Virus genome (UHGV): UHGV-0084903
DNA: 10,014 nucleotides
Strand: one strand, 5' to 3'
Source: a virus
In this document: positions 1 through 10,014 of the stretch, one piece after another
Position numbering within the stretch: position 1 is the stretch's first letter
Layout: every line of letters begins with the position of its first letter
The notes under the pieces: generated by a model
Databases searched by the model: none
Seen by the model: the letters and a program-made list of their open reading frames with translations, nothing else
What the model was told of the DNA's origin: nothing
Program-made: the position numbers and the translations under genes

Positions 1-2
1 CC

Positions 3-164
3 GAACGCCGCGATCTCGGGCTTGATGATGGCTCTTTCTGGCCTGTACTGGAAGGCATCCCGGCAACAGAGATGTTCAACGTGATTCCACTGGCACCGGG
101 CCATGCCTACGGGATGTTTATGGAACGCTTCAACGAGTTATCGGAATTACGCAAATGTGCATAA
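3..164 (+). CDS. 3' end of an upstream CDS (partial, 5' end outside window); function unknown
   Basis: Frame 3 is open from the window edge to TAA at 162..164 (C-terminus ...GHAYGMFMERFNELSELRKCA). It overlaps the ATG of the next gene by 10 nt, suggesting translational coupling. No motif recognised in the fragment. Confidence 0.4.
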   Translation, partial: ERRDLGLDDGSFWPVLEGIPATEMFNVIPLAPGHAYGMFMERFNELSELRKCA

Positions 165-1033
165 CTCATGTAGTTAGTTTTTCTGGCGGGAGAACATCTG
201 CATATCTTGTTCACCTGATGGAAGAACAAAGAAAGGCTGGCAATAACGTCTGCTACATCTTTATGGATACCGGTTGCGAACATCCGCTGACATACCGCTT
301 TATTCGGGAGGTTGTGAAGTTCTGGGGCATACCGCTAACTGTGTTGCAGGTCGATATAAATCCAGAGCTTGGGCAGCCAAATGGTTATACGGAATGGGAA
401 CCAAAGGATATTCAGACACGAATGCCGGTGCTTAAACCGTTTATGGACATGGTAAAAAAATATGGCACGCCATACATCGGCGGCGCGTTCTGCACTGACA
501 GATTAAAACTCACCCCCTTCACAAAATACTGCGATGACCATTTCGGACGAGGGAATTACATCACATGGCTGGGTATTCGTGCAGACGAACCTCGTAGGCT
601 GAAACCGAAATCGGGCGTCCGGTATCTTGCCGAGCTATCTGATTTTGATAAGTCGGATGTTATCCGGTGGTGGCATAAACAACCTTTTGATTTGCAAATC
701 CCGGAGCACCTCGGGAACTGTGTTTTCTGCATCAAAAAGTCCACGCAAAAGCTGGGGCTTGCATGTAAAGACGAACCTGGTCTGATGCGAGTTTTTAATG
801 AGCTGGTTACAGGTAAACACGTCCGGGATGGTCACCGAAAGACAAATAAAGACGTTATGTACCGTGGTCATCTGAGCCTTGACGGGATTGCCAGAATGTA
901 TGCCGACAGCGACTACAGAAATTTGTATCAGGCGATGGTGCAAGCCAGGCGATTCGATACCGGCTCGTGTTCAGAGTCATGTGAAATCTGGGGTGATCAA
1001 TTGGAATTGAAATTCGAAGAGGTGGTGGCATGA
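155..1033 (+). CDS. Phosphoadenosine phosphosulfate (PAPS) reductase-like PP-loop ATP pyrophosphatase family protein
   Basis: 292-aa ORF with N-terminal PP-loop motif SFSGGRTS (SGGxxS variant) in the position typical of the PAPS reductase/CysH/DndC-like family. Cys clusters near the C-terminus (NCVFC, CSESC) are compatible with metal or Fe-S binding. Stop TGA overlaps the next ATG (ATGA). Confidence 0.8.
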   Translation: MCITHVVSFSGGRTSAYLVHLMEEQRKAGNNVCYIFMDTGCEHPLTYRFIREVVKFWGIPLTVLQVDINPELGQPNGYTEWEPKDIQTRMPVLKPFMDMVKKYGTPYIGGAFCTDRLKLTPFTKYCDDHFGRGNYITWLGIRADEPRRLKPKSGVRYLAELSDFDKSDVIRWWHKQPFDLQIPEHLGNCVFCIKKSTQKLGLACKDEPGLMRVFNELVTGKHVRDGHRKTNKDVMYRGHLSLDGIARMYADSDYRNLYQAMVQARRFDTGSCSESCEIWGDQLELKFEEVVA

Positions 1034-1233
1034 CAATCGTAAAAACCCATACCGGCATTGTGATCACCAAAGACGGCCCGCAGGTAAAAAAACTTCACCA
1101 GACAGAGCGGATGTGGGTCGTCGGCAAAAACGAGTTTTACCACAAAGAAACCGGACGCCGCCACTTTGCAGAAAATACGCGCCGCCGACTACTGATCGAC
1201 ACCATCAAGCCTATCGAGGTGAAGCATGTTTAA
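1030..1233 (+). CDS. hypothetical protein (67 aa), phage early-region small ORF
   Basis: ATG at 1030 overlaps the stop of the preceding gene (ATGA) and is preceded by a GGTGG SD-like run. Co-directional and translationally coupled in the operon. No recognisable motif. Confidence 0.5.
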   Translation: MTIVKTHTGIVITKDGPQVKKLHQTERMWVVGKNEFYHKETGRRHFAENTRRRLLIDTIKPIEVKHV

Positions 1234-1474
1234 ACAGAACGAAAAATCTATCGCTCAAATTGCTGAGTATATCCCGCGTGCGTGCCGGGGTATGCAGTTG
1301 CAGGAAGCCAAAGCGCGCCTGGAGAAAAAAATTGCGCTCTATATCGATGACGGCTGTGATGCTGCCGTTCTTAACGCAGCGTTCGCGCCAGCTCTTAACA
1401 GTCATACGCGGGAGTCTTTTTTTTCGCGCATCGCAGCGCAGATCCGTAAAGTCCGTAAAGGAGGCAACCAGTGA
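1226..1474 (+). CDS. hypothetical protein (82 aa), phage early-region small ORF
   Basis: ATG at 1226 preceded by GAGGTG; overlaps the previous stop (ATGTTTAA); its own stop TGA overlaps the GTG start of the next gene. No recognisable motif. Confidence 0.5.
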   Translation: MFKQNEKSIAQIAEYIPRACRGMQLQEAKARLEKKIALYIDDGCDAAVLNAAFAPALNSHTRESFFSRIAAQIRKVRKGGNQ

Positions 1475-2142
1475 GCGAAATTAATTACCAGGCACTGCGT
1501 GAGGCGGCAGAAAAAGCACTACATGGTGAATGGGGTCACGAGGCAGGGGCAATCTGGAATACCTGTGATAGCGGCTATGTTCAGCACATGGCAGCGGTCG
1601 AGGCTGGCGATGATGTTAGCGATGAAGAGCATATGAGCAATATGCGTTTTATCACGCTCGCCACGCCAACTGTTGTTCTTGGATTGCTTGATGAGCTTTC
1701 TGAAGCTAAAGCTGCCGAAGAGAACGAGTCCAGTTGTGCTAACAGCGTTATCGACATCGCTATCAACTGGCAGATGCGAGCCAAAGATGCAGAAGCCAAG
1801 CTGGAAGCCGCAGAGAAGCGCAACGCAAAATTACAAAGCGAGAATGCATACATCCGCAACCGGTACAAAGAACTGGACCTATTAATCGGGAAAAACATTC
1901 TGGTCATGCAGGCTGCCATTATCGAATGGCAGGCAACTGGCGACGCTAAAAGCGGACTGGCATGGATTTATAACACACTGTTTGGCCCTGGCGAATTACC
2001 GGACGAATCTGAGAAAGATGCTCAGGCCTACTTTAATCGCAAATATGCACCGATTGACGAAAAGCTTATGGCGCTTCACAAGTGGTTTTGGGAACAAAGT
2101 GAAGCCGAGCGCGCCGCTGGCATTCGCATCAAAGGAGAGTGA
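1471..2142 (+). CDS. Ead/Ea22-like family protein
   Basis: 223-aa ORF with GTG start preceded by GGAGG. N-terminus MSEINYQALREAAEKA... and acidic coiled-coil-like central region resemble the Ead/Ea22-like proteins of enterobacterial lambdoid prophages (recollection, not searched). Confidence 0.65.
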   Translation: MSEINYQALREAAEKALHGEWGHEAGAIWNTCDSGYVQHMAAVEAGDDVSDEEHMSNMRFITLATPTVVLGLLDELSEAKAAEENESSCANSVIDIAINWQMRAKDAEAKLEAAEKRNAKLQSENAYIRNRYKELDLLIGKNILVMQAAIIEWQATGDAKSGLAWIYNTLFGPGELPDESEKDAQAYFNRKYAPIDEKLMALHKWFWEQSEAERAAGIRIKGE

Positions 2143-2143
2143 T

Positions 2144-2431
2144 ATGGCAACTTTGCAGGAATTAATCGACCTGACGCCAGAACAGGAAAAAGCGTGGAAT
2201 CGCCTTGTGAAGGCTGTAAAGGATTTCAGGGCAGCCGGAGGAAAGTTTTATAGCGTCCTGGACACGCTGAGCGCATACAACGGCGAGCACGTTGCCAGCA
2301 TTGATAACGATAAGGGCTACCACACTGCAAGCGTCTATATGCCTAGCATTGATGCGCCAGGGCTAACCAGTTGGGCTGATGATTGGCACGGCATCACGCT
2401 GAAAGATGACGTTGAAGTGGATGAGGACTAA
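2144..2431 (+). CDS. hypothetical protein (95 aa)
   Basis: ATG at 2144 lies 1 nt after the preceding stop and is preceded by AGGAG. The ORF-track entry 1982..2431 shares the frame, but its first 54 codons overlap the upstream gene and lack an RBS, so the shorter start is preferred. Confidence 0.55.
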   Translation: MATLQELIDLTPEQEKAWNRLVKAVKDFRAAGGKFYSVLDTLSAYNGEHVASIDNDKGYHTASVYMPSIDAPGLTSWADDWHGITLKDDVEVDED

Positions 2432-2434
2432 CAC

Positions 2435-3211
2435 ATGACAACTTTCACCGACAAAGAACTGATTAAAGAAATCAAAGAGCGCATAGGCAGCCTGGACGTT
2501 CGAGACAATATTGAGCGCCGGTCGTATGAAATTGCACTGGCATCGCTGGAAGCAGAGCCAGTGGCGTCATGCATTATTGAGGATGGGTGCATGTGTGTTG
2601 ACGGGTTCGGTGAGTATGTAGGTCACTCGCTGCCTGATGGAACGCACCAGCTTTACACCGCGCCGCCAGCGCTGGTAGTGCTTGATGAAATGGATTTGCT
2701 TACCTGCCATCTCGACGGTGTAACTGAAACATATGCTGATGGCTGGAACGCCTGCCGTGCCGCCATGCTTCAGGGTAGCCAACCTGTAAGCCAAACTTAC
2801 AACTTGCCAGAATTAATCGAAGGCATGGAAGTTTCCATTGATGTAAGCACTTGTGATGCTGATTTAGGTAATCGCTATTTCGGCACCGTCACCGAGGCGT
2901 TAGAACTTGATACAGCCAAGAATGGTTACATCCTCCTGGTTCAGGACGCAGAGCCAAACTTCGATGTAAATGGCAACTCTCCGGTAACTCCGGATGGTTG
3001 GATAAGCTGTAGTGAGCGAATGCCTGAAAAGGGCCAGAACGTGCTTATTTCGGTGAATTTCGATAGCTCTCTGGTTGAACCGCTAATATGCTCCGCACGC
3101 TATACCGGAAGCACCTTTCGGCGCGGAGATGCAACGATTAAGCCGGGTAATGGTATTGAGCAAGCAACTCACTGGATGCCGCTACCGGAACCGCCGCAGG
3201 AGGTGAAGTGA
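2435..3211 (+). CDS. DUF551 domain-containing phage protein
   Basis: 258-aa ORF. The C-terminal segment WISCSERMPEKGQNVLIS...ATHWMPLPEPP matches the DUF551 signature common in enterobacterial prophage early regions. Stop overlaps the start of the next gene. Confidence 0.7.
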   Translation: MTTFTDKELIKEIKERIGSLDVRDNIERRSYEIALASLEAEPVASCIIEDGCMCVDGFGEYVGHSLPDGTHQLYTAPPALVVLDEMDLLTCHLDGVTETYADGWNACRAAMLQGSQPVSQTYNLPELIEGMEVSIDVSTCDADLGNRYFGTVTEALELDTAKNGYILLVQDAEPNFDVNGNSPVTPDGWISCSERMPEKGQNVLISVNFDSSLVEPLICSARYTGSTFRRGDATIKPGNGIEQATHWMPLPEPPQEVK

Positions 3212-3783
3212 TGAACAACTTAATGATCGACCTTGAGACGATGGGGAAAAATAAGGATGCACCGATCGTTTCCATTGGCGCGGTGTTCTTCACTCCAGAA
3301 ACCGGAGACATCGGACAAGAATTCTATACAGTTGTTAGCCTGGAAAGTGCTATGGGGCAAGGAGCTACACCTGACGGCGATACCATCCTGTGGTGGTTGA
3401 AACAAAGCCCTGAAGCACGAGCTGCAATCTGTATTGATGATACTTTGTCGATCAGCGATGCTCTCTCAGAACTAAATCATTTCATTAACCGGCACGCAGC
3501 CAATACGAAATATTTAAAAGTCTGGGGTAACGGGGCCACCTTCGACAACGTAATTTTACGTGGAGCTTATGAGCGAGCAGGACAAATCTGCCCGTGGGCA
3601 TACTGGAATGACCACGATGTACGCACGATCGTTACGCTTGGGCGTTCCATCGGATTCGACCCCAAAATGGACATGCCTTTCGATGGCGAACGGCACAACG
3701 CCCTGGCCGATGCCCGTCATCAGGCAAAATATGTTTCCGCTATCTGGCAGAAATTAATTCCTGCCACCAGCACAGAATTATGA
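3211..3783 (+). CDS. DnaQ-like DEDDh 3'-5' exonuclease
   Basis: Exo I motif IDLETMG (D-x-E), Exo II WGNGATFDNVIL, Exo III H-x4-D (HNALADARH). AGGAGG at 3198..3203 is 7 nt from ATG 3211; the GTG at 3208 is an alternative start. Confidence 0.75.
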   Translation: MNNLMIDLETMGKNKDAPIVSIGAVFFTPETGDIGQEFYTVVSLESAMGQGATPDGDTILWWLKQSPEARAAICIDDTLSISDALSELNHFINRHAANTKYLKVWGNGATFDNVILRGAYERAGQICPWAYWNDHDVRTIVTLGRSIGFDPKMDMPFDGERHNALADARHQAKYVSAIWQKLIPATSTEL

Positions 3784-3819
3784 TTTTCCCGGGTGCAGCC
3801 GGTTTTGATGGAGAAAATT

Positions 3820-4101
3820 ATGAACACCTTGTTTTTACTGATGGCTGAATTCAATACCCCTAACATTGAACTCTCAGCAGTTAGCCAAAAGTACTTTGGC
3901 ATGAGTCCAGCCACGGCAGAAGCAAAAGCAAACGCTTGTAAGTTGCCCGTTCCAACATATCGCATCGGCACATCACAAAAAGCAAAACGTTGCATCAATA
4001 TTCAGGATCTTGCGGAATACATAGACAAAAGACGAGAAGAAGGACGTATCGAGTGGGAACAGGTCAGAACAAGCAAACAGAAGGGCAAAGAACATCACTA
4101 A
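3820..4101 (+). CDS. PrtN-family (pyocin-activator-like) DNA-binding protein, excisionase-like
   Basis: MNTLFLLMAEF...YFGMSPATAEAKANACKLPVPTYRIGTSQKAKRCINIQDLAEYIDKRR resembles the PrtN/phage excisionase family. GGAG lies 7 nt upstream of ATG 3820; the in-frame upstream starts (3793 GTG, 3808 ATG) lack an SD. It occupies the xis position upstream of int. Confidence 0.65.
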   Translation: MNTLFLLMAEFNTPNIELSAVSQKYFGMSPATAEAKANACKLPVPTYRIGTSQKAKRCINIQDLAEYIDKRREEGRIEWEQVRTSKQKGKEHH

Positions 4102-4135
4102 AGAAAAAACCCGCCTAAAGGCGGGTTTTCAAAAA
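4102..4135. terminator. Bidirectional rho-independent terminator between convergent genes
   Basis: A-tract (4102..4109), perfect GC stem CCCGCC (4110..4115), loop TAAA, stem GGCGGG (4120..4125), then TTTT (4126..4129). It sits 1 nt after the + strand stop (4101) and 14 nt after the - strand stop (4149). Confidence 0.75.
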
Positions 4136-4148
4136 GCACCAGCTATGA

Positions 4149-4322
4149 TCATGCTGCTTTGCGACGACGAAGCTTACCCTGCTGCTCTTTACCAGAGACA
4201 GTAGCGTGAGTGAACGCATTAGGAGCAGCCTTCATCAGAACTTCAACAGCAGCACCCATACCTGCGAATGCTTTCATTGTGTCGAACTTAACCTGTGGCT
4301 TGGTTGCTTTTTGATCTTTCAT
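4149..4322 (-). CDS. small basic protein (57 aa), unknown function; second gene of the reverse-strand cargo cassette
   Basis: Not in the ORF track (<60 aa). Reverse-strand ATG at 4322 is preceded by GGGAG with 6-nt spacing. Translation MKDQKATKPQVKFDTMKAFAGMGAAVEVLMKAAPNAFTHATVSGKEQQGKLRRRKAA, stop TGA at 4149..4151, followed directly by the strong terminator. Codon choice is enriched in GCT/GGT/CGT/GTT. Confidence 0.55.
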   Translation of the reverse strand: MKDQKATKPQVKFDTMKAFAGMGAAVEVLMKAAPNAFTHATVSGKEQQGKLRRRKAA

Positions 4323-4518
4323 AGAAAACTCCCGAGACAGTAAAGGCGTCTCTAACCCTCTCTTTAAAGCTAGCTTGTTTAGCTAACTTATGCCAATCGA
4401 TCATGTCGATTGGTGACATCGTTTCTTAGTAGTTTAAGCACAAAACGACTGCCATAGATGTACCTTTAAGGTAATCTGGACGGGTATCCTACAATTTGTA
4501 GACCCTTCTCGTCTATAC

Positions 4519-5055
4519 CTACTGAGCAAATTTAAGAAAGATATCCTGCAGCTCATCAATGACTGCAGACATCACATAACCGCACTGTTCCATGCGGAAA
4601 CCAAAAGACTCGTAATACTGCACCAGTTCTGGTACTGGCTCTACAATGTGGACAACTTTACATTCAACAGCTTTACAAAATATAAAAGCACTCATAAGAG
4701 TGAGTAAAACCATGCGCCCTTTCAATGGGTGAGATTCATCTTCTCTAGAAAACCTTTCGATCATATGGATACGAAAGATGTTTTCTTCAACCCCATAAAC
4801 ACAAATTGCTGCTCCTGATGGTATTCCCTGAACCCGACCTTGCTGAACAAGTTTTATGCAGAACTCATACTTTTCTCTGGAGTTGCCATAGGTGCTTAAC
4901 GCATAGTCCCATTCAAGCTCACCATAGCCACCACACAGAATCTTGTAATCATCATCACTGAGCGGACCAACAGCAAGAGGTAAGCCGACATGATCAATAA
5001 TCAACTGGATATTGTTACGTACAGATTGACCTATCTCGTCTAGGGTAAGCATCAT
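4519..5055 (-). CDS. hypothetical protein (178 aa) with GNAT-like acyl-CoA N-acyltransferase fold signature; first gene of the reverse-strand cargo cassette
   Basis: Long ORF in an AT-rich segment. The C-terminal half shows GNAT-like topology (FRIHMIERF ... GRMVLLTLMSAFIFCKA ... VVHIVEP ... LVQYYESFGFR), but the canonical R/Q-x-x-G-x-G/A acetyl-CoA loop is not obvious. Fold assignment is tentative. Confidence 0.6.
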   Translation of the reverse strand: MMLTLDEIGQSVRNNIQLIIDHVGLPLAVGPLSDDDYKILCGGYGELEWDYALSTYGNSREKYEFCIKLVQQGRVQGIPSGAAICVYGVEENIFRIHMIERFSREDESHPLKGRMVLLTLMSAFIFCKAVECKVVHIVEPVPELVQYYESFGFRMEQCGYVMSAVIDELQDIFLKFAQ

Positions 5056-5084
5056 AGACTCTCAAGCGGAACACTAAAAATCTC

Positions 5085-5090
5085 ATTATA
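5085..5090 (-). promoter_or_regulatory. candidate -10 hexamer (TATAAT on - strand) for the reverse-strand cargo operon
   Basis: Perfect TATAAT on the reverse strand about 30 nt upstream of the 178-aa gene ATG. No convincing -35 was found, so this is a weak call. Confidence 0.3.
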
Positions 5091-5137
5091 TCTCATTCTG
5101 ATGCCCCGCATGGATTACACCTTGAAATGAAAACACC

Positions 5138-5371
5138 GGGTTCCCAATAGGCTCCCACAAAGTGTATAACTACTTGTTTTTCAAAAACGGTACATCCTAT
5201 CGAGCATAGGAGCAATGCTAAACCGAGAATTCCAGTAAACACCAGTTTTTTCAGGCATCACGCTGGTTTGATTAATTTTTTGTGTTTCATGATTATCGTG
5301 CATTTTTGAACATTTCAGGCTATTTTTCTCGCGTTAGGTTCCCGCACAGGTTCCCACGTTTTATGGGAACC
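5138..5371. repeat. Cluster of GGTTCCC(A) motifs in the int upstream region, including an inverted pair
   Basis: GGTTCCC at 5139..5145, 5337..5343 and 5349..5355; inverted copy GGGAACC at 5365..5371. The last two form an 8-bp inverted repeat GGTTCCCA-N7-TGGGAACC ending 20 nt before the int ATG. A separate 6-bp IR TCCTAT-N5-ATAGGA lies at 5195..5211. Confidence 0.5.
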
Positions 5372-5391
5372 CGAAATAACGAGGTCGTGTA

Positions 5392-6489
5392 ATGGCGTAC
5401 TATAACATAGAGAAACGACTAAAATCCGATGGCACACCACGCTATCGCTGTAATGTGATTATCAAAGAAAAAGGTGTTATCACTTACAGGGAAAGCAAAA
5501 CATTCCCTAAACATGCTCATGCCAAAACATGGGGAACACAGAAAGTGATGGAATTAGATCTATATGGCATTCCATCATCAAATGCAGTTGACGGACTTAC
5601 AGTCCGTGACTTACTACACAAATATTTAAATGACCCAAATGCCGGAGGTAAAGCAGGCCGTACTAAAAGATATGTGCTGGAACTGCTTATGGATAGTGAC
5701 ATCTCCGCGATCAAACTATCTGAACTGACAGAAAATGACGTAATTGAACATTGCAGGCTAAGAAACAACGCTGGTGCAGGTCCAGCAACAGTCAGCCACG
5801 ATGTTAGTTATCTTGGCAGTGTTCTGGATGCGGCCAAACCTGTATACGGAATTAATTACACATCAAACCCGGCGAAAAGCGCTCGCCCATATCTACTTAA
5901 ACTTGGTTTGATTGGTAAATCAAACCGTCGTAATCGTAGACCAGCATCTGATGAACTGGACATGCTCATTGAAGGCCTTCAACAACGATCTACTCATAAA
6001 TGCTCAAAAATTCCGTTCGTTGATATCCTCAAATTTTCTGTGTGGTCCTGTATGCGGATCGGAGAAGTATGCCGGTTACGATGGGAAGATCTCGACCAGG
6101 AACAAAAATCTATACTCGTAAGAGACAGGAAAGATCCACGCAAAAAGGAAGGCAACCACATGAAAGTAGCCTTGCTTGGGGAAGCCTGGGATATCGTCCA
6201 ACGACAGCCCAAAAAATCGGAATTCATTTTTCCATATAACAGCACTTCTGTTACTGCAGGATTTCAGAGGGTAAGAAGCAAATTAGGTATTAAAGATCTG
6301 CGATACCATGATTTGCGTAGAGAAGGGGCAAGTCGCTTATTTGAGGCTGGTTTTAGTATTGAGGAAGTCGCTCAGGTTACAGGGCATCGTTCATTAAACG
6401 TGCTATGGCAGGTATATACCGAACTGTATCCGAAATCTTTACATAATCGTTTTGAAGAGCTCCAAAGGAGCAGAAATAAGACCTCTTGA
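5392..6489 (+). CDS. int: Tyrosine site-specific recombinase (phage integrase)
   Basis: 365-aa ORF; GAGG 7 nt upstream of the ATG. Catalytic-domain signature: Arg in CMRIGEVCRLRWEDL, H-x-x-R in HDLRREGAS, His in TGHRS and a downstream Tyr (VLWQVYTELY). Confidence 0.85.
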   Translation: MAYYNIEKRLKSDGTPRYRCNVIIKEKGVITYRESKTFPKHAHAKTWGTQKVMELDLYGIPSSNAVDGLTVRDLLHKYLNDPNAGGKAGRTKRYVLELLMDSDISAIKLSELTENDVIEHCRLRNNAGAGPATVSHDVSYLGSVLDAAKPVYGINYTSNPAKSARPYLLKLGLIGKSNRRNRRPASDELDMLIEGLQQRSTHKCSKIPFVDILKFSVWSCMRIGEVCRLRWEDLDQEQKSILVRDRKDPRKKEGNHMKVALLGEAWDIVQRQPKKSEFIFPYNSTSVTAGFQRVRSKLGIKDLRYHDLRREGASRLFEAGFSIEEVAQVTGHRSLNVLWQVYTELYPKSLHNRFEELQRSRNKTS

Positions 6490-6535
6490 CACTGTTTATC
6501 CATACAGTTAAAAATAACACTGTATACAAACACAG
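6486..6535 (+). promoter_or_regulatory. Sigma70-type promoter with two LexA (SOS) boxes controlling the DinI-like gene
   Basis: -35 TTGACA (6486..6491, overlapping the int stop codon), 17-bp spacer, -10 TAAAAT (6509..6514). LexA box 1 CTGT-ttatccat-ACAG (6492..6507) fills the spacer; LexA box 2 CTGT-atacaaac-ACAG (6520..6535) covers the predicted start site. Both are perfect CTGT-N8-ACAG with AT-rich spacers. Confidence 0.8.
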
Positions 6536-6550
6536 TATAGAGGGACTTTT

Positions 6551-6799
6551 ATGCGTATTGAGATCTGCATAGCCAAAGAAAAAATGACTAAAATGCCAAA
6601 CGGTGCTGTGGATGCGTTAAAGGAAGAATTAACCCGACGCATCAGTAAACGTTATGACGATGTAGAGGTGATCGTAAAAGCCACCAGCAACGATGGCCTT
6701 TCTGTTACGCGCACCGCCGATAAAGATTCAGCTAAAACTTTTGTTCAGGAAACTCTGAAAGATACCTGGGAGTCTGCTGACGAGTGGTTTGTTCACTAA
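6551..6799 (+). CDS. dinI: DinI-like DNA-damage-inducible protein
   Basis: 82-aa ORF closely resembling E. coli DinI at both ends (MRIE.IAK..., ...[10 protein letters not shown]). GAGGG lies 6 nt upstream of the ATG. The LexA-box promoter immediately upstream supports the call. Confidence 0.85.
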
Positions 6800-6865
6800 T
6801 TAGCACGTAAAATCAGTAACGGCTGGAAATCATTCAATACTCGCACTATCGAAAGTTAACCAGCC

Positions 6866-6914
6866 AGCCGCAGTATCCTATCATGACAAGTTACTGCGGC
6901 TTTTTACTTTTTAT
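6866..6914 (+). terminator. Candidate rho-independent terminator after the DinI-like gene
   Basis: 10-bp inverted repeat AGCCGCAGTA (6866..6875) / TACTGCGGCT (6892..6901) with a 16-nt loop, followed by T-rich TTTTACTTTTT. The loop is larger than typical, hence moderate confidence. It lies between the convergent dinI and membrane-protein genes. Confidence 0.5.
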
Positions 6915-6916
6915 AT

Positions 6917-7204
6917 TTAACGGATCAACATCCAGATCAGCAGACACGCCACCACCGGCACAGCAAAATCCATCAGGCTTGCCACATCCCAAACACGCGG
7001 ATCAAAACCGCCCCACCACGGCATGTTAATCCGCTTGCCATGCCCGAACATTTCAATCCAGCGATATTCTGCCTGGGTGTGTTCACGCGCAATGAAGAAC
7101 GTACAACCAGCTATCGCCCCATAAGCCCAGTTTCCGGTAAAAAGACCAACCAGTGTCTGCGCAGCCACAGCACAAAGCGCATGAAGAAAAGGTGTTATAT
7201 CCAT
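6917..7204 (-). CDS. small integral membrane protein (95 aa, about 3 predicted TM segments), unknown function
   Basis: Strong SD AAGGAGG immediately upstream of the reverse-strand ATG (7204). Three hydrophobic stretches: FLHALCAVAAQTLVGLF, WAYGAIAGCTFFIA, ASLMDFAVPVVACLLIWMLI. Last gene of the reverse-strand tail-fibre block. Confidence 0.65.
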   Translation of the reverse strand: MDITPFLHALCAVAAQTLVGLFTGNWAYGAIAGCTFFIAREHTQAEYRWIEMFGHGKRINMPWWGGFDPRVWDVASLMDFAVPVVACLLIWMLIR

Positions 7205-7214
7205 TACTCCTCCT

Positions 7215-7919
7215 TTATCTAATATCGCTTCGGGAAGTTAATAACAACTTTAATTCTGACTCAAGTTCATCAACTCTTTCAGTCAGCTTCTGGATATGGT
7301 GAATCAGTGGAACAACCAGACGTTCGTACATTACACCTTCGGCAACAAGGCCATTGCTGGAAATAGCTTCAGGAGCATCATCTTCGTTAGCTGGTCGCCA
7401 GTGTACAAACTGAGGGGCAATTTCTCCTACTTCCTCGGCAATCAATCCGTAGAACCCCCAGTCACGCCTGTCATTTTCGCATTGCGACCTGTACCACACA
7501 GGGCGCATCCTGAAAATGACATCGGCGTGCTCTGAATCTATCGTCTCTACTGAATGTTTATAGCGGATAGACGATGTGGACCGCAGTACAGACGAAATTG
7601 CAGGGTCAGGATTAAGATAAAGGTTTGCCGCCGCAGTAGTCGTGCCCAACCCCCATAAATAAAACGCTTCGCGGCCAGTCAGCGGGTAAAAATCACCGCC
7701 ATAACGACCGCTTTCCAGATCGTTCGCTTCCACTTTGTTTTTCAGCTTATTATCAACTTCAGTTTTTGTGTATCTGGTGCTGATATCCTGCTTTGCACTG
7801 GTCATATCAATCTGAAGCGTTGATACTTTTCCGTTAATTGAGGAAATATCTTCCTTAGTTTTACTGACATCTCCCTTTAGCGTGGTGATATCTCCAGGAA
7901 TTACTGTCGATGTAGCCAT
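7215..7919 (-). CDS. Tail-fibre-like protein with C-terminal intramolecular chaperone (Peptidase_S74-type) domain
   Basis: 234-aa ORF; GGGAG SD upstream. The C-terminal roughly 120 aa match the endosialidase/T5 pb1 chaperone pattern: SSIRYK (Ser...Lys spacing as in the catalytic dyad), GLIAEEVGEIAPQFV, VMYERLVVPLIHHIQKLTERVDELESEL. The N-terminal roughly 115 aa are heptad-like. Confidence 0.7.
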   Translation of the reverse strand: MATSTVIPGDITTLKGDVSKTKEDISSINGKVSTLQIDMTSAKQDISTRYTKTEVDNKLKNKVEANDLESGRYGGDFYPLTGREAFYLWGLGTTTAAANLYLNPDPAISSVLRSTSSIRYKHSVETIDSEHADVIFRMRPVWYRSQCENDRRDWGFYGLIAEEVGEIAPQFVHWRPANEDDAPEAISSNGLVAEGVMYERLVVPLIHHIQKLTERVDELESELKLLLTSRSDIR

Positions 7920-7928
7920 TTGTCTCCC

Positions 7929-8210
7929 TCACATCCAGCCACGAAGTTGATGCTCAACAACAACCGCGTATTCATCGAATATTGACGGTGTTTTCACATC
8001 ATTAATGATGCGCACGTTTACAAAATATCCGTCTTCCTTAACACATACCGGCTCGCCATCTTCAGTAATTTCCCCGGTTTCTTTGTACACGTTACCTATC
8101 ACATCAATGAGAACATTGTTCTGCATCACCTCGTCATCGTCATAACCAATGCTATCCATAAAGGCCGAAAAGTCGGCCTTGTCTGTGAATTTGATAATTA
8201 AGTCTCGCAT
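7929..8210 (-). CDS. hypothetical acidic protein (93 aa); possible tail-fibre assembly/accessory protein by position
   Basis: Its ATG overlaps the stop of the upstream tail-fibre gene (TAATG), indicating coupling. No recognisable motif; role inferred only from position between fibre genes. Confidence 0.5.
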   Translation of the reverse strand: MRDLIIKFTDKADFSAFMDSIGYDDDEVMQNNVLIDVIGNVYKETGEITEDGEPVCVKEDGYFVNVRIINDVKTPSIFDEYAVVVEHQLRGWM

Positions 8211-10014
8211 TATATTACCTCTCCCATTTGTGCATCGGTTAATTCTTTATGCCATATACGAAAATTACGAATGTGACCGAAAAGATGACGTAGACCGCTA
8301 TTAGTCTGTCCCCCAATCCTGAAGAAATAACCAGATTTAACACCGACATGATCCGTGGTTTTAGGAGTCCCATGCTGGGCATTGCTAACGAAATGCACAT
8401 TACCAGATTCATTTAAAACAAATCCAAGAACAGATTTTTGTTCAAATAATACTGGCGATACGGCGGCTACTGTACTACCGTTTTTATTGTGCATCGTAAC
8501 ACCAGGAAATAATGTTGAACTAATAGCAACACTTATATATTGACCCGGAGTTGTGCTCCCACCACTGGTATCAAAAATTCGTGGTGCTGCATTTGGCGTT
8601 TCGTTCCAGTTTGTATGAACTTCAGCTAGAAATGTTAAAGGTGGTGTACCGATATTGTTATTTGTTGGTATATTCACCATATCACTGGCTCTTGTGACTG
8701 GCGTTGCCTCAGTAATAATAAACGAAGAAGCGCACGAACCGCCTTCGACCTGAGGAGTTGCAACATAAATATAATCATCTGCACCAGTGCTTCCCCCTTT
8801 TGGTGGTGCATATTGCACCATCGCACCGATCATATTTTCTGTATCAAGTGCCTTAATTGTTGCCTCAAAGAAAATCCATTTGCTTGCTTCATTTTTAACA
8901 GCCCTTGCAGTAATACGACTTGCAGCGCCGCCAGTTTTATCAATCGATAAATCTGTCATATTTAAGTAAGCATCACCCAGGAATTTGTAGGTAGATCCAT
9001 CATATTCTTCAAATCGTAATCGACATCTTAAATTTGGAGTCCCACTTTGTACCCTGCATGAGATAGTTACATACTTTTCATCGCCGGTAACATCATATCC
9101 TTTGCTTCCAGATACTGTGACAATAGAAATGGCTGAGGTTTGCCCCACCATTTCTGGTTTTAATGTGAATTTTGCGTACTGGAAACCAAAATCATCTACA
9201 CCTGATGTATTTAAAATCATATTTGATGACTTGTTCCACTTTGATGGATTTGTGCTGTTTATTAACAGGTTTGTACGCTGCCCTTCAATCAGCAATCCAT
9301 ACTTTTCAAAGCGAGGTTCATCGATTGCAGCCTCTGTCAGCACACCAGATTTATTAATGTAAGTTGCTTTTGATGCGCGTTTAAACTTTACAATCTTGTC
9401 GCCAGGCATTGTTATTTCATCATCACCAATAACAATCTTTTTATATGATGGCGAAAAGCCCGTAATCATATCCAGTGAATCGTTAAACGGTATCCACACA
9501 TCAGGAAGCGGCTGTAAGACATATTTATACGGCTCTGCTGCCTGGCTTGCGTACTCCCTGGCTGCGTCTTCACTTGCTTTTGCAGCCGTCTGGCTTGCAG
9601 CTGATGCTTTCGCCGAGTTAGCAGCCGCAGTCTCGCTCGCCTTTGCGTTGGTTTCACTGGTTTTTGCAGCTTTTTGACTGTTGGCTGATGCAATGGCAGA
9701 AGCAGCCGCCGCGCTTGCAGAACCAGCTGCAGCACTCTCGCTTTGGGCTGCTGCATCCTGACTGTTTTTCGCCGCAGTTTCGCTGGTTTTGGCATTCGTT
9801 TCGCTGGTCTTCGCTGCCGTCTGGCTGGACTTTGCGTTGGTTTCGCTCGCCTTCGCAGCTTTCTGGCTGTTAGCCGCAGCAGTTGCTGATCCAGCTGCTG
9901 AAGTCGCAGAACCGGCTGCCGCGCTCTCGCTTTGGGCTGCTGCAACCTGGCTGTTTTTTGCCGCAGTTTCACTGGCTTTGGCATTCGTTTCGCTGGTTTT
10001 CGCTGCCGTCTGGC
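8210..10014 (-). CDS. stf: Side tail fibre protein (partial; N-terminal part lies beyond the window end)
   Basis: Reverse-strand frame is open from the window edge (10012) to the stop at 8210, 600 aa in-window. The ORF-track 'M' at 9499 is an internal GTG. Upstream part encodes AAKTSETNAKASETAAKNSQ-type repeats like lambda Stf; C-terminus ends ...HLFGHIRNFRIWHKELTDAQMGEVI, resembling the end of LamG/concanavalin-A-like domains. Confidence 0.85.
   Translation of the reverse strand, partial: QTAAKTSETNAKASETAAKNSQVAAAQSESAAAGSATSAAGSATAAANSQKAAKASETNAKSSQTAAKTSETNAKTSETAAKNSQDAAAQSESAAAGSASAAAASAIASANSQKAAKTSETNAKASETAAANSAKASAASQTAAKASEDAAREYASQAAEPYKYVLQPLPDVWIPFNDSLDMITGFSPSYKKIVIGDDEITMPGDKIVKFKRASKATYINKSGVLTEAAIDEPRFEKYGLLIEGQRTNLLINSTNPSKWNKSSNMILNTSGVDDFGFQYAKFTLKPEMVGQTSAISIVTVSGSKGYDVTGDEKYVTISCRVQSGTPNLRCRLRFEEYDGSTYKFLGDAYLNMTDLSIDKTGGAASRITARAVKNEASKWIFFEATIKALDTENMIGAMVQYAPPKGGSTGADDYIYVATPQVEGGSCASSFIITEATPVTRASDMVNIPTNNNIGTPPLTFLAEVHTNWNETPNAAPRIFDTSGGSTTPGQYISVAISSTLFPGVTMHNKNGSTVAAVSPVLFEQKSVLGFVLNESGNVHFVSNAQHGTPKTTDHVGVKSGYFFRIGGQTNSGLRHLFGHIRNFRIWHKELTDAQMGEVI
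9540..10014. repeat. In-frame imperfect tandem DNA repeats (period about 189 bp) within the tail fibre gene
   Basis: Near-identical blocks recur, e.g. the motif ctctcgctttgggctgctgca at about 9736 and about 9925, and cgctggt(t/c)ttcgctgccgtctggc at about 9801 and about 9990. They translate in-frame into Ala/Ser-rich fibre repeats; they are coding repeats, not a CRISPR array. Confidence 0.7.

Follow-up and report, generated by a model that had tools for sequence, protein, structure and literature searches.

The ninC ortholog of an mEp460-like lambdoid phage region encodes a predicted stand-alone PP-loop protein with a candidate role in escape from host restriction

In the 10,014-nucleotide stretch of viral DNA analyzed here (UHGV virus genome UHGV-0084903; hereafter, the window), the open reading frame (ORF) at positions 155-1033 on the plus strand is, judged by its sequence, an ortholog of phage lambda ninC and a member of the PHROG 424 / 33262 family. 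Its 292-aa product is predicted to be a stand-alone protein of the PP-loop ATP-pyrophosphatase superfamily (PAPS-reductase fold) with an intact ATP-binding loop and, probably, a dependence on iron-sulfur chemistry. NinC is not a PAPS reductase of sulfate assimilation; most likely, it helps phage DNA to escape host restriction. The gene itself is already known, being the annotated ortholog of a gene that has been on record since the lambda sequence.

In the ORF list of the window, ninC begins with an ATG at position 155, and RefSeq assigns identical boundaries (L001 12155-13033) to the gene in an E. coli prophage sharing 99.9% identity with the window over positions 1-1300. Proteins with 99-100% identity to the window NinC are already annotated in E. 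coli, and the copies in Shiga toxin (Stx) phages, some of which are labelled 'NinC', are 92-94% identical to it. The protein matched phrog_424 (E=1.9e-93) and phrog_33262 (E=1.2e-92), aligned over its full length and without gaps to lambda Nin290 (NinC, orf-290; 79% identity over 290 aa), and had 5052 database homologs; because of the phrog_424 match, the identity to lambda Nin290, and the number of homologs, the ORF is not a chance one.

The window comprises the early-left arm of a lambdoid, mEp460-like phage, followed by int and a tail-fibre region. Here, ninC sits in a pL-type leftward early operon, between yfdR and the ea22, DUF551, exonuclease, xis, and int genes. Two small overlapping ORFs follow it at 1030-1474 (67 aa at 1030-1233 and 82 aa at 1226-1474; phrog_1226 and phrog_1344), and then come genes for an Ead/Ea22-like protein (1471-2142), a DUF551 protein (2435-3211), an Rv2179c-like 3'-5' exonuclease (3208-3783), and a PrtN-like protein that is a probable excisionase (3793-4101), all on the plus strand. 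A 178-aa ORF with no function assigned lies on the minus strand (4519-5055), the integrase (5392-6489) and a DinI-like protein (6551-6799) are encoded on the plus strand, and the side-tail-fibre genes occupy 7215-9499 on the minus strand. The NinC proteins of lambda and the window are alike in size and motifs, and both are encoded by early-operon accessory genes that overlap the gene upstream; however, lambda ninC follows ninB in the rightward nin region (between the replication genes and Q), whereas the window gene lies outside any such region and follows yfdR in the leftward operon. The leftward placement is common to the window and Stx phages, and it is a difference from lambda in position, not in homology.

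We used HMMER to search 1.84 billion cluster representatives, recovering 371 clusters at E<=1e-30 and 1360 at E<=1e-10, and we counted conservation after aligning the best 150 representatives (clusters at 50% identity) to the NinC family profile. The PP-loop SFSGGRTS (residues 8-15; positions 176-199, plus strand, as for all motifs below), the predicted ATP pyrophosphatase or adenylation site, contains S10 (124/124), G12 (123/124), and S15 (124/124); its R/K position, at ~90%, is less conserved than the other family motifs. E42 was present in 129/129 sequences. The motif FCTDRLK (residues 112-118; positions 488-508), which we take to resemble the CCxxRK iron-sulfur/substrate motif of APS reductases (2goy-type enzymes), holds a near-invariant C113 (139/140) and an invariant K118 (144/144). 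In GIRADEPRR (residues 140-148; positions 572-598), which carries the GxRxDE..R motif of the PAPS-reductase family, G140, R142, D144, E145, and R148 each reach at least 97% conservation. GNCVFCIKK (residues 187-195; positions 713-739) begins with GNCVFC at residues 187-192 and includes the invariant CxxC (positions 719-730) whose cysteines, C189 (141/141) and C192 (140/140), are proposed [4Fe-4S] ligands; G187 and N188 (140/141 each) and K195 (140/140) accompany them. Finally, CSESCE (residues 272-277; positions 968-985) provides the C-terminal CxxxC (positions 968-982), with C272 in 111/116 sequences (96%) and C276 in 116/116, and is proposed to supply a fourth cluster ligand and/or a persulfide carrier. 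The remaining cysteines are not conserved; C126, for example, was kept in 41%.

The window protein therefore has all of the family motifs (SGG[RK][TS]S, C113, GxRxDE..R, GNCxFCxKK, and CxESCE), which are 96-100% conserved apart from the R/K position, and these include four invariant or near-invariant cysteines (C113, C189, C192, and C276) and a fifth, C272, at 96%. The first-pass annotation of this DNA had recognized a PAPS-reductase-fold PP-loop protein with SFSGGRTS, CxxC, and CxxxC motifs, and this description holds: the three motifs lie at residues 8-15, C189/C192, and C272/C276, and matches to the fold family are present. An intact ATP loop combined with four near-invariant cysteines is probably the signature of an ATP-dependent, iron-sulfur sulfur-transfer enzyme, a reading that draws on what is generally known of DndC, TtuA, NcsA, LarE, and APS reductase.

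AlphaFold2 predicted the structure of NinC with confidence from 38 homologs (pLDDT 86.8). The pLDDT falls from the block at residues 271-280 (mean 57) and is <50 for residues 278-292, so CSESCE sits directly before a predicted disordered C-terminal tail. Foldseek matched the model to solved structures with TM-scores of only ~0.37, and by this measure the C-terminal ~110 residues are without a solved relative; in BFVD, we found one close viral model, and the other matches were weak PP-loop ones.

APS and PAPS reductases were among the best structural matches, Pfam PAPS_reduct (PF01507) covers the first ~70 residues of NinC at 37 bits, and database names follow suit, all of which would fit an auxiliary metabolic gene whose product, a true PAPS/APS reductase, increases sulfate assimilation by the host. 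However, NinC scored 20.3 bits against the NCBIfam CysH equivalog NF002537, for which the cutoff is 154, and its alignment to CysH is limited to the first ~100 residues. Comparison of the family profile with CysH structures places the degenerate sequence SSSFGIQA of CysH opposite SFSGGRTSA of NinC, which thus retains the SGGxxS PP-loop that CysH has lost. The C-terminal catalytic cysteine motif of CysH, ECGLH, is absent from NinC, which has CSESCE there instead, and the NinC family differs from CysH in its fusion partners, which are DNA methyltransferases (see below). We therefore regard a true PAPS reductase role as effectively excluded, and annotating the NinC family as 'PAPS reductase / auxiliary metabolic gene', with a part in sulfur assimilation, is very probably a mistake. 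The mislabelling matters for virome studies that count this family as a metabolic gene.

Upstream of ninC, an ORF in frame 3 is open at the 5' edge of the window; truncated by that edge, it comprises the last 53 codons of a gene and a TAA at 162-164 (positions 1-164, plus strand). This fragment matched phrog_6402/318, 'deoxyribonucleoside 5' monophosphate phosphatase' (E=1.5e-26 and 1.5e-20), and the RefSeq name of the gene in identical E. coli prophages is 'yfdR: 5'-deoxynucleotidase'. The match of full-length YfdR to Pfam YfbR-like was a weak one (24.8 bits, with the cutoff at 25.9 bits), and HD_3 likewise fell below its cutoff. By these assignments, the upstream gene is yfdR, encoding an HD-family 5'-deoxynucleotidase, and is not ParB-like; the first-pass annotation had considered a ParB-like partner in this position, which retrieval of the full upstream gene does not bear out. 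In K-12, the YfdR protein encoded by the cryptic prophage CPS-53 reportedly binds DnaA (PMC4776307).

The ninC ATG lies within the last yfdR codons (AAATGTGCATAA), giving a 10-nt overlap at positions 155-164 (plus strand) and agreeing with the first-pass observation that the start overlaps the end of a truncated upstream ORF. Every gene junction in the window's ninC operon overlaps, and we found no sigma-70-like promoter in window positions 1-1600; together, these sequence features make co-transcription and translational coupling of ninC with yfdR plausible. Among 80 close relatives in IMG/VR (93-100% identical), ~65 keep the yfdR junction, ~11 have the junction of Stx phages, and ~6 have a third type. 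In K-12, an identical yfdR 3' end (CGCAAATG[C]GCATGA) gives the start codon to an unrelated gene, yfdS. Because the DNA match of the window to Stx phages begins at position 153 and the yfdR end is shared with the K-12 yfdS junction, a mosaic joint falls exactly at the ninC start codon. The overlap is an ordinary junction of a tightly packed early operon, not the mark of a dedicated two-gene system.

Outside the close E. coli relatives, to which the yfdR-NinC pairing is confined, the upstream gene differs from clade to clade: it is ninB in lambda, where ninC overlaps it; a 147-aa gene across a 107-nt gap in Stx phages; NinG in Erwinia, Pantoea, and Chimaeribacter; DUF1367 in Providencia; DUF6475 in Vibrio phages; and a hypothetical protein in E. 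coli phage-plasmids. We surveyed Pfam families in 150 genes within two positions of diverse NinC homologs and found 53 families, including DUF3268 (10), NinG (6), SSB (5), DUF968 (4), C5 methylase (2), and Dam (1), as well as Q-like proteins and AAA_24; neither ParBc nor HD was among the 25 most frequent of these families. In a second test, genes within three positions on either side of ninC were clustered across 56 diverse loci; DUF3268, which is specific to Xenorhabdus and Photorhabdus, was followed by NinG, SSB, and Q-like genes. Neither test revealed a conserved neighbour, only clade-specific genes, and NinC thus has no conserved neighbouring partner. The 67-aa and 82-aa ORFs downstream were considered as a conserved ninC module and rejected, being confined to close E. 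coli and Stx relatives and missing from all of the diverse loci.

These results bear on the proposal that NinC and a coupled upstream gene, ParB-like as in IbrAB or DndB/DndC, form a two-gene DNA-modification module. The stop/start overlap and its retention in most close relatives would be expected of such a module, but the upstream gene encodes an HD phosphohydrolase, is replaced elsewhere by NinB, NinG, DUF1367, DUF6475, or uncharacterized genes, and has a 3' end that starts yfdS in K-12, and ParBc and HD are missing from the most frequent neighbour families. The ParB-pair model is, in our assessment, effectively excluded. The upstream gene is unrelated and is not co-conserved with ninC, an outcome that counts against the yfdR-ninC pair and not against NinC alone. 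The IbrA/IbrB-type pairs of a ParB-like protein and a PAPS reductase are probably what the first-pass annotation had in mind; they resemble NinC in that a PAPS-reductase-fold gene is carried by E. coli mobile elements, and they are set apart by the ParB-like neighbour, which is absent next to ninC in the window and from the 25 most frequent families of the census.

Evidence for a role in DNA modification came from the proteins to which NinC is joined. Among the best 150 representatives, the only recurrent fused domains were N6-adenine DNA methyltransferases, with Dam in five cases and D12 in one. A 1099-aa protein of Mixta tenebrionis consists of a C5-methylase, NinC, and a D12-methylase, and a 1031-aa protein of a Sodalis strain consists of a C5-methylase, NinC, and Dam. 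A TBLASTN search of plasmids gave no hits other than NinC-like genes and genes with the generic name 'PAPS reductase family'. Matches occur in 141 Acinetobacter plasmid records; on one conjugative plasmid of A. baumannii, the gene for a 31%-identical homolog has H-NS and nuclease genes around it and is two genes away from one for an N-6 DNA methylase.

Comparison with 5027 defence-system models in PADLOC identified SspD as the best match (55.7 bits, E=1.5e-15), followed by BrxP (18.5 bits) and DndC (16.3 bits), in keeping with the kinship to DndC and SspD that the first-pass annotation had suggested, although for the N-terminal half only. The SspD alignment extends from residue 5 to residue 152 of NinC and covers positions 2-125 of the 277 in the profile, and the two DndC models (16.3 and 15.0 bits, E ~1e-3) aligned to residues 6-146 only, short of a full-length match. 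SspD, DndC, and BrxP resemble NinC in the PP-loop N-terminal half, in being rich in cysteine, and, presumably, in using ATP and sulfur chemistry. In contrast to these proteins, whose genes lie in defence islands, NinC is phage-borne, has a family-specific C-terminal half, and lacks the partners DndD/DndE, SspB/SspC, and DUF4007; we found neither DndD/DndE nor SspB/SspC beside NinC, whether in the window, across the full prophage, or among the 150 neighbours.

The shared N-terminal half raises the possibility that NinC imitates DndC/SspD without being catalytic and thereby poisons a phosphorothioate-sensing or restriction complex of the host, and known anti-Dnd factors can indeed target proteins, as in the case of the JSS1_004 kinase. 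However, invariant catalytic motifs and cysteines across very diverse members are unexpected for a decoy; because these residues are near-invariant in the best 150 representatives, we favour an enzyme, and we consider a mimic very unlikely.

The protein p0018 of Vibrio phages 44E38.1 and 75E35.1, part of an anti-Dnd cassette (Piel et al. 2022), provides a link to a phenotype. Its N-terminal domain shares conserved motifs with the window NinC, and in 44E38.1 this PAPS domain has 55% identity to the window NinC over 96% of the query; p0018 differs in that it has a C-terminal Dam domain and follows a DUF6475 gene, whereas the window NinC stands alone, ends at residue 292, and follows yfdR. When p0018 and the gene upstream of it, p0019, were jointly moved into a sensitive sister phage, that phage plated fully, at 10^11 PFU/ml, on a Dnd+ host (preprint 10.1101/2021.05.05.442762), and a later paper cites the Vibrio result as a phage PAPS reductase evading Dnd (PMC13551039). 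We considered p0019 as a YfdR-like partner and rejected it, as BLASTP against YfdR gave E=68 and p0019 is a DUF6475 protein. On the basis of the methyltransferase fusions, SspD as the best defence HMM, and the anti-Dnd Vibrio cassette, we propose a role in DNA modification or anti-restriction for NinC; the first-pass annotation had proposed this role for NinC together with its upstream gene, and it is the pairing that does not stand.

Our proposal, in which we place about as much belief as doubt, is that NinC modifies phage or plasmid DNA early as an ATP-dependent sulfur-transfer enzyme for counter-defence; its cluster, sulfur chemistry, DNA substrate, and defence target are all inferred. NinC would be produced early, from within an early operon that has no internal promoter-like site, and would use ATP to adenylate its substrate. 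The conserved cysteines would hold a [4Fe-4S] cluster and/or relay sulfur from the host cysteine desulfurase IscS, and NinC would then transfer the sulfur in the manner of DndC, SspD, TtuA, NcsA, and LarE. The substrate would be the phage's or plasmid's own DNA, modified soon after entry, and by what we consider the most likely route, the modified DNA would pass as 'self' in the face of phosphorothioate-based (Dnd/Ssp-type) restriction, or otherwise resist it. Methyltransferases, whether fused to NinC or encoded nearby, would play the same part against methylation-based restriction.

Several observations stand against counter-defence. Lambda forms plaques without NinC, the lambda interactome gave NinC no interactions, and we know of no report of an unusual sulfur modification of lambda DNA. 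Three Dnd systems still restrict lambda 3- to 60-fold (PMC10470545); as lambda is still restricted, lambda NinC, if carried by the stock used, would at best give partial protection. The Vibrio anti-Dnd effect belongs to p0019, the PAPS domain, and Dam moved as one cassette. Furthermore, the known phosphorothioation enzymes depend on DndD/DndE or SspB/SspC to target DNA, and NinC has neither. A self-sufficient, single-polypeptide NinC that modifies DNA with sulfur and dispenses with the DndD/E or SspB/C targeting machinery is a doubtful prospect in our estimation. Our literature search found no biochemical study of NinC or of NinC-like, DndC-like, or SspD-like proteins of this family.

The missing DndDE or SspBC partner and the C-terminal half without a solved relative would also suit another kind of DNA or nucleotide-pool modification, such as the thiolation or amination of bases, or a reaction on dNMPs ahead of their incorporation, that confers broader anti-restriction. 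A dNMPase, YfdR, is encoded next to ninC in the window; chi-like phages have a nearby gene annotated as a nucleoside 2-deoxyribosyltransferase, plus ThyX; and MazG is encoded near the NinC homolog of a Riemerella phage. However, although nucleotide-metabolism genes sometimes adjoin ninC homologs, they are not conserved neighbours, the sole phenotype on record concerns Dnd, and the closest defence HMMs are those of phosphorothioation enzymes; we judge this alternative unlikely, if still worth entertaining. It is less probable again that NinC modifies RNA, for example by tRNA thiolation, and thereby tunes translation or shields tRNAs from anticodon nucleases: NinC has no RNA-binding domain, its recurrent fusions and neighbours are DNA methyltransferases rather than RNA enzymes, and the genetic evidence from the Vibrio cassette concerns a DNA-restriction system.

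Thus, a concrete and testable hypothesis, sulfur modification of DNA by NinC for counter-defence, is now available for ninC, an orphan lambda gene for 40 years that has been mapped since the genome sequence. It rests on the methyltransferase fusions, an SspD-like N-terminal half with invariant cysteines, and the anti-Dnd cassette of a 55%-identical homolog. The NinC family is spread across Shiga-toxin phages, chi-like phages, hundreds of Vibrio phages, E. coli phage-plasmids, and conjugative plasmids of A. baumannii. If NinC were the self-sufficient, single-polypeptide enzyme described above, a reading that we consider doubtful, phage and plasmid DNA would receive phosphorothioate or a thiolated base from it; a cryptic DNA modification would then be present in lambda, in many lambdoid, Stx, and chi-like phages, and on Acinetobacter conjugative plasmids, and it would blunt phosphorothioate-sensing and other restriction systems.

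The final codons of yfdR, the upstream gene encoding an HD-family 5'-deoxynucleotidase, read CGCAAATG[T/C]GCAT[A/G]A, and the start codon of the next gene sits within this sequence, both in the window (148-164) and in the K-12 comparison locus (L002, 11505-11521). The gene started inside the 3' end of yfdR is ninC in the window, whereas it is the unrelated yfdS in K-12; the yfdR 3' junction serves as a portable site of coupling where mosaic segments meet. Copies of ninC with 93% identity also occur on E. coli phage-plasmid-like replicons of ~94-99 kb, including the non-mobilizable plasmid pAPEC201603 (93.8 kb; locus L170, 4007-4879). On these replicons, ninC is adjoined by ea22-like and DUF551 genes, and the gene located 5' of ninC differs again from those in the other contexts.

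Lambda-identical ninC loci were found in assemblies labelled Pseudomonas, Oceanobacillus, Neobacillus, Shewanella, Kitasatospora, Bradyrhizobium, and Enterococcus, among others. These loci (L089-L099 and other short loci; e.g., L089, 4001-4873) lie on contigs that are either ~48.4 kb or tiny, and several contig names show ~1x coverage; they almost certainly represent contamination of public genome assemblies with lambda DNA.

Elsewhere in the window, the ORF at 3208-3783 (+) gave a strong match (E=3.7e-75) to the Rv2179c-like 3'-5' exoribonuclease family and a weak DEDDh match in PADLOC; copies in relatives carry the annotation "3'-5' exonuclease." A 178-aa ORF (4519-5055, -) lies between the xis-like gene and int on the opposite strand, a location where moron or defence cargo genes are typically found; neither Pfam nor PADLOC yielded a match for it. 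The window's 3' end (9466-10014) has long open reading frames on each strand and a 42-nt unit tandemly repeated 2.1 times (9768-9856). These features probably stem from a repetitive N-terminal part of the side-tail-fibre gene, which continues past the end of the window.

For many NinC family members, the profile match is interrupted near residue 150, leaving two separate stretches, and the proteins are 330-360 aa long (cluster representatives, e.g., P0125, P0127, P0131, and P0139). Based on this interruption and these lengths, the sequences imply a large NinC subgroup with a putative insertion of ~50-60 aa after the conserved GIRADEPRR motif. A recent PDB entry named "PptA" (21fy_C, 270 aa) gave a weak PP-loop match (E=0.6).

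Several NinC relatives are associated with DNA methyltransferases. Two giant ORFs each combine a C5 cytosine methylase, a NinC-like domain, and an N6-adenine methylase, the last of D12 type in Mixta tenebrionis (1099 aa; L121, 2402-5701) and of Dam type in Sodalis sp. RH21 (1031 aa; L125, 2438-5533); these three-domain proteins look like "multi-modification" enzymes. NinC-like matches were also identified in 141 Acinetobacter plasmid records. On the single A. baumannii plasmid examined, the conjugative p1_005078 (MOBF/MPF_F), a NinC-like gene with 31% identity is followed two genes later by an N-6 DNA methylase gene (L169, 4983-5756 and 6997-7773), and the two are set among H-NS, thermonuclease, and DUF2786 genes; this stretch may serve in establishment or anti-restriction.

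In Riemerella phage RAP44, the NinC-like gene has a MazG-like pyrophosphatase on one side and a small gene for a DNA methyltransferase on the other (L008, 2676-4743). In chi-like phages, ThyX is close to the NinC-like gene, which overlaps a downstream gene carrying the annotation "nucleoside 2-deoxyribosyltransferase" (Pfam DUF7768; Salmonella phage FSL SP-030, L006, 2977-4334). Taken together with YfdR in the window, these neighbours hint that NinC is loosely tied to nucleotide metabolism.

Follow-up and report, generated by a model that had tools for sequence, protein, structure and literature searches.

What do two reverse-strand genes lying between an excisionase-like gene and the integrase gene contribute to the phage that carries them? 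We addressed this in a 10,014-nucleotide stretch of viral DNA (the window), in which the original prediction had placed an accessory cassette at 4102..5391. Both open reading frames, 4519..5055 (-) for a protein of 178 amino acids and 4149..4322 (-) for one of 57, lie exactly where they were claimed to lie, and both are real genes, as judged from a dN/dS of 0.03-0.3 in the small gene and a pN of 0.06-0.26, with saturated synonymous sites, in the larger one. The variable cargo proper is shorter than first drawn, running from about 4105/4335 to about 5130. Its GC content is indeed below that of the ea operon (0.40-0.43 over 4200-5400 versus 0.47-0.53), but values of 0.39-0.44 continue through int and dinI, so low GC is not specific to the cassette. 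The excisionase-like gene at 3793..4101 (+), of the PrtN/excisionase family (Pfam PF11112, E 4e-23; phrog_1300 'excisionase', E 8e-40), is convergent with the cassette.

The flank facing the integrase had been read as AT-rich sequence with a divergent promoter that also serves int, and the cassette as separating xis from int, two genes that normally lie side by side; neither description is supported as stated. The region in question (about 5130-5391) is attP, at 5130..5391 (-), comprising a P' arm repeat GGGAACC (5139..5145), the crossover core ATGCTCGA (5200..5207), a phage-borne surrogate of the dusA 5' end (open reading frame 5181..5303, -), three GGGAACC repeats (5337..5371, starting at 5337, 5349 and 5365) and a surrogate dusA/int promoter region. 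GGGAACC occurs five times in the window, four of them in the attP region, versus 0.74 expected by chance. What separates cassette and int is thus attP with the dusA surrogate, an arrangement normal for this phage group; xis and int, with attP as well as cargo between them, come to lie at the two ends of the prophage. The integrase (5392..6489, +; Pfam PF00589) is a tyrosine recombinase of the dusA-specific type, whose members integrate in the 5' end of dusA, supply a replacement 5' end and leave a 5' remnant (Farrugia et al. 2015, PMC4482086). This element does the same: matches in 742 E. coli genomes split at 5200-5306, and lysogens carry full-length dusA beside int and a truncated dusA beside the cassette.

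Nothing is encoded upstream of the larger cassette gene except the att region, and the order in lysogens is host intergenic region, dusA stub, larger gene and small gene, with no terminator between. About 125 nt upstream of the module, and in its orientation, lies a dusA promoter whether the phage is circular (the phage surrogate) or integrated (the native promoter of the host), and the module should accordingly be expressed from the prophage. Such att-proximal placement would offer a simple example of prophage genes wired to a host housekeeping promoter upon integration.

Relatives that are otherwise collinear show replacement or presence-absence of cargo in this slot, and the pair also occurs at other moron sites, which bears out the view of it as accessory cargo at an integrase-proximal hotspot. 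In related dusA prophages the same slot holds a Panacea-antitoxin with its toxin, a YafO-toxin pair or a CoiA-like nuclease; given the Panacea and YafO_toxin cargo, the slot is a toxin-antitoxin (TA) hotspot. In other prophages the pair sits between Q and holin, inside tail genes or at the prophage edge, with most copies between Q and holin at the head of the late operon, a location equally compatible with a role in the lytic cycle. Its hosts include E. coli, Salmonella, Atlantibacter, Enterobacter, Citrobacter, Edwardsiella and Serratia, and it extends to Photorhabdus, Xenorhabdus, Shewanella, phage Eeyore and a 35%-identity relative. The exact cassette is present in at least 358 of 5,426 complete E. 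coli genomes, O157:H7 and O111 strains among them, and in Escherichia sp. ESNIH1 the pair persists with host genes on both sides in the flanks examined.

Neither protein resembles a standard phage function, as originally proposed. No model in Pfam or NCBIfam (E<=0.1-1) or among the PADLOC-DB v2 components (E<=1) matched either of them; both fall into PHROGs without a known function (phrog_4350 and phrog_2741), and none of their homologs has one either. A PDB sequence search gave nothing meaningful, its only match, to gp41, being judged spurious. The pair was not described in the literature searched (mEp460; GNAT with anti-phage and prophage; GNAT in Panacea/NetFlax papers).

The structure predicted for the 178-residue protein is nevertheless confident and resembles solved GNATs, with the modelled topology beta1-alpha1-alpha2-beta2-4-alpha3-beta5-alpha4-beta6. 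Curated GNAT profiles (Pfam Acetyltransf_1/7/10 etc.) leave it unmatched, and only 1 of 56 remote family members gave a sub-threshold Acetyltransf_1 match. Counted from the first ATG the protein has 178 residues; an alternative ATG at 5052 gives the 177 annotated in mEp460. Residues kept family-wide are W49, E100, H109-P-L-x-G113 and Y148-x-x-x-G-F, of which W49, E100 and Y148 are near-invariant even at about 15-35% identity. At the site of motif A (Q/R-x-x-G-x-G/A, beta4-alpha3) lies the conserved H109-P-L-K-G113-R-M, with a single Gly and a 13-residue loop, so that the acetyl-CoA motif appears degenerate and binding of an acyl-CoA donor is putative. The general base and acid of GNATs usually reside in beta4 and alpha4, where the model places E100 and Y148, respectively; their conservation is compatible with acyl-CoA-dependent transferase activity, and the enzyme is probably catalytically competent. 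Being recognisably GNAT-fold, the protein is a small, uncharacterised family without a Pfam model inside a known superfamily, for which precedent exists; the cassette may form an undescribed system.

The two proteins carry opposite charge. The GNAT has a net charge of -10.2 and a pI of 4.8, and its partner +7.6 and 10.5, with family medians of -13 and +7.5. The partner is predicted to form one helix (residues 15-32) between basic disordered tails, ending in ...GKLRRRKAA, a tail reminiscent of the C-terminal ClpX signals of MuA and ssrA. Its gene lies downstream on the same strand, 95-275 nt from the GNAT gene, at 115 of 115 loci, none of which has the GNAT gene without it; the reverse does occur, since each of the three Panacea-variant loci that were examined has the partner without a GNAT gene, and E. 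coli genomes commonly carry this variant. Conservation is also far higher in the partner than in the enzyme (93% versus 66% identity in one comparison; dS between E. coli and Salmonella 0.08 versus 1.33), the reverse of most antitoxins, which suggests a mosaic history. Viral-contig scans for four more remote GNAT relatives found nothing. In a more distant GNAT clade the protein encoded behind the GNAT is unrelated, small and acidic, so charge complementarity is not universal.

Could these simply be two independent genes that travel together, the GNAT detoxifying or metabolising a small molecule (a polyamine, an aminoglycoside-like or another cationic compound) as a lysogenic-conversion trait and the small gene having an unrelated role? 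The acidity of the enzyme recalls SpeG and AAC-type GNATs, both among its fold matches, and the separate promoters described below, the very different divergence of the two genes and the persistence of the small one behind a different upstream cassette would all suit such an arrangement. We nonetheless regard it as unlikely, because linkage alone is hard-pressed to explain co-occurrence at 115 of 115 loci in mosaic phages, with order and strand fixed down to 35% identity (range 35-100%) and in no fewer than four insertion contexts, and the very distant clade, too, has a small gene directly behind its GNAT.

The transcription signals point to a unit of its own, which appears to have putative promoters, sub-consensus but positionally conserved, and a clear terminator. 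An intrinsic terminator at 4105..4130 (-), composed of GAAAACCCGCC-TTTA-GGCGGGTTTTT with an 11-bp stem and a T-run, lies 3' of the partner gene and ends the cassette. The original prediction called it strong and bidirectional: it is strong on the minus strand, but its reading from the xis side gives the stem followed by UUUU only, a weaker signal that the scan did not accept, so that bidirectionality is supported in part only. A putative P1 -10 element, TATAAT at 5085..5090 (-), lies 32 nt upstream of the GNAT start with no recognisable -35, and a TATAAT, TACAAT or TAAAAT hexamer stands 30-36 nt 5' of the GNAT ATG in at least 11 of 16 lineages. Homology between the window and the Atlantibacter copy, which lies between Q and holin, starts at this -10, and the same terminator follows the small gene there. 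With a putative P1 -10, a terminator and at least four kinds of insertion site, the pair is a mobile, self-contained prophage accessory module.

The intercistronic spacer (4323..4518, -) adds a second promoter-like element, P2, and a structured leader of roughly 160 nt. P2 (-35 TAGACG at 4510..4515, N18, -10 TAGGAT at 4486..4491, -) is positionally conserved, and in almost every lineage it coincides with the stop codon of the GNAT gene; in the window P1 and P2, with predicted starts at about 5078 and about 4479, reach only 8/12 to consensus, and the Shewanella equivalent of P2, TTGATA-N16-TATAAT, reaches 11/12. The leader is predicted to fold on the minus strand into hairpins H1 (4460..4474), H2 (4393..4413), H3 (4367..4389) and H4 (4334..4352), with an MFE of -60.9 kcal/mol (z -3.9) and z <=-2.3 in 12 of 15 lineages; in the alignment 85.7% of cells are paired, where slid controls give 18-46%, and 5 pairs are compensatory. 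An Rfam scan of 4050-5450 returned sub-threshold, terminator-driven matches only and no family for the spacer. A 43-residue open reading frame within it (4288..4419, -) is not a gene, having a stop codon in Atlantibacter and no PHROG or Pfam match. The palindrome TACCTTAAAGGTA may be a DNA-binding site; as an operator it was set aside, since across lineages its arms are kept and its loop varies, which an RNA hairpin fits better. From the position of P2 at the GNAT stop codon, the structured leader and the strong Shine-Dalgarno sequence (GGGAG, 4329..4333), the partner would be made from P2 through the leader, independently of the GNAT.

Such independent expression bears on whether the GNAT acylates its partner at the N-terminus or a lysine, the modified peptide then being the active agent, for instance in exclusion, in timing lysis or by binding nucleic acid or ribosomes. 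A simple substrate needs no promoter or leader of its own, and the orphan partner is kept in the three GNAT-less Panacea-variant copies, in a variant that E. coli commonly carries. Nor is any lysine conserved across the whole partner family, phage Eeyore and the L121 relative lacking both K2 and the C-terminal lysine; the replacement K2E is a single event in one lineage. We consider this enzyme-substrate relation doubtful.

The opposite polarity, similar to a type VII system, would assign toxicity to the small basic protein, which the GNAT, as an enzymatic antitoxin, acylates and neutralises. Gene order fits an antitoxin-first rule, and by annotation the KpLE2 element has a precedent in the acetyltransferase-family antitoxin YjhQ with its 85-residue toxin TopAI. 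Yet neither protein is detectably related to that pair (hhalign probability 0.4% and 0.2%), the stronger Shine-Dalgarno sequence and constitutive-looking promoter would be abnormal for a toxin, and the GNAT-less small gene at the 3 of 3 Panacea-variant loci would be lethal unless K2E inactivates it. This polarity is quite improbable.

The late-operon copies raise a further alternative, in which the GNAT acylates a host defence protein, in the way that AcrVA5 acts on Cas12a, or another basic host factor during lytic growth and the partner serves as cofactor or specificity subunit. Most copies lie right after the Q antiterminator at the late-operon head, or inside tail genes, with DNA methyltransferases and an Acb2/Tad1-like gene among the neighbouring cargo, and basic protein targets would suit an acidic enzyme. 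Counter-defence is, however, poorly served by late-operon timing; promoter-like elements and a terminator of its own are typical of prophage-expressed morons; in this phage host dusA transcription would enter the module in the lysogen; and to our knowledge the GNAT has no similarity to AcrVA5 (92 residues). A lytic takeover role thus seems improbable to us.

We tentatively favour, at somewhat less than even confidence, an autonomous mobile two-gene moron, fed by the dusA promoter, in which a strongly acidic GNAT acyltransferase is paired with a basic partner that neutralises or gates it. The acyl group would probably go to something basic, for instance a protein amine or a polyamine-like molecule, and not to aminoacyl-tRNA, and the partner would bind the enzyme as an antitoxin or pseudo-substrate. 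The closest resemblance is to toxin/antitoxin-style or host-modifying pairs: a GNAT that never occurs without its partner, and a partner that survives without the GNAT, is the asymmetry expected of toxin and antitoxin. Type II TA systems do not usually have the enzyme first or a spacer of roughly 190 nt, which counts against that reading. The payoff would most likely be TA-like addiction, abortive infection or exclusion, or another host modification. More speculatively, and with rather low probability, the pair could be an unrecognised phage-borne effector of a new mechanistic class of defence, exclusion or counter-defence, switched on by the host dusA promoter in lysogens, whose orphan-family GNAT acylates a basic non-tRNA target (for example basic DNA/RNA-binding proteins of an incoming phage or of the host, or polyamines) and is checked by the 57-residue protein, a pseudo-substrate made under control of the conserved structured leader. 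The pair is widespread, with homologous pairs in prophages of many Enterobacterales and Shewanella, yet both proteins carry the label 'hypothetical' and neither Pfam, NCBIfam nor PADLOC covers them. If it is a TA or defence module, it would add a class of GNAT effector unlikely to act on tRNA, whose small partner is unrelated and whose layout of two promoters and a structured leader is unusual.

Among known systems, the GNAT/RHH TA modules (TacAT, AtaRT, KacAT, ItaRT) pair their toxin with a DUF1778/RHH antitoxin encoded immediately upstream, whereas here a single-helix protein of 57 residues, without a Pfam match, is encoded downstream, in reversed order and across a roughly 190-nt spacer with a putative promoter of its own. 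Those toxins acetylate aminoacyl-tRNA, which they bind through a basic surface; the GNAT described here shares about 10-14% sequence identity with them, goes unmatched by the Pfam GNAT models and, as far as bulk charge can indicate, is acidic instead. TopAI-YjhQ likewise combines an acetyltransferase-family protein with a small one on a prophage-like element (E. coli KpLE2), and differs in its opposite gene order and lack of detectable homology. The protein N-terminal acetyltransferases NatD/Naa40, Ard1 and RimI are also among the closest known systems. With lambdoid morons—a concept of Juhala and Hendrix exemplified by lambda bor and lom and HK97 gp15—the cassette shares an extra transcription unit with a promoter-like element and terminator, presence or absence in close relatives, deviant base composition and insertion between modules, including the Q-to-lysis site (the stx site in Stx phages); unlike them, it has two genes, a putative internal second promoter, a structured leader and, in this phage, a position in which a dusA promoter would read in. 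With the dusA-specific integrase elements it shares int beside dusA, integration in the dusA 5' end, a replacement 5' end and a stub at the far junction. Their published description (PMC4482086) covers the integrase and att system, and the cassette cargo lies outside it: in this phage, the side with the remnant dusA stub carries the cassette directly downstream.

The two minus-strand ORFs placed between an excisionase-like gene and the integrase proved real: an ORF listing puts the gene for an acyltransferase-fold (GNAT) protein of 178 aa at 4519..5055 and the small gene, encoding 57 aa, at 4149..4322, flanked by a PrtN/excisionase-family gene (xis; 3793..4101, plus strand) and a tyrosine integrase gene (int; 5392..6489, plus strand). 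Window 3700-5500 shares 98% identity with coliphage mEp460 (NC_019716), in which both ORFs carry the annotation 'hypothetical protein'. Also kept in mEp460 are an Rv2179c-like 3'-5' exonuclease gene (3208..3783, plus strand) just 5' of xis and a DinI-family gene (6551..6799, plus strand) just 3' of int. Of the strong bidirectional terminator originally predicted, the minus-strand half stands, with an 11-bp stem 3' of the small gene (4105..4130), whereas on the plus strand the stem is followed only by UUUU and fell short of the scan criterion. The cassette is, as proposed, AT-richer than the ea operon (GC 0.40-0.43 versus 0.47-0.53), a composition that it shares with int and dinI.

The interval between cassette and int had been read as a divergent promoter region shared with int; alignment of attP with both prophage junctions identifies it instead as attP plus a dusA surrogate. 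Among 5,426 complete E. coli genomes the region is present in 742, always as two separated parts: one prophage end (window 3793..5306) carries xis, both cassette genes and a truncated 'tRNA-dihydrouridine synthase', and the other (window 5200..5500) carries int and full-length dusA. The alignment places the crossover in ATGCTCGA (5200..5207). The surrogate ORF (5181..5303, minus strand) supplies the ~33 first codons of dusA together with its own promoter region, which on integration replace the 5' end of host dusA, while the host's own promoter and 5' stub, ending '...APMLDRMYRF', are displaced and become joined to phage DNA. From the end of the stub to the GNAT start is ~125 nt, with no terminator between. 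In circular phage and lysogen alike, a dusA promoter lies upstream of the cassette and points towards it, and we infer that this promoter drives cassette expression. Four GGGAACC repeats (5139-5145, 5337-5343, 5349-5355 and 5365-5371, one inverted) lie either side of the att core, with 0.74 expected for the whole window; they are probably arm-type binding sites for integrase or Xis. The P'-side repeat directly borders the start of the variable cargo slot. This att anatomy matches that of the dusA-specific integrase elements described by Farrugia et al. (PMC4482086), and the xis-int gap thus comprises attP as well as cargo. A 49-aa GTG-start ORF (5093..5242, minus strand) spans the att core in another frame and would change on integration; its N-terminus is hydrophobic and resembles a signal peptide (MFTGILGLALLLCSIGC...), its match to phrog_15735 is weak (E 0.025), and it is probably not a gene.

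Comparison of the xis-int junction with related phages revealed a variable slot, in line with the proposal of moron cargo at a hotspot. In phages SKA5 and PhiR40_1, att-side homology stops at ~5130, restarting 12 nt ahead of the small-gene ATG in SKA5 and only at the terminator in PhiR40_1. The GNAT version of the slot occurs in 358 of the 5,426 E. coli genomes at ≥80% of the query. In other cases the slot holds a Panacea-domain antitoxin (PF13274), accompanied by a 128/139-aa protein and by the small gene of the GNAT version; a pair with a YafO_toxin (PF13957); an additional CoiA-like nuclease; or, in one Salmonella prophage, an HTH plus 2TM gene. The 128/139-aa protein, encoded 3' of the Panacea antitoxin (locus L012, 2070..2456; locus L002, 3663..4082), has no match in Pfam or PADLOC; by eye it resembles a MazF/PemK toxin (...VLVVNISS...D.SCVL..GDH...), and PanT toxins of MazF/PemK-like kind without CDD hits have been described by Kurata et al. 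(PMC8832971).

The pair itself is mobile across prophage sites. In 115 of 115 fetched loci, including an unannotated ORF of phage Eeyore and a relative at 35% identity, the small gene lies 95-275 nt downstream of a GNAT homolog and shares its strand. In E. coli and Salmonella the pair occupies the dusA att end. It comes right after the Q antiterminator, with the lysis genes next, in Atlantibacter, Enterobacter, Citrobacter, Edwardsiella, Serratia and Eeyore, lies within the tail/baseplate cluster in Photorhabdus and, in Shewanella and Pseudescherichia, is found at the edge of a prophage. Host genes occupy both examined flanks in Escherichia sp. ESNIH1. Given the late-operon sites, the GNAT protein may alternatively be an anti-defence enzyme of the lytic cycle, a reading to be set beside the dusA-end copies. 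One Serratia prophage with the pair after Q encodes, after its lysis genes, an Acb2/Tad1-hairpin family protein (L038, 6488..6769), of the anti-CBASS/Thoeris sponge family.

The small gene occurs without the GNAT gene only in the Panacea variant, behind the antitoxin and toxin pair (L002, 3450..3623; L012, 1857..2030; L013, 3173..3346). In all three examined copies a Lys that is otherwise invariant is replaced (K2E), and the copy of L013 has a mutated or lost SD and three further substitutions; these changes could reflect relaxed selection or adaptation to GNAT loss. Members of a more distant GNAT clade, located between the lysis genes and terminase of their prophages, likewise have a small gene behind them, but its product belongs to an acidic family unrelated to the 57-aa protein (MRTS[RQ]EIL...; L122, 4143..4421; L124, 4173..4337), which suggests partner swapping within the GNAT family. 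E. coli and Salmonella copies (L014, L004, L019) differ far less in the small gene (dS 0.08) than in the GNAT gene (dS 1.33). Protein identities are typically 90-96% versus 65-72%. The disparity implies different histories through recombination between the genes, or extra constraint on the small one. The two genes may even be independent, a reading that has this divergence gap on one side and the invariant pairing on the other.

The GNAT protein has 51 homologs (39-99% identity) in Enterobacterales and Shewanella, a few named 'N-acetyltransferase domain' in UniRef. Searching 1.84 billion representative proteins with a profile yielded only 99 family members at E<=1e-3, and none of 56 remote members scored above threshold in Pfam. 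Near-invariant across the wider family are W49, E100 (beta4) and Y148 (alpha4, 'YYxxFGF'); the beta4-alpha3 loop retains H-P-L-x-G-R/K and not the canonical Q/RxxGxG/A. Given the strong acidity of the protein, with a net charge of -10 against a family median of -13, a cationic substrate seems favoured over an aminoacyl-tRNA of the TacT/AtaT kind. The small protein is basic (pI 10.5), with one predicted amphipathic helix (residues 15-32) and disordered tails (pLDDT 62.6). It has a conserved core, G-x-A-x3-L-x-K-A-A-P, then ~10 residues and a C-terminal E-x-Q/H-G-x-R-[KR]-x-x-A-A, and no match in Pfam, PADLOC or NCBIfam; dN/dS of 0.03-0.3 indicates that its gene is translated and constrained. 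The small protein may alternatively be the enzyme's dedicated substrate.

Each gene has a candidate promoter. Before the GNAT gene, P1 has a -10 hexamer TATAAT (5085..5090, minus strand), found 30-36 nt upstream of the start codon in at least 11 of 16 lineages, with no -35 conserved across them. P2, a promoter-like element at the GNAT stop codon (TAGACG-N18-TAGGAT; 4515..4486, minus strand), scores 8/12 in the window, 9/12 in Xenorhabdus and a remote relative and 11/12 in Shewanella (TTGATA-N16-TATAAT), its position being kept in nearly all lineages. The ~160 nt from P2 to the small-gene SD fold much more stably than shuffles (z -3.9; z of -2.3 or lower in 12 of 15 lineages). Minus-strand hairpins lie at 4460-4474, 4393-4413, 4367-4389 and 4334-4352; three of them stay paired in ten enterobacterial lineages, where 85.7% of cells are paired and slid controls give 18-46%. 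There are five compensatory pairs, and 14 of 500 shuffles reach that number. The spacer (4323..4518) matches no Rfam family; its behaviour is that of a structured RNA leader, which may act in stability, translational control or processing. Homology with the Atlantibacter copy starts at the P1 -10 and stops at the common terminator, and from these elements and bounds the module reads as P1, GNAT gene, P2, leader, small gene, terminator.

Best fitting these observations is a self-contained moron in which an acyltransferase effector would be encoded with a small cognate protein able to neutralise or gate it. Such a toxin-antitoxin-like relationship is suggested by the one-sided dependency, the GNAT gene never being alone; by separate, presumably stronger, expression of the partner; by a basic, disordered partner beside an acidic enzyme; by a slot that otherwise houses toxin-antitoxin modules; and by persistence of the pair beyond prophage decay. 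Counting against it are the reversed gene order and long spacer, the unusual conservation of the partner and the location of most copies in the late operon, and we found no experimental or database support for it. The roles may also be inverted, with the small protein as toxin, a reading that has against it the Panacea variant, where the small gene occurs without the GNAT gene.

The gene pair is widespread and conserved in prophages and its regulatory layout is unusual, while its enzyme superfamily and genomic niche are familiar. TacAT/AtaRT-type systems are defined by an RHH/DUF1778 antitoxin, which this pair lacks, and the acidity of its enzyme also departs from their defining features; it is unrelated to TopAI/YjhQ. 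On these grounds we classify the pair as a GNAT-based two-gene accessory module outside the TacAT/AtaRT and TopAI/YjhQ families.

Follow-up and report, generated by a model that had tools for sequence, protein, structure and literature searches.

The minus-strand open reading frame (ORF) at 4149..4322 of the window (the whole 10,014-nucleotide [nt] stretch of viral DNA that was analyzed) is, judged by comparison with its homologues, a real protein-coding gene that is conserved in prophages. It encodes a basic protein of 57 amino acids (aa) and follows the gene for a 178-aa GNAT-fold protein. From their distribution and arrangement, the GNAT gene and the small ORF constitute a self-contained, horizontally mobile prophage cargo cassette (a "moron"), and the substitution patterns of the small gene indicate that its maintenance is functionally tied to the GNAT gene. 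For the 57-aa protein itself, we give roughly even odds to a role like that of an antitoxin: an unstable protein that would be produced in surplus, would inhibit the GNAT enzyme, and has a tail (RRRKAA) that resembles a ClpX degron.

The window is the attachment-site end of an mEp460-like lambdoid E. coli phage that integrates into dusA. Positions 3700..5400 are 97.9% identical to phage mEp460 and 99.6 to 99.8% identical to three circular records of 37 to 44 kb deposited as E. coli "plasmids." The match to hundreds of chromosomal prophages reaches position 5306, at which the region upstream of dusA in the host starts. The genes are arranged in the order 3'-5' exonuclease, xis/PrtN-like gene (plus strand), 57-aa ORF (minus), 178-aa ORF (minus), a phage-borne copy of the first 35 host dusA codons (attP region; 5199..5303, minus), and, next to this copy, the integrase gene (5392..6489, plus). 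Because the dusA copy with attP and the integrase gene adjoin the two ORFs, these were assigned to the cargo that the prophage carries at its attachment-site end. Integrases specific for dusA have been described (PMC4482086). The same att-proximal slot is occupied in other phages by genes annotated YafM/YafO.

The 57-aa ORF begins with ATG and translates as MKDQKATKPQVKFDTMKAFAGMGAAVEVLMKAAPNAFTHATVSGKEQQGKLRRRKAA. Its Shine-Dalgarno (SD) sequence, GGGAG (4329..4333, minus strand), lies 6 nt before the ATG, as the preliminary description had reported, and GAGG or GGAG occupies the same place in other clades of the small gene. The Ala-rich core and basic tail reported there are likewise present, and the protein has a pI of 10.5 and a net charge of +8. 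The protein had been called unannotated; it was absent only from the ORF track used in that description, since RefSeq holds it as hypothetical protein WP_000654815.1/YP_007112098.1 and it is identical to mEp460 gp24. Profile phrog_2741 (function unknown) matches residues 1 to 57 of 57 (E = 8.1e-36), and this full-length match places the protein in PHROG 2741/cluster WP_000654815.1. Downstream of the gene, an intrinsic-terminator-like hairpin, GAAAACCCGCC-TTTA-GGCGGGTTTT(TT), is found at 4104..4130 (11-bp stem with six G-C pairs, followed by T6). A terminator had been placed here 14 nt past the ORF; a terminator-like site is present, but its stem begins 18 nt past the stop codon, with 23 nt to the G+C core. 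The small ORF and the xis/PrtN-like gene converge on this hairpin, which bounds the cassette on the minus strand and can also serve the plus-strand xis/PrtN-like gene as a terminator. A terminator-like hairpin also ends homologous cassettes in other contexts.

The small ORF is conserved as a protein. Comparison with seven homologues gave dN/dS values of 0.07 to 0.32, synonymous sites being nearly saturated. Among 5.8 billion proteins, a word-indexed search returned 48 relatives, from Escherichia, Salmonella, Enterobacter, Atlantibacter, Franconibacter, Cronobacter, and Hafnia, and an exhaustive profile search of 1.84 billion representatives returned only 14 proteins, eight of them more distant and 54 to 61 aa long. 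Across 24 close and 11 distant homologues (54 to 61 aa), the core is kept and the flanks are variable. In the 57-aa protein, the conserved core KFDT.KAFAGMGAAVEVLMKAAPNAF is followed by QGK, a basic patch, and a C-terminal AA. The motif common to the family is F-D/E-T..aF.(R/G)MG.AV(E/D).L.KAAP..(F/L), then QG(K/R), the basic patch, and a C-terminal AA or VA, and the N-terminal MK.QK is fairly conserved. Noncoding DNA around the small ORF gave no alignment between distant loci. The in-frame purifying selection, the conserved length of 54 to 61 aa, and the conserved motif argue that the ORF is a genuine gene.

Family searches with the small protein (Pfam, NCBIfam, and PADLOC) gave no match, and a sequence-profile search of the PDB returned only spurious weak matches (DARPins). 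The AF2 model of the protein alone consists of one central helix of low confidence (pLDDT of 61) with unstructured ends and, for this reason, could not be used for a fold search. Pfam, AF2, and the PDB revealed no fold or family that binds DNA or RNA. The homology and structure searches proposed in the preliminary description yielded the PHROG 2741 family and a GNAT-fold neighbor, and they returned no family of known function for the small protein. Literature searches by accession, peptide, and keywords found no publications on the 57-aa or the 178-aa protein.

Codon usage sets the small gene apart from its surroundings. With Sharp-Li weights (entered by hand), its codon adaptation index (CAI) is 0.56, compared to 0.23 to 0.44 for the 12 other genes of the window, and only 0.04% of synonymous recodings drawn from the window's own codon usage reach this value. 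The GNAT gene of the window has a CAI of 0.29, about half that of the small ORF, and among Enterobacteriaceae the small-gene homologues have values of 0.52 to 0.61 compared to 0.25 to 0.32 for their GNAT genes. Judged by codon bias, the 57-aa gene is probably highly expressed, and more so than its GNAT partner, in agreement with the high-expression codons and probable abundance first ascribed to it.

The first gene of the cassette (4519..5055, minus strand) encodes the acidic 178-aa protein (WP_000956557.1, mEp460 gp23, phrog_4350). It had been described as GNAT-like, and its AF2 model, built with a 29-sequence alignment (pLDDT of 92), has the GNAT alpha/beta fold; no Pfam, NCBIfam, or PADLOC family matched at E ≤ 1, so that the protein falls outside the curated acetyltransferase families searched. 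A PDB sequence-profile search returned only spurious matches (the gp41-derived designed protein gp41-5 and armadillo repeats). The best structural matches of the model are the N-terminal protein acetyltransferases NatD, Naa20, Ard1, and RimI. Because these matches are generic GNAT proteins, with N-terminal acetyltransferases the best, the structure points to no toxin specifically. The NatD/Naa40, Naa20, and RimI proteins share only 9 to 13% identity with the 178-aa protein, which differs from them in having no Pfam match and a noncanonical motif A. In place of Q/R-x-x-G-x-G/A, motif A reads HPLKGRM; the invariant H109-P-L-x-G113-x-M115 has one Gly, a Met for the second small residue, and a longer preceding loop. 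Motif B (Y-x-x-x-G-F) is present as YYESFGF, with Y148, G152, and F153 invariant in 29 homologues, and it maps to helix 142-149 of the model. Across lineages, the GNAT protein has a pI of 4.3 to 5.5 and the full-length small-protein homologues have a pI of 9.6 to 10.8. A -10-like TATAAT, read from the sequence only, lies at 5085..5090 (minus strand), approximately 30 to 35 nt upstream of the GNAT start codons, and in other contexts, too, the GNAT gene is preceded at this position by a conserved TA..AT element, usually just past an upstream terminator.

The distribution of the two genes was examined in loci gathered via the GNAT protein from isolate genomes, IMG/VR, and metagenomes. An intact small ORF lies downstream of the GNAT gene, on the same strand and 93 to 197 nt away, in 154 of 154 GNAT loci (51 distinct spacers), and a decayed small ORF beside an intact GNAT gene was found in none of them. 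Frame disruption of the small ORF, which the preliminary description had named as evidence against the gene, was not encountered in these loci. The reverse situation does occur: at one locus (L142), the small ORF is intact behind a twice-frameshifted GNAT gene, and in Cronobacter phages the small gene stands alone and has a -10-like element and a terminator of its own. Purifying selection still acts on this solitary Cronobacter homologue (dN/dS of 0.12), which suggests that the small protein has a function without a GNAT gene in cis. The dependence is therefore one-way: every GNAT gene found has the small gene with it, but some copies of the small gene occur without the GNAT gene. This is the pattern of a toxin gene that never occurs without its antitoxin gene, orphan antitoxin genes being known to occur.

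The pair also moves between genomic contexts. It is att-proximal in E. coli, lies between the late antiterminator Q gene and the holin gene in Hafnia, Franconibacter, and several metagenomic phages, and lies among tail genes in Photorhabdus; it was also found in Edwardsiella and Shewanella. A moron is recognized by insertion of one cassette at various places in unrelated prophage backbones, together with a promoter and a terminator; this pair was found in at least four contexts, with its own terminator and predicted promoter-like elements. As predicted from these elements, the cassette would run in the order promoter, GNAT gene, second promoter-like element, long leader, small gene, terminator. 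The GNAT gene was found in 358 (∼7%) of 5,426 complete E. coli genomes, as was the spacer (358), and the small ORF in 562 (∼10%). Carriers of the cassette in E. coli include O157:H7, O145, O111, other STEC lineages, and ExPEC lineages, and in E. coli O157:H7 the cassette is intact within a decayed prophage remnant.

A natural replacement of the GNAT gene in E. coli allowed selection on the small gene to be compared in the two situations. In ∼200 complete E. coli genomes, a toxin-antitoxin-type pair, comprising a Panacea-domain (PF13274) gene and a gene of 128 or 139 aa, replaces the GNAT gene and the spacer; the junction of this cargo swap lies ∼10 nt upstream of the small-ORF ATG. Among 84 GNAT-linked E. 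coli-type copies of the small ORF, nine synonymous and three nonsynonymous distinct changes were found, the latter at variable positions, and neutrality was rejected (p = 0.0002; omega about 0.1). Among 63 Panacea-linked copies, two synonymous and 13 nonsynonymous distinct changes were found, and neutrality was not rejected (p = 0.54). The Panacea-linked changes include P34H, L29M, K50E, V26A, A20V/I, A56V, and A57V; of the residues hit, P34, L29, and K50 are conserved in the family, and A56 and A57 are the last two. The nonsynonymous-to-synonymous ratios (3:9 with the GNAT gene and 13:2 with the Panacea pair) differ significantly (Fisher p = 0.002), in a contrast of 27 distinct changes from a small sample of clonal relatives, in which the Panacea-linked loci were fetched by an exact 27-nt match and are closely related. 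In another Panacea-linked copy, from a complete E. coli genome, the SD is also mutated, from GGAG to GGTG. Beside the Panacea pair, the small ORF appears, from its substitutions, to be a drifting leftover. The drift without the GNAT gene (13:2), set against the constraint with it (3:9), indicates that in E. coli-type prophages the small protein is selected only where the GNAT gene is present. The GNAT-linked and GNAT-less copies make up a natural experiment, which ties the function of the small gene to the GNAT gene.

The 196-nt spacer between the two genes carries a promoter-like element and a structured leader RNA, on which the preliminary description was silent. A hairpin, GUAUAGAC-N-GUCUAC, lies just past the GNAT stop codon (4498..4518, minus strand), and a different palindrome, ACGGGAUCCCGU, is found there in other clades. 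A -35-like hexamer, TAGACG (4510..4515, minus), lies 18 nt upstream of a -10-like hexamer, TAGGAT (4486..4491, minus); both were recognized by conservation. The TAG of TAGACG is the GNAT stop codon in many homologues. The bipartite motif TAGACG-N16-18-TAnnAT was present in 21 of 28 distinct loci compared to 3% of shuffles; it starts at or just after the GNAT stop codon and extends to the Hafnia-type and other clades, whose spacers are otherwise unalignable. We infer that this motif is a promoter of the small gene's own. A scan for consensus sigma-70 promoters did not flag an internal promoter, and the element is therefore put forward for its conservation, not for consensus strength.

Downstream of this element, the spacers of Enterobacteriaceae contain five consecutive hairpins, P1 to P5 (4334..4477, minus strand). 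P1 (4456..4477) has the core UUACC-N5-GGUAA and a clade-dependent lower stem; it would sit near the 5' end of a transcript begun at the internal promoter. P2 (4418..4449; GUCGUUU...AAACGAU) has four of six pairs changed on both sides, and the whole module is missing in three homologues (L024, L025, and L123). P3 (4393..4413) is formed by CCAAUCGA-N5-UCGAUUGG and tolerates C-G to U-G and A-U to G-U changes on the gene strand only. In P4 (4367..4389; AAGUUAGC...GCUAGCUU), four of eight pairs are changed on both sides with pairing kept, and P5 (4334..4352; GAGAC-N9-GUCUC) abuts the SD and varies only from A-U to G-U.

Comparative evidence supports these hairpins. Fourteen diverged leaders, folded singly, gave essentially the same hairpin series (z-scores of −1.3 to −6.5). 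In a structure-blind MAFFT alignment of the leaders, 83.6% of the cells pair, compared to 26 to 45% when the partners are slid, and 36 cells are changed on both sides, compared to 6 to 13 in the slid controls. In 19 distinct loci, a covariance model of the leader scored 86 to 149 bits for the gene strand; for the other strand, it gave only weak matches of 11 to 16 bits, mostly partial and palindromic. In the model-fitted alignment, P2 and P4 have four compensatory pairs each, and the changes in P1, P3, and P5 (C-G to U-G and A-U to G-U) keep pairing only in the RNA of the gene strand. By this comparative evidence, the leader is a structured RNA. The model found no match in the spacers of Hafnia, Photorhabdus, Edwardsiella, Shewanella, or loci L014, L136, and L139, so the five-hairpin architecture is assigned to the Enterobacteriaceae clade only; the folding z-scores of those distant spacers (+0.3 to −4.1) indicate structure in part only. 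Rfam gave no match within 4323..4518 at E ≤ 1, and the weak Rfam matches at 4097..4200 were all due to the terminator hairpin.

Two further possibilities for the region were examined and rejected. The first was pairing of the leader's 5' end with the SD in a closing anti-SD helix, for which duplex energies in 27 leaders were no better than those with shuffled 5' segments. The second was identity with sRNA-17 of E. coli K1, which lies in an mEp460-like prophage between genes that its authors discarded as hypothetical (PMC7719688); a 30-nt stretch of the published sequence had no match in the window with up to three mismatches allowed.

Three roles had been offered for the small protein in the preliminary description: antitoxin, nucleic acid binder, or regulator of the cassette. 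The antitoxin role appears to fit best: no GNAT gene found lacks the small gene, whereas the small gene may lack a GNAT gene; a promoter-like element belongs to the small gene, which also surpasses the GNAT gene in codon adaptation; and the C terminus of its product resembles a degron. The other two are without specific support, as no DNA-binding fold (one low-confidence AF2 helix) and no Pfam or PDB match was found. An inhibitor is also suggested by the findings that the small gene follows the GNAT gene and loses constraint upon replacement of the GNAT gene. As to the tail, the protein ends in RRRKAA, and full-length homologues all end in AA or VA after K/R-rich residues; the tail is predicted by AF2 to be nonhelical. 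A 2003 study by Flynn et al. is said to list ssrA (...LAA) and MuA (...RRKKAI) among the C-terminal signals of ClpX. The basic patch and terminal Ala-Ala of the small protein are alike in kind, a resemblance only.

In the mechanism that we propose, the small basic, largely unfolded protein would bind the acidic GNAT enzyme via its conserved hydrophobic helix (residues about 13 to 37) and keep the enzyme inactive. Its own promoter-like element and its codon adaptation, roughly double that of the GNAT gene, would let it exceed the enzyme in amount, and the five-hairpin 5' leader of Enterobacteriaceae may stabilize the mRNA or control translation. The protein would turn over fast, its conserved basic Ala-Ala tail being like ClpX recognition signals. 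If its synthesis stopped, for instance upon infection by another phage or loss of the element, free enzyme would acylate a cellular target and growth would be arrested. Such a toxin-antitoxin or abortive-infection logic is suggested by the one-way co-occurrence, the separate promoter-like element, the higher codon adaptation, and the degron-like tail, and also by the use of the same slot by a Panacea-type pair and the intact cassette in the decayed O157:H7 prophage. The inhibition by the small protein, its instability, and the toxicity of the free enzyme and its cellular target are the steps that we infer. A strongly acidic charge would not be expected of a tRNA-binding toxin. Caution toward a toxin is called for by this acidity of the enzyme, by its generic GNAT matches and odd motif A, by the unusual spacing of the genes, and by the conserved stand-alone copy in Cronobacter.

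In the main rival, the small protein would serve the GNAT enzyme as substrate, activating subunit, or targeting adaptor; its N terminus or a lysine might be acetylated, for example, or it might direct the acidic enzyme to the ribosome or to a nucleic acid. We regard this as possible but unlikely. It shares with the inhibitor the same coupling evidence (co-occurrence in 154 of 154 loci and relaxed selection), and it would suit the acidic enzyme and basic partner kept throughout, the fairly conserved N-terminal MK.QK, and the best structural matches, which act on basic proteins (NatD on histones and RimI on ribosomal protein S18). However, a role as mere substrate or cofactor predicts that decayed small ORFs should occur beside intact GNAT genes, and none was seen in 154 loci, whereas one reverse case was seen. 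The candidate acceptor K50 is R or P in distant homologues, and the promoter-like element, twofold higher codon adaptation, and degron-like tail would suit a stoichiometric labile inhibitor better than a substrate.

A function unrelated to the GNAT protein, for example nucleic acid binding or regulation at the integration/excision end, would make the small gene a mere neighbor of a variable slot. The cargo junction ∼10 nt upstream of the ATG, which in E. coli leaves the small ORF on the xis side, is consistent with this, as are the excess of the small ORF over the GNAT gene in complete E. coli genomes (562 versus 358) and the conserved stand-alone copy in Cronobacter phages. Outside E. coli, however, the small gene moves with the GNAT gene, and not with xis, to different genome positions; without the GNAT gene, conserved residues gain nonsynonymous changes and one SD is mutated; and a DNA- or RNA-binding fold or family was not detected. 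This alternative is accordingly judged improbable. That the structured RNA is itself the functional product (an sRNA or RNA antitoxin), with the frame incidental or translated as a leader peptide, is suggested by the conserved, gene-strand-specific covariation of the five-hairpin spacer but is highly implausible, as the structured part lies upstream of the ORF and not inside it, the ORF itself is under purifying selection at the codon level, keeps its length, and is strongly biased in its codons, and the protein family reaches clades in which the covariance model finds no leader.

Viewed as an inhibitor with its enzyme, the pair invites comparison with known toxin-antitoxin systems. The GNAT/RHH type II systems (TacAT, AtaRT, KacAT, and ItaRT) also comprise a ∼175-aa GNAT-fold enzyme and an adjacent gene for a small protein on mobile DNA, and the one-way dependence is alike, the enzyme gene here never being without the small gene. 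There is no sequence-level relationship between these systems and the cassette. GNAT/RHH antitoxins have an N-terminal ribbon-helix-helix (RHH) DNA-binding domain (DUF1778) and are encoded upstream of the toxin gene, overlapping or abutting it, whereas the putative antitoxin of the cassette has no RHH/DUF1778 domain, is 57 aa long and basic, and is encoded downstream past 93 to 197 nt with its own promoter-like element. In its downstream position, its distance, and its lack of a DNA-binding domain, it is unlike classical type II antitoxins. GNAT/RHH toxins arrest growth by acetylating aminoacyl-tRNA and are neutralized by direct binding of the antitoxin; the cassette enzyme differs in being acidic. 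By analogy, then, the cassette would work like GNAT/RHH toxin-antitoxin systems but is not a member: the fold is shared, and the families, antitoxin domain, gene order, and spacing differ.

Toxin-first toxin-antitoxin operons with an internal antitoxin promoter are known, e.g., rnlAB and higBA. The cassette resembles this type in its order of effector then neutralizer, and a separate promoter for the second gene would likewise give an excess of the labile partner; the proteins are unrelated, however, and the second gene of the cassette stands behind a structured leader of 130 to 165 nt, with a promoter that is predicted. The PanA (Panacea-domain) toxin-antitoxin system occupies exactly the same cargo slot in dusA-integrating E. 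coli prophages, with the same small ORF and terminator, but its proteins differ from those of the GNAT cassette. The leader resembles structured 5' leaders such as the ompA stabilizer hairpins and the autoregulatory leaders of ribosomal protein genes in being a long multihairpin region that immediately precedes the SD of a small, codon-optimized gene for a basic protein; unlike these, it has no Rfam family match. It is a candidate for a new cis-regulatory RNA with good comparative support.

Taken in full, the proposal is that prophages of Enterobacterales and Shewanella carry an undescribed toxin-antitoxin or abortive-infection family, consisting of an acidic, divergent GNAT-fold acyltransferase, an overproduced, ClpXP-labile, basic 57-aa inhibitor with no DNA-binding domain, and, in Enterobacteriaceae, a new five-hairpin leader RNA family governing synthesis of the inhibitor. 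In this complete form it is advanced tentatively, at somewhat less than even odds. Both cassette proteins are still annotated as "hypothetical" despite their presence in ∼7% of complete E. coli genomes. If the cassette is a toxin-antitoxin or defense module, it would add a GNAT effector with a new kind of neutralizer to the prophage-borne immunity systems and would help explain why intact cassettes are found in decayed prophages.

The GNAT-fold gene and the small ORF are separated by 196 nt (4323..4518, minus strand), and this spacer contains a promoter-like motif, which is conserved, together with an RNA of five hairpins that shows compensatory base changes. No match for this RNA was found in Rfam. 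Neither it nor the promoter-like motif was mentioned in the preliminary description. A further hairpin (4498..4518, minus strand) immediately follows the stop codon of the GNAT gene and was compared with that of the homologous locus L023 and others. Its palindrome differs by clade, being GUAGAC..GUCUAC in the window versus ACGGGAUCCCGU in L023 and others; whichever palindrome a clade carries, the hairpin falls within the promoter-like element's spacer. It may form the 3' end of the GNAT mRNA or control the promoter.

A 193-nt small RNA, sRNA-17, has been described from E. coli K1 RS218; it lies in mEp460-like prophages, in a region that counted as "intergenic" after hypothetical genes were taken out of the annotation (PMC7719688). 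Identity of the window region with sRNA-17 was rejected, as a 30-nt stretch of the published sequence had no match in the window when up to 3 mismatches were allowed.

The phage copy of the first 35 host dusA codons (5199..5303, minus strand) adjoins the integrase gene and is followed by an adjacent segment at 5304..5391; homology of the window to prophage ends breaks off at 5306. In lysogens, this truncated dusA reading frame and the host dusA promoter are oriented into the cassette, so that the host promoter could be an additional source of cassette transcripts.

The closest matches to the window (99.6 to 99.8%) were NZ_CP081704.1, NZ_CP081794.1, and NZ_CP081716.1, circular records of 37 to 44 kb deposited as E. 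coli plasmids. The attP-type junction is intact in all three, with the dusA fragment adjoining int, and their appearance is that of phage genomes, excised or circular, rather than of plasmids. One of them has a type II restriction endonuclease and a cytosine methyltransferase at the place of the tail-fibre genes of the window. At the far end of the window (9396..9984), both strands contain long ORFs that overlap one another, and their translations are repetitive and rich in Ala/Leu or Lys/Arg/Gln, which suggests a repetitive segment of a tail-fibre gene continuing past the window end. The cassette is also found in a decayed prophage remnant at the dusA locus of E. coli O157:H7 strain 9234 (L163), beside exonuclease, methyltransferase, DUF2303, and tail-tip pseudogenes. 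Both of its cassette proteins (WP_000956557.1 and WP_000654815.1) are identical to those in the window-matching SM107 and AH02 records.

In Hafnia paralvei prophages, a RelA_SpoT-domain gene of the small alarmone synthetase type (319 to 352 aa; L004 4150-5109, L005 4051-5109, L006, and L007) lies directly upstream of the cassette, the whole being placed between antiterminator and holin. This gene is possibly a second cargo gene of the toxin or defence type.

The att-proximal slot acts as a hotspot for cargo genes. A Panacea-domain (PF13274) gene and a 128/139-aa gene replace the GNAT gene and leader in about 200 complete E. coli genomes, with the junction ∼10 nt upstream of the small ORF ATG; the loci compared come from the E. 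coli phages Lys8385Vzw and SKA5 and from chromosomal prophages (L161 1473-2674, L162, and L164 to L166). In one E. coli prophage (L166 2826-3860), a gene annotated as CoiA (competence protein) separates the small ORF from xis; its small ORF copy has a mutated Shine-Dalgarno sequence and four amino acid changes. In other phages, genes annotated as YafM/YafO occupy the slot.

Follow-up and report, generated by a model that had tools for sequence, protein, structure and literature searches.

Which function is exerted by the minus-strand gene that lies between the excisionase gene and the attachment site of a lambdoid phage, and does it act alone? This question is raised by a stretch of 10,014 nt from the virus genome UHGV-0084903, which in its full length is termed the window throughout. 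From the sequence alone, an earlier note had described a 178-aa protein with the secondary-structure signature of GNAT enzymes and a degenerate acetyl-CoA loop, and had proposed a toxin, an acetylase of small molecules or another effector. The GNAT-like gene was therefore analyzed together with its neighborhood, its relatives and its predicted structure.

The window represents the integration and early-left region of a lambdoid temperate phage of E. coli (Table 1). It is nearly identical to phage mEp460 (97.9% over positions 4100-5400) and to E. coli prophages and circular phage records (99.9%). The PAPS-reductase-like gene is followed by DUF551, an Rv2179c-type 3'-5' exonuclease, the excisionase, two minus-strand ORFs and a mimic of the dusA 5' end, and beyond attP the tyrosine integrase, DinI and tail-fibre genes are found. 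Between dinI and the tail-fibre assembly gene, a hydrophobic ORF of 95 aa on the minus strand (6917-7204) matches PHROG 1443 and no Pfam family and may be another small accessory gene. At the end of the window (9466-10014) the composition shifts sharply (GC 0.56, AT skew -0.49) and repetitive Lys/Pro/Ala/Gln/Arg-rich frames occur on both strands; this part is probably the repeat-rich section of a tail-fibre gene leaving the window.

Table 1. Features of the integration region, with positions in the window
Feature	Position	Strand	Description and evidence
PAPS-reductase-like gene	155-1033		early-left operon; PF01507; PHROG 424, PHROGs class moron/auxiliary metabolic
PrtN-family excisionase	3793..4101	+	PF11112 E 4e-23; PHROG 1300 excisionase
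Bidirectional intrinsic terminator (predicted)	4105..4130	.	11-bp GC-rich stem between A/T runs; perfect inverted repeat; terminator scan
p57, 57-aa basic partner	4149..4322	-	ORF; pI 10.5; PHROG 2741
Spacer between GNAT-like gene and p57	4323..4518	-	196 nt; hairpins recurring across genera (alignment)
Exchangeable cargo segment	4336..5138	.	GNAT-like gene, promoter region and spacer; blastn breakpoints
GNAT-fold protein gene	4519..5052	-	177 aa; alternative ATG at 5055 gives 178 aa; mEp460 gp23 / WP_000956557; PHROG 4350
Candidate cassette promoter and RBS	5059..5090	-	-10 TATAAT (5090-5085, perfect), SD GAGAG (5063-5059); relaxed hexamer scan
Phage-borne mimic of the dusA 5' end, attP inside	5181..5303	-	40 codons, then stop; translation MHDNHETQKINQTS...APMLD
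Tyrosine integrase, dusA-specific type	5392..6489	+	PF00589 E 1e-20; PHROG integrase matches

Judged by its conservation, the GNAT-like ORF is a real gene under selection, because it matches PHROG 4350 over the full length (E 2e-103, positions 1-178 of 178), has numerous relatives and is carried by 358 E. coli genomes out of the 5426 complete ones (about 7%). The 51 relatives found in databases share 43-100% identity and belong to Enterobacterales and Shewanella, and an exhaustive profile search yielded 99 cluster representatives. Carriers of the gene include STEC of the types O157:H7, O111 and O145 as well as Salmonella, Enterobacter, Photorhabdus and other genera. The ORF given by the earlier note exists (minus strand, 5055 to 4519), but its start is likely to be placed one codon too early. 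The second ATG (5052) is probably the true start, since RefSeq gives a length of 534 nt, all homologs start with ML[TS]L, and the spacing from the Shine-Dalgarno sequence is better (6 nt to the second ATG, 3 nt to the first).

The assignment to GNAT enzymes is already known by way of the automatic name “N-acetyltransferase” that UniRef gives to the exact sequence, which is a hypothetical protein at NCBI. Literature searches by accession, mEp460 and GNAT defence systems gave no description of this protein or of its pairing with the downstream 57-aa protein p57. The pairing, the structured spacer between both genes, the movement of the cassette among hotspots and its exchange with a Panacea pair thus appear to be undescribed in the searchable literature. 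The gene is widespread and has been missed by the models of Pfam, NCBIfam and defence-system collections.

The fold was addressed with an AlphaFold2 model based on 45 homologs (pLDDT 78, pTM 0.78). In its N-terminal half a helix (5-23), a strand (27-30), two helices (34-40 and 47-56) and two strands (64-69 and 82-88) are modelled. In the C-terminal half, strands at 93-99, 134-138 and 161-165 alternate with helices at 115-129, 142-149 and 166-177, an arrangement that bears out the beta4-alpha3-beta5-alpha4 order read from the sequence. The overall topology is that of GNAT enzymes (beta1-alpha1-alpha2-beta2-beta3-beta4-alpha3-beta5-alpha4-beta6) with one additional helix at each end. The comparison by Foldseek suggested in the earlier note led to the same fold: among 222 PDB matches at E<=1e-3, the best 50 consist of acyltransferases with the GNAT fold and of unnamed entries assigned to the GNAT family on deposition, with Ard1, Naa50, RimI, Gcn5, AtaT and SpeG as leaders among these 50. 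Protein N-terminal and lysine acetyltransferases are the closest structural neighbors, and GNAT toxins score no higher than N-terminal acetyltransferases. In a viral structure library mostly GNAT-fold proteins were matched, none of them close. From the model, a GNAT fold is predicted with high confidence.

At the sequence level this relationship is hardly visible. Neither Pfam nor NCBIfam contains a family matching the GNAT-like protein at E<=1, and no component model of PADLOC-DB v2 matches this protein, p57 or the distant homologs. When the Pfam GNAT models were compared with 75 distant relatives, which together with the query make up an alignment of 76 members down to about 20% identity, nothing convincing was found apart from one PF00583 match at E 0.006. 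The profile of this wider family ranks N-acetyltransferases on top of the PDB sequences at sub-significant E-values (0.08-1), and only the alpha3-beta5-alpha4 region provides the bridge to GNATs. Matches of the close-family profile to gp41 and designed armadillo repeats were discarded as spurious. An alignment with RimI by hhalign, for which the single sequence 5isv and a shallow profile of orthologs at least 80% identical were used, covered alpha4-beta6 alone with a probability below 5%, and the register of the acetyl-CoA loop can therefore not be fixed in this way.

The YESFGF motif, which had been recognized correctly, occupies residues 148-153. In the hhalign alignment (probability <5%) Y148 is placed on Tyr115 of RimI, with YESFGF against YESLGF, and the same combination of an alpha4 Tyr with x-x-x-G-F occurs in 9ilr, Naa50 and GNA1. 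W49 and Y148 do not vary in the alignment that reaches down to about 20% identity, and conservation is at least 90% for L47, E100, F102, L111, G152 and F153. In the close family D36, N58, K68, H97, H109, P110 and G113 are fixed additionally. E100 and H97 are located in beta4 or at its end. This is also the location of the general base in Gcn5-type enzymes, from which we infer a corresponding link to these two residues.

The loop that usually binds acetyl-CoA is degenerate, as had been noted. Between beta4 and alpha3 the motif A loop Q/R-x-x-G-x-G/A is absent and S-H-P-L-K-G-R-M (108-115) is found instead. The HPLKGRM part (109-115) retains a single Gly (G113), which is replaced by Arg in one subfamily, the phage Eeyore-type proteins (HPLRRKM). 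The beta4-alpha3 loop of the AlphaFold2 model (100-114) exceeds the usual length by about 5 residues and is modelled with a low pLDDT. Acyl-CoA binding is conjectural, because this loop does not follow the consensus and part of the family lacks its last Gly. However, pyrophosphate is bound by GNATs chiefly through backbone amides, and degeneracy of the side chains is therefore no proof of lost acyl-CoA binding. The conservation of Tyr (Y148) and Glu (E100) favors an enzyme over an inert scaffold. In AtaT the alpha4 Tyr Y144, which occupies the same position as Y148, is essential, and so is G108 of the acetyl-CoA loop (PMC7595197). An active enzyme is somewhat more likely than not, and the protein represents a useful test of how far the acetyl-CoA loop can diverge with the catalytic Tyr kept.

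The GNAT-like gene is accompanied by the gene of p57, which matches PHROG 2741 over its entire length (E 8e-36, 1-57 of 57) and has no match in Pfam or NCBIfam; PHROG 2741 and PHROG 4350 are phage protein families of unknown function. The substitutions in p57 are mainly synonymous third-position changes, as in an evolving coding sequence. The protein is lysine-rich and shows the conserved pattern FDT..MGAAV..L.KAAP...E.QGK...KAA. Its C-terminus is nearly always Ala-Ala (K-A-A, also R-R-K-A-A, or a similar Ala-rich tail), which we take to be reminiscent of C-terminal ClpX recognition tags, as a lead only. AlphaFold2 models p57 as a single helix (residues 15-32) with disordered tails on both sides (pTM 0.32). 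The charges of both proteins are opposite, with a pI of 4.8 and a net charge of -10 for the GNAT-like protein (family median pI 4.5) and a pI of about 10.5 for p57.

In 32 of 35 sources examined the GNAT-like gene has p57 behind it in the same orientation, and 356 of the 358 E. coli genomes bearing the GNAT-like gene contain both as a contiguous block. Shewanella and Edwardsiella, whose GNAT-like proteins are only 43-46% identical, show the pairing again; counted over the sampled loci with a homolog, which range from Escherichia to Shewanella, it is present in 34 of 35. Among close homologs of the GNAT-like gene none was seen without p57. By this conservation of gene order, the two genes very probably constitute a functional module. 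The reverse dependence is less strict: p57 occurs in 562 complete E. coli genomes, compared with 358 for the GNAT-like gene. Thus, p57 alone is tolerated, and since about 200 genomes keep it without the GNAT-like gene, an independent role of p57 is possible. A role of p57 as inhibitor or antitoxin-like partner can be put forward only tentatively. On a plasmid of Enterobacter kobei (locus L015, 3992-4828), a GNAT-family homolog with 27% identity adjoins genes for a Y-family polymerase, an SOS-response-associated peptidase (SRAP) and RdgC. The next gene is an ORF of 57 aa, thus equal to p57 in size, in which similarity to p57 could not be detected; it may be an analogous partner.

Both genes are separated by a spacer that is 100-320 nt long across all paired loci. 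Its hairpins have the arms UUACCUU/AAGGUAA, ACCAAUCG/CGAUUGGU, UAGC/GCUA and GAGAC/GUCUC, the last of which sits just 5' of the p57 Shine-Dalgarno sequence. In several lineages, though not in others, the minimum free energy is lower than in shuffled sequences (z -2.9 to -3.5). RNAalifold predicts 26 pairs of which 1 is compensatory, a covariation too sparse to call an RNA element, and Rfam has no match in the window. Corresponding spacer regions lie at 5639-5788 of locus L012 and 3541-3690 of locus L038. No terminator is predicted between the GNAT-like gene and p57; a terminator-like site at 4702-4689 was rejected, as it is internal to the coding region and within chance expectation. Upstream of the GNAT-like gene, a -10-like hexamer is found about 30 nt from the start in 7 enterobacterial loci representing three genomic contexts. 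No good -35 hexamer was found for the candidate promoter, which is accordingly listed as a prediction. The inverted repeat behind p57 is predicted to close the transcripts of both xis and the cassette.

The position next to attP may offer a second way of expression. The crossover takes place within about 5200-5306, and the junctions in E. coli genomes are of two types (5056-5306 and 5200-5420). After integration the host dusA promoter and the first ~35 codons of dusA face the GNAT-like gene, followed by p57 (compare locus L002, 6100-6204), and RefSeq annotates a truncated and a full dusA at integrated prophages. On the integrase side dusA is made complete again by the phage copy, in line with what has been described for the dusA integrase family (PMC4482086). 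On the path from the host promoter no terminator is predicted before 4130, which makes expression in the lysogen plausible; the dusA arrangement may represent a promoter capture for this purpose.

The genes flanking the cassette are wholly different between genomes. E. coli and Salmonella have it next to dusA, at the edge of the prophage. Its place in Franconibacter, Enterobacter and phage Eeyore is directly behind the antiterminator gene Q and ahead of the holin and lysozyme genes, a site at which late lytic expression is therefore expected, fitting counter-defence as well as defence. A P2-like Edwardsiella prophage carries it between gpA and the portal gene; this gpA-gpQ interval of P2, the old/tin locus, is an anti-phage hotspot (PMC9122126). 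Further sites are among tail and baseplate genes in Photorhabdus, next to an S24 (cI-like) repressor gene in Brenneria, and in Xenorhabdus (L012) 1.1 kb from Cas3/Cse1 with no phage genes in the flanks examined. Resistance genes were not seen near the cassette in any locus examined. From this pattern, the cassette appears to be an autonomous, self-contained accessory (“moron”) unit of temperate phages. Since it occupies accessory slots of phages, a module of phage-host conflict is probable, and for an accessory or conflict role as such the evidence leans slightly to the positive side.

Several neighbors of the cassette deserve mention in their own right. In the Edwardsiella hotspot (L039, 982-2448) ORFs of 243 and 235 aa with hydrophobic N-terminal stretches and no Pfam match on record precede the pair. 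A prophage with a Q-linked cassette (L031, 6058-6351) contains an Acb2/Tad1-hairpin gene (PF24729, anti-CBASS/Thoeris sponge family) right after the lysis genes. An Enterobacter prophage encodes, a few genes upstream of the cassette, a toxin of the cloacin/colicin type (PF03515, PF09000) and the corresponding immunity protein (PF03513) (L027, 1-509). One E. coli prophage (L035, 1827-2861) harbors a “competence protein CoiA” gene (344 aa) between the excisionase gene and p57, and the xis-attP interval therefore resembles a hotspot for multiple cargo.

An exchange at the same place was detected in sibling dusA phages (SKA5, Lys8385Vzw) and some E. coli chromosomes, in which homology to the window by blastn extends over 3701-4335, breaks off there and resumes over 5139-5500. 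The segment between is replaced by a gene for a SocA/Panacea-domain antitoxin (PF13274 SocA_Panacea, E 2e-19) and an ORF of 128 or 139 aa without family match, presumably the toxin (L016 and L017, 3319-4307; L035 and L036, 3214-4202). The two genes overlap or are about 30 nt apart, and p57 is still found behind them, as the third gene of the group.

Taken together, these data can be explained by a divergent GNAT acyltransferase which forms an accessory conflict cassette with p57, an explanation on which we are evenly divided. In this case, the GNAT-like protein would be catalytically active and hold acetyl-CoA or another acyl-CoA by its non-canonical beta4-alpha3 loop. Its substrate would probably be a protein, modified at the N-terminus or a lysine, and not aminoacyl-tRNA; a protein is indeed the more likely target. 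Through its single helix p57 would bind the enzyme and serve as a labile regulator, an inhibitor resembling an antitoxin or, possibly, a substrate. In the lysogen transcription would begin at the promoter of the cassette, reach it by read-through from that of the host dusA gene, or both, and the cassette would serve prophage addiction, abortive infection or the exclusion of competing phages. Type II toxin-antitoxin modules consist of two small genes of one orientation which abut or overlap and are co-transcribed. The two cassette genes point in one direction and no terminator is predicted between them, but they are set apart by the structured spacer of 100-320 nt, whose length is atypical for such operons and speaks against the explanation.

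Among the alternatives, a counter-defence or host-takeover acetyltransferase acting on a host protein, with p57 as specificity or regulatory subunit, fares best and is still unlikely. The gene is phage-encoded, many copies directly follow the antiterminator gene Q and would be transcribed with the late genes, and the nearest structural neighbors are protein N-terminal and lysine acetyltransferases; the AcrVA5-type acetyltransferases, which are without sequence similarity to one another, provide a precedent (PMC10799925). However, the cassette in the window converges with the early-left operon, from which a terminator insulates it, and in the lysogen it lies where the host dusA promoter reads into it; other copies reside in the old/tin hotspot and beside the cas genes of Xenorhabdus.

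Slightly less probable is a toxin of the TacT/AtaT/ItaT type, which would halt translation by acetylating aminoacyl-tRNAs and be neutralized by p57 as an unconventional antitoxin. AtaT and TacT expose a positively charged dimer surface for tRNA (PMC7595197), and GNAT/DUF1778 toxins are defined by a DUF1778/RHH antitoxin encoded immediately upstream (PMC9177977, PMC6698736). Here, the protein is acidic, upstream are attP and dusA, and the sole conserved neighbor is p57 on the downstream side, so that the gene order is reversed. In addition, the spacer is long, no Pfam model of GNATs or toxins matches, and the structural comparison shows no preference for toxins, for which reasons together this type of toxin is unlikely. 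Of the earlier proposal, the divergent GNAT fold is thus upheld and the TacT/AtaT-type toxin is not favored.

Two further readings are improbable to a similar degree. According to the first, the enzyme acetylates a small molecule such as an antibiotic, a polyamine or a metabolite, and the gene serves lysogenic conversion. The structural scores of such acetyltransferases do not differ from those of protein acetyltransferases, a resistance-gene context was not seen in any locus examined, and a strictly conserved small partner and a toxin-antitoxin-like swap are unexpected for a resistance gene. The second regards the protein as a GNAT-fold pseudo-enzyme, a scaffold that does not bind acyl-CoA and works by binding p57 or another protein. 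The degenerate loop with its replaceable Gly and low model confidence and the failure of all sequence models would fit this reading, but the invariant Y148 and nearly invariant E100 occupy typical positions of the general acid and base of GNATs, and the backbone-amide argument given above applies to the loop. Reversed roles, with p57 as a small toxin and the GNAT-fold protein neutralizing it as reportedly in YjhX/YjhQ, would agree with the opposite charges and with p57 as a possible acetylation substrate, but were rejected as highly improbable: about 200 E. coli genomes carry p57 on its own, as would not be expected of a toxin that is not neutralized.

The conflict cassette of enzyme and p57 can be extended to a more detailed proposal, which is speculative and which we rate as rather doubtful. 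The pair would represent a new two-component family of phage conflict systems, in which an acidic GNAT with degenerate P-loop is held in check by the protease-labile, disordered and basic p57, the structured leader RNA sets the synthesis of p57, and the released enzyme acetylates a protein of the host or of an invading phage. If true, mechanism and type of partner would differ from those of the tRNA-acetylating GNAT/DUF1778 toxins. Should the cassette serve addiction or act against phages, the defence repertoire would gain a GNAT-based system whose partner is of a new kind, and the cargo in variable slots of lambdoid, P2-like and Mu-like prophages would be explained in part.

Compared with known systems, the cassette shares individual traits with several classes. 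In sibling dusA phages exactly the same slot, from p57 to attP, is taken by the Panacea (SocA/PanA)-toxin pairs, but their proteins are unrelated to the GNAT-like protein and p57 and their gene spacing is like that of classical toxin-antitoxin operons, so that they are positional analogues only. With TacAT, AtaRT, ItaRT and KacAT the cassette has in common the GNAT fold, the conserved alpha4 Tyr, the organization as a mobile two-gene module and, as a further likeness, a slot shared with another toxin-antitoxin-like pair. It differs from them by the absence of a DUF1778/RHH antitoxin, by the small gene downstream instead of upstream and by the spacer of 100-320 nt. Furthermore, the protein is acidic, without the positive net charge that a tRNA binder should have, and the loop Gly that is essential in AtaT (G108, PMC7595197) is not conserved in this family. 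To the protein N-terminal acetyltransferases RimI, Ard1/Naa10, Naa50 and NatD/Naa40 the sequence similarity is not significant (9-16% identity). In contrast to these enzymes, the GNAT-like protein lacks the Q/R-x-x-G-x-G/A loop and a Pfam match, is phage-borne and has a 57-aa partner.

By description, the AcrVA5-type enzymes are alike in being small acetyltransferases of phages and mobile elements that are detectable by structure only and act on a protein target (PMC10799925); the location at the prophage edge and in defence hotspots and the partner protein set the present cassette apart. Brc113, an integron cassette selected in a phage-defence screen, likewise encodes by description a GNAT-domain protein on a mobile cassette with an implication in anti-phage defence, but its GNAT domain is recognizable and its cassette consists of a single gene. 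From Brc113 it follows that GNATs can occur in defence roles (bioRxiv 10.1101/2024.07.02.601719).

Follow-up and report, generated by a model that had tools for sequence, protein, structure and literature searches.

A lambdoid E. coli phage of the mEp460/PhiR55_1 type, which integrates in dusA, carries between its int gene and its tail-fibre genes a short cassette that is likely to be a stand-alone moron, encoding a LexA-repressed, SOS-induced protein of the DinI type that acts on the RecA filament. The cassette occupies positions 6486-6912 of the 10,014-nucleotide stretch of DNA analysed here (the window) and comprises a promoter of its own, a single gene and a terminator; these parts, as well as int, are all on the plus strand. 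The promoter of the dinI-like gene appears to be a strong one, with a perfect TTGACA hexamer, and two conserved LexA-type operators seem to overlay it. From the features described below, we infer that LexA binds the promoter, that SOS induces the gene and that the protein binds RecA, as well as the direction of any effect on prophage induction.

Morons, in the sense of Hendrix and colleagues, are promoter-gene-terminator insertions in lambdoid phages. The present cassette belongs to a familiar and unremarkable class of phage cargo and is very frequent in E. coli prophages. Both the promoter and the gene are already annotated in the GenBank record of mEp460, and LexA-controlled prophage dinI homologues have already been published. 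What the cassette adds to this documented class is detail, namely the two-operator layout, the exact boundaries and the prevalence. An explicit account of LexA boxes on the dinI-like cassette of E. coli lambdoid phages was not found in the literature searched, which does not prove that none exists.

The promoter and its two LexA-type operators

The -35 hexamer TTGACA (6486-6491), recognised by sequence reading, a promoter scan and the alignment of phages, is at the same time the left boundary of the cassette. Its diversity is 0.064, compared with 0.396 in the 15 nt upstream, and NC_019716.1 annotates a promoter at this hexamer. The probable -10, AAAAAT (6510-6515), was found by the promoter scan (10/12 matches) at a distance of 18 bp; here the diverged lineage L181 has AATAAT, with AAAAAT retained in the others. 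Another -10, TAAAAA, with a 17-bp spacer, is marked in the mEp460 record.

Operator 1, CTGTTTATCCATACAG (6492-6507; 6490-6509 as a 20-mer), lies between -35 and -10, and operator 2, CTGTATACAAACACAG (6520-6535; 6518-6537 as a 20-mer), starts 5 nt past the -10, over the expected transcription start, with 28 bp from one operator to the other, centre to centre. The original prediction had put two perfect CTGT-N8-ACAG boxes over the spacer and the start site. The boxes are indeed there, and they are the only two in the window. Their placement also stands once the -10 is corrected to AAAAAT, the most likely candidate, since with an 18-bp spacer box 1 fills the spacer and box 2 begins near the expected start. 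On both strands of the 10-kb window, this motif was expected 0.12 times, and none of 200 shuffles contained two or more. LexA sites were scored by identity to TACTGTATATATATACAGTA, the gammaproteobacterial LexA consensus (PMC8072944), and by comparison with the operator of the chromosomal dinI gene. With 15/20 and 16/20 identities, boxes 1 and 2 gave the two top scores among all 20-mers in the window, equalling or exceeding the proven chromosomal dinI operator (15/20). Near int and attP, the other LexA-like sites were one-mismatch matches within coding regions alone, and none was found at the int promoter.

Both boxes are kept in 41 of the 47 unique phage promoters (a phylogenetic footprint), and the two-box layout is retained in lineages with 60-72% protein identity and differing box spacers. 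The least variable sites of the whole cassette are the arms of box 2, with diversities of 0.007 and 0.028 against 0.227 for the spacer between them; for comparison, third and second codon positions have diversities of 0.243 and 0.042, respectively. The footprint of box 1 is weaker (arms 0.10-0.11, spacer 0.14). Its arms are kept around a variable spacer (TTATCCAT, TTATTTAT, TTATTCAT, TTATTTGT and ATAAATAA), and box 1 has been lost in a few natural variants (L090, L174 and L175). As far as the sequence goes, the motifs, their position and their conservation support the predicted design of an SOS-repressed promoter.

One could argue that the palindromes are not LexA sites and reflect chance, integrase arm sites or sites for a phage repressor, given that the boxes are found here at the 3' end of int and that short palindromes are common near att regions. 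This is extremely improbable. The attP site is upstream of int, near position 5200, and the boxes move with dinI and not with int, being found beside unrelated integrases and immunity types; moreover, they are the best matches to the LexA consensus in the window, where chance would provide far fewer. Since the cassette travels among phages with unrelated integrases, its control must also lie with a factor of the host and not with a repressor particular to one phage.

The tyrosine integrase gene, int (5392-6489), is of the dusA-targeting type (ORF list; Pfam Phage_integrase, E 1.1e-20) and was found adjoining dusA in a lysogen. Its stop codon, TGA (6487-6489), falls within the TTGACA hexamer, as had been noticed before. 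However, describing the promoter as embedded in the 3' end of int was an overstatement, as the two share only 4 nt (6486-6489) and the homologous DNA begins right at TTGACA. Only in the dusA-integrase context does an open frame of 365-369 codons close at this TGA. Because the homology across unrelated integrases begins at the hexamer, the overlap is, on the evidence of these alignments, a by-product of the insertion junction in the dusA-integrase lineage alone, and not a designed coupling.

The DinI-like protein and its relatives

The dinI-like gene (6551-6799) encodes 82 aa, starting from an ATG at 6551 with a Shine-Dalgarno sequence, GAGGG (6540-6544; sequence reading), 6 nt ahead. Its membership of the DinI family, proposed initially from the letters and translation, was upheld by Pfam (DinI, PF06183; E 1.2e-19, 70.8 bits with a cut-off of 24.2), by PHROG 189 ("RecA filament binding protein DinI"; E 4.4e-31), by a phmmer match to PDB entries 1GHH/7YWA (E 7.9e-13, residues 1-81) and by the predicted fold. 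The AlphaFold model (mean pLDDT 74.8) contains strands at residues 2-8, 39-45 and 50-55 and helices at 9-14, 19-34 and 59-81, and as modelled fits the small alpha/beta fold of DinI, in which two helices pack on a three-stranded sheet and the C-terminal helix is long and acidic. The top Foldseek matches were 1GHH (TM 0.76) and 7YWA (TM 0.75), all others having E > 0.02. In E. coli DinI, RecA is contacted by a hydrophobic pocket (L13, L21, W71, W77 and F78) and by acidic residues (E24, E69 and D76) (PMC9926225). The aligned residues of the phage protein are M15, L23, W73, W79 and F80, and E26, D71 and E78, respectively; M15, L23, E26, W73, W79 and F80 show no variation across 22 phage homologues.

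The chromosomal E. coli dinI gene (b1061; 1GHH, 7YWA) is alike in family, predicted fold and RecA-contact residues, and its product shares 39% identity with the phage protein over the structural alignment. It is also LexA-controlled, and its operator, CTGTATAAATAACCAG, is found in identical form in the diverged phage lineage L203/L181. The control regions differ, as the chromosomal gene has one operator (CTGT-N8-CCAG), overlapping the -10, and a weaker -35 (TTGTCA), while the phage copy combines a consensus -35 with two operators whose arms are perfect. Finally, chromosomal dinI has a fixed context beside pyrC, whereas the phage copy is mobile.

The match to PHROG 189 covers only positions 71-149 of the 151-position profile, so that this family includes longer, Tum-like members. 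Tum of coliphage 186 (with split versions in Fels-2 and PSP3) is likewise phage-encoded, LexA-controlled and DinI-like in sequence, and it fuses the DinI part to an antirepressor (PMC3121763). On the model of Tum, or of the Gifsy dinI-gftA/gfoA-irsA operon, the cassette would be the front end of a LexA-controlled antirepressor system, in which the DinI-like gene is co-expressed with, or fused to, the trigger of induction. This is very unlikely, having been largely refuted by the anatomy of the cassette. A Tum-type fusion (~146 aa) was rejected, as the 82-aa protein is the DinI part alone and has no N-terminal antirepressor half. A Gifsy-type dinI-antirepressor-irsA operon was rejected as well, as no antirepressor ORF precedes the terminator: the stop codon is separated from the terminator stem by 66 nt, which contain no ORF on that strand, and the ORFs that follow run in the other direction, as part of the tail-fibre block. 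Furthermore, the close relative mEp460 has an S24-type CI repressor, presumably RecA-cleavable, which would need no antirepressor.

The dinI genes of the Salmonella prophages Gifsy-1, -2 and -3 (Lemire, Figueroa-Bossi and Bossi 2011, PMC3121763; Merida-Floriano et al. 2021, PMC8072944) nevertheless resemble the phage gene in being prophage-borne members of the ~80-aa DinI family in lambdoid phages of enterobacterial hosts, with a sigma-70 promoter overlaid by a LexA box near the ATG. They differ in having one LexA box instead of two, in being the first gene of an operon that runs into the antirepressor and irsA genes, where the present cassette has a single gene and then a terminator, and in lying downstream of replication genes rather than between int and the tail fibres. 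The Gifsy genes are induced by DNA damage, as is predicted for the present one.

Boundaries, spread and 3' region of the cassette

On the left, the homology breaks at 6486 in every context, this being the exact position from which phages whose upstream DNA is unrelated become identical in the alignment; on the right, the breakpoint is at ~6873-6905 (6873-6875 in most loci). The left flanks comprise 14 distinct 12-mers, which correspond to ~8 unrelated contexts. Carriers are found among mEp460-like phages, Glaedevirus, Pankowvirus and Stx phages, and include 2H10 and phi330. Since homology across unrelated integrases runs from TTGACA to the terminator, we take this region to be a mobile promoter-gene-terminator cassette, that is, a moron. 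It has its own promoter and terminator around a single ORF of a host-type family, with sharp homology breakpoints in otherwise unrelated genomic contexts. This anatomy agrees with the earlier description of the gene, which lies between int and the genes for the tail fibres, as accessory cargo.

The cassette is present in at least 1409 of the 5426 complete genomes of E. coli, in up to 8 places per genome, and it is enriched in Stx phages. Its wide, multicopy spread and typical moron architecture are also consistent with a gene of lysogenic conversion that benefits the host, in which an extra SOS-induced DinI damps RecA co-protease activity and SOS mutagenesis. Lysogens would then survive better under DNA-damaging stress, for instance from quinolones, co-resident prophages would be induced less, and the phage would gain indirectly. 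A prophage DinI-like gene was one of the gene groups associated statistically with the later emergence of quinolone-resistance mutations, a correlative result (PMC10575684), and such a gene is listed as fitness cargo of Citrobacter rodentium prophages (PMC6456863). We regard a host benefit as a rather unlikely main explanation; it is, however, compatible with the moron encoding a RecA modulator that we favour, as both readings share one molecular mechanism and differ only in who benefits.

Downstream of the gene, a 3' untranslated region (6800-6865), with a small hairpin predicted by folding (6821-6826/6860-6865), is followed by a predicted intrinsic terminator (6866-6912) with a 10-bp stem (6866-6875/6892-6901), a 16-nt loop and a U-rich tail. 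The terminator loop has a second allele, in which the stem ends CCGCAG/CTGCGG are kept. The 3' region folds better than shuffled sequences (z-score -3.7), and in prophage remnants of the Qin type ~70 nt of it persist on their own; together with the U-tailed terminator, these observations might suggest that the important product of the locus is an RNA. That is highly unlikely, as the 3' untranslated region varies about as fast as synonymous sites (0.227 and 0.243) and is thus under no extra constraint. Rfam gave no match for the whole window at gathering thresholds or for positions 6400-7000 at E<=5, and pairing with the E. coli ftsZ leader was no better than that of shuffled sequences (fractions 0.146 and 0.826; with mononucleotide shuffles and one target, this is a weak test). 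The isolated copies of the 3' region look like deletion remnants at prophage ends. A DinR-type small RNA derived from the 3' untranslated region was rejected on the grounds of diversity, ftsZ pairing and Rfam. As for other small RNA leads, the sequence of sRNA-17 of E. coli K1, from an mEp460-like prophage (PMC7719688), is absent from the window, and EcOnc27 and other leads from EHEC prophages are unrelated to the dinI cassette locus.

Proposed function and its consequences

In a lysogen, two LexA dimers, one on operator 1 in the spacer and the other on operator 2 at the start, would shut an otherwise strong promoter. Upon DNA damage, activated RecA would cause LexA self-cleavage, the promoter would open, and the 82-aa DinI-type protein would be made. 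This protein would then bind in the groove of the RecA filament by means of a hydrophobic pocket and an acidic patch like those of E. coli DinI. It should make the filament more stable and compete with other proteins that bind in the groove, such as UmuD and repressors of the CI type. The net effect would be a modulation of late RecA-dependent cleavage, in which the protein most likely serves as a brake or a timer, although it may instead sustain RecA activity. The idea put forward at the outset, that a phage DinI tunes RecA-dependent repressor cleavage, is structurally plausible, given that the RecA-contact residues are kept, that DinI and lambda CI use the same elements of the RecA groove (PMC9926225), and that mEp460 has a repressor of the S24 type.

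Published work on related genes bears on both regulation and function. The Gifsy dinI homologues carry a LexA box, and the Gifsy-2 protein accumulates after mitomycin C treatment (PMC3121763); nalidixic acid raises the expression of the three Gifsy genes 4.6- to 23-fold (PMC8072944). In E. coli, the dinI-like prophage gene c0943 went down with sulA, umuD and recN under tightened SOS repression (PMC2817434). [quoted passage not shown]

A more specific, somewhat speculative and on balance improbable proposal is that the phage DinI-like protein is a weapon or timer in competition between prophages. Two strong LexA operators would keep it off until the SOS response is far advanced; the protein would then fill the groove of the RecA filament and stop CI-type repressors and UmuD from being cleaved any further, thereby setting the induction threshold of its own phage and suppressing the induction of co-resident prophages, Stx phages included. 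The conserved contact residues, the RecA elements shared by DinI and lambda CI and the enrichment of the cassette in Stx phages are all compatible with this. If it is true, the 6-8 copies in polylysogens would make dosage a major determinant of toxin-phage release.

More generally, if the proposed regulation and RecA binding of the moron-encoded protein are true, many E. coli strains hold one to eight extra SOS-induced RecA modulators, and most lysogens of Shiga-toxin phages are among them. Under antibiotics, the copies could then shift the threshold and the timing at which prophages are induced, toxin is released and SOS mutagenesis sets in.

With phage morons at large, the cassette shares its location between conserved modules, beside attP or the tail fibres, in addition to its own promoter and terminator and its sharp breakpoints, and there is no essential difference from them. 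What is unusual here is the left breakpoint, which falls on the very base at which the -35 hexamer begins. In one lineage, this same hexamer supplies the stop codon of the integrase.

The DinI-like gene and its promoter

The 82-codon open reading frame on the plus strand (ATG at 6551, end at 6799) matches the Pfam DinI family, well over threshold, and PHROG 189, 'RecA filament binding protein DinI'. Sequence comparison matched its product to the E. coli DinI of the solved structures 1GHH and 7YWA (E 7.9e-13), and these were also the sole significant structural matches of an AlphaFold model (pLDDT 74.8; TM 0.75-0.76). Cryo-EM of RecA-DinI had defined a pocket (L13, L21, W71, W77 and F78) and an acidic patch (E24, E69 and D76), both tested by mutation (PMC9926225). 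The pocket residues align with M15, L23, W73, W79 and F80 of the phage protein and the acidic residues with E26, D71 and E78; six of these eight RecA-contact equivalents are invariant in 22 phage homologues. Based on the family and structure matches together with the contact residues, membership of the 82-aa protein in the DinI family is well supported, in agreement with the original prediction, and the protein would be expected to bind RecA. As it covers the DinI half of PHROG 189 only, a fusion resembling Tum, the antirepressor-DinI protein of coliphage 186, is excluded.

Every promoter element that had been predicted is present in the sequence from 6200 to 7100 and in the ORF list. The integrase gene (5392..6489, plus strand; Pfam Phage_integrase) ends in a TGA at 6487-6489 that lies inside a perfect -35 hexamer, TTGACA (6486-6491). 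Downstream on the same strand are box 1 (CTGTTTATCCATACAG, 6492-6507), box 2 (CTGTATACAAACACAG, 6520-6535; 28 bp from box 1, centre to centre) and GAGGG (6540-6544). A promoter scan returned TTGACA-18-AAAAAT; for the -10 element, AAAAAT at 6510-6515 is favoured because a diverged lineage reads AATAAT at the same position. With this -10 element, box 1 would fill the spacer and box 2 would begin at about the expected transcription start. The gene is followed by a terminator with a 10-bp stem and a U-rich tail (6866-6912; fold z -3.7). The 66 nt before this terminator contain no open reading frame, which excludes an antirepressor operon.

The claim of two perfect LexA-type boxes holds far above chance, as boxes 1 and 2 are the only CTGT-N8-ACAG sites in the 10-kb window (0.12 expected) and none of 200 shuffles reached two. 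Against the LexA consensus given in PMC8072944, TACTGTATATATATACAGTA, the boxes scored 15/20 and 16/20, the top two scores among all 20-mers of the window. The proven chromosomal dinI operator scores 15/20, which both phage boxes equal or exceed.

Conservation of the proposed operators

The window protein and four diverged homologues served as queries to gather DinI-like loci from viral contigs, and the 90 nt upstream of each locus were compared. Both boxes, with CTGG or CCAG arms allowed, are kept in 41 of 47 unique phage promoters; three more belong to a different, single-box class, and three are without one or both boxes. Lineages with 60-72% protein identity retain the layout (TTGACA, a box, about 12 nt, and a box at -31 to -33) with differing box spacers. 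In the lineage of loci L203 and L181, box 1 has exactly the sequence of the E. coli chromosomal dinI operator (CTGTATAAATAACCAG), which hints that the cassette might have been captured together with its operator. A second promoter class, with its TTGACT -35 hexamer further upstream and only one LexA box, at -32/-33, was seen before the dinI-like genes of loci L220, L223 and L226.

Among 69 unique cassettes, nucleotide diversity was 0.007 and 0.028 in the arms of box 2 and 0.227 in its spacer, 0.10-0.11 in the arms of box 1 and 0.14 in its spacer, and 0.243 and 0.042 at codon positions 3 and 2, respectively. This is the pattern predicted for a LexA operator, although the sequences are related by descent, so that it represents a footprint and not a probability. 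Moreover, the cassette resides in phages with differing immunity and integration modules, which argues for a host factor rather than a phage repressor as its regulator. The anatomy of the proposed LexA-repressed promoter is therefore right, and motifs and footprint together make the regulation probable.

Precedent and proposed mechanism

Lemire et al. reported that the Salmonella prophages Gifsy-1, -2 and -3 carry a dinI homologue behind a LexA box, heading an operon with an antirepressor that triggers induction; mitomycin C leads to accumulation of the Gifsy-2 DinI protein, and non-polar deletion of the Gifsy-1 or Gifsy-3 homologue did not significantly change induction (PMC3121763). Merida-Floriano et al. 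listed all three Gifsy dinI genes among the SOS genes, each with a single box and an induction of 4.6- to 23-fold (PMC8072944). The E. coli prophage dinI-like gene c0943 fell with sulA, umuD and recN under tightened SOS repression (PMC2817434). The present cassette is a further member of this documented class of LexA-controlled prophage dinI homologues, differing in that it has two operators and a single gene whereas the Gifsy homologues have one box and an operon. In the literature searched, no account of a two-box promoter on this lambdoid E. coli cassette was found. The cassette itself is extremely common, and public records already annotate it: the GenBank entry of mEp460 has the promoter as well as the DinI gene.

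The best-supported account, read from sequence, is that LexA would repress a strong promoter at two sites, that SOS induction would lift this repression, and that the DinI-type protein would then bind the RecA filament groove. A surge of the protein would be expected to stabilise the filaments and to compete with substrates that act late. As the relative mEp460 has an S24-type repressor, such competition could bear on the phage's own induction. The direction and size of any such effect can only be surmised; the Gifsy dinI deletions, which did not significantly change induction, warn that it may be small. A role benefiting the host would involve the same mechanism with a different beneficiary and is compatible with this account. 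It fits the prevalence of the cassette, which is present in at least 1409 of 5426 complete E. coli genomes, at up to eight places in one genome, and it fits a correlative link to quinolone-resistance evolution.

Cassette boundaries and genomic setting

Phages with unrelated integrases (mEp460 type, 2H10 of Glaedevirus and phi330 of Pankowvirus) were aligned over this region. They are unrelated up to the base before TTGACA and near-identical from there to the terminator. About 140 loci show 14 left-flank 12-mers in roughly eight unrelated contexts, all joining at the -35 hexamer, and right-hand breakpoints fall mostly at 6873-6875, within the terminator stem. By this comparison the unit (6486-6912) has the classic promoter-gene-terminator architecture of a 'moron'. 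A long open frame (365-369 codons) ending at the TGA in the hexamer occurs only in the dusA-integrase context. The suggestion of a promoter embedded in the int 3' end is thus literally correct for a 4-nt overlap, but coupling to int was overstated, the overlap being created by the insertion point.

Comparison of 6866-6912 with the mEp460/2H10 alleles shows two allelic forms of the terminator, differing in loops and inner stems; the second allele keeps the outer stem ends CCGCAG/CTGCGG. Approximately 70 nt of the 3' UTR (about 6806-6873) also occur without dinI (2501-2569 in locus L087, 2501-2603 in L086), at the ydfJ'-ynfT end of Qin-type prophages and adjoining zinT in other E. coli strains. 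These copies start within 3 nt of one common position and appear to be leftovers of the cassette after deletions at decayed prophage ends. Work in Klebsiella suggested a DinR-like small RNA from the 3' UTR, but this is not supported here: the UTR showed no extra constraint in the diversity comparison, Rfam gave no match for the region, and pairing with ftsZ, the one target tried, was no better than random in mononucleotide shuffles. In locus L085, RefSeq annotates inside this UTR a partial, minus-strand 'capsid protein' pseudogene that contains an internal stop (7311-7391, about 6796-6876 of the window), probably a spurious similarity.

The window shares 98% identity with the Escherichia phages PhiR55_1 and mEp460; xis, int and dinI follow one another in that order, and the tail-fibre block comes next, on the other strand. 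A lysogen carries the prophage in dusA, its left end holding int and dinI. Lysogen-window homology starts at 5200, and 5200-5303 encodes DusA residues 1-34 on the minus strand, so attP lies upstream of int and not between int and dinI. This 34-codon segment is a phage-borne surrogate 5' end of dusA, 33/34 identical to the lysogen's DusA. It is flanked (5139-5373) by GGTTCCC repeats at about 5139, 5338 and 5351 and an inverted GGGAACC at about 5366, all of them candidate integrase arm sites.

An ordinary lambdoid early-left region makes up the left part of the window and encodes a PAPS-reductase-like protein (phrog_424, 155-1033), a DUF551 protein (2435-3211), an Rv2179c-like 3'-5' exonuclease (3208-3783) and an excisionase (3793-4101). 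The side tail-fibre region (8210-9984, minus strand) reads as a pair of ORFs (8210-9499 and 9466-9984) that differ in frame, whereas relatives have a single long gene. Near-repeats, CTGTTTTT(C/T)GCCGCAG, lie at 9762 and 9951, and 9779-9871 and 9968-10014 are self-similar segments.
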